The position numbers and the translations under genes are program-made. A stretch of DNA of 56,755 nucleotides, the filler included, from Platydemus manokwari (lineage: Eukaryota): NCBI GenBank assembly GCA_037951405.1. It is 5 parts of 5 records of this genome, joined end to end, with 100 filler letters (N's around TTAATTAATTAA, not from the genome) between each part and the next. Parts side by side here need not be neighbours in the genome. Positions count along the whole stretch, not along the records: positions 22,148 to 35,983 come from JBBMOY011601408.1; 4 more parts are not named here. One strand, given 5' to 3'. The notes beneath the pieces are model-generated. The model worked only from the letters and a program-made list of their open reading frames with translations. It ran no database searches and was not told the DNA's origin. Position 1 is the stretch's first letter. Each line of letters starts with the position of its first letter. Shown one piece after another: positions 1 through 56,755 of the stretch.

Positions 1-3000
1 ACAATTAAATTTAAAAATACCTTTATTTTTATTGATATTTTAATATTGCATACTATTACATTTGAATTTGTTCAATTAATAGAAAAATGTAGGTTTTTCA
101 TAAATTTCGTAGTGAGAAAACATATGGAATATCACTATTTTTTGACAAAAATATAGTTCATTTTAAAAAAAATTAATTCATGATATCAATATTAAATGTT
201 AAAGTGAAAAGTATTTGATTCATAATGAAATTATTTTATCTAACATCGACGATATCAAAACTAGAATAGTGATAAAAATAGTATACACGACAATCGTTTT
301 GGCCTGAGTCATTATGTAAAATATGAGAGGAAAGGGTATTCGTTCTTAATTGTAATCGTTCACTTAACTTATCCATTTATAATTAAAGTTACAATTTAAA
401 TTACAAAATATAATTCTTATGTATTCGGGGAAGTCGATTACAATGGCAATATTTCTTGTGATGAGAGTAAAATTAAATTTGCTGAAACTGAAATGAATAA
501 TAAATTATATTTACAAGCGTTAAAATCTTATATTAAAACTAATCTTATCGTTGGAATCAAAGTTAATATTGTTCCATCACTTATATTCGTTATTGTGGGA
601 ATATTTTTGACAATGATGGTTTTAAATTATCTGAATTTCTTGGAATCGAGTTATTAGAATATATATTGAAAGAATTCCCAATCAGACAGTATGTTATCGA
701 AAACTAGACTTTTAGATTAATTTTCGCCTTAGCAACCTGTAAAAAATGGAAAAAATATACCAGATGTGGTTGGAGGAATAAAAGCTTTAGTTCATGAAAA
801 TGATTTTATTAGAATAACTCATTTCCAAAATTAAAATTATTATCTATGGTACCAGTTTTTACAAAATGAATCAATTCAATATAGTGTTATTGTGATTAGT
901 TAACTTCAGAAAGTTTTATATATTAGTCATGCCTGACTCCAGAAGCCAGTGTAACAAAATTATCTAAGCGATTTGAATTATAAATAAAATAAATAATACG
1001 ATAATATATATTTCTTCAAGAATAAAATAATTAATGATGACCAAAATGCAAATTATAAATAATCATTAGTAATTCTTAATTAACAGATAATATTTGACGA
1101 ATAACCAGGAATTGAATTACAGATTGTTTGATTATTTGTTATTGTTTCATGTTGTGATTTTACAAGATCCTTGTGCGGAGGGCTGCAAGGTTCTGAGTGC
1201 TTTATTTATTATAGCTGGGACCTAATAATCCAGCAATTACAAGGATGAATAAAGATTACTTATCGAGTTTTAAAAATTAATGAAAGAGCGTTTGGGCTAA
1301 ATGAAAGACACTTTCATTAATTAAATTTAGTTTATGATACATGATAAAATTTTAGGATAAATTTATAATAATAATTTTATTTTTGATAGCAATCGGTTTC
1401 TCGAATGGGATCAGTAATTTTTTCCTTCTTCCTTTTCAGATGAGAGTATTGCTTTAATAGCCAATATCTTGATTATTAATAATTGCAGGATGACGGCTGT
1501 GATTGATTAATTCCTGATCAGCTCTGTTTTGTTATTCCCAACGATGTTTAATGTGCATAAACCTCGACAGATATGTATGTCTTAATTTATTGGTAAATAA
1601 ACTGACGTTATTAATTCGATCTCGGGCTGATTGTAGAAACAACAAGGTTTTGATAAATAGTAATGAATTTAGTAATATAATTTGCTAATTTATTTGTTTT
1701 CATTTTATACTTGTTTCTATATGTTTTTGGCCTATCATCTTTTTCTTTTATTTTTGTATTTTTTGTATTTCATTTTTAGTAACTTTTATTTTATTATACT
1801 ATTTAATGTTTTATCTGTTCTATTTTTAGGTTTTATTAATTATATTTATATCGATTTTGCTATTTCTATTTATGGGAGGGTCTGACTCATTTAGCAAACT
1901 TAGAAAAAAAATTATATATATTTTAATGTTATTATTTTAGGGTATTTCTGTACCTAAAAATAGATAATTTTTTCTTAATTTTTTATTTAATTTTATTATG
2001 CAATTTCTTGATCCATTGATAATAAGTGAAAGTATTTTTGACAAATTTAAATTTAGTTGATTCTGTTTAAATTAATCTTATCAGAAAATGTAATGGATAC
2101 AAATACAAATACACGAAAAACACAGAATATTAAAAATACGAATAAATCATTGCAATTTCATTTTTAAAACGGATCACTTTTGTTATCTGGTAACACTTGA
2201 TGGCCATTTTTAAATAATTTGTTATGCTAGAATATTGTTAAACATATTGTGGGTAACACCAAAAATTATTGCGACTAAAATAAACAATATTTACAAAAAT
2301 AAATAAAACAAACTTCGAATCCTTTCAACAGCGTTAATCCTGGTACATTTATTTTTAAGATTGGTTAAACATAAATCCAACGGTAACTTTTACCAGTGTC
2401 AAAATATTTACTTTTCCATGTGAGTTATGGTTATTCACAATGTTAACTACAACAAAATATAATAAAATACTTTTATTAAAAGACCAGATAATTGACAAAC
2501 ATCAATTAAAGATTTACGAACACTAATAATCAAACAATAAATAAAGTATTACATGTAATGATATTGGTTATCATCATGATATATTATCATAATATATTAT
2601 CGGTCATATTAATTTTCATGACTTGCTACAACTTGTTATTATAAAACTTAAAATGGAAAAATTGGTAACACACAAAGTAGCAAGAGTGCAAAATGATGCA
2701 AGGATCTCAATATCAAATTATATACATTTCGGTCATATTAAATTGCTATGACTTGGATTGATAATCTTGACTGGTTTGTTGTCCCGGTCGATTACACGCG
2801 TCAAATATGCCTTTCTCTACATTTGACCAATTCATGCAACTCCACCAGTGGAAATCAGTGACATCTCCACTGTCCTCTCATTTAGTATTCTTAAAAATTG
2901 ATACACAAATTTGACACTTTTACAACATGGTACTTGAATTGCAGTTTATTTGTCTAATATTATAAACGGGTTAGCATTTTTTTATAGCGCCATTGTTTTA

Positions 3001-3651
3001 TAACAAGGACTTGGTATTTTAGTGTTTAAGATAATAATTAAATCGTTTATTTAATCATTAATGAAAATCGATTGGATTTTTAATTATTGAAAGACTACAC
3101 TAATTATAAAACAAATGAGAAAAAAAATTATTTTCAAATTAAAATAGATAAAATAGTAGATAAATAAGCACAATAGATATTGACGGACGACATAGTGACC
3201 ATATCACAATCACAAAATGGAAGACGATTAGCAAAATCAAATTTGCAGAACCAACATGAATTAAATCAATACTAGTTCTAATCAGCTAGTTTAAAGAATT
3301 GAATTATGAACCGCTGTTATCATGCCAATAAAAATAACCTGTTCACAACCCACCATGTTTTATCGAGTATAAAAGCATCATCAATCTCAGTTATTAGCAG
3401 AGAGTATTTCTAGCACGTTGGGATTTCAGAAAGGAATAGCATGAGCCCTTAAAAATTCTATATAACTTTGACCTGTTTCAACAGGATACATAATATTTGA
3501 ATTAAACTTGGATCTAGTACAAAGAATATCTCAGTGAAGAAGCTGAAAAAAGTTAAACTACTTTTATTCAGTGCAGTGTTTTCGATCGTTCTACCGCTGA
3601 GTGAAGTCCACTCTAAAGACTTTTTTCTTTTGCTTAAGACATACAATTATT

Positions 3652-4164
3652 ATTTTTACAATTATTTGATAAAAACAAATAATTCTGTACTATTAAACAT
3701 GTCATGAGTTTTCTAAATACATTTAAGTACATTTTCTTAAAAGGTCACTAATTTCAAATTTTCTCAATATCAGTTGCCATAGACTAACAATTGAAGAAAA
3801 TTGAAGAAAGTTAATAAAAGGAGTTTTAAAATAAAAGTTTTACTTTGTAGAGCGTATTGCAAAAATCTATATATAGTTTATTTAATTAAATTCTTTAAAA
3901 TTATTTTGAATTTTTTATTTAAGTACTTAAGAAGAATTTTAGTCCTTTTAAATCAAATATATTAGAACTTTAAAATTTCCTAAAATTTTATTTTTTGAAA
4001 AACGGTTCAAATTAGGTCGAATTGAAATTCATTAAAAACTAGGGAGGATCTTCTTTTTAATATTAGAAGCAAATTGAGACATTATATCAATTTTTACAAT
4101 TATTTGTTAAAAACAAATAATTCTGGACTAGTAAACATGTTATGAGTTTTCTAAGTTCATTTAT
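3652..4164 (+). repeat. Diverged direct repeat of about 74 bp (3652-3725 and 4090-4164)
   Basis: ATTTTTACAATTATTTG.TAAAAACAAATAATTCTG.ACTA.TAAACATGT.ATGAGTTTTCTAA occurs twice, 438 bp apart. Confidence 0.8.
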
Positions 4165-7100
4165 ATTTAAATAATTTTAAATTTACAAAATCGAAAAATC
4201 ATGTAGAAGTGTTGTGATTAGAATAGGAATGTGGTTTAAAAACCTTTTTTGATCTTATTCGATCGACATCCTGAAAAGTGAGATTTTATGCGAATAAATC
4301 TAGCTTAGTAAAAGGGTATAAAAATCTAATATAAAGGCAAACATTTTTAAAAAATTTATTATGGTAAAATATTCATCTTATTTATATTCTATGACCGACA
4401 CAAAGCAATCCTAGATGAAAATATAACATTATAAACATAAAATTAACATTTAAAGTACTACTTTATATTAAATTGATGATGGGGTAGTAGAACCCAAGAA
4501 TTATTAATATATAAAATTTTGACCTAAAATTTAAATCATTTGCAAAAATTAATTTTTACGTTTAATCTGACAAAATTATTTATGAAATTAAATTATAAAA
4601 ATACCCCATGGTAGAAAATTCGTTATTATGAAAGCAGGTCAAATTACCCCCTTTTTTAAAGTTAAGCCGATTTATGGAATTTAATTTAAAATTAATGATA
4701 ATAAATACGTGAATATAATCCGAATCTATGAACTAAAGCAATGGATTGACATGCCTAGAAGGTGAACACAATTTTTTATTAATATTACGATTTATTTGTT
4801 AATTTATTGTTCTTATGTTAACCTATAAAATGTGAGAAATTCTATCAAAAACATTTTTGTGTGGAAAATGAATTTCTCAACTCATACTTTTAGAAGATTA
4901 TTAATAAATCAATACTGTGATTCTACTAATCTATGGGAATAAATGATTGACTTATTTTAAATCAGTATTGGCCATTGCATTTTCAAGTGCTCATTACGAC
5001 GATTGGAAGTAACTAAATATTCAATATTTTCTAATTTCCGCTACTTAGTGGACCACAGTAGTCAATACTCAAATTACACAAATTTCCTTCATTTACCAGC
5101 CACTTTGCGTTCTATCAACACCGAGTAAAGCGAGTAAATTGAGAAGTAGTCCTACCCAAATTCTATTAGCACTCCGACCACACTGTTTTAGAAATAGTTG
5201 GGCTGATTAATTAACTTGCTCTTTTGTTGATCTGCTTGCATGTAAATCAACGGTCACAGTGGTAGATCACCTAATTCTGGTAACGAGGGTTAATCAATCC
5301 AGTTACCAGCTATATGCAAATTACTCGAGAGCTCTAGTGGTTAGTAGGAGAATCCATTCCGTTTACAAATCATTATTTTGATATGGCGGCTTGAAATTAG
5401 ATATACATATCTCGGAATGCTGATACCGACATTTGTTCTTAGAGAAATTTAATTACCATTACTTGTTTTAATATTACAAATACTTTTCTATAACTGTATG
5501 ATTGATGTCATTATTGGGTCGACATATTTGAATTATCTTTCTTTTATTTTTTTTAGTGTTTCTTCTGTGACGACAAGATTTTTTCTTCGTGGATTTTTTA
5601 AATTTATAGATTTTTGATAAGTATTTTAATTAAATTTTCAAGATCTATATTCGTCATTACTATTTCAAAAAATATGCAATTGAAAATAGACTTAAGAACT
5701 TCAAACTAAAAAGTATATTTAATCCAATTATTCAAACAAATTAGAATGTAAATATATTTTCTACTTAGACTGATCATTTGAAATGAAGTTGAATTTAAAA
5801 TCATCACATATATATTCCAAAAATATAAACAAACTCCAATATTCAATGAAAACTTTTCTCACAAAGTGCTCTTTGGATAGAATCTCATCAACGAAGGATC
5901 TGATATCGCGATAATTGTATTATGGGACCCACCTTGTTGTAATAAAGCTCGTCTACTTCAACATCTTCAAATAAATTTTTCAGACACCTTTTTCCATTTT
6001 TCCTTTTGTCAGGAAAAGAAGGATCTGATGACGTCAATACTTTTAATATTTCAATTATTAATGAATTACGAAATAATAAATAAAAATATATCTGGTTTTG
6101 GAATTATATATTATTTTTTCGATTATATTCTTCATACGACGTCATTGCATTACTTCATTGAAGTCTTTATCGAGTAGAAAGGATAATACTAGCAAACTAA
6201 ACTTGATCAATGACAGTGTCACTTTCAATTTAAATAAATATAATTTTATACCATCGATTAAATCTCCTTTGTAGTATTATAGATTGTGCTAGATTACCAT
6301 GGTATCAGTCAAAAGCATCTTCTATTTATAAAATAATAAATTTTAGTAAATTGGCTTTGTTATTCTGATTTCAATAGATTGATAAAGGAGTTGCTATTAA
6401 TTTCCTTTTAACGATGCAGAATTATAATCGTAAAGTAGTATATAATCGTCACAGTATATTTTGTGAAAGACCCCTCAAAAGTATAACACCCAGTAACCAA
6501 ATCAAAAATTAATCTGTATTCCAAGTAATGAGTACATATATCGAGCAAAGCAATCACTTATTGATCAACCTCACTCAGCTAAATTTATAAACACACTCAC
6601 ATTTCTTTAATAGGCTGTCTGAACCGACTTGATACTTTTAAATCGATCGACCATATTGTATAGATTTTCTGAAAAATTATCTCGAAATTTACAGGATAAA
6701 AATAATTCTGATAAAACTACTATTAAAATTATATCAAAATTTATTGCTCGAAAGTAAGTTAAAACCTTAAGATATCACTCAGACGACGATTATAATATTT
6801 CATAATAATAAAATATAAATGCCATACTCATTAATATGAGTAAATTTATATGAATTTTAATATCAATCAATAAAAGCAATCATTAAAACAAAACTCCTTT
6901 TAAACAAACCGAAAGAGTAAAATTGTGAATTCCAGTCTGTAATTGTAGATGTATGGTAGCAATTACCAATAATCAATCCTTAACTGTTTATCTATCCTCA
7001 ATACAACAACCACTCGAATGCTTATGTTTCCATCGAGTGTTTGAACAACTCTCACACGTCAAAGAGTTAAACACCAACGACATTTTACTAACAAAGATCT

Positions 7101-7859
7101 TACTCTTAGAATCACTAAAATGATAATGATGGATCACATACTTAAGTATTCTCTAGAACTCACGTGTGTTCCAGGATTAGAAAATAATCTCGTCCGATAA
7201 TTTAGTGCGATTATAAGCCTTTCAAGTGTATGCATTGTTATACCCAAATATTATTCTATGAGAATGATTTGATGAATTTCTATTTTCGATTCCATAAATT
7301 TAATAATAAAATATTTTTCCTGAATTTTCCAGGTTACCAATGATGTTCGTTTAAACAATCTTTTTATTCTCCTCAATCGATTTCACAAAGCAGGCGATTT
7401 TCATTTTTGATTTGACACTGAAATCCAAAGAAATGTCTAAATTGGTAATTTATTTTTGATCAGCACTTCGTTACTAAGCAACGCCATTTGTAGGTCAAGT
7501 GTTATTTTTCGAATGTATTATCAAATAAATTAGGAATTTTAAATAATAATTAATTGGCGTTTATAAAGAATTGGATGAAATAATAAATAAAATCAAATGA
7601 ATAAATAATTGAAGACAAACTTTTCTGCATGAAAACTATTTCCCCTCATTATTCTAGTATGAAATTGAAATATCGAATCAGATGATATCTCAAATTCAGA
7701 TATGGGATAATGAAAAAATTTAAATGAGTCCATTCAAACAAACTATTATTCGAATTATCATAGTTCCAAAGAATACCAGCTGCCCGATCAGTATGAAATT
7801 CAACGGGACGAAAATTAGCGGTTGCCAACTGGCATTGTATTGATGTTATATAAATTCGC

Positions 7860-10250
7860 AAACAAATAGTTTTTAATTAAATGATAATCAACGCTGCACC
7901 ATTGAAAATCCGCTGTTTAATTCGTTCTGAATCAACAATTAATATGGTGGGCGAGAGAGAGAGAGATATCTCACAGCTCTTCTGTGATATCACAGAACCC
8001 CTGCTGTTTCACACTTGCATCGCGATAATTGCTATCGACAAAACAAACTAATCAAGACTGGACTCAATTCTGAAATGAACCTTGTAAACTAATTATCATT
8101 CATTGTGTTGCAATTAGCCATGATAAGCTCGAATGAGAAGTCCACACAGGTTGATTGGCGGACAGATAAGTCTGTTGTTACTATTCCATATTTGTACGGG
8201 CTTCATCGGTAGTGTTTGATCTGGATAAAGAGCTCGTTGATTTTTTGGTCGTTTATGGGCAGATATTCTTCCAATGGAAACGATTTGGCGTGAGATTATG
8301 ATGATTGCATTGCTTTATTAACGCACCATCAGACATGGGAGATGTTTGCAAAAATGGTATTGATAGCCGTTTGATTGAATCAGAGTATAAAATTTTCCTA
8401 CATTATATTTAGAAGAGTGTTTCAAAACTTTATATTAAGTTATTATGGATTTTATCCCTCATTTGAACTGATTCGAACCATATCCCGATTTCTTTTTTTG
8501 TTACGATTTCTCTTGGCATCTTAAATACTCAACATCCAATCCAAACCCATTTCATTAAATGTTTAACTTCTTCCCCTAGCGACCCAATATAAGATATTGT
8601 TGTTAAGCAATTTATTTCATTTATCCTCACATATGAAATGGTATAATTTCGAGCAAAACAAAATTACAAATAAAGCAAAGAACATTTTTTTTCATTGAAT
8701 CTCAAGCGATAATTATCATTATAAATGAGCATTACTCCATCACCGATAGAATGTCCTGTAAAAATGTGAATCGAAGACAAAATGTCATCATATCTTTTGT
8801 CTTGTACTCGGTTAGTCTCTTACCAACAACCGATCTCCCATGGAAAGAAATCCCACTAAAGTGGACAACGGTGTCATTGCATGTCAGATTATATAATCTC
8901 CTAGACGATTAGAACATTTCAAGCAAGAAAAGAAAATCTGCTGATGGCTAATTTGATAGACCAGAGACGTAATAGTGCTTCCATGATTTGTCGATGTGAC
9001 ACATGTCTTGGGGCATTATTCGCGACAATGAAAATTCATGGTTGTGGTAGAGTGGAATTGTGCCACTAGCGACCTACTAATCACTATGACAAGAGGTTAT
9101 GTTGTGAAGCAGTAAAAATTCATGTGTTATCAAATCTGAAAATTATTGTTGGAATCATTTATAATGGCGATCGAAGAAACTGGACATCTAATAGGAGAAT
9201 AGTTAATGTTAAGAGGTAATCAATGTCATCAGTGATTCCCTTTTATGTAAATTATATTATTATTTTTTTTATTTTATTGGGCAGAATTTGTTTTAATAGT
9301 TAATTTTATTTCATCTCAGTTTGTTTTAATTAGATAAATATTTTTTGTTTTCTTTTATATTTATTCGCTCAATTATATCGATAAATATATTTCAGCTAAA
9401 ATCTTCACCGATATCAATGAAAAATCAATGCGTCTTTAATAGAATAATCGATACATTTTCTCTTAAATCAATACCACAAAATATGCTAGAACATTATTCA
9501 TGAGGCGAATTCATCGCCATGTAAAATCATCAGATTCGTCCATAATTCACGTAAATTGCTACGATTGATATAAATATTAGAAAATGTATTGCATCGATCT
9601 TCCATCTTTCGATTAATGTTCATGAGTGAATAACAAGTGTGCCCGTTTGTTTCACTAGCGGGTACGCATATCGTGTCAATTGTTTCAGTAATCATTCTGC
9701 CTGAGAGCCATTGACACCTGCTAATGACAAGAACGTCTCAAACCAACCGGTGCAGCCTCTACGGTAATTCTCCATGATTCCGAAATCTATTAGCCGCTAT
9801 ATTGCCCTCGTAGCCACTCTAGACGAATTGTTGCGTGAACAGCGTTAGCGAGTCAAGAGCAATTACGGGATTGTAGATATATATTCGTTTACACTGAGTT
9901 CTGTTGATGATTATTGCTTTTTCTAATTTACGAAGTTGCAGAGTCGTTGTCGGGTGGGATAATGTGATCAATTTCGTTTATTGTCGATAACAACCGTTGA
10001 TTGCCCTGCAGTTAAACTTTTTTCTTAATTATGTTGATTTGATTGTTTTTATACTACTTACAAAACAACATAATGTCGTAGTTGCCATCAGATCGAATGA
10101 TAATTTAATTTCTGATAACTTGGCTCAATTCGGCAATGATCTTTGTAATTGAATCGATTTGTGGAATCCTGATTGATTGGGTCTGGTAAATGTTTCGTTG
10201 GCTGTTCACTGGTGGAATATGACAATCAAATTTTGTGAAGATTTTTTTTA
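7860..10250 (-). mobile_element. Heavily degraded Ty3/Gypsy-like pol remnant (RT then integrase fragments)
   Basis: Minus-strand fragments HEF..RIMP / IMEALLR (about 8960-9050), DVEYLRC (about 8520), SPMSDG, EEYLP and SPYKYG (about 8180-8350), in Gypsy order; many stops. Confidence 0.4.
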
Positions 10251-10279
10251 TACTTGATTATGGGAATATTTATTCAGAT

Positions 10280-10845
10280 TTTTTTTTCGTTATTTTTTAT
10301 TCGATATTATTCGTTAGAAACGGAATATGGTAAAAATCGAGAATGCAAATTGAAAATGACGAAATAATTTTGAAGCTATTCTAATTTTGTACATACCAGC
10401 ACGTGCACACACATACCGTATTTTCCGGACTATAAGTTGCATCCTAACTATGAGCTGAGACTGATTAATGCATAAATTTATATTTAAAATGTATAGCAAG
10501 ATTTAATGGTCCTCGTCATCTAAAATGTTACATTCGCTTATATTAATATCATCGCCATCTTTTTTTTAATATTCCAGCCTTAATAAATCCTAAAAATCTG
10601 TTTTATATAGTTTTGTAGTCCGGAAAATACGGTACATGAAATATAATTTAGATTTTCGATACACACACAGTGGATAATCCTTTTTCTTTATTATTTTTTC
10701 AGAATTGTTTCAGTATAAATCAATAAAATAGTGCAGCCATTAATAGAAATTGGCATTTATTTAATCAGTTTTTTTTCGTTATTTTTTATTCGATATTATT
10801 CGTTAGAAACGGAATATGGTAAAAATCGAGAATGCAAATTGAAAA
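10280..10845 (+). repeat. Direct repeat with 489-bp period; second unit truncated by gap
   Basis: About 76 nt at 10280-10356 recur identically at 10769-10845. Confidence 0.8.
10416..10632. mobile_element. Tc2/pogo-type MITE (217 bp)
   Basis: Perfect 17-bp TIR CCGTATTTTCCGGACTA / TAGTCCGGAAAATACGG with TA on both sides. Confidence 0.85.
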
Positions 10846-10945
10846 NNNNNNNNNNNNNNNNNNNNNNNNNNNNNNNNNNNNNNNNNNNNTTAATTAATTA
10901 ANNNNNNNNNNNNNNNNNNNNNNNNNNNNNNNNNNNNNNNNNNNN
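10846..10945. other. Assembly spacer N44-TTAATTAATTAA-N44 (also 22048-22147, 35984-36083, 45837-45936)
   Basis: Identical 100-nt layout four times; the 12-mer puts stops in all six frames. Confidence 0.98.
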
Positions 10946-11611
10946 TTCGATACTTAAATCCTTTCTCTTTCGTTTTGACTTTGTGTTTTTTATATCTATA
11001 TTAACGAAATTTGGAAATTTAGTTAACAAGATATTGTTTTCACGAAGGATATCCAAATTTCTGATATCAGGGTTATACAATCTTAATTTTGGACATTTTT
11101 CTTTGTTATTAGAAAATGTCTTATTTACAGATTCTGATAAATCAATCAAACTATTTTTTCTTGGATTGAGTGAATCTCGATTTGAAAATGAACTTAATTT
11201 TTGTTTGGGAGTGTTCTCTAAAGTTCTAATTGGCAAGCTCAAATTTTGATAATGATAATTATGCTTCTTGTAGTTAAATTCCAAACATCCATTTATAATA
11301 TCACTTAGATCTTTCTTTGAACAAAGCTTCGGACTAATTTTATAATTACTTTTCTGTTTACTATACACCAAATCATGATTCGGAAGTTCAGTTGCCTTTG
11401 AATTATTGTTAGAAACTGAAAAATTCTTGGATTTCTTTTTCTTTTTGGGAACATGGGAAAGTTGCACATTTGCATTTGTTATATACCTCTTTGCTTCATC
11501 TTTTTCAGCATTAAATAAATAAGACTTTTCCATTTCATTCAAATACGATATATTTTCATCAAAACTTTTTAATCTAAAAATTAACTGTTTTGAAGATAAA
11601 ACACCAGCCAT
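10946..11611 (-). CDS. Lys/Asn/Ser-rich uncharacterised protein, 3' part lost in assembly gap
   Basis: More than 220 stop-free codons from ATG GCT GGT (11611) to the N-gap; basic NLS-like runs PKKKKKSK and KSKRKRK. The ORF-track stop lies in the artificial linker. Confidence 0.55.
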
Positions 11612-13679
11612 TGCAAAAATGTGTTTCAATGATAGATTAGATAAAATGTTAAATAACAGGAACCAATCAAATAACTAAAGCTAATCAGTAACCTTATTTT
11701 TATAACTTGCTTGTGTTATTTATAATTTAATTTAAAAATTAAATAAGTTCTGATATTATAAAAGAATATATAGAGCTTCTAATAATTGCTTCATTTTTGA
11801 GTTCCTATTATTCTAATTCTAATCATTTTATATAATTAATGTATAAATTGTAGTGTTATTGTTAAAGACTAGTCTCAACATTCTTTTAATTTTTTAAACT
11901 CTTCAAAATATTAATTCAGAACAATCTCTAGTCCAATTAATTTTATTTGAAGGTCGATCTTGTCATAAATCCATAATCAGACTTTAAAGTATGAAGAACT
12001 AAAAACTCTGCAAATATTTTAACATGGAATGTTATATAATACAATGAGAACACTCTTCTTCAACAGACAGTCATTTCAAAACAAGAACGTCAGTTCAGAG
12101 AACTCATCAAAATTAAAAATACAAAACTTCATTTATTTTGGAAAATAATTTTGCTATTTGGAATTTGATTATTGCTACAATAATATTGTTGTGCTCAGGC
12201 GAATTGAAAATTGCTAAACTGTATTTCAAAAAATAGCACTAATAAGTATTAGTTCAATATCTCCAAATTCATCAAAATACTTCATCAATAAAATACAAAA
12301 ATATCATATTACTCTGCTTCCAATTGGCATTTGGTGTGTATACTTGAGATTTGTGTGTTGTTTATGAGTCATGCTTTTATTAAATTTTTTATTTCTTAAA
12401 TTATAATTGGATTTATTGATTTCGTGTGGTCGGGATTAGTCTATCAGCATGTGTGAATTACAGTGGAGTTATGATCATTTCTCGAATAAAAATATCCAAT
12501 TTAAGTCTTCTCTGATTTCCTGGTTGCTATACATGTATGATTGTGTAAGCATGCATATGCTTAAAGTTTTAAGGTGTAAAATCATTTTTCTTTATTGTGA
12601 TTTCGTATTTACCAATAATATCAATTATTTTGATCAAGTGCAATCATCATGGTTATAATAGTATTCAGCTATTGTAATTGTTCAGAGTAGTTTCGTTGTA
12701 CTTTTTAGTGTAGGTAATACACATTGTCAAATAACACATGCGACTCTAAATAATCAATCACAGATCTTTAAATTAACAATCATTGATTAAATTTTGGTTT
12801 TCACTGGGACATATCTACAAAAATTACGAGCACCGAAATCCACAAACGGTATGAGAAGTTAACGGAAATCTACCAAATAAATACATTAGTAAATTTTACT
12901 AAATAAGTGGTGAAATTTAAGCAGCAAAGAAACTCAGCCTATAAAAAGTGTCGACTTTCAATAACAACTGACAGTCTTATGGTAGGTAAAACTGTCGTTA
13001 TCTAACACGTCTTATAATCCTCACAAACCCCATTCAAAAATTTTGAGATTTTAACAAGATGTAGTTCGGTGTATTGTAGCTAAAAGGTAGATTAAAAGAA
13101 AAGTCCGTTATCCAATTTTTATGGTGTTTGGTTATTATTATTGTCTTTGTTGTTGCTGTTGTTCAATAATACTTGGTTTTCAATGTTAAAAGATGTATTT
13201 AAAGCTCAACAGCGCGAGTTCTTAATGATTTATTTATGTTCAATTATTCATATAGAAGCTCTTAAATTAACAAACACGAATTACTTTTAAGCTTTAATTT
13301 AATATTAAATTACAAATTTTTACACACAATTTAACTCACATTACAAAGTCAGCAAAAATATGTAGAGTTTTCTTGTTGATAAAGCAAGAACATAATTATG
13401 ATCTTAACGAATATGATTTATAGATTTTAAAAATAGGTCATTATTGATCCAAATGAGTCTGATCGTTTTGTCAAGTTAAATTTGATAAAATAATTTCATC
13501 TTTATCAAGTATGATTATTCTCTTCTCTTTAAATTCAAATAAATAATGCATTATCGATTATTATTTCTTTTCTCTTCCTTTTAAACCTCGAACTGTACAT
13601 TTTCACAACTCTTGATAAAATTCAAAATTTATGAAGTTTTGTAAGAATGTTTTGTGGTCGTTTCATATTAACGCATATA

Positions 13680-13866
13680 GTAGCTGACTTTAGGTACTTC
13701 GTACCCGAGGGCTATTCGGAAAATTCTATCAATTTCATACCTTTAATAAATTTTTAACATTTTAAATTAAACTTCATTACTTTTCTTACCTTGATTTATC
13801 TTATTCTATCTATTTTTATTATTTTTTTATGAATTTATTAAATAGTTATATATATATATATATATA
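13680..13866 (-). mobile_element. Possible short non-autonomous Helitron (related copy 46597-46738)
   Basis: Minus strand: (TA)n, A-rich body, hairpin GGTACGAAGTACC, then CTAC-T. The second copy has GGTACGAAATACC then CTAG-T. Confidence 0.4.
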
Positions 13867-14616
13867 ATCAGATTTAATTTGTATTGGATTGGATTTGATT
13901 AGAATTCAAAGATTTAAATTTCGATTTTGTTTAGCTAATTCTCAGGCATCTCAATCCATTCTTCAAAATCTCTTTTTTTTCTTTAATTTTTCATGGCTTA
14001 TTTTCAGGCTGGATCACTGCGACCACTTGTTATGAGCTTTCGTCTCTCTATTGCGCTCTCTCTATGTCAAATTTTTTTGAAGTTATCACATCTATTCAAC
14101 TCTGTCTCGGCATTTTTCTTCTTTCCTTTATTCATAAGGGTTGACAGCCGTGGATATTTCCTTGTTTTCAGGTACGTTATTTTCTTACGTACATTTTCTT
14201 CACTATCTGATTAGAGTACGCGCTTAATCATGTTATGCTCTTCCCAACAATACCAAGAATATATTAAGTAGCAAAATTAATAAAAAAAATACTTAGATAT
14301 TAGAAGGAGATGTTTGCTAATTTAGGAGTTGGTATACGTAATATTTATTTTTCTATTTTTCATCTCATTTTGCTACACTTTTCATTGTGATAATTTGCCT
14401 TTGTTGATGAATTGCTTTAACTTAAAATTTTGTGCATCCAGTAATTAAATTTAATTTATCTTATATAAAATTTAATGACATTTATTGTTTATATTATGCT
14501 GAAATCAAGAACTGGTATTTCAGTGACTTATTAGTATCTTTAATGATATGCTAGTTACATTATACATTAATAATATTAATTTTATTTAGTGAATAAAATC
14601 GATTATATTTAAATTA

Positions 14617-15546
14617 ATGGTCGACATTTTGCATAGCGATACTTTAAACCAAAGCGAATTGTCCATAATAGATATACGTAATCAAATACAGAATGCAAAT
14701 GAAATTCGGTCAAAATTATTGAAGAAATGGATGAGATATCTTAAAATCTCATTTTTTCTAGCATCTTTCAATATGTTTTGTGCGATATTGAAAGTAATAT
14801 CAATGATTTATACATTCAAAATAATTTATGCACGCATTTGTCCTTTATATGCTACAAAAGCAGTGATAGAGTCGTTTGCTATGGCTAATTATATAGACAT
14901 ATGCAATTCAGATTTTATGATGAGTCTTCTATATGATTTCATTTTCGGTGGTTATTTATTTGTTATTTATGGAATATCATCAAAATATTTTACATGGATT
15001 CGTAATAAATGTAGATTTAGATCCAAAAAACCAACCAATGAACCTCCTATAATTCGTGATATTTATTTTGACGTGACACTCAGTGTATACAAGCATGTTG
15101 TGATTTATTTGTTTCAAACGAATTTCTTCATCGGAATAATAAATGCTTTAATTGCTATCATGGCGTACGGATATACTCGAGGATATTTAGATTGGTATGA
15201 AGTTTGTAAAAATTTGAAAGAACCAAAAACCATTGTTGAACATTTGATTCCCGATGAAACACTATTGGATTGGTTTGAAGCCAAATCGATTATTTTAGGG
15301 AAAATCAAATGCATAGATAGTAGATTCATATTTATTGGCTCGTTATTTTATGTACAGGTTATCATTTATTCTGCTTTAAATCTGTTATCGTTTAAATATT
15401 GGTCATTGAAATCTAAAACAAAAGAATTTGAAGATCTAATATTTCGTTTACATATTTATATGGATGGTAGGTTTTGCTATCACAAAACATATATTGAATA
15501 TTTGTTCACTAATAGAAGCATTGCATATAAGAGTAGTAGCAAATGA
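14617..15546 (+). CDS. Intronless orphan 4-transmembrane protein (309 aa)
   Basis: 930-nt ORF in very AT-rich DNA, four hydrophobic segments, AATAAA at and just after the stop. Confidence 0.75.
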   Translation: MVDILHSDTLNQSELSIIDIRNQIQNANEIRSKLLKKWMRYLKISFFLASFNMFCAILKVISMIYTFKIIYARICPLYATKAVIESFAMANYIDICNSDFMMSLLYDFIFGGYLFVIYGISSKYFTWIRNKCRFRSKKPTNEPPIIRDIYFDVTLSVYKHVVIYLFQTNFFIGIINALIAIMAYGYTRGYLDWYEVCKNLKEPKTIVEHLIPDETLLDWFEAKSIILGKIKCIDSRFIFIGSLFYVQVIIYSALNLLSFKYWSLKSKTKEFEDLIFRLHIYMDGRFCYHKTYIEYLFTNRSIAYKSSSK

Positions 15547-16627
15547 ATAAATTGTCCTGAAAAACAAGTTGATAATTAACATAAAATTTGATAATTTATT
15601 TATAATAAAAAATGTTGTGCAATTTTTAAGATTTGAAGTGTTTTAATACAATATTTATCTGCAATTTATTTTCGATAATATCTATTAAAATTTTTGAATT
15701 AAAAACGTAATTCAAAAAATAGAAGTCTTATTTTCAAATGTATTTTCATTTTTCAATTCAATTTTTTCCGCGAAAATTAAGAAGCTTGATTAAAATTCCT
15801 GAAATCTAAATATCAAATACAGCAACAATAATAAAATCGTTGCAATATATTTTTAATGTAGAATGGAGTTAGACGTATTGTTTCTCTTTTCGTGGTGCAA
15901 AATATGCTTAGAAAACTTAAAATAAATGCATTTCTTCCCTATGGGATTTTATTCGATGGGGAATGCGCTTACTGAATTCTGTTCGGTTTTTGTATTTGCA
16001 ACTCCTTGCCAAATGAAATATTGTAATTTTCCACTCTATAGTTGGCTCTTTATGTGCCTTATTTTATTGTGAGCTTGTTGATAATTTAAATAGTGATTGC
16101 ACAATGCTTGCTATTGGATAACCATATAATAGTATCTTCAATATTTTTCCTTTACATATAAAATTAATCAAATTGGAATCTGAAATTTTCATAGAATAAA
16201 TTAATAACAAATAGCCTTTCAATTAATATTCGTTGTGTTGGATTCTCATTTAAAATTAAATAAATTTGTTTTCCTTGTGACGTTTCAAATTACAAACAAT
16301 CTCCATAATTTTAAAAGATTAAAACTTTGCTCAATATACAGTAACAATATCAATCACGAAATATTCAAATTTAAAATCATCCACCTTTCGGGCTGATATT
16401 TAACAAATATTTAATTTAATTATTATGCTTTAAATCTATTGGTTGATTTGAAATTAAATGGCTATCAATTTGAAAATAATATTCAATCAATAGACTTTTT
16501 CCAATAGATTACAAGTTAACGTACAATATGATTCGATGATAAAAAGTTCGTCATACGAATTGATAGTAAAAAATCAAATGTTAATCATCATACAATAAAA
16601 ATAAACATAATTAAAGACTGAAATGTT

Positions 16628-16948
16628 TTATCGTATGCATTTTCCATCAACACATTTTAATCCGTAATCACATTTAACAACATCCAAAAATGGAAATGGT
16701 TGTATACAACTCTCATTGATTTGTACCAATTTGATGCATAAATCACAACATTCACAAAGTCCACCTTTGATTACCAATTCATAATGTTTATAACTCTGAC
16801 ACACTTTTCTTATATCGATACATGTTAGTTTGGAACAGTAATTTATAGGACATGCCCCTAAATTTGGTTGAACCATATAAATGAATCTTATAATTAATAT
16901 CGTAATAAATGAAGATAATAAAAACAATTTAAATAAAATTGAACTCAT
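16628..16948 (-). CDS. Small secreted or N-anchored 12-Cys protein, IGFBP-N / fungal protease inhibitor-1-like
   Basis: Hydrophobic N-terminus then CPINYC..C..C..GGLCECCDLC..ESC..CDYGLKC..GKC, matching the GCGCCxxC..GxxC..CxxGLxC pattern. Confidence 0.75.
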   Translation of the reverse strand: MSSILFKLFLLSSFITILIIRFIYMVQPNLGACPINYCSKLTCIDIRKVCQSYKHYELVIKGGLCECCDLCIKLVQINESCIQPFPFLDVVKCDYGLKCVDGKCIR

Positions 16949-17062
16949 TGATTAAATATGTATTTGAATCATGATCGAATTTTTCAGATTGTTGATAATA
17001 TTCTTAAATAAAGCTGATTAATAAAATATTTCTTTGTTAGTTTTCTGCCAGATATTGATGTA

Positions 17063-17908
17063 TTAAAAACATTTGTGTTTTAGTAAATCATCAAATTTTA
17101 TTCTTTCATTCGGATCCAATTTCAGACATTGATTAATTAAATCCCGTAATTCTTTAGAACCATTGAAAAAATCTGTTTTTCTATTTTCTTTTGGATCAAT
17201 CATATTTTCATAAGGTGAACAGCCTTCTAAGCAAAAGAACATCAGACAACCCAAACTGAATACCTGAGATGCTTTAATATTATAATATTTTCTTTTCACA
17301 CATTCTGGACTCATGTAACCGATGCTGCCTAAATAATAATTACAACTCTCTATTTCTCCTTGTATAACATTTTCGAAATCAATTATTTTAACTTCTTTCG
17401 TTTCTTTGCGAATCATTACATTTTCAGGTTTGATATCGAGATAATGAAGATTTAAATAGGACATGCGTTGTATATAATCAATCACGTCATACATAATCAT
17501 CAATAAATCATATTCGGTAAATGGTTTCCGAACAAAATCAAATAAGTCTTCCCATTCATCACACAAATCTTCCATGACTACGTAATGACAAGATTCTGTT
17601 GTCAAATAATGGTAAATTTGAGGAACAAATAAATGATTTTTCAATTGACACAACACATCACATTCTATCAACGGAGATGTTTGATTGGTTGCTTTCGAAA
17701 ATGATTCAATGTATGATTTTTCAAATGATTTTATTATCACTGTCGACGAACCACTGAGTTTCATTAAATCTCTAGCCTGAAAAATTGTCTTATTTTCGGT
17801 TGGCATTTTGAGGTATTTGATTATTTCATATCTAGATAAGACATCAAATGTATTTTGACTCATTTTAATTGATATTTCATGAGATAAGTAGTCGATCTTT
17901 AATATCAT
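17063..17908 (-). CDS. Intronless Ser/Thr protein kinase, PIM-like (CAMK group), with atypical motifs
   Basis: VIIK, DLFDFV (PIM-like), YLDIKPEN, KIIDFE, GSIGYMSPE, QVFSLG (subdomain IX Asp absent, as in PIM), CLKLDPNER. True start may be the second Met (MSQNTF). Confidence 0.88.
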   Translation of the reverse strand: MILKIDYLSHEISIKMSQNTFDVLSRYEIIKYLKMPTENKTIFQARDLMKLSGSSTVIIKSFEKSYIESFSKATNQTSPLIECDVLCQLKNHLFVPQIYHYLTTESCHYVVMEDLCDEWEDLFDFVRKPFTEYDLLMIMYDVIDYIQRMSYLNLHYLDIKPENVMIRKETKEVKIIDFENVIQGEIESCNYYLGSIGYMSPECVKRKYYNIKASQVFSLGCLMFFCLEGCSPYENMIDPKENRKTDFFNGSKELRDLINQCLKLDPNERIKFDDLLKHKCF

Positions 17909-20329
17909 TTGATTATGTAATTATTGTGAAACGATAATAAGGAAATTTATTTATCAATTACACATTATGAGTTATATTTCTAATAAATTGCACAAAAAAT
18001 TTCAGAAAAGCAGGTAAATTTATTCTAATATTTAAAGAACGATATACTTAATAAATATCTCACTTAAATATTTTAACAAGATTATAATCCTGAATTTTAG
18101 GATTAATTCTGCAAAGAAACTTGCTAATAATAATTGAACACAGATATTGTTGGGTAAAGTCAACCCACAATAATAATTTGAATCATCAACCCTTAAAATT
18201 AATTCTGAAAATGGTATTTTAAAAATTTAATTCGCATCACCATGGTAATTTAATATATTGCATTAAAGCATTAGTAACCTTGAATCACTATGGAAAATTA
18301 ATAAATCACTATGGGAGAAAAAGAAATTACAGAAAATTAGTAATCACTCCCACATAAAATCTGGGTATATAAGCCCAGCCCAAATTTGGAAAAGGGCATA
18401 TTAAATTCTGCACAAAATTCATCACTCAATACGCGAACAATTATTCTACTTCAGCCGAGTATTTGGACAATCTTCACCCGAGCGGAAATTTCTTCAATTA
18501 TCTTCATCAATATACGGGATAATCTTCATCTAACAAACATTGGGATCTCATCATCCAATCAACGGAATAACATTGGAATTCACTATATCTACTGAACCGA
18601 TTCGAAATGTTTTCAATTCATTCAACTTTCTGATAATATTATGTCAATGATAAATTTTATTAATTCCAAATCGATTAACCCTTACAAAGCTCGATGATAT
18701 TTGTTGGGCTTAAAAACTAACTTCCTTTAGTTTATTGTCCCAGGTAGGGCGGTACCTAATTCCCTACATCGGTTGTTCATTTTCTTCAAGGCACAACACT
18801 AATATCTTTAAATTCATCACATTACACGTTTGATAATTTTATATTATAATAAAAGTATTATTATCATTGCTTCATTATTTTATTGTTCTATCATTATTAT
18901 ATTATCATAATTATATAGGCAAACTATTATTCTGATTGGAATCAGATCATTGGTGGAATCCCATTTTTCTTATTTTAATCATATCTAGTTTAACTTACAG
19001 ATCGTTCAACGAGTTTATATCAGTTGAATTATCTTAATATGTCACACCAAATACTACTTAGAACAGGCTAGTAGAATTCCATCAATATTGAAACAATTTT
19101 AAATCGGCTATTGTCGAGTAATTCATTTCTATGCAATTAAAATTTGATTATTTAGAAATGTTTTGCTCCATTTAACAATTTCTTCAAAGGACTCATATAA
19201 CGTTTTCTAGTAAGTTCTATTAAGATTACTGCAATGGATGAGTTCTGTTACCACTTTTATCTTAAAAATGCTTTAAATAAAAAAGTGAACCAACTTACAG
19301 TTAAGCTGCTTATTAAAATTTTAGCACTGATACAAAAACATCACCATTTTATTTCTTTACTTTAAAACGAACGAATTGAGTATGACTCGAGAATGAATGA
19401 GCCTTCAAAATTATCAGATTTTTATCGACTAGGACGAAATCTTACAAAAGAAAAACGGAATTGCACCTTGGAACCTTTGTTTTAACACTTAACATTTTCA
19501 TACTTACACAACCATACAGGCAGGTAATCAACCAATCATAGCTGAGTTTGAAGGAAAACGATAATTGGAAAAATGGATAGACACACAACAACACACACGT
19601 AAGGATTGACTAATACCGCACATACAAATACCTACAAGCCAAATAGAAACATGGAAAAGTAAAGATCAAACCAAAATGGGACACAAGTACGGCACACGAA
19701 TTAAATTCAGATCTCAAGTATAAAAACCTATGTAAATTTGGCCTACTGCCAGTTGGAAGCAAAGTTCTGGTTACATATTGATGCATTGCATTCAATTTGT
19801 AAGTCCTACTAAGTTGAACACATGTCGTTGGTAGCGAAGTTTCAGTTGTAAATTTTTGATACTTTGTGATAGTTAGAAATAAAGATTTTTGCAGTCAGCA
19901 ATTATTTGGTTATTCAGAATAAAGACCCAACACTTTTTTGAATATAAATTTGAATATATATAAATGGTTAAAATATGTTCAATGTTCTCTTTTCCTGTTT
20001 GATTATGCCTTTGCGAAACTCATGGGCAAAGCATTTATATAATAATGTTGGACTCTGGGGCTTTCGGCAATTTTTAAAACTAAAACTATAAGACAATAAT
20101 CATGTGCATCAATGTACAATTTTTTGTTTAAAGTATAAAAGTATTTCATAGCATGAAAAAATAAAATTGAACATTTTTATGTAAATTCAGAAAGCTTTAT
20201 GATCAACAGAAAAATAATATAATATTAATTAAACCCAAAATAATGACCCTTAGAACGAATAAAAACTGGTATTGATAAAATTCATTAATTATCAAACATC
20301 TTGACATTAATATAAACAAATAAAATTCA

Positions 20330-20960
20330 TTAAATTTACCTCTTAAAAATATACTTAGCGAATTTATTAATAATCGCACATACTAAATTCTAGCTGTTAA
20401 TAAAATAATCGAGCACAGTAAATAAAATTATCACTCGCTACAGATAAAATATTCAGCTAGAATAAAGTAAATAGCCATGTATTGAATGGAATAATAGCCA
20501 TGTAAAAATAAAATAAAATAACCATGCATTTAATCGTAGAGAAATTCTCTCTTATATAGCGAAATAATTGCATAGAATTTATCTTTGTTACAATAAATTC
20601 CAGTGCAGTAAACATATATGCCCCACATTAAAAAATATTTGTAAAAATGGCTCTGCGTTGCATATATAAGGCAGTGACAACAATTATTATGTGCACAACT
20701 GTTACATAGGAAAAACAAGAACGCAACATCGAAGATCATTTTCTGCTGGGTTTTAGGGTTAGGATATACCCAGTATTCTAGTGGAAGAATTAACAGTAGT
20801 AATCTATATTTAAATCCAGATATTAGTATATATCGCACACTCTTCTTATTTGTAGAAAAAAGCTAAAATATATTTGCAAAGACACTTCCTCAATACAGTC
20901 TTCTACCCTAAATAGTACATAATCTCAACGTCCAAGTGTTGGTGTTCGGGATTGCTTGGT
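20330..20960 (+). repeat. LTR-like dispersed repeat, copy 1
   Basis: Collinear blocks shared with 38500-39330 (minus) and 43860-44340 (plus): TATATA(A/T)GGCA, AGTA....TGGAAGA, CGCA.A.TCTTC.TAT.T. Confidence 0.65.
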
Positions 20961-22147
20961 TAATTTTATTATCAGTCCCTATATTCAAAATAGTATTGTG
21001 GATCAATGCCGTCTTGACCAGTCTCTGTGAGTTCTGATCAACCTCTTAAGGTACACACAATTAAACCTTATCTTATAATCTTTTTTCTATCACTATCAAT
21101 ACTATATGGAGATAGTACGATAGCAGCAATGATCCAATCAATATGTTTTATGATTATCAGTCTCAACAATTTACACCGTTTAATCAAAATTAGTCTCAAT
21201 TTTAATTGTCCTATTCTTATATCCATTCTAATCAACAACTCAACATCTTTGATTACAATAACGTTTATTAATTACGAGATATACAACAAATGTTTTGGTT
21301 AAAACTACACTATACAGCAAATATAAAAATGACCTAGACGACGAAACCTGCAACTTCTGGAAAGAAATCTGTTGCAAACTTCAACTTTAGAAGCCGAACC
21401 TTTACCTTTAAGATGTTTTGAGACACAGCTCGATAATATGATAATAACGCGAAATACGGTGTATAATACAGATTATGATTTTACAGAATCAATCTAACTC
21501 GATCGATCAATATAATGGCAAAAATCGAAGGGCATATAACACAAGGCTTCTTATGGCAATATGTATCTTGAGTTCTCATTGTATTGAAATGAATTAACGC
21601 ACTGGAGTCCTAGTGGTTTCACGATAAGATAATGAGCGAGTTGTGGTGATTTCAACTCCTATTTATATGGTTTGAAAGTCGGCGCTATTTAATCCTCCCC
21701 GAATAAAATATTTGGATACATTTTCTGGAAAAATTCCCTCATTTTTAATTTATAAAATCTCTTTAATCTTTCCGCTATTATTTTCATTGCCATTAAATTA
21801 ATCGTATATATAATTATAATAAATTGTTACGTAATAATAATATATATTCTCCTTTTCAGAACTGCAGGAATTTAAAATCATCTTTGCATAAAAATATATC
21901 GCTACAATGCGATAAACTTAACAATATCGCTACAGCGCGGTAAAAATAAAAATAAAATAGTTGCTTCATGCAATATTAGGCTGAGTCAAAAGTTATTCAT
22001 GTTTTTTAGTTGTTTAAAGTTTTTGTTTTACCAAATCATTTAAACATNNNNNNNNNNNNNNNNNNNNNNNNNNNNNNNNNNNNNNNNNNNNTTAATTAAT
22101 TAANNNNNNNNNNNNNNNNNNNNNNNNNNNNNNNNNNNNNNNNNNNN

Positions 22148-22758
22148 ACACCTATTATCATTATTTCTTATGTTCAATATCTCTCTTGAAAACATGGGTA
22201 ATTTTACATAACTACTTCCTACTAGTGAATTATATTTTGTCAACTCAAGAAGTAATGATTTTACTCTAACAAATCTCCAACCAGATTTACCTTTATGTAC
22301 TTCACGTTCACTTATATAATTATTTAATTCATCTAAACTTCCATCTATAAGTATGTTAATTAAATTTCTATTTGTTATTCTTTCAGGTTTTATATAATGC
22401 TGAAAATCCCTTAAATAATCTTCTTCATAATCCTCTCCATCTTTTTTAAACTCACAGGTAATTGTTATTTGATATATAAATCTTGATTTAACAAAAATAT
22501 AAAAATTATTTATTATATCAACCAATTCAGTTCTTAGATTATATATTTATATTTTATATTTACATCTTTTACTAAATCTAATTTTATCTTATCATACTTT
22601 ACCTCATATCCATATTTCTCATAAACACCTTTAAAATCATTATTTAGTTCACCTTCTCTAGATCTTATTTTCTCCGCTTCTATTAAATGAAGGAATGATT
22701 TTTTATGAGAAATTAAGGCTGTCTTATTTTTTAAATATTTATCACAATATTTTATCAC
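22148..22758 (-). mobile_element. Polinton/Maverick-like protein-primed PolB N-terminal fragment, frameshifted, running into a gap
   Basis: Zn-finger-like CDKYL..SHKKSFLH, then GKSGWRF...GSSYVKLP...ILNIRNNDNRC, matching the GSGW..GSSYIxLP..INIxNxDxxCF signature. Confidence 0.7.
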
Positions 22759-24715
22759 AATAAAATTCTAAATTGGGTTCATTCATTTTTAATGAATATT
22801 TTTTTAATTAGAAATTATTTTTATGATTGTTTTACATTTTTTAGTTAAATTATCCCATATGAGTAGATGTAAAACAGGTATTCTTTTCCAAACCCAACCC
22901 ATAAATTCGAGCGAACGAAGTGAGTAATTGAAAAAGTAATGTGGACAAATTATTCTTTGGCAATCGATATGTATAGTAAGGAGCAAATGTAATTTGATAA
23001 GCACTCACATATTTAACAGAGGTTCATTGATAAAAAAAAACAATAACAATACACTTGAAAATATAAAAAGCAGGCATCTCAAATTCACAAATATTACCTC
23101 ATTGAGGTGAAACACAAACCAAAGTTGTACATCAATTTCCAATCACCTAAGCACGGCTTCTTAATCTATTTCTGTTAATAATATTATTCGTTTCGATTTG
23201 ATTTTTTCACTAACAAAATTCTAATTCCACTTTATTTAAAGTCAGATATGAACTAATTATTTTTAAATTTCATTAATAATAATATTAATAATATTGTCAC
23301 AATAATAGAAATTCTGTTTTTTCAATAGATAATTAAAAAAATAATTAAAAAAATCAATAAAACAGCAAAATATAATTTATTACAAATCCAAAAACACTTT
23401 TGATAAATCAAAACAAACCATCAAATACAAATTCAGATAAATCAAAATACTTTATTAAACAAAGATGGTCAGTTAGAAAAATAAACAGATCGAATACTTC
23501 TTTTGTTGTCATTTTCATTTCTTAATTTCGCGTGTATTTTTAAAAAGTTATTCGATTCTGTTACCAATGGTTGTCATAATATTCTGACAACAGTGTCAAA
23601 AATTTATTAAATGATATACTCAATTATTAAATATCTTTAATTTATTGTTTTAGTACTCAAGTCATGTGTTATAAATCTCCTTATTATCGTGATAACATTG
23701 AAACAATCTTGATAGATTATTGTCATTATTAAATCACACGGTTAATAAATGAAAATATAATTTATCACGTTTGTAATATAATAAAATATAAAAGTCAAAG
23801 TCATTATTATAAAAAAAACCGCAATCACTATTCGGATCACAAATGTCTTAAGCACCCAGAAGAAGATGAAACACCCACATGTGTGTAAGAGAGAAAGAAT
23901 CCAATAAACTATTGATGATTTTGAGCTCTCTATTTGTGTAGTTATATGTGTGTCTGTAAACCATGTGTATAAGTTCAATGATTTTATTCCTATCTATTTG
24001 TCATATTTATTGACAATTCTTTTGGTTTTTTTAATATAATATTTTATTCATCTTAGCGCAGCACTATTTTCGTTATTTTTGATTTCCATTCACTTCTCTC
24101 TTGAATGATTCATACCACATACAAAGTTTGTCAGTTGTTTTAACGTTAAATAATTTCTTTAATAATAAACATTGGTCAAATTAAAAATGCCAGAATCAGA
24201 GAAATGAACTTCCATGTTGATTCAAATGATCATGATAACGGAAATTATTAATAATTATTGAAATGCCCGGTTAGCTATGTAATGTGACACATGTATGATC
24301 GATTAAAATAGCTTTGTAATGATAAATGTATCATTTTATTTGTTTTAATATGTGAATTTGCTGTTATGCAAAAGTTTCTAATTAGTGTGCGTCTTGTTTG
24401 ATAAAAGATTATTGACAATGATTGATTGCATTGATCAGGATATTTTGCACCAATATTTATGTAAATCGAAAGTAACTTTATAAATATAAATAAATTCCAA
24501 TGTGTTCATAATTTGTATGTTGTTGCTAACGAGAACTCGGGGATTGTTTTGAAAATTATTCAACAAATGATCGACATTCAAACCGAACAATAAAATTCGC
24601 TTTTGATCAAAGGAAATCAATTCAGAAATGTCATTTGAATGTTAATGTTAAGGGAGAGTCATTAATAATGAATTGAAAGAATTAATTTAAATTGATTTTT
24701 ATTACAAATCATGAA

Positions 24716-24769
<54 letters not shown>
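24716..24769. repeat. (AAT)18 microsatellite
   Basis: Perfect trinucleotide run. Confidence 0.97.
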
Positions 24770-26059
24770 CTTTTTTAAATTAAAGGTTGAATTATTGTGG
24801 AGTCAACTCTCGCTTAATAAATCACATCAAATAAAATGAAAAAAATTATTTGTTTTTTAATATGCAACCTCATATAAACTGATTTTAAGTTTATAAAAAT
24901 CTTGTACTTCTCTACTCCTTGGGTTTTTATTTTCATTATCAATATTTATCTGATTATCGGTGCCCATTTATTCCTTTTCGAATGGTAAGTGTTGCTATAG
25001 TTCATGTTTCTTATTGTTGGATTCTAAAATAATCTTAGGTTCCAACTTGTATTTTACTAAAACCTACTAATCAATACGAATAAAAATAATTATAAATTCA
25101 ACAAGGTTTCAACATAAACATCAGCAAAAATCTTGGCTTCCTACTAGCATTTGAACGTTCGTATATCAGTATTTATTTGTCAGGTTTCAATCGGATTTAT
25201 TGATTTTGTATTCTTGAAATTGGTCAATTACTATGTGTGTGATGATGTATGGCTATGTCCCTTTTTCGAATTATAATTTTCCATTTAAATCATCTGTGAT
25301 TGTTTGGTTGCTATGCCCGTTTGGTTGTGTAGCCACACAAATGCTTAGAGTGCTAAAATAAATGTTCCCATTCCCAAAGTTGTTTTTGGTTTGCAAGATC
25401 GCATCCCTACTCCGCATCATAAATGGTGAATCAATACCTTTTTGGTTAGCCTTTTGTACTTACTTGTATGAATTGAGAGTGATACAAACCGATCTGTTAT
25501 GTTTCATTAGAAAATTGGTTTTGTTTAATTTTATGTGGTTCTTTGATCGTTTAATGTACTTTAGAATAAAGTTTCAGAATTTCCTGAGTTTCCATTGTAA
25601 AATCATTTTCGTCAATGTGAGGGTTTATTGACGTATAATAATGCAGTGCTTAACTCTAACAGATCTGTAATATCATCGATTTGAGCAAACTTATGTACCA
25701 AGAAGATTATAATATCACAAATTCGTTCGGAATCCTGTTAATCCGAAAGACATTTTGGGAAATTAATATAAAACTTTGATCGTACCATAATTTCTTTCTT
25801 GATTTCCACTTGATGGTATCGTTTCTGGTCATCTTTTACCGAAAAATATCAATATTATTTTAATTTATCGAAAATCATGTCGGACATTGTTATTACCATG
25901 TTTTATGCTATCTTTTTTATTCATAGTATATACAGATTCTTTCACTGGCATATTTTATCTGTACAAATACAAAGAGTGATCGTCATGACAATGGAATTTG
26001 ATAGATAGTTCTATTTTTCATTACTTCAACTATTTGTTTATTGGTATATGGTAATCAAA

Positions 26060-28650
26060 CAAATGCCGCTGATCTGATTAGAATGCTCACTTCGGTTCGC
26101 ACTGCTATCCCAACCAACGACACTTCCAGATTTACTCCGAAGAAAGTCATCAAACCATCAGTTCTTCATCTAATGGATGAGTCATCCTCTGACTACAAAC
26201 TGAGAACCCAATTCCAAACTGAGCCAAAGAAACCCTTCAAAATATTATGCCCTCAACCAGTCCTACAGCGACTCCTTACATCGAAGACATCATAACTCAC
26301 TACTCGAAGCCAATACCGAAACCGCTACCAAACAACTACTGCTCGCCAATACCAAAACATGAGGACAATTCGAACCTCAAAGAGATTTCGCTCGCTGAAA
26401 TCGCAAATATGTTCGCCAAACTTGCAAAATCCTCATCTGACAATGATGGGATCACGTACAAAGATTGAAGACAGCAAGACCCGCACCATCTTTACCTCCA
26501 ATCTCTATTCAACAGGATACTAAAAACAAAAATCATCCCAAACCAGTGGAAGGAATGTAATACTAACTTGATAATTAAACCAGGCAAGCAAGACCTATCT
26601 CATCTCCCAACTTCGTGAGGACCAATCGCGCTTACGGATACTTCATATTGAATATTCACCACGATCCTCAACCTCAGATGTCTCAAATGGATCGATGCCG
26701 GCAACTTACTTTCTCCAAATCGAAAAACAATGTTCTCTTCTGTCGGATGCGCTGAAAACAAGGCTTGCCTATTCTCGCTACAGGAATATGCATCACAAGA
26801 GAACAAAAACCTCCATCTGTGCTGGATCAACCTCAAAAAAGCTTTCCCAAGCCTGCCCCACCATTTCATCTGGTATACACTCAAATTGATGGGCTGCAAC
26901 TCTCACTATATCGAAATTATCCAGGCCTTATACGAAGACAGCAGAACCACATACATTTGCAGGATGATCAAGACTCCACCAATACCGATCCATCGTGGTG
27001 TCAAACAAGATTGCCCCTTGTCAATGACACTGTTCTGCCACTCAGACGACTCTATTCTACGCTCATCATCGGATATTCCAGAACAGCTAACAGTCCACAA
27101 AATCCAATTCTCCACACTGGCATACGCTGATGACATTGTCATCTTAGCAAACTCTAGAGAAAACTTAGAACACAGGCTCAACCACATTATCAACGCAACA
27201 AACGAAATTCAACTCACAATCAACGCCAACAAATATGGATACTTCACTAAAAACAGCGACTTCACCCATCACAAAAGTTCGCAGTGTTCAACATCTTCCT
27301 GCACTCTCGGCTTCCCTTCCACCTCCGGACTCAGCAAGTGGCAACAGCAAAACTTGATTCCAGGACCTTGATGACTAATAAAGACAACGAACTTGAACAA
27401 TCTTTCGGCAAGAAAATACGTCAAATTCTCACGATGGACGGGTCGAACTCTAGCAACAACTTCTTAATGTATGCCCCGGCTAAACTCAGTGAAATTGCAC
27501 TAACCACCTCACTCATGGAATACTGTATCCAAAGTGTAGTTGGAGCTTTCAGATTCTTAACCAGTCCAGACCACCAATTCAGAGCCTTCATCAGTGACCA
27601 CATCAATTATATAGTCAAACACAGGACTTAGGAATATTGTGATCTCAACACCGCCCTTCTATGGATCTCGAACAAGTTAAACACTGATAAACCCAGCTCA
27701 TCCTCAACATGGTGGACCAAAACCCGATTTGCAATTCGGAAGATGAGCACTATTAGGATTGACATCCAATTCTACCAACACAACGCGGAGATCCTTCTGA
27801 AAGTTACAATCGAAGAAGATCAAACCTACCATTTCAATTTCAATAACAGAGGCAAACTATCAAATATTCTACACGACTAAGTTTCGATGAACCATTACAA
27901 GGAGTGGTCGGCTTGACAAAAGCTTCTCAGCCTCGCATCTGTCTCAGAAGCCAATGAAAAGCCGCCACCTCTCACCTGAAGTATGGATATTTGTCCACCA
28001 AGTACCAGGACCTGCATCAAAAAGACATGCTGTAATTTTCAACCACTTCGGACATTATCTCAGCTAGTAAGGCTATGACACGGACATCGACACAAGTCCG
28101 CCGAAAGTCAACGCAAAACTCAGACCTCACCTAATTATTAGGAACAAGGCAAAACGTCATGCCTATATCGTGGATCTGAAAATTCCATTCGACATCGCCG
28201 ACAATTTTAAGAGGCACAAATTACTAAACCTCGAGAAATACAGGTCAATTGCCTCCGATATCAGGATCAGAACTTGCTATGAAACCAGCTTAGACGTACT
28301 TTGCCTCGGAGTGCTCGGGACCCAAAGAAGAATGGGACCCAAAAATCGGCTTCGACAAAGCCTGAATCACATTCATCGCTAGATTCCTGATAAACTCATT
28401 GCAAAAGACGCCTTCGCCACCTACAAGGCTCACACGGATATGCGAAACCTCAAGCATCCATCATGGAACAGGGCCTTCAAACAACTCACCGGCCTTAGCA
28501 ATGATTTCAAAGAGAATCGACAAGAACCATAAGGAACCTAACTAGGAAATCTTCTTAAGGAAATATCCGAAGACTTCGGAAATGTATATATTATAAAAAT
28601 GATGTGAGGATTGTGTCAACGCATGTTTATGTGAAATAAATTTTATTTTT
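26060..28650 (+). mobile_element. 5'-truncated, decayed non-LTR retrotransposon with RT and restriction-like endonuclease (NeSL/R2/R5-type)
   Basis: Higher GC block. RT motifs DGITY, PIAL, GCAEN, WINLKKAFPSLPH, RGVKQDCPLS and LAYADD; REL motifs RPHL.I / YIVDLKIPF / EKY; many stops and frameshifts; AATAAA near 28636. Confidence 0.9.
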
Positions 28651-28689
28651 TTTATTGAGCGGGGAAATTTGCTTTTCATTTGTCAACAT

Positions 28690-29500
28690 TAACAATAAAG
28701 GCTTTTGGTAAAAAAGCTGGATGGAATGAGCATTATTTTGCAACTGTATAAAGTTATATAAAAATGTTGCTGAGTTTAATTGAATATACCAATTATGATG
28801 ATTTAGTTAAAAAGGCTATGACAGTTGCGAGGAATTCGGATATATTAAGAAGTCAACTTTGAAGTCATGCAACAGGAGTAGAGACTACGCATATCGGCAA
28901 AATTGAAAGACCACACAATTACGCGATGGACGAAACATCAAGAGAAAATTGGAATAAAAGCTACACGAACTCAAATGTGAATCATAGAAAATTTCCAATA
29001 AATAGTCCTAGAGTCTTGAGAAAATCAATAACATGTTTGATTTGCGGAAGAATGGGCTAACTATGCGAACAAATGCAAATCCGGACTCGAATTAGAGAAA
29101 ACGAATTTAAATAAAAAGAAATGCCCAATATAATGCTCAAATTGCGAGAGAATAGGTCATTTGCTTATAATTGCAAATCAAGAACACCATCCAAATACCC
29201 ATCTTGGGACATAGTGAATTCAGAAGAAACCATTAAATATTTTCATTTGGTAATTTAGGTCACCGAGCCTGATCTTGTTCAAGAAATCAAGAAAAGTTCA
29301 ACAAACCTGAAATTAACAAACGAATAAGTTTTAGAGAAAATCAATCTAAACTTAATGCAACGATTCCAAATGACACTGATTTTTTAGAAAATTGGGAGAC
29401 AGAGATGTCGGAAATTCAAATGAAATCGAGTCTTTTAGCTAACGAAATGGAACCAAATGATGATTCATATAACTTATTTGATATTAATGAAATTATTAAT
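28690..29500 (+). mobile_element. Decayed LTR-retrotransposon gag remnant with two CCHC zinc knuckles
   Basis: TCLICGRMG*.YANKC (about 29032-29077) and CSNCERIGH..YNC (about 29134-29175), both frameshifted. Confidence 0.65.
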
Positions 29501-30293
29501 ATTACTGGTAGATAAAAATTAGTTTTGTTTTAATATTAAAAGAAACGCGTGTGAATTTTAAATAAATAAATTTTAATGGAAGCAACTGATGTTTTTACAA
29601 TAACTAATATTAATATTGCTTTAAGTTTAAGTTTCAAAATTTTTCCATGATTTTTTTTCCAATATTATCATTTTTATTGGAATTATAATTTATCGAATAA
29701 CATTTCCCGAAATGGTAATCAATTTCCATGTTTAATATTTACCCAAACTTGTCTATTATTAGCCATATTTTATTACATTAATTTCATTAAATATTAATAA
29801 TAATACATAAATTATAAAATATATGTAATTAATAAATAAAATACTAATAAATTAAAGGACTTGCCGATATTCACATTGTTTTCATTATTTATTTAATTTT
29901 TTTTATTTTTACAAATATCATTAAAGATAAAATAATAATGACGTAATGATCGACAGTGGAACCACTTAAAGAAATATTCTTAACAATGAATTCGAAACCC
30001 AACCATAACCCACGAATAACAAAGAAATTATCACGATAAAGCCTAACATATGAAATAAGAAAAACAAAACAATAAACTGTTAAAATTAATAGGTTTAGCT
30101 TTTCATGACACTAACTGAATCTTCCAATGAAAAGTCTACAATTCACTATAGAAATTACAACAAATTTTTAAAATAAAAATAACCAATCGCAAATAATACC
30201 GCTCTTATAAATAAATCTGAACGTTTCATGTGGTCATTTAGAAAATTCAGACAAAACATTAAACTTGTAAGACTTTTTCATTGACTTTATTAA

Positions 30294-30364
30294 CACATTG
30301 ACGGACAGTAGGAACAAATGAATTTCAAAATTGACGGTTATAGACGCAAGTGTCCGTCAACGTG
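30294..30364. mobile_element. Tiny piggyBac-type MITE (71 bp)
   Basis: TTAA-CACATTGACGGACA ... TGTCCGTCAACGTG-TTAA; 13/14 TIR match with TTAA target duplication. Confidence 0.75.
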
Positions 30365-32382
30365 TTAATTGATTTTTAAAACTTAAAATTAAATTTATTT
30401 GTTTATCTTTAATATTTAATTATCATCATAACTTCATAAGAAAACAATCTCAATCAATTAATAAACTATTTATTCCTTTTCAAGTTATTTTCTAGTAAAT
30501 TTAGATTTTTATTTGATAATTATTATTTTATTATAAATTCATTAATTCATTAGTAATTACGACTTGATTTAGAAATACCATCACTATGTCACTATAATTT
30601 CAAAATGTCATCTTTATTAGTTCTTAATATTGATTGAACTAAACATTAAATTAAAAAATAGAGATGTTTAATGACATCTTTAATTTTATAACTTTCAATA
30701 CAGCAATAATTAATAAATCAAGAATGGAAATTAAAAAAATATTTATTATTTTTATACTTTATTTAAAAATAAATGCAAATAATTTATTTCAAATAATATT
30801 TATTCATTTTTATATAATTTTCATTTTTAGTTTCACTAATTATGATTGTCATGATAATTTCAAAATAAGGAAAAAACTCATTCATAAAAACACATTTTAT
30901 CAATGCTTATACATTTTAAATTTAAGCTGCCAATCAGTCAAAATAATGGATTACAGATTTTTTGATTTTAAAATTTATATTTATAATAATAATAATAGTT
31001 TTCAAATATTGATATCATTTTATATTATATTCAACTAAATATAATAAATCAGATATCTATTTGATAAAATTTTAATTTTGATGGTATTAAATTTATTTTA
31101 TAAATCTAATCATAATATTAATAATAGCTCTACTGATCTAGTGTTTTATTAAAGTCAATACAAGTTCTCAAAATCATATCAAATTATAAAATCACGAGAC
31201 ATGACACATCACAATTTCATCATAAACGATTCAATCCAGATTTATCAACAAAACACATCCAAATCTAACTAAATGAAAATTATTTTTCAACACAACAATA
31301 TCAAATATTTATTCCTAATTTTTCCAATTATTCTCACTTGATTTGAAAATATATGCGACAACTTGAGTTTTATTGAAATATGTATTATAGATTGTATCAA
31401 ATTATTTATCAAATCATTTATCGAAACTCATTTATATTATTAATTATCAAATAAATTTCAAATAATATTTCACATATTAAAAATCTACAATATCATACCC
31501 CCCACATTCAAATAACGACCAATTAATTATACAACAAATCACATTTCTCTGATCAAGATTTCATCACAAACTGACAAAACTAGTAATCAAATTCATTCCT
31601 TTTTTATAAATGCCGGTCTATCATTTATTAAAACAAGATTAAAATTTTATGTAATTTTATTTTAATAAAATCATAAATATTTTTATCATTTCGTTTTAAA
31701 TTATTCTTCATCAATATTTTCACAGATGGTTATTCTACATTATTATAATTTTCTCGTCGTTAATTATTAATTATTATTATTTATATTTTCGGTTTAATTT
31801 CATTTGATAATGTTTTCAAATGTTTATTGTTTATCAAATACATCAAGCAAATCCAACCGATTAATTCATGTCTTCTACATCAGCATGATATGAGTTTCAA
31901 ATCTCAATGAAAATCTGAAATGAAAATCCTTTTTGCGAAAAAACATTGAAAAATCATTTGATAACATTTCTTAAACTTATTCAAGCCGCATTATTCGAAC
32001 TGTACAAGACATCAAATTCATTATTATTTACAAAATCAAATATCTTTTATTATTTAACAACGATAAACATTCATCGATGAGCTTTGTTGTTTGTTTTGTT
32101 GAGCATTTTATTCGAAACATCTAAGTAATGAGGAAATAAATTTGAACAAAATCATTGATTTATTGTTTGTGAAAATGTCAAAATAATCGACAAAGTAAAT
32201 TGAAATTATAAATGAGATTCATTAATTAATTATTAACTAATATATTTATTAATTAAATCTGGCATTCGTCTGCAATTGATATGATATTATTGATGATATA
32301 AAAGTTTTGCAATTTCTTATCGATGATTGAAAAGGAAATACAATATATCGATTTGAAAATTATTTTTCACTTTACAGGAAAA

Positions 32383-33335
32383 ATGAAACTCTTGATCAAT
32401 GTGGGATGTTTAATATTAATATTGATGATATCAAATCGATGGGTTGATGGATTTACATTGGGTAATGATTTCTTTGATTATTAACTGATAATAATTTGAA
32501 GAATATTTTATAATTAACTGCAATAATAATAATTAATATTCGAGCTATGGAATTATTGTATTTAAATGAATTAGAATTGTTATAATTTTTTAAAATACAT
32601 TTCGATTAGATTAGTAATTTAAAAATTAATCTTATCATATCTATCTTCATTGAAATATTTAAATCATTTGACAAAAGATGTCTAAAAATATTTGCATTTA
32701 TAATTCATATAAAATATGATTATCGAATTGATATCTAGCATTTGATATCAGATTTTTAAAATTATTTTTAATTCATTTTATTCATTTTCATTGCTACTAA
32801 CGATGGCATTAACGCAAGTTTTATGCGTTAAATCATAAATCTACAATTAATTTGTTTAAACCGATAGATGATATGAATATATTATATTTCCAATTCAAAC
32901 TTGATTAGTAAATACCCAATTTTAATATCTTTATTCTTACACGAGAAGTGGTTGACATTATTAAACTAGTAATTCTCAAAATGCAACAGTAATATTTATT
33001 TAATAATGTAAAATTGTTTTAATAACTACAATTAAATAAATAGTTAAATATAAATTTAAACCATAGATTTATTAATAATGGACAGTTTTCAATGCACGGT
33101 GATGGCATTGTTATCTTATAACATATATACGATATACATAGCTATGGTATAAAATGAATATATGTATTTAATTTATTTATATATTTATTTGTGATTACAA
33201 CTTACAGGAAAGGGATCATTAAATAAAAGACAACAATCTCCTCAAGTTAAGCAACCTGATCTTGTACGGGTATGGGTTCAAAAATTATATAAAAGATATG
33301 ATGTATTGGATGGTCATGCAAGGCATTCAGGATAA
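32383..33335 (+). CDS. Small secreted neuropeptide-prohormone-like gene; exons 32383-32461 and 33208-33335; 68 aa MKLLINVGCLILILMISNRWVDGFTLGKGSLNKRQQSPQVKQPDLVRVWVQKLYKRYDVLDGHARHSG*
   Basis: Signal-peptide-like exon ends at phase-1 donor G|GTAATG. The matching phase-1 acceptor CTTACAG|GA gives an exon with two KR dibasic sites and a terminal Gly before TAA. A TTTACAG acceptor lies 5 nt before the ATG. Confidence 0.72.
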
Positions 33336-36300
33336 GGTAAATGACAGGAAGCAATTAAAATGACAATGATTTCATGTGTTCTGGATTGATTGAAATAATA
33401 TTGTTTTCATTTTATTTATTAATAATAATTATTATTCGATATATTGGTAATTATATTATTATCAATATTATTTTTATAAAATATTTAATAATTATTTTTT
33501 ATAAATATTTTCAAAACAACTGAAGTGATTTCTCAGATTTTTAACAAATATTCTTTAATTTTGAATTATTTTGTTTATTAATATTTATTTAAAAATATCA
33601 CTGATAGGTCTCAATGATATTAATCAACAATAAATAATAATATTAATAATTAATAATATTATTATTTATATGTTCACAAGCGAAGTACAATTTTTCCTTA
33701 TCGCTGTCTAGCAGAATCGATTCATTGGCATCCATGTTTTACACGATATTCAACCAATATCCATTACAATACAAACACAATCTGTAAGCCAATTAAAACA
33801 AACTACTATTATAAATAATTGTCAAGTACAAAATTAATTGCAGTAAAATTGAAAAATAATAATAATTATATCTTCACTTGGTATCAATATCAATGTTCAA
33901 AGATTAGAGACAAATTGGAAAGATTTAAGATAAGTTGGAATTTTTGTGAAGGAATTTCTAAAACAATGAGTTTTAATTTATTGATCAATATCGATGTATC
34001 AACAGTACACCAAATTTAGATAGTTTAGTTCTATATCATTATTAGAATTAATAAAATAACTCATTAACATCCGATAGAATAATTCTGTTCTGGTTTCTAT
34101 GTTCCTTACTTAATGATTTGGTAATTGTGTTGCGTTATCAAACAACAGTTTAAATCTGAAAATCAGTATTAACTAGAATCATACACTGAAATCCTCAATA
34201 ATAACATCAACAAAGCTCTGCGCAATTTAGGAAGAAAATCATTCATGATGAGGCTAGTGCCCGAGAGTCAAAAATATAATGAAGAGTAATCAAAAATACT
34301 GATTACTGAAATCACACGTAAGCTAAGCACTAGGATTACCGATCAAAAAAGACTGGCGGGAATCCATTGAACTCAACCGATTTTATAGACCCATGAGATA
34401 TGTCGGATTGAGGTCACAGATCTTCGTTTTCAATTCACTGATTTAGTTTGTGGATCGATTTACTTGTCATTGTCGAATATTTGAGCTTGCTGCAATTTGG
34501 AGGTATGTGCCTGTCAATTCTCAGCTTCTAAATAGGATGAATCTAACATTAGGATGAATCTGATTGGTTTACGGTACGTGTGTTTATCGGTTTATTTTTA
34601 TTGACCCTTTTTAGGATTTTCCCTGGTACTTGTTATCATTTTGGTTGATTTGTGATACACTTAACAATTGCAATACACTGATCTGATCTTATTGAGTTTG
34701 TATTCTTTATCTGTTTGTCTTCGTCCAGCCTTTTGATTACCGTTTTTATCTGTATTTATTTATTCTGATCTGATTTGTCATTTTTATTTTCAATTTAAGG
34801 TTTTTTTTCAACCATATTCAGATACAATGAAAAACGAAAAAATTAACAAAATATGATGCTTTTGAATAATCTCAGTTTTCAGTTTAAAAAATTGCTATAA
34901 ATAGTTTTGAGACAATAAAAGAATATCATAATTAAGACAATATCATTGCTTGCAAAACAATCAAAAAAGATTTATTAAATCAGGATATCACTGAACTTTC
35001 TACATCTCTATTAAAATTAATTATTCGAAATCAGATAAAACAACAGTGAGTAATAGAAAAGGTAAAAAGAGATTTAAAAGCTATTAAAAATAAACAAGAA
35101 AATATAAATATAAATATAATTCAAAGAAACTTAATCAAGAAAATAAACTAAAAATTGTGTATATTAATTCTGATTTATTTATAGCAAATGGAGAAATATC
35201 ATCTGCACGCTCAATCACTTCATATTTAGAAATAAAGTTACCAGATTTCAACGCACATGAATTTTTAATAGTTGAACCAGATTGTACTACTTTTTAAAAT
35301 TAATGGAACTAATATTCCACTTTGCTTTTTCTCATTCTCTGTGATATCAAGCTGCTTTCAAACAGTTTTGTGACAACAATTTCTTTGGTACAAAGTTATT
35401 CCGACGTCTACCCTCGTAATCTAGTATATCGCTAGAAATTGGACAATATTAGACGTCATTATTCTACGATATATGAAATAAAACTATATTCATGAGGGTT
35501 TTCGTTGTCTTGATAGTATTGAAATATCCGTTACAGCTTATAATAAACAGTTCGATGTCATTCACTAGTAGACAAAGTTCAGAATATCACACATATGAGT
35601 GGTCAAAATATTACCAGTATCTTTATCCGCATTGAAATTGTAAAAATCTGTTATAAAAATCAAGTAGAAAATGTTTTTTATTATTTTATAATTAATCCGC
35701 TCGAAATTTTTCAAATACCAATCATTATAACAATGATGAAGCTCATTTAAGATTAAACACAGAATCAAAAACTATTTACAAGCACAGAATTAATCTTTTC
35801 CACTAGTTTAATAATCCTCATTTTCTTTGCGATAATAAAGCCTATTGTATGGATTTTCCTTTATTCACAATTTTTCCTATTATATATAGATCATTCTGTT
35901 TCGATTTTTTTTTACACATTACGTAAAAATGTTAAGTAATTTGTTTTAATGAATTGTTTTTTATTGACTGTAATTAACCATTTNNNNNNNNNNNNNNNNN
36001 NNNNNNNNNNNNNNNNNNNNNNNNNNNTTAATTAATTAANNNNNNNNNNNNNNNNNNNNNNNNNNNNNNNNNNNNNNNNNNNNGGCAATTAAATTGGTTA
36101 GTTTAAACAACAGCAAAATAAAAATAGAGTGACTTCGTACATTTTAAAGATTACTTTTAATTTTATATAAAATTAATTCAATGCATAATATTATTGTCGA
36201 TAACATTGCTAAAGTATCTAATTATGTTTTCAAAATGTTTCATGAAATGTCTAATTTTAACACAAATTATGAGGCTTATTGTGTCTAAGCATGTTAAAAA

Positions 36301-37713
36301 TAGTAATTAACAACTTATTTTATAGAATAGCATAAATGAAAACTAGGAAAAATAAATTTATTAATCTAGACAAAAATAAGGAAAAAATTCAATTTCTTAA
36401 TAATCCCTTCAAATTGTTTATGGACTTTTAAGCTTGATATTTTATCATTTTGCTTGTTACATTTCAATGTATTATTATCTCAATTATTCTCATCTTTGAA
36501 ATTATTTTTTGTCTTCCAAGGTTTTTTCCTCTTCGACTTAATTTGCGATGCAAGTCCTATTATTATTCGATTGTCCGTCGATGTTCATAACTTTTATTAT
36601 TGCGAAAATACGAGATTCTTATTTTGGACGGTAATTTCCCAGGTCCTGGACAATTTTTTCTTAAGGTAAATTATTTAAACATTTTTCTCAAATTTTTCAG
36701 TTGACATCTTTCAAGTCTGAAACTTATTTACCATATCTCGAGATTTCATGTTGAAGACTTTTATTCAAATTGATTTGATTTCAATTACTAATGGCAACAT
36801 GATGGCGAGATTGGGGTTTTCTTCAATTCCTGTATCAATTATATCTAGATAAAATTAGATTATTACGATTGGGTATTTAATCTTTCTTATTATTTAAAAT
36901 GTAACGAGAGATAAAGTAAATTGTTGAATTGACAGACTCGGGATAGACGAACCTCAGACTTTTATGATACATCTAAATGAAATATTAGAAGTATTAAATG
37001 GAAATATTAAAGAAGCTTTAAAAAGTAAAATACCGGAAAATATATTAATTAGCTGTATGATCCGTTTTGAAAAAAGCTCAGGACAACTTTGGAGTAATAT
37101 TTACGAGAGTAGTAAAATTTCGAATCGAAAAAGTGTGGAAAGCAAATTTTGTAAAGCAGTATCATATCTGATTATGAAAAGTAATGCTACTAATTTTGGT
37201 GTTTTTGTGATGAAAATCTTTTATACCATTAATGAAAAAAAGCAATGAGAAAATTTTTGATGTTCATGTTACAAATTTTTGAGTAAAATGGGTAAAAGTA
37301 AGACTGGACATATTTTCTACAATTATTGATATTATACGTCACATTTCAGGAAAAATGCTAAAAGGAGACAAATATTTAATGAGTTATATTATTGTGCCGA
37401 AAATTGGTAAATTGAAAATGGATACCTTGGCAAAAGCGAAATTCGATTTTAAAAAAGTATCATCAGTGGATCCTATTGATTTAGTTAAATCTTGAAAAAG
37501 TTGGATAAAATATAATGATTGTTTAAAAATTAAGATTTAGTATCATTGTTTGGGCCATATATTGAAAAATGTGTGCAGACTAATTTTATTTTCATATTAA
37601 ATTGGTTTTGGTTGGTGGGGGGGGGGTTAGTTTTTATTGTGAAGTGATATTCTCGCTTTCGCTTAGGTATTTGACGCGATTCAATCTAAATTCACTGGTC
37701 CTAAAGAGGATTC

Positions 37714-37826
37714 AACAACTGGTATTGGAGACCAAGCTGTTGGAAAACAAATTTAATATGTTGACTTTCAGATCGTAGCACAGAGAATCCGTTGTCTCTC
37801 TGGGCCTAGAATTATATGAGATTCAA
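37714..37826 (+). repeat. Dispersed repeat (second copy 55474-55560)
   Basis: CTGGTATT..AGACCAAG.TGT..GAAAA.AAATTTAATATGTTG...CTCTCTGGGCCTA in both copies. Confidence 0.75.
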
Positions 37827-38499
37827 AATCTGTCGTTAATTAATTAGTGTACAAAGGTTAATGAAAACTTAGATGACCAATTTCAGAGAAGCTTAAGAAC
37901 GAAGTGTTGATCACACTCACATATTGCACCTAAGAGTGTTTGGTTAATTATGGAATTTGGTATATGATTTCATCAATGGGGCTTAAAGGAAAATGTCTTG
38001 TCTGATTATTTTGGGGGTCTATTGTTTTCTTTTATTTTAATTTCAGAGTTTGAATTTTACTTGTTTTGGCAATATCTGAGTCTAATCAACTCTCTGAGTC
38101 TGTATCACCCACAGGTAATGACTAAACCTAATATTTTTGATATTCCTTCGCCTTGATCACACCATTCTGCGTATGAAGACTGGATGGGTTGCTCTAGATA
38201 TTGCTATAATTATTTATGTTATTTAACCTTTAACTACTTTAACTATATCTTGCCAAAAAGGTGATGAGATGATTTTTGATAATGATAATATTTACAGAAA
38301 ATGATTTGTGGAACCTAATGGCACTTGCCGATTTAATATCTAAAACCAATTTCCTTGATAACAAGTTTATTAATATAAATTACTACGGTTATATGAAGAT
38401 AACAATAAGCTTATAAATTACTACTTGTATACAATTAATAAAAATTAGATTTTACAAATACTTCTATGCACATAAAAGACAAGAGTTTAGACACAATTA

Positions 38500-39330
38500 T
38501 GGACAAAGCTCCGATTAACAATGTTCCCAAGAGAGGTAGAACCGACTACTCAAGATGTTTGGGATCAACCTTATAGATAGGAAGAATATGCGGTTGGGTA
38601 TAAATTATTAATAATTTCATATTTATTATATCTTACTTTACATTCCTATAGAATTGATGTTCTTCCAGTACGAGTACTGGGCATATACAAAGTCTGGATC
38701 CCTTATGCGCAATCGAATCCTCTTCCCGGATCGTAATACTGGTGTGATATATGAACGCGCTTTGAATAAAATAGCTATACGTCGATTCTGTCAATGTGTT
38801 GCTGTCCTACTGTTGTTATTGTGTTGTCGTGTCGTTTATTAATTGCAATAATTGCCATATATAGGCAGCGATGACTCATTCGTGGATATTTTCTGTGAAT
38901 ATTTATTTATTGTCATGCATATGTGTTTAATGCACTGTAAATTTTTAAGGCAGTGAGAATTTCTTTGCCATTAATTATACCAAGTCAGAGAGAAATTCTC
39001 TGTGATTATTTTATTCCATGGCTATTAAATTTAATGCAATATATTTATTTAATGCATATCTATTTATTTAATGCATGATATTTATTTAGTGCATAGCTAT
39101 TTAATTTATTTTAGGTGTATATTTTATCTGCAATGCGAGATAACGGATGTTAGATATTTATTGCGCGATAATGAATGTTAGACATTTACTGTGCGATAAC
39201 ACATTACGGGTTATTTTTTATTATTATTTTATAGGTATTTTTATTATAAAGGAGATTTTTGAAGGGTTTTTTAATTGTAATATTTTGAAGGATATTTTAA
39301 ACGGGTAATACAATATTATTTTGGGTCTAA
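38500..39330 (-). repeat. LTR-like dispersed repeat, copy 2, with about 19-bp tandem subrepeats (39030-39105)
   Basis: Reverse complement aligns to 20330-20960 (CAGATAAAATAT, AATAGCCATG, CAGTGCA.TAAAC, CCCAGTA.TC...TGGAAGAA). Confidence 0.65.
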
Positions 39331-40594
39331 AATATATTGTATTTAATTTATATCAATGACAGAACTTTTCCAGAATTATAATCAAAAAAATAATCATACA
39401 ATTAAATATTATTTCCATGCAGAATACTTTAATACATTAATACAGGGGTGGTTTTAATACACTAAATTATGCAAATAACGGAGTCGATTTTTTTAAAACC
39501 CCAACATGTTAAAGTAGGAAATAATTTAAGTAGTGATATAGCAAAAAAAACTGCAATCTTTACCGCTAAGATGACCTAACATTGAATCGATACGACGGTA
39601 ATACTTTCGAATTCATCAATTTTGTTAGTTGCTAACACTTTTTTTACGTTGGATTCAAAAGTCATAATTAATAATGCGCAAAAAATATATATGTTTATAT
39701 TACATATTTTCCAAACAAATGTTCTATTATTTTTAGCTTTCTTTAAAAATTCAAATTACCATAACTATAAAAATTTTGTTTTAACACATTTTAATTTTAA
39801 ATTTTATGAATTATTTTTTAAAAAAATTTTGAGAGGTTAGAGTAATGATATGAGCAAGATAAACACAAATATTAAATATTTTCTATATAATCAATTAAAA
39901 ATATTATTTTTTAATTATCAATCGTAATTTAAATTACAAACCTCACAGATTTATGCATGATTATTATACATTGTCACCTCTGGGGTGGATGGTTAGAAAA
40001 GAAGATTATCTCAAAACTACCTTTGTTCTTAAAAAGAATGGTAAAACAAATAAATTGAAAGATAAAAATATTAATTATTGGATGATTTCAAAGGTATCCT
40101 CTCTTTAAGGCTGCGGATAGGTGAAGTAGGCAGAGCCTTTCTCTCATATTTTTATCCAAGAAGTCAAAAACTTCATTAATAGTTGTTTGAATTTGGAATT
40201 AATTAATATTCATAAGTAGGAAAAGTATTCGACGAAAATTCAGAAAGGTTAAACCTATAAAATATATTTTAAAGAACCCATTTTTACCAGGTATCTCAAT
40301 TGATAAACAAAGAGCTTTATCAATGATAAAATTTCGAAATTAAGCTGTTTTAATCAAAATATGATCATAATAAGTTTTTAAATTTTTATAAAAACTTTGT
40401 AAAATGGCATCATTAGAATAAATTCATTAAATAGTTTCAGATAGGTTTTGAAAAGTATTATATTATAATTTCTTTTAATTAGCTAAATACACTCAAGTAA
40501 ATTATCCCGTTTTGCGTTTATTTAAAGAAAGTGAAAATTATATTTTCCTAAAATTTCTTTTCAAAATTTGATTGTATTTTATTGAATTGATATT

Positions 40595-41632
40595 ATGAGT
40601 TCGACAAACATAAATTCAATTTTCAATCTGTTGAATGAATACAAGTTTGAAATAGATGCAAAAATTTTGGAATTTTATAAATGTTCACATTGTGACAATA
40701 TTCTCAACAATGCAAGGCAAATAGAGTGCGGTTGCAAGTTTTGTTGCAAATGTCTGGGGGATTTGATTGCAAATGGATATCAGCATTGCCCTGGAAAGCC
40801 CGATGAATGCAAGAACGCACTATTGTCAAGTGCAGTAATTGATTACAAAATGAATAGAGATATTTCCAATATCGTTGTCACATGTCCATTAATGTGTTCC
40901 AATGAAGACAAACTGATAAACATGGATGGCCATTTGAAGGTGTGCTTGAAGAAACCCATACTGTGCATTTTCAATAGTTTAGGATGTGATATAAACAACC
41001 TGCTGAGAGAAAATAATGATATTCATCTCCAATCGGAATCGATGATGCACATGACGCTGTTGATGGACACAATAAAAAATATGAAAAATGAAATCAAAAG
41101 CATAAAGATTGAAAATGAAAATCTGCGAAATGCGAACGAACAGTTAAAGGAAGAAATGAAGTCTTTGCATTCAGAAATCGAAGCGATCCAGGTAGCGTTA
41201 ACTTTGTGGTCTACATTAGTTATTGATTTTTAGACCAGTGGCAGACTTGTTTTGAAGATCGATAGAATCAATGAAAAAATAAATGAAAACAAAATTGTCC
41301 GAAGCAAATATTTCCATAGCAACATTGAGTCATATAAAATGTCGTTATGGATCTCGATGAACACCAGTGAGCTCGATGTGTGTTTGCATGTTTGGCCCGA
41401 TATCAGAAATCAATATCTCGTTTGGCCTTTTCAAGCCCATGTTACAATTAAAATCAGAAACAACAACAATGCAGTGATTAAGCAAACGAAAGCAGTGCAG
41501 ATCGATGAGCCATTAGGCGACAGTTATGGTTGCAGTGATAGATTTTATTTTTATTATTCCGAATTGATCAGAGAGAAATTATTTACTGACAACTATTTCA
41601 TTATAGATTGCATTGTTGATGAATTAATTTAG
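40595..41632 (+). CDS. TRAF-like protein (RING, TRAF-type zinc finger, coiled coil, MATH); exons 40595-41191 and 41234-41632; 331 aa
   Basis: ORF1 has a RING (CSHC...CGCKFCCKC...CP), a C/H zinc-finger region (CPLMC...HLKVC...C...GC...H) and a heptad coil. A 42-nt GT..AG intron (41192-41233) joins it in frame to a MATH-like ORF (YKMSLWI, LVWPF, YGC..F, IIDCIV). Confidence 0.9.
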
Positions 41633-43139
41633 TGATTGATTAATTTATTTATTTATTGGTTTATTGATTTATTAATGTCTATTTGCAATTGCAATTTTAT
41701 TGATTTGAATCAAGTTGATATTTGAATTGTGTTAACTGATAAAAATTATTGACAATATATCATTATGGCCAATCCCATTTTGTCGATGTGAAGGAAGATC
41801 GATAGCAATTTAGAATCAAATTCGTACCTAAATTAGAATCTCAGTCGCTGACCAGACAAGATAGTGTTAGAGCAAAAATCAATCGATATTGAAATGCTTT
41901 ACAAATTCGTCAGTTTCCAGATGAAAGTTGGAAAAGTGTAATTATTAAATTTTATAAGAGTGTTTCGTAGGTATTCAGTTCTTCTTTTCTAATTTTTAAG
42001 AACTACGTATCTGAATATGATTTATCTATATAAACATTGATATTGGATATGCTACAAGTAAATCAGTAAAATAGTCGCAGAAGACTTTTCAATTTTCTCA
42101 CATTTCTTGTAAGAACCAATGGTCCTATATCAATGTCCTGTGCTTCTCTTTCCATTGGTACACTTTTTGTTGGAACTCATCTTAAAAATCAATTACAAAA
42201 AATTTCACCCTTTTTTGATATTCTCATTTACTTTCAATTATTTATTCATTCTTTGCCACTTTGTTCCGAATAAGCTTCGAAAATAATTCTAAATAAACAT
42301 TCAAACATTGATAGATCATAACAATCACAATTAATTCAATTTATTTTGTGTTACAGTAGACAAAAATTGATTTCGTGTTATAATTGATTTTTGTTTAATT
42401 GGTTTACAAATACTTTATTATCTTTGTGTGTTCTGGTATTATTATTTTTATGTAAGAAGATGAGAGGTTTGTAAGAATAACAGTGGTCGTTATAGGAAAG
42501 TGTTCAACTTTCAAAATAATAATAAAAATAATAAAATGTCAAGAGAAGTAAAAATAAGAATTAATAATAAAATAATAAAAACATTATGATTAAAATACGA
42601 TTAAGTTACGATTTCCCACGGTAAAAATTAGATAATTTATATGAAAATTTAAGGTTAGAATTAAGATACTGACAAAAGTGACCACTCACATAAAGGACTA
42701 TCAATATAAAAACCACAATGTGATCCATTCAACCAACACTGAAACTAGACGACACGAATTTTACTTGATCAAAGACAACGTTTCAAATAGTATTAAACAT
42801 CGAACCGATTTGCTAAATTTAATCACGACAAAGACGCTGCGATTAATATTTTCGGGGCAATAATTTTTAATATAAATCCATTAGATGACCTTTACATTAG
42901 TATAGCTACCAATACTTGATACTGAACCCCTTCTAAAGTCAGTAAAGTTAAATATTCAAAACAGCACCCCCAAAATATTTAATATATTTTTTACTTGTAT
43001 TATTTTAATTTGATATACATGTGTTGATGTCCAATAGAATAGAATGATGAAATTTATACGTTACCAAAGCGAATTTAACAGTGCATACATAAATGATTCT
43101 AAAATTCAATCAAAACTTCCAAAACTTGGCGACTTATTA

Positions 43140-43520
43140 GCAAATGATCATCTTTAAATCGGTATGTATACTTGAGATTTATGTGCAATGTGTGCATCAT
43201 GTTGTTATTTGATCTTTTATTTCTTCAGTCCAATTGAATTTTTGGAATTTGTGTAACTGGAATTGGTCACTGTGTAGTTTTATAAAGTTGTTTAAATAAT
43301 GGAATTAAATATATAATTTGGTGTCATGTATTTTCAGATCGCTTACGATGCATGTTTTATAAAATTATGGTGGCTAACAATATTGATAAAATTTCTTTAA
43401 ATAAATGTGTTGGGCTTCCGGGAAAATATCAATAAACATTTTTGCATGCAATTGATTTTGATGTATCAAAGTATCATTTTTTATCGTTTTATTGTAAAAA
43501 TATTGATTCTGGTGTGCAAT
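43140..43520 (-). mobile_element. Gypsy RT/connection-domain remnant, one of four copies (also about 12310-12620 minus, 19500-19800 plus, 25150-25620 minus)
   Basis: Translates FHYLNNFIK...QKFNWTEE. Shares TATACTTGAGATTT with 12340 and, inverted, ATCTCAAGTATA at 19711; the 12.4 kb and 25.2 kb copies share TTTAA.TC.TCT.TGATT...TGGTTGCTAT. Confidence 0.55.
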
Positions 43521-43859
43521 TCTTATCTTTTTGTTTCAATAGTTAAGAAGAATATTATATAAATTCTAACCCTTAAAAAATAGTTTGGTATTTTTAGTCA
43601 TCAATATAAATGTTAATAATAACAACAATTTAATCGGAATTATATTTAGTTAAATATTGGGTAAAATCTTTTATCATAATTAAAATATTAAACGTTTTAA
43701 TTTATGATAATATTTTAGTTCAATCTTTTTATCACAATTAAATATGACAATAATTTAGTTTAATTTAGGATAAAATTCTTAATTAATTTCGAATTAAAAT
43801 AAAATTAATTAAAATGAAAATAAGTTAATAATTTTTATTTTCCACTTAGTGACTAAAAA

Positions 43860-44340
43860 TTATCAACCCTATTTTCGCGAAATTACCCACATATAAAAAT
43901 AATGCGAAACAATAAAACCCGCATATTTTATTAAACCCGAATGAATTCCAATTATTCGTGAAAACGTATATAAGGCAGTAAAAACATGTGCCTTTCGAAC
44001 CATCTGTTACATAAAGAACCTCCCCCCTTTTGAAGAAACCACTAGGATAGTGCGTTGTGAAAATCGATAATCGAAGAAACTAATTTTGCCACCGAAACCC
44101 TCAATTTGTATGAAGCCATGCAATCCATTTTAAACCCTATAGTAATAATGGAAGAGTATTTAATTATATTGTCCATCCGGAGTCGAGATCACGTAAGAAT
44201 AATTCCTGTAAAATACATATTACCTAATATATCTCGCATATTCTTCCTATCTATCGAGCCTAGGTCGGAAAAAACTTGAAGAAACGGACACTGACCCAAT
44301 AGCACTAAGGGTAACTGTTGGTCCAACATCTACTTCCTTG
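43860..44340 (+). repeat. LTR-like dispersed repeat, copy 3
   Basis: TATATAAGGCAGT..CTGTTACATA and CGCATATTCTTCCTATCTAT shared with the other copies; lies upstream of the GPY/F remnant. Confidence 0.55.
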
Positions 44341-44849
44341 AATTGTATATAAATTCCGTCGTTTATGTGTATAAAAGTAGTTGTATAAAATCATTGTATA
44401 TTGCATTTATTGCTAATAATTGTATACAGTACCGTACAAGTAGTAATTTATAGCCCCATCGTAGCAATTGGTGTATAATTGTAATAACAATAAACATTAA
44501 TAACCCGAATATCGAGTTGATTTTTGAATTGCTTGTTGACATCATCAATTCATAATATATATACGTCATTATCATTCATCACCGATTTTGGGAATAATTT
44601 TGTAAAATTAATAAGAGAGACTGATAATAAGAATGAAGAGACGATAATAAAGGAAAGAGATAAGAATAAAATAATAGTAATTATTTCTACGCCGATCCAC
44701 TTATCTCCATAAGTTGCGATATTCAAAGCGAATAAACATCATATTACTACCTGAGGGTCATGACGTACTCAGAGTACTGATACGACGTAGAATTCGACCA
44801 ATCAAAAAGAATAATAGTAAAGAATAAAAGAGAGTGATCCCAAAACGTG

Positions 44850-45050
44850 ACAAATGTCATAAATTTTAGTTAAAAAATAAGGTGCTAGTTCGCGTAGATC
44901 CTTATAAGAGGAAGAAGAATGGATACCAGTACGAAGGCCCTTATTGAATTACTGGATTCAAGCCAGACAGACAAGTCGAGATTCAATTCAGAGGATTAGA
45001 GTGGCTGAAACGGTAGAGCGTACCTTGAGAGGTGGCGAGTAACGTGATGA
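44850..45050 (+). mobile_element. Gypsy integrase C-terminal GPY/F remnant
   Basis: KVLVRVDPYKRKKNGYQYEGPY*ITG, followed by a purine-rich tract. Confidence 0.65.
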
Positions 45051-45938
45051 AATAAAGAAACACGTTGTATTTGTTAAAATAATTGATTGGGGGATTAGTT
45101 TAGAATTTTAAAATAAATATTATGCCTTGCAAGTGTCAATGACGTAACTAGTCTAACAAAAATTTTAGTTAAAACTAGATTACAGTAATATTTTTCTTTG
45201 ACAAAGAGAGGTTGGTAAAACAAATTCTTATTTGATATATTGAAACAAAATATTTAGAATTATTTATTTTTAATTTTGAAAAATTTTACGCTTTTTGTGT
45301 TAAAGATGATTTTATATTTATAAAAAATTATTTATTTTATTTCAGGAAATTTTGTGCTGGTTTTTTGTGTAAAAAATTGGTAATGGATTCCCATTAATTA
45401 TTTAAATTAAAATCGTGACTTTATTTAATCAGCCATAATTGTCGCCAATTATATTTTATTGTAATATTTGTCATTTTTACTGGTTTTATTTATCGTTCTA
45501 AGTTCTTTATTTCTATAAAATAGCCACATCTACTAGAGTACTGTTTTAATAAAATTATTATTAGCTTTATATATTTGGAAGTAAATCGAAAACAAACTAC
45601 ATTGTTACAAGTCATTCGTAAATGTAGAGTTCCTTTAGATTATTTAATCTAAATTGAATATGATAATTTGCTCACTTGAATGTCTGTATTGGACCTCGTA
45701 AATAGGTTTTTTTAGGTATAAGTTTGGATTAACTTTTCCCTAATTTTTAAATATTAGAGATGATTTGTCTAAATTGAATTAAACATACACCTTGACTCGA
45801 TTAGCCTTTTATCATTTATTCAAAAATTAGTTATTTNNNNNNNNNNNNNNNNNNNNNNNNNNNNNNNNNNNNNNNNNNNNTTAATTAATTAANNNNNNNN
45901 NNNNNNNNNNNNNNNNNNNNNNNNNNNNNNNNNNNNAT

Positions 45939-46250
45939 TGTAAATATGTGTGGAAATCTTATCAGAATTTGATTCGTGTGAGAGCTTACAAAATATTTCT
46001 CAAAATCAAATTGATTTGTCAAGACGATCCTTTCATGGAGAAATCTCAAACGAGAAGGCTTGTAAGGAAATGTTTGTCATCATTTGAAGATGAAGATAAT
46101 GAGTTGTTATCGATTGGTACAAAGTTAAAATGGATTCATAAATTGTATTTTGAAAAAGTAGAAGAAATGAAATGTAATAAAATGGAAGAAGTGTGTAGAA
46201 TTGAAGAATATCCCAATGTTGGATCGCTGATATCCATGAGTAGAATTTGA
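45939..46250 (+). CDS. C-terminal part of an unknown protein, 5' part lost in gap
   Basis: Frame is open from the gap edge (CKYVWKSYQNL...) for about 100 codons with protein-like composition; AATAAA about 90 nt after the stop. Confidence 0.45.
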   Translation, partial: CKYVWKSYQNLIRVRAYKIFLKIKLICQDDPFMEKSQTRRLVRKCLSSFEDEDNELLSIGTKLKWIHKLYFEKVEEMKCNKMEEVCRIEEYPNVGSLISMSRI

Positions 46251-48747
46251 AGATTTTATCTTCATTGAAATGAAATCTGATAGAATCTGATAAGATTCGG
46301 AATGATTATTTGTTTATATTTCAAGATTATTTGTTTTGTTTTAATAAATTATTATTATTATTTTATTATTATTTCTTGATAATGTGTTAACAATTGTTTA
46401 AATTTAAAAATTTGCATTATTTTTAAATTTTTAGTTTGAACAAACGCTCAATATTTTCATTTCAATTTTCCATTGTTTTTCGGTCTTTTCATTGGCAGTG
46501 AATTGATCTGGAAAAGTCTAAAATTAAATAAAATTTAAGATCAAAATTGAGCAATAAAAATTTATTTATAAATATTTTTAAAATTCTTATTTCAAACTAG
46601 TTTTGGTATTTCGTACCCTTATTTTTATTTTTTTTCTTGATTCATTTTCATCCTTACTTTATTATTTTATTTTATTTTTTCGTTAAACTTGTTTCATCCT
46701 GATTTGTAAATGATATATATATATATATATATATATATTATTTTATAAATTTTATAAACATTCAATAATAAAATTATCAGATCGGTTCATCAACATTGCA
46801 GTATTTTTGGAGTTTTGAGTAAAGCTAAATTTCGATAAGTTTATATTGAGGCCGTCTTCAACATAATTTTAAAATAATTACTTAAATGATGTCAAAATCT
46901 TTGAAAAATTTCAAATTACTAAATTTTATCTTATGAATTTTCCATAAAGATTCATAATAAAGTTTTTGACAATAATGAAAGTTTTTATAATTATCTTTAT
47001 TGATGGAAACCTGCTGAGTTGGGTTAAATTAATAATAATTAATAATATTAATTGGTGATAAATTAATAATAAATCAACGATTTTTCAACCGATAATTTAC
47101 TAAACGTGAGACCCTGAGTCAGAGATTGGTGTTTCCAGAAATATTTGAATCTTCACAAAATAATAGGTTGTATATAATATAAATAATAAAAATATGATAA
47201 ATTACTTTATTATAACTTATAACTTATAATTTTATTATTATTATACTTTATTATAATTAGATTTTAGAAAGATAAGCTTGTCGTGCTCTGAAGAGTTTTA
47301 TCAGTAATGAAAAACCGCCGAGCTAAGTGGAGCCCCACTGCAGTATGAAAACTAAAGAAATATGATTTTAGAACTCACAAATTAAGTTACGACTCTCCTC
47401 TCGGAGAATGATATCCAATTGTCTTTGAAACAAAGTATATTTACCATTGCAATTTTGACATAAACGTGCTGAATATAGAAAATTGAAATGTTTGGTTCGC
47501 TGAGTCGAGCTGATACTCAGAGTAGTACTGAAGTAATGAATATAGCATAGAACTTGAATATGGAGCTTTGAATTCGTTTGGTTTTGTGGTGAAAATACTG
47601 AATTTTACTTCAGTATTTGGGATGTTGGCGCATGAATAATTTTATATTTAATTTGTTAATTCCTTTGGCAATATCCACCGTTGTCATGGCAATTTGAATT
47701 TATATTTGAATTTCTTTGACTATGCTTATTAATGTCATGGCAACGAGGATTAATAATCATTTTTCAAAAATTTCATGGTTATTATTAATATAGTTTCGCC
47801 CACACTTCGCCTACATCTTAATTAATGTTAGTTTATTTACGATTTTTATTATTTTTTTTATTATTATGTAATGTAAGGCTTGCAGACTGCATGGGTTATT
47901 ATTAACCTGACATTATTACTAAAATTATTGGAATACTAAAAATAAAATCTTTTAACTCATCTTTGCCGCTGTTATTTATTTTTGATTATTATCACAATTT
48001 TTAGTTATTTTCAAACAAATGAATTCATTCAAATTAATTCTACAAATTACTCTGTGAAATAAATTTTATTAATCGAATATAAAAATTTCACTTTTATTAT
48101 TAATCTAATTAGGTGTTTTCAAAAAATTTCAATTTTACTAAGTACCCAATCGTTAGATTGGATCAAATGTTTTAGTGCCAATAAAATTCCACTATTGGTT
48201 CAGAGTATTTCAATTCATACAAACAGAAAAAAATTTATAAAAGGAACTATTGGTATTTCTCGAATGAAACAAATTAATCTTAAAATCTTTCACACAGTGG
48301 ATTTTAAAATTTGATTAAGCAAAAAATATTTATTATTACTGAAATCGTTCTTTCTCTTAGGCGTTTGTTAACTCTTGTTTAGTGTTCTATCGTTGAATCG
48401 ACTACCATGTATTTCAAATTATCGCTATATTTTTATTTTAATATCGAATTTTAAGGTAAACTTTGTCTCGATTTTTGTTCAACATGTTTAAAAAACCCGA
48501 AATGATTTGATAATTTCTATTAATAATATTTAACAATCATTATGATAATCTTTATGTTAACATTTTACGGTGATAAATTCTTTGTTTTTTTGTGGGAAAA
48601 TTTTATCGATTGGTTTATTGGGAATTGTTTCAGAAATTGGAGAATAGCATAAGAGATAAAATAAAAATAGATAAAAATAATAAATTCAACACAATAATTG
48701 ATGTATATCACATTCAATCTATCTGATGAACAAACACAATCCAATCA

Positions 48748-51700
48748 TTAATATTCCAAAGGCCGAGTATCACTTTTAGCTTTCAAAGTTTCTTGAAGAA
48801 GCAAGTGCTCCAATAATCCCGATCTAATCAACATTTGTTTCATTTCCATTTTCAATTTCTGCATAGCTTGCCGCAATCGTGCAACAGGCCAACCGTCGGA
48901 CATGTTGGTACCGCGTTCTTCCATTTGCTGTTTGACTCTATCGAGTTCCTCGGTGAGTTCTGTCAATAATCTACTTCGTTGATTAATGCCTCCACTAGCT
49001 TCCTTACGCTTTTCTCGCACGACGACGAGATCTTCCTGGTGACAAAAATCAATCCTAACGTCAATAATCATTCTTCATCAATAATCAGATACTTGAGCAA
49101 GTCTGTAATCCGACAATTTGTGTTCCACTTGATTGTTGAGATATTTTTCTCGGGTTGCTATTTTTTCAACTGATTTATTTAAATCATCAAATATTCTGTC
49201 AAGGTGAGGTCGAGTTTCATCGTAACACTTTTTCAATTCTGATTGATATTGATGCATTTGATCTCTATGTGTTCTCCAATCGCGACTTTCGTTTCTAATG
49301 GTTACCTGGTGTAAAGATTATCTTTGTTTTTAATTTGCATGTTTGGGAGATTTAAAGGGAAAATTGCATAGAGAAAATTACTTTCAGTTGTGGTAAGACT
49401 CGTTCTACTTCAAGGAGCCATTCAGCGGAATCAACAGTAGATTCAATTATTCCTTCAAGCTTCACTGGTTTACTATCTTTGTCAAAATCAGTGCTATTCT
49501 TATTCTTGAAGTTCAACATGTTAAGACCTATAGAAAAGGTTTTTCATAAATAAATCTAGTCGTACAGAGAGTATAAGATCTTTAGACGTATTATTAATAT
49601 ATTTATTCAATCAAACACTTCATTTTTCTTAGAGAATCGCTTACAGATGATTTATTATAATAATATGAAAAACATTCTCACAAAAGATGGTAATTGTAAA
49701 ATTTCTCAATAAATAAATGTAATTAAATGAAATAAATGATTAGCCAATTGCTCAAAGTCTTGCTCGAAACAGCTCGACTAAGAGCGCGGTATCGGTTAAA
49801 GTTTTCAATTAGCAAAAACACCATGTCAGAAAAAATCACCATTCCCTGGTGTTCATACCAATGCGCACAGATAAAGAATTGTGAAATAATGAGAATATAT
49901 TGTTGGAAACAATGGTCAATGATAGTGAATTATTACATAAGAATATATAATGCAATCCTCCTCTAAAATAACTTTATTTACTTGTGAGATTCCAGTGAAA
50001 AAATTTAAAAATGTTCAAGATAATTCTGGTGTGTATCAATTATTTAATTCTAACAATGATGATCCAAAATATTGATCAACTCAGTAATCTGAAGAAATAA
50101 ATATATGAACATTTTAAAAATCCCAAGGCATTGGTAAATGAAGTATAAAACAAATGAAAACTTTTTATTATTGAGTTTAAATCCTATGTGTGCAAAAATA
50201 CTAAGTGAAGACCGACATATTAAAAATAATTTTTGTAGAACAAACGAATTCATGTAAGATTGAGGAATTCATTCATATTCATTAATAATGAAGGTATTAG
50301 GTTAAAACCCGCATAGGACTGAACTTATCAATTACATTCTTGAAGATAAATTTGAAATATTTGAATAATAATCATATTCAACACTGAATAGTATCCCAAT
50401 TTGAACGAGAATAAATCCATTAAATATAGATTGAAAAATAGTGCAATCCTTGGAAAAGAATGCATTTAAATATAATAATACATAATATAATACCATCGGA
50501 TTTATATAAATTAGAATCGAATGCCAGTAAAATTATAGTAACAAATATGGACAGGTTATTTGTATAAATTAAAGAAATGTGAAGATAGATAAAATTTTAA
50601 CCTTTAATTCGGTGCTACACAACTTTTCATCGCATTGTCAATAAAATTAACTTCTCTTTAGTCCATGCTTTTTGATTAGTTTAGACTTTTAGATATCCCA
50701 GACTTTTGCACTCGTCCTATTTCAATAATTGGTAAAGTTATTTGCTATTATCAGTCGTACATTAGCTTTATTACAGATTGATAATAAATAAATTTATGAA
50801 GTTCTAAAGAAGTTAACGTTAGCCTGATAGTATATATATATATATAACTTACACAATGTGTTGATATATATATATGTCAAGCTGTAAAGAAGTCAATGTA
50901 AGACCGATAATAACAAATAGCTACTACTTAATGAAAACACCTAATCAGAAGGAATGAACTCACGAGAAGTTCATTTTATTGACAACACGCTGAAATATTG
51001 TGTAGTTTAGAAACGACGTAATCTCACATTTTGACGGAACAAACCAATTATACAGAGGAATTCAAATCAATTTTTGATAATATAAAATAACATTCGAGTA
51101 TTTCTAAAATATATTCGAAGATATCAAACATTGCAATTTAATAATATGAAAAATATTGGTGATTTGTTCTCATTTCCCGGTTGTTCGCTATAAAGTTACA
51201 CACACACAGACACACATATATAGTTTATTTTGGAGAAACATATGGTTATGAAATATATATTCAATTACAATCGGTACCCGCGGTCAAACGGTTATTGATA
51301 GTGATTTGAATTAAGTGAGTGGAATTCGAATTTCCTATTGAGATACTCATGGATTTATGAAATGGAGAGCACAACTCGATATTAATGAGTAGAAAAGACT
51401 ACGAAATCGATATATCAATAAATTACCTGATGAATTGGAATTGACGATAGTTCACACGACAAACCAACATAATCTTTGATCGTAAAATGATTTTGATTAT
51501 AAGATTTTATAAGTTTATGGATAAAACATTAACTCACTTTCCAAGTCCAACATGTTTTCTTCTTCGTCATCATCGAGCTCATCGTTATTGAATTTACTGT
51601 CAAACTCATCATTATCACTGTTTTCATTAACATCTTCATCGATAACGTTCTCATTCGATATATTACCTTCATCTTTATATTTTGGTAGAGACCAAATGAA

Positions 51701-52709
51701 ACCTCGTTTTTTGAGAATATAATCAGAAAGTGTTTGTAAAACCTTAATTAAACAAATGTAATGCAGTTGATGAATCCATTTAGAAAAATACAATTCGAGA
51801 GTTATTTCATTATCAATTCAAAATCACACTGTGAACTAAAGCAAACCACAACAAATATGTCGATGCTAAAATCATAATTTAAATGGATGATTTGAATATT
51901 GACTGAAAAGTTGTCCGACCAATCAAAATTCGTAACAGATAACATGTGTATTTTTAGAATTTATCTTTGTTAAAACCACATTTTAAAAACACGAAAACAA
52001 GTATCAATATTGTCAAATTTTCAAATGGATATTTTATGATCTCCAATGAATAAAAGTGACCTACATTTATGATAAAATATAATCATATTAAAAACAATGA
52101 TAAAATATTGTAATATTTAATACGTTAAGCTATAAAAATTAATAATCGTTAAAATAAAATTGGTTTTAGAGTGCAAAACATGTCAATTTGACTGTTTTTA
52201 TTAAAATATCTTTCAAATATAATTGATATTACTAAACAAATAAATTTCCACTCGATTTATTAGTAAATTAAAATTACCAAGACAACATTTTCTCCACAAC
52301 CAGATTTCAATTTATTTGGTGATATTGAAATATTTTCATTAATTTGACGAACTGCTTGTAATACAGTGGCTATGCTAGCATTAGGATCATCATAATCTTG
52401 AGGTTGATCCATTTCATATCCACATTCACGCACAAGCCAAGCACTTAAACTAATAAATGCATGAAACTGTTCACCTGGATTGGTAGGAAAAGCAAAGTAA
52501 TGGCGAGATATTGGTTTCATATGAAAAGGTCTAAATAGTGTTTATGATATAAAAATAATATTATGAATGTAATTTTTATTAACTTACTTGCAATAATTTT
52601 TTTCATAATCAATTACTTTGAGATTTTCTAAGATACTTTCCATATTAGTAAACACTTTATAGCTTCCACCTGGACCCTCATCATTTGATATCTCTAACCC
52701 TTCAGCCAT
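48748..52709 (-). CDS. IFT57: Intraflagellar transport protein 57 (IFT57/HIPPI); 6 exons: 52709-52588, 52530-52278, 51742-51538, 49527-49382, 49305-49093, 49035-48748; 408 aa
   Basis: Manual splicing at GT-AG sites keeps frame (1227 nt; introns 57, 535, 2010, 76, 57 nt). Protein has IFT57 motifs RHYFAFPTNPGEQF, DYDDPNA, KLKSGCGE, EWLLEVERVLPQLKVTIR..RDWRTH, REKYLNNQ and EERGTNMSDG. Confidence 0.96.
50615..51005. mobile_element. Foldback/MITE-like long inverted repeat in IFT57 intron 3
   Basis: CTACACAA..TTGTCAATAAAAT.AACTTCTC pairs with 50964-51005, and 50735-50785 pairs with 50873-50925; (TA)n-containing spacer. Confidence 0.75.
51378..51416 (+). ncRNA. Degenerate minimal type I hammerhead-ribozyme-like motif
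   Basis: GATA-TTAATGA-GTAG(AAAAGA)CTAC-GAAA-TCGA-TA-TATC: stems I and II pair, stem III is the palindrome ATCGAT, core has two substitutions versus CUGAUGA. Confidence 0.45.
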
Positions 52710-52746
52710 ATAAATAACACAAAAATATTTTTTAAAACTCTACTTT

Positions 52747-52760
52747 GTATCTAAGATAAA
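52747..52760. promoter_or_regulatory. Candidate RFX X-box just upstream of IFT57
   Basis: GTATCTAAGATAAA, imperfect match to GTHNYY-AT-RRNAAC, about 40 bp before the ATG of a ciliary gene. Confidence 0.3.
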
Positions 52761-53024
52761 TAATCGACATAAACTTTAAACAACACTGCATATTTAAAAT
52801 CAAACATCGATTATGATTTTATTTTAGTTTTAGAACATATTTAGTTTTTACAAAATATTGGGTTATTTTAAAATTTTGCATTTACAATATTCAAAATTTG
52901 TTATTTCATATTTACGAATAGTTTAAATAAATTACTGGCTATATTAATAATGCAATTAATTAATTAAGCTGGCTATTAATTAACCAATTAAATAGCACTT
53001 ATTCGCAAATTCAAATTTTATATA

Positions 53025-53620
53025 TGAAATCTATACATCACACAGAAAGAAAATTTTTAAATGAAACAATTTATCAATGGACTACATATCAGTAGTATTG
53101 CTCCACATTATTTGGAAAATATGGGTATGTTGGAAAATGCACTCATATGATAATGTTAGATATCCACTTACGTTGAATAATGAAAAATATAATCATAATC
53201 ACAAGGTTATATTCTAAAATCAAATTGCCAATATTTGCACTATAAATAACTGTCAAAGAACAAAGTCAATAAACAATAGAATTACCACTCAACAGGCACA
53301 GCAATCAACTTTTTACAGAAGACTTGAATGGAGAGTTCTAATTTGAAATATGGACATTACCACACAGAAACTCATAAATAGGGATTTTATTAAGCCCGAG
53401 TACACAAAATCAATAAATTTAATTAAAACTTGTAAAGTAAAAGATCAAATCAAAGGTGATTTAAAATTACACAAAATTCATTTTTTCAATAATAAATTTA
53501 ATTTTAATGAAAATAAAATACTGAATCTTGATGAGTTCATTATTAATTTTTTAATATATTTATGAAGCAAAAGAAAATTAAATACGCATGAAGTTGAAAA
53601 AATAAAAATTTATAGGAGTC
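53025..53620 (+). pseudogene. Possible FLYWCH/MULE transposase remnant
   Basis: Broken frames give KIWVCWK and YNHNH. Confidence 0.3.
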
Positions 53621-55108
53621 TACTATTTTTTACAAGTTTGATTTAACTTGGATAAAAATAAATTTAGATTTATGTAAGGATTAAATAAGCACTAAAACCC
53701 TATAAATTAGTTGAGCACTATTGTTTTTTGATTAATAACAGTTAATTTGTACACCTGACTCCAGAAGGTGTATGTAATAATAAACAAATATTAAGTTGAA
53801 TTATAGAAAAATGATAGAATAAATATATTGATTTAAATCAAATATAATTGGTATGACGCAGTACAAAGAAACAGAATCAAATTGACATACAATATCATTG
53901 AATTGAAAATAAAACACTTTATGGTAATATGAAAGTTAGTAGTAGCAATGAGGCAAATAAAAAGATTGAGTTTCGCTTTTAATTAGAATTTTAATGTTTG
54001 GTTCTAATTCGATAAATCTGAGAAGTTTATTGGAAATCTCTTATGACAGTGCCCATCAGAGATCTCCGCTGATTCGATCGGTGGTTAGATGTAACACTAC
54101 TTCAACCACTACTATAACATTTTTGGATTTCATGATTTTAGATTTTAATTTTGGTTCTAAGTGAATGAGATTCAAACTAGAACTTTTATATTGGAATAAA
54201 TGTAAAATATTAATATCAATAATAAGAAAAATTACTTGGTAGATGGATTTAAAATAATATCCAATTCGCTTTCAGATAACAATATGCAATGATTTTTTGA
54301 TCGAAAGTATATGACAAAAAGATCTTAGGATTTTATTTATAAAGTTAGTCGCAATTACTCTTCATAGATAAAAATGATAAAATAGTTTGCCGGAATCTTA
54401 GTAATGAATCAAGGAGTTTGTAGGAACTATATAGTAATGAGCTACTTTATTTAAATCTTTTTCTTAATATACTTTTCTTCATATTCTTTGCTTATTTTTT
54501 GCTCTATTATTAGGATTTATTAATCCTACCTTTACTCACTTATTTTATGGATACTATTTTAGTAACTAGTTTATTTAAATTCTACTTTTAGATTTCTTTT
54601 ATCCTATTTTTAGATATTTAAATGGAGTCAGCTGTTGGAAGTAACTGCCAGTCTTAATTAGTCAACTTTATTTCTTTCTGTCATTATATTGCGATTCTGA
54701 AACTTTTGCTTTGTGGATCATTGTTGTATACGGTATTTTGTCCTAATTTAGGAATATCAAAGATTGTGTTTCACTTTAACACATTGTAGATGTAGCCAAC
54801 TTATAAAGTAGCTCAAGTACTCGATAGGTTCAAAACAGATTTTAAAGATAAAACTAAAATTTTATTACACTATAACTCAAAAAATTGAACATTCTCAAAC
54901 TGAACAGCCTGAAGCTGAACGAACTTCCTAAAACTGGAACATCCTTATAGCTTATATTTTTACTATAATTTTAAGAGAACGGATAATTGTGTTTTGTTTA
55001 ACTATTATTGATCACGATTTTTGTATTCATTATTTTGCTTATTTCTTTTATTTTACATATTTTTTTGAGTATTTTAGTATCTAACTTAATACTTTGCATA
55101 CCCATATA

Positions 55109-55285
55109 ATGGCATCAAAATCAAAACGAAAGCAAATCAATTTAACATTAAATATGAAGCGAGAAATTTTAGAAAAATTATTTAATGGCACTTTGTAATC
55201 TTGTTAAAGGCACGCTAGCAGCAGCCTAGTATCCAACATATGAGTTAGTCACTGATAAACTGGAAGAAGAAGAATTTGCCCAACA
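55109..55285 (+). pseudogene. pogo/Tigger (CENP-B-like HTH-psq) transposase N-terminal remnant
   Basis: MASKSKRKQINLTLNMKREILEKLFNG, then a stop, then INWKKK in a shifted frame. Confidence 0.6.
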
Positions 55286-56755
55286 GATGAATAAAGATTT
55301 TTTTTAGTTTTAACACCAACCACCTGTAAAATTAAATATTAATAAAATTTCGTTAAGCAATCAATACTTAAAAGCGTATAAAATAATATATTTATTGGAT
55401 GAAAAAATGATAATGTTATGTATTATGTTGTGGGGTTTTGATTTTGAATGTTCTTTAATTACTTGGGGGCTTTAACACCTGGTATTAAAGACCAAGATGT
55501 CAGAAAATAAATTTAATATGTTGGCTCTCTGGGCCTAAACAAAATGATATGATATTTCAAGTTTTTTTAGCTGTTATTTATAATCAAGAACAAATTATGG
55601 GTTATTAAAATATTTATTTAGGAAAATGAAAGCTAACAATTAATTAAAAAATAAACAACGAAATTAGAGCAAATACCTCTTATCTCGCCTCAGCGATTAA
55701 CGAGAAATCCGGTGTCGGATTGAAGATTAATAATGATGCGGAGAATAAATGTTAGTAGCTTATATATTAATGACTATCACTATTACTACAGAATTTAGAA
55801 TTTAAGTAAAGTTAGTTAATAAATGAACGAATGATAATCAAACACAAGAACTTAATTCTTACTACTTGCGTGTGATCGTCCGTTGGGGCACTGATTCTTG
55901 AAATATAACAATTTGTTCTCGGTACAATTTCTCAGTGAAAGTTTCTCAAGTTCCTTCGATTACTCCAACTGTAGTGAGATAACAATTGACAATAATTCCT
56001 GCCAATGCACAAGTCGAGAATATTTCACCTGCGACTTTTCTCGTCAACTATGGATACGTTTCGCCTTAATGTGATTGATTCTCTTCACCAGCTTTCGTAA
56101 GATAAATTGTGATAGTTAATCCTTGTGTTGATTATCGTCGCGGTAATTGTTGTCAATGATTATAGTTTAGCTGCTAGCGCTTATTCGTCAACTATGACTA
56201 TTGATTATCTGTTGTTAGTTGTGTTGGTGGTATTACGATCAGCGCCGTTATTTATATTCGCTGATCGTGTCCATCCACTTGTACGGCTCTTCATGCCGAT
56301 CATTTTTTGATGTTTTTTTCACAAGTTTCGTGTGTATAATTAATGATTTTATTGTACTTCATAATTACTTTTATTCTGTTTATTATTACTCTTTTACCTA
56401 GCTTTTTACTATTTATTATTATTATTTATTATAGTCAAATCCATATTAATTATTATTTATACAACTTTTTTTTTATCATTGATTAATTTTATTATTTATC
56501 TGTTTTTATCTTTCTCCGCATCCTTATTATTTACCGGATTTTTTACATAAACGAAAAATAAAACCGATTGAATAATATTGAATGATAAAATACACGTAAC
56601 ACAATAATGAAAATAAAAGCGTTACAAACAATATTAAAACACACAACAGTCTATTAAGAGCAAAAGATAAAAGTATTATAAGCAAATCAGTTTTATTGTT
56701 ATAATCAACTCCGATTTAATGTTTATTTTGGAGATTATACTGTTGACGGAGATTG

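What the first reader, a model, noticed from the sequence alone, without database searches (positions are those of the whole stretch)
32383..33335. Hidden two-exon neuropeptide-prohormone-like gene missed by ORF calling
Seen: a signal-peptide exon and a phase-matched second exon give a 68-aa precursor, SP(..VDG)/FTLGKGSLN-KR-QQSPQVKQPDLVRVWVQKLY-KR-YDVLDGHARHS-G-stop. Established: KR sites are prohormone-convertase sites, terminal Gly signals amidation, and N-terminal Gln can cyclise to pyroGlu. Inference: three dissimilar peptides including YDVLDGHARHS-amide, which I cannot assign to a known family. It sits in about 4 kb of extremely AT-rich DNA with few recognisable transposon remnants, which could be regulatory.
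Basis: partly seen in the sequence, partly recalled or inferred. Interest (0 to 1): 0.75.

Follow-up and report, generated by a model that had tools for sequence, protein, structure and literature searches.

The report
Likely small secreted-peptide precursor gene
A tiny two-exon gene that would make a 68-residue secreted, hormone-like peptide precursor really is readable here, and its second exon has a strong protein-coding signature, but no transcript or relative could be found, so it remains a good prediction and not a proven gene.

Summary
Exon 1 (32383-32461) has an ATG, a hydrophobic signal-like N-terminus and a GT donor. A 746-nt phase-1 intron ends in AG. Exon 2 (33208-33335) has two KR sites and a Gly before the stop, giving 68 aa.

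New support:
- Exon 2 has the strongest codon-position GC asymmetry in the 13.8-kb piece (GC1/2/3 = 0.56/0.34/0.15). P is about 1.5e-4 in shuffles, and 0 of 8105 chance open frames reach it. The signal starts and stops at the predicted exon ends.
- A phase-matched signal-like ATG exon within 1 kb upstream arises in only 2-3% of shuffles.
- The full strict pattern arises 0.002-0.007 times per shuffled piece.

Missing or against:
- No run on record as RNA holds the locus.
- No homologue turned up in the word search, Pfam, 1.84 billion representatives (only spurious TPR/WD40 repeat hits), the Atlas, PDB, or the published planarian prohormone tables.
- In the best DNA run, variant contigs carry only amino-acid-changing differences in exon 2. 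One removes a KR site, and that contig also skips 61 nt, which breaks the frame. It may be an allele or a decayed paralogue.
- The organism could not be identified.

Verdict: probably a real, lineage-restricted prohormone-like gene (about 0.5). It would be an ordinary kind of gene.

The parts
32365..32378 (+). Acceptor-like site (TTTTCACTTTACAG) ending 4 nt before the ATG. It could be a 5'-UTR intron acceptor or a trans-splice acceptor. If used, it would remove the in-frame upstream ATG at 32323.
   Evidence: Sequence. It closely resembles the intron acceptor at 33194-33207. Function is inferred, not shown.
32383..32461 (+). Exon 1 coding part: ATG, Lys at residue 2, a 14-residue hydrophobic core, then a polar SNRWVDG stretch with Val at -3 and Gly at -1 before FTL. 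It ends in phase 1.
   Evidence: Translation. Kyte-Doolittle 10-residue means reach 3.3. It is the only phase-1 signal-like ATG exon within 4 kb upstream of exon 2; shuffles give one in 2-3% of cases within 1 kb and 6-7% within 4 kb.
32462..33207 (+). Intron of 746 nt, GT...AG, phase 1, GC 0.20. The donor context is TGG|GTAATG and the acceptor is TTATTTGTGATTACAACTTACAG|G.
   Evidence: Splicing itself was not observed.
33208..33335 (+). Exon 2 coding part including the TAA stop. It encodes the rest of a 9-residue peptide, KR, a 20-residue Gln-started peptide, KR, and an 11-residue peptide followed by Gly and the stop.
   Evidence: Translation. GC by codon position is 0.56/0.34/0.15, with P about 1.5e-4 against shuffles kept open in frame, and 0 of 8105 chance ORFs in 3 Mb reach it. 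It is the top 40-codon window of the whole piece on either strand, with the signal confined to about 33195-33341. Its FYINK content (0.17) is the lowest among the piece's open frames apart from a few inside the retrotransposon remnant.
33225..33230 (+). First Lys-Arg site (AAA AGA).
   Evidence: One variant contig in run X1 has A>T at 33226 (Lys to Ile), which removes this site.
33291..33296 (+). Second Lys-Arg site (AAA AGA).
   Evidence: It lies inside the 33261-33321 stretch skipped by one X1 contig.
33330..33335 (+). C-terminal Gly codon followed by TAA. The Gly is a potential amide donor.
33354..33359 (+). ATTAAA, a possible polyadenylation hexamer 19 nt after the stop.
   Evidence: Such hexamers occur 7.4 times per kb in this DNA, so it carries no weight.

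Best explanation
This is a real, lineage-restricted, two-exon gene for a 68-residue secreted pre-propeptide of the neuropeptide or peptide-hormone type. Exon 1 supplies a cleavable signal peptide, with likely cleavage after VDG. A phase-1 intron sits three residues later, as is common in secreted proteins. Exon 2 supplies a Cys-free propeptide. Inferred processing: a subtilisin-like convertase cuts after the two KR pairs, a carboxypeptidase trims the basic residues, the C-terminal Gly is converted to an amide to give YDVLDGHARHS-amide, and the Gln-started middle peptide may cyclise. What is shown: the sequence layout, the coding signature of exon 2, and the rarity of the combination by chance. 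What is inferred: transcription, splicing, secretion, cleavage, amidation, and any neuronal role.
For: The layout is exact. Exon 2 GC1-GC3 is 0.415. That gives P = 1.5e-4 in frame-open shuffles, 0 of 8105 chance ORFs in 3 Mb of Markov-2 sequence (maximum 0.326), and the top window of the whole piece on both strands with edges matching the exon. A phase-matched signal-like ATG exon upstream occurs in 2-3% (1 kb) to 6-7% (4 kb) of shuffles. The strict full pattern occurs 0.002-0.007 times per shuffled piece, and only 2 of about 300 loosely matching chance models reach an asymmetry of 0.4. The exon-2 frame opens only 13 nt before the acceptor. The amino-acid make-up (no Ile or Phe, one Asn) is unlike chance ORFs in this DNA. 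In run X1, an 809-nt contig at the full depth of 41 covers the upstream region and exon 1 with no variant inside 32058-32581.
Against: There is no transcript evidence. No run on record as RNA holds the locus, and the two listed runs look like DNA (the X2 contig 33143-33394 runs unspliced across the acceptor). No homologue was found anywhere, and no match in the published planarian peptide and prohormone tables. The X1 variant contigs carry three differences in exon 2, and all three change the amino acid: 33208 Gly to Glu, 33213 Gly to Arg, and 33226 Lys to Ile, which kills a KR site. One contig at depth 18 also skips 33261-33321 (61 nt), which would break the frame and delete the second KR and the amidated peptide. 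Exon 1 alone shows no codon-position signal (0.27/0.27/0.35). An in-frame ATG at 32323 would add 20 residues ahead of the signal peptide if it were transcribed. The organism is unidentified, so the presence of convertase and amidating enzymes is assumed. S-amide is an unusual neuropeptide ending (my own knowledge).
Confidence: 0.5

Rival explanations
1. Exon 2 is, or recently was, protein-coding, but the locus is a decaying or dispensable copy (a pseudogene in the making, or one of two paralogues), or the true gene structure differs from the reader's.
For: In X1, one contig (depth 18.2, against 12.5 for the window-type contig) carries Gly to Glu, Gly to Arg, Lys to Ile (loss of KR) and a 61-nt skip within exon 2. 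Its divergence is similar in the exon (3 of about 67 nt) and in the 3' flank (4 of about 65 nt), so it shows no sign of constraint. A second frame, 33223-33360, is also open and ends at a good donor, AAG|GTAAAT at 33338/33339. An acceptor sits 4 nt before the ATG and an in-frame ATG lies upstream.
Against: The window's own copy is intact from ATG to stop with good splice sites. GC1 of 0.56 against a background of 0.20 would erode quickly without selection. Other X1 variant contigs differ from the window at only one exon-2 position but at 3 positions in 19 nt of the 3' flank. The 'between: not known' flag means the 61-nt skip is not proven to be a clean deletion.
Confidence: 0.2
2. It is a real small secreted protein, but not a neuro-endocrine signal. 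Examples would be a cationic antimicrobial or gland-secreted peptide precursor, or, if the organism is not an animal, a Kex2-type processed secreted peptide.
For: The propeptide is Cys-free and net cationic (6 Lys and 4 Arg against 4 Asp). The stretch LVRVWVQKLYKRY could form an amphipathic helix (inference). KR processing is shared by antimicrobial, toxin and fungal secreted-peptide precursors (established knowledge). The organism is unidentified.
Against: A C-terminal Gly directly before the stop, two KR sites that delimit 9-20-residue peptides, and a Gln right after a KR are the classic neuropeptide-precursor combination. No similarity to any known antimicrobial or toxin family appeared.
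Confidence: 0.15
3. It is a chance pattern: open frames, hydrophobic stretches, AAAAGA (Lys-Arg) and GT/AG are all common in 20-25% GC DNA, and the reader picked the best-looking combination.
For: Open frames of 40 or more codons are plentiful (112 frames of at least 38 codons in the piece). Loosely defined prohormone-like models arise 0.14-0.16 times per shuffled piece, which means very many across a whole genome scan. TATA-like and poly(A)-like hexamers are frequent, at 2.9 and 7.4 per kb. There is no RNA and no homologue.
Against: The codon-position asymmetry of exon 2 is outside the whole chance distribution. Joint occurrence with the strict pattern and a phase-matched signal exon is of the order of 1e-5 to 1e-4 per piece.
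Confidence: 0.15

Closest known systems
Orphan 'secreted peptide prohormone' (spp) and 'miscellaneous amidated peptide' genes of the planarian Schmidtea mediterranea (Collins et al. 2010, PMC2953531)
   Same: They are short precursors recognised by the same logic: a signal peptide, basic cleavage sites, and Gly as amide donor. Many have no relatives outside the lineage, and they are easily missed by gene callers (Table S4; abstract).
   Different: No shared 4- to 6-residue word with any peptide or prohormone in that paper's text or tables S1-S7. The C-terminal ...HARHS-amide fits none of the listed families: RL/RMamide, RFamide, RRVVamide, Wamide, NPY, pedal peptide, planarin, FRL. Those genes were backed by mass spectrometry and in situ data, and this one has neither. 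It is not shown that this genome is a flatworm's.
Generic metazoan neuropeptide precursors processed by PC1/3 or PC2, carboxypeptidase E, the amidating enzyme PAM and glutaminyl cyclase
   Same: Signal peptide, KR-delimited peptides of 9-20 residues, Gly-stop, Gln after KR, no Cys, and a phase-1 intron next to the signal-peptide cleavage site.
   Different: There is one copy each of three unrelated peptides, not repeats of one motif. There are no acidic spacers. S-amide is an unusual ending. No family assignment is possible.
TPR-repeat protein P0001 and WD40-repeat protein P0002 (the only hits in 1.84 billion representatives)
   Same: Short local resemblance of ...QPDLVRVWVQ..Y.R.D... to a TPR repeat unit, and of VRVW....YK...VL.GH to a WD40 repeat junction.
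   Different: The E-values come from adding 4-5 repeated weak stretches in proteins of 1781 and 1244 residues. Pfam finds no TPR or WD40 in exon 2 even at E up to 1. Architecture, size and composition are unrelated. I treat these as spurious.

Membership tests
Neuropeptide / peptide-hormone precursor (functional class) | N-terminal cleavable signal peptide | tested here: inconclusive
   Lys at residue 2, a 14-residue uncharged hydrophobic core (Kyte-Doolittle up to 3.3), and Val at -3 and Gly at -1 before FTL. No trained predictor such as SignalP was available. Hydrophobic ORFs are common in AT-rich DNA.
Neuropeptide / peptide-hormone precursor (functional class) | Mono- or dibasic convertase sites flanking short peptides | tested here: met
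   Two KR pairs at 33225-33230 and 33291-33296 delimit peptides of 9, 20 and 11(+Gly) residues.
Neuropeptide / peptide-hormone precursor (functional class) | Gly as amide donor at a peptide C-terminus | tested here: met
   GGA at 33330-33332 lies directly before TAA. In most X1 variant contigs, 33213 G>A would also create FTL-Gly-Lys-Arg.
Neuropeptide / peptide-hormone precursor (functional class) | A spliced mRNA exists, expressed in neurons or endocrine cells | not testable with these tools
   No run on record as RNA holds the locus. The two listed runs are contigs that look genomic.
Neuropeptide / peptide-hormone precursor (functional class) | Processed peptides detectable, and their production dependent on the convertase | not testable with these tools
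   This needs peptidomics and a knock-down.
Neuropeptide / peptide-hormone precursor (functional class) | Cleavage sites and bioactive core conserved in relatives | tested here: inconclusive
   No relative was found. Within-sample variants include loss of one KR and a 61-nt skip in one contig, and a gain of a KR in others.
Described Schmidtea mediterranea prohormones (Collins 2010) | Sequence identity or a shared peptide motif with one of the 51 listed genes | tested here: not met
   Twelve 4- to 5-residue words from the model are absent from the main text and/or the 8 supplementary tables, including the sequence table S5. The C-terminal motif is not among the families of Table S4.
WD40 or TPR repeat proteins | Match to the family profile | tested here: not met
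   Pfam finds no family for exon 2 at E up to 1. The representative hits are sums of weak repeated stretches.

The most novel reading that the evidence does not exclude
The locus founds an undescribed, lineage-specific amidated neuropeptide family (an ...HARHS-amide peptide plus a pyroGlu-started 20-mer) that segregates as intact and disrupted forms within one population or polyploid genome. That would make it a naturally polymorphic peptide-signal gene.
Probability: 0.25. Interest if true: 0.5.

Novelty: new member of a known kind. Interest (0 to 1): 0.4.

Why it matters
Short neuropeptide precursors are routinely missed by gene callers and by homology searches. Each confirmed one adds a signalling molecule and a handle on a neuron type. 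If this one is real, it is an orphan with no detectable relatives, useful for peptidomics and receptor de-orphanisation in its species. It also shows that codon-position GC asymmetry can rescue tiny exons in very AT-rich genomes. It would not change any concept, because orphan prohormones of this architecture are well known.

Tried and rejected
- RNA evidence: the single run search returned only two runs, none on record as RNA. Laying them showed genomic-looking contigs and no GT..AG joint at 32461/33208. All listed joints have short sides in low-complexity AT-rich DNA.
- Homology with exon 2 by reference: word search found none, Pfam none, and PDB sequences nothing below E 0.1. The Atlas gave no usable hit, with recognition 1332. 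A degenerate DNA pattern for the C-terminal peptide found 0 matches in metagenome contigs.
- The 1.84-billion-protein search gave only TPR and WD40 repeat proteins, which I rejected as additive repeat artefacts.
- Literature: the peptide strings and '...amide' names are in no paper, and the one 'hsamide' hit is the word cyclophosphamide. Collins 2010 text and tables gave no match.
- Organism identification failed. The RT ORF gave no homologues in the allowed length range, only generic Atlas clusters, and no encoding contig for the RT ORF or for the 53-aa ORF over exon 1.
- Repeats: neither exon is part of a repeat within the piece.
- TATA and poly(A) hexamers were rejected as evidence because of their high background rate.
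- A resemblance of YDVLDG to the orcokinin / pedal-peptide N-terminal motif is from memory only and was not tested. The single copy and the amide ending argue against it.
It was assembled only inside my local pattern-counting scripts.

Full report
**What is there**

- The ATG at 32383 opens 26 codons plus one base, up to 32461, followed by GTAATG.
- The intron is 746 nt and ends ...ACTTACAG at 33207.
- Exon 2 (33208-33335) completes a Gly codon and adds 41 codons and TAA.
- The product would be 68 residues: a Lys-2/hydrophobic-core N-terminus with Val at -3 and Gly at -1 before FTL, then a 9-residue peptide, KR, a 20-residue peptide starting Gln-Gln, KR, an 11-residue peptide, Gly and the stop.
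- The exon-2 frame is open only from 33195, 13 nt before the acceptor.
- GC is 0.30 and 0.34 in the exons against 0.20 in the intron and flanks.
- About 4.5 kb around the locus has GC 0.15-0.26.

**Is it more than chance?**

Open frames of this length are common here: the piece has 112 frames of at least 38 codons. So I tested the whole pattern.
- A scanner for signal-like ATG exon + GT[AG] donor + YAG acceptor + matching phase + 50-150 aa + at least 2 KR + terminal Gly finds only this model in the real piece.
- It finds 0.002-0.007 models per dinucleotide-shuffled piece. Loosened to any two dibasic sites and any amidation Gly, it finds 0.14-0.16.
- I wrote the criteria after seeing the hit. 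Across a large AT-rich genome, the loose pattern would arise by chance many times. The pattern alone does not prove a gene.

**Independent evidence for coding**

The decisive new observation is codon-position composition. In the predicted frame, exon 2 has GC 0.56/0.34/0.15 at positions 1/2/3.
- The difference GC1-GC3 is 0.415. It is reached in 0.015% of shuffles of the exon that stay open in frame.
- None of 8105 chance open frames of at least 41 codons from 3 Mb of second-order Markov sequence, trained on the AT-rich part of the piece, reaches it (maximum 0.326).
- A stop-blind sliding scan of all frames and both strands puts exon 2 first in the whole 13.8 kb (0.475). The signal rises at about 33195 and falls at about 33341, which are the predicted exon limits.
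- 35 of 41 codons end in A or T. The peptide has no Ile or Phe and one Asn, unlike chance ORFs here (FYINK fraction 0.17 against a typical 0.4-0.6).
- The nearby retrotransposon ORFs have a different profile (GC3 about 0.5), so exon 2 is not part of that element.
- Given exon 2, a phase-1, ATG-started, signal-like exon with a donor appears within 1 kb upstream in 2-3% of shuffles, and within 4 kb in 6-7%. The real sequence has exactly one.
- Only 2 of about 300 loosely matching chance models reach an asymmetry of 0.4.
- Exon 1 alone shows no asymmetry (0.27/0.27/0.35). With 26 mostly hydrophobic codons, this says little.

**What could not be shown**

- Transcripts. X1 (0.93 of sampled words) is probably the source or the same species. 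X2 (0.20) is explained by a single 252-nt contig identical to 33143-33394 at depth 2. That contig crosses the acceptor unspliced, so it is DNA-like and carries no information on constraint. No joint at 32461/33208 was seen. This does not count as absence, because no RNA data were available.
- Homologues. Exon 2 found nothing in the word search, Pfam, the Atlas, PDB sequences or a degenerate pattern scan of metagenome contigs.
- The exhaustive search of 1.84 billion representatives returned only a 1781-residue TPR protein and a 1244-residue WD40 protein. Their E-values come from 4-5 repeated weak stretches. With no Pfam support, I reject them.
- Literature. The peptide strings occur in no paper and in none of the tables of the planarian prohormone study, including its sequence table. 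The C-terminal motif fits none of that study's families.
It was built only inside my local counting scripts.

**Evidence against a constrained gene**

- In X1, an 809-nt contig at the full depth of 41 covers the upstream region, exon 1 and the first 120 nt of the intron with no internal variant.
- The rest of the locus is split into variant contigs of depth 7-18.
- In exon 2, the listed differences are 33208 G>A (Gly to Glu), 33213 G>A (Gly to Arg, in three contigs, the majority form, which would create FTL-Gly-Lys-Arg) and 33226 A>T (Lys to Ile, destroying the first KR).
- The contig carrying all three (depth 18.2) also joins 33260 to 33322, skipping 61 nt. If this is a clean deletion, it shifts the frame and removes the second KR and the amidated peptide.
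- That contig diverges about as much in the exon as in the 3' flank, so it looks unconstrained.
- The other variant contigs differ at one exon-2 position but at three positions within 19 nt of the 3' flank, which points weakly the other way.
- Depths do not settle whether the disrupted form is an allele (12.5 + 18.2 + 11.8 is about 41) or a second locus. The tool flags the joint as 'between: not known'.

**Other caveats**

- An in-frame ATG at 32323 would prepend 20 charged or polar residues unless transcription starts after it, or unless the strong acceptor-like site ending at 32378, 4 nt before the ATG, is used.
- TATAAAAG at 32297 and ATTAAA at 33354 are in plausible places, but such hexamers occur 2.9 and 7.4 times per kb here.
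- A second frame, 33223-33360, is also open and ends at a good donor (AAG|GTAAAT), so alternative structures cannot be excluded.
- The organism was not identified.

**Most likely mechanism**

The best reading (about 0.5) is a real, lineage-restricted gene for a secreted, convertase-processed, C-terminally amidated peptide precursor.
- The signal peptide is removed after VDG.
- Cleavage follows at the two KR pairs, and the basic residues are trimmed.
- The Gly is converted to an amide, and the Gln-started peptide may cyclise.

All of these steps are inferred from established processing rules. Only the sequence features and the coding signature are shown. The rivals are:
- a coding but decaying or differently structured locus (0.2);
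- a secreted peptide with a non-neural role, such as a cationic antimicrobial or Kex2-type product (0.15);
- chance (0.15).

**Comparison with what is known, and verdict**

The locus works like the orphan 'spp' and miscellaneous amidated prohormones of planarians, and like neuropeptide precursors in general. It is not a member of any described sequence family that I could test. It is best filed as a probable new member of a known kind. This is a sound, testable prediction of moderate interest (0.4), and one spliced read or one orthologue would settle it.

Noticed in passing
window 26041-28400 (+), GC about 0.42: Frameshifted remnant of a retrotransposon. ORF 26730-27368 matches Pfam RVT_1 (E 5e-18). 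Neighbouring ORFs are in other frames. Its GC3 of about 0.5 is unlike the host-type exon 2.
   Followed up: partly
window 22148-22767 (-): Two adjacent open frames (133 and 77 aa) run off the left edge of the piece and have host-like codon-position GC (0.32/0.26/0.12). One has a weak C2H2-type zinc-finger match (E 0.0085, below Pfam's cut-off). From memory it resembles N-terminal regions of Polinton-type polymerase genes; this was not tested.
   Followed up: partly
window 33261-33321, seen in run X1: One contig (depth 18) skips these 61 nt inside exon 2 and carries three amino-acid-changing differences upstream of the skip. It is a disrupted allele or a paralogue of the locus.
   Followed up: partly
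window 33143-33394, seen in run X2 (organism B): A single 252-nt contig at depth 2.1 is identical to the window, in a run labelled as a different organism. Nothing else from the locus is held there. It could be a trace of organism A in that sample, or cross-contamination.
   Followed up: no
window 32365-32378 and 33194-33207: The acceptor before the ATG and the intron acceptor share nearly the same sequence (ACTT(T)ACAG|GAAA). This hints at the species' acceptor consensus, or at a (trans-)splice site just upstream of the start codon.
   Followed up: no
window 33223-33360 (+): The +1 frame over exon 2 is also open for 46 codons and ends at a strong donor-like AAG|GTAAAT (33338/33339), 3 nt after the model's stop codon.
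   Followed up: no
window 24709-24780: A (TAA)n microsatellite of about 70 nt.
   Followed up: no
window 24889-25029 (+) and 33712-33834 (+): Two further open frames show moderately raised GC1-GC3 (0.26 and 0.24, about 2.5-3 SD of the chance distribution). No family match was sought.
   Followed up: no
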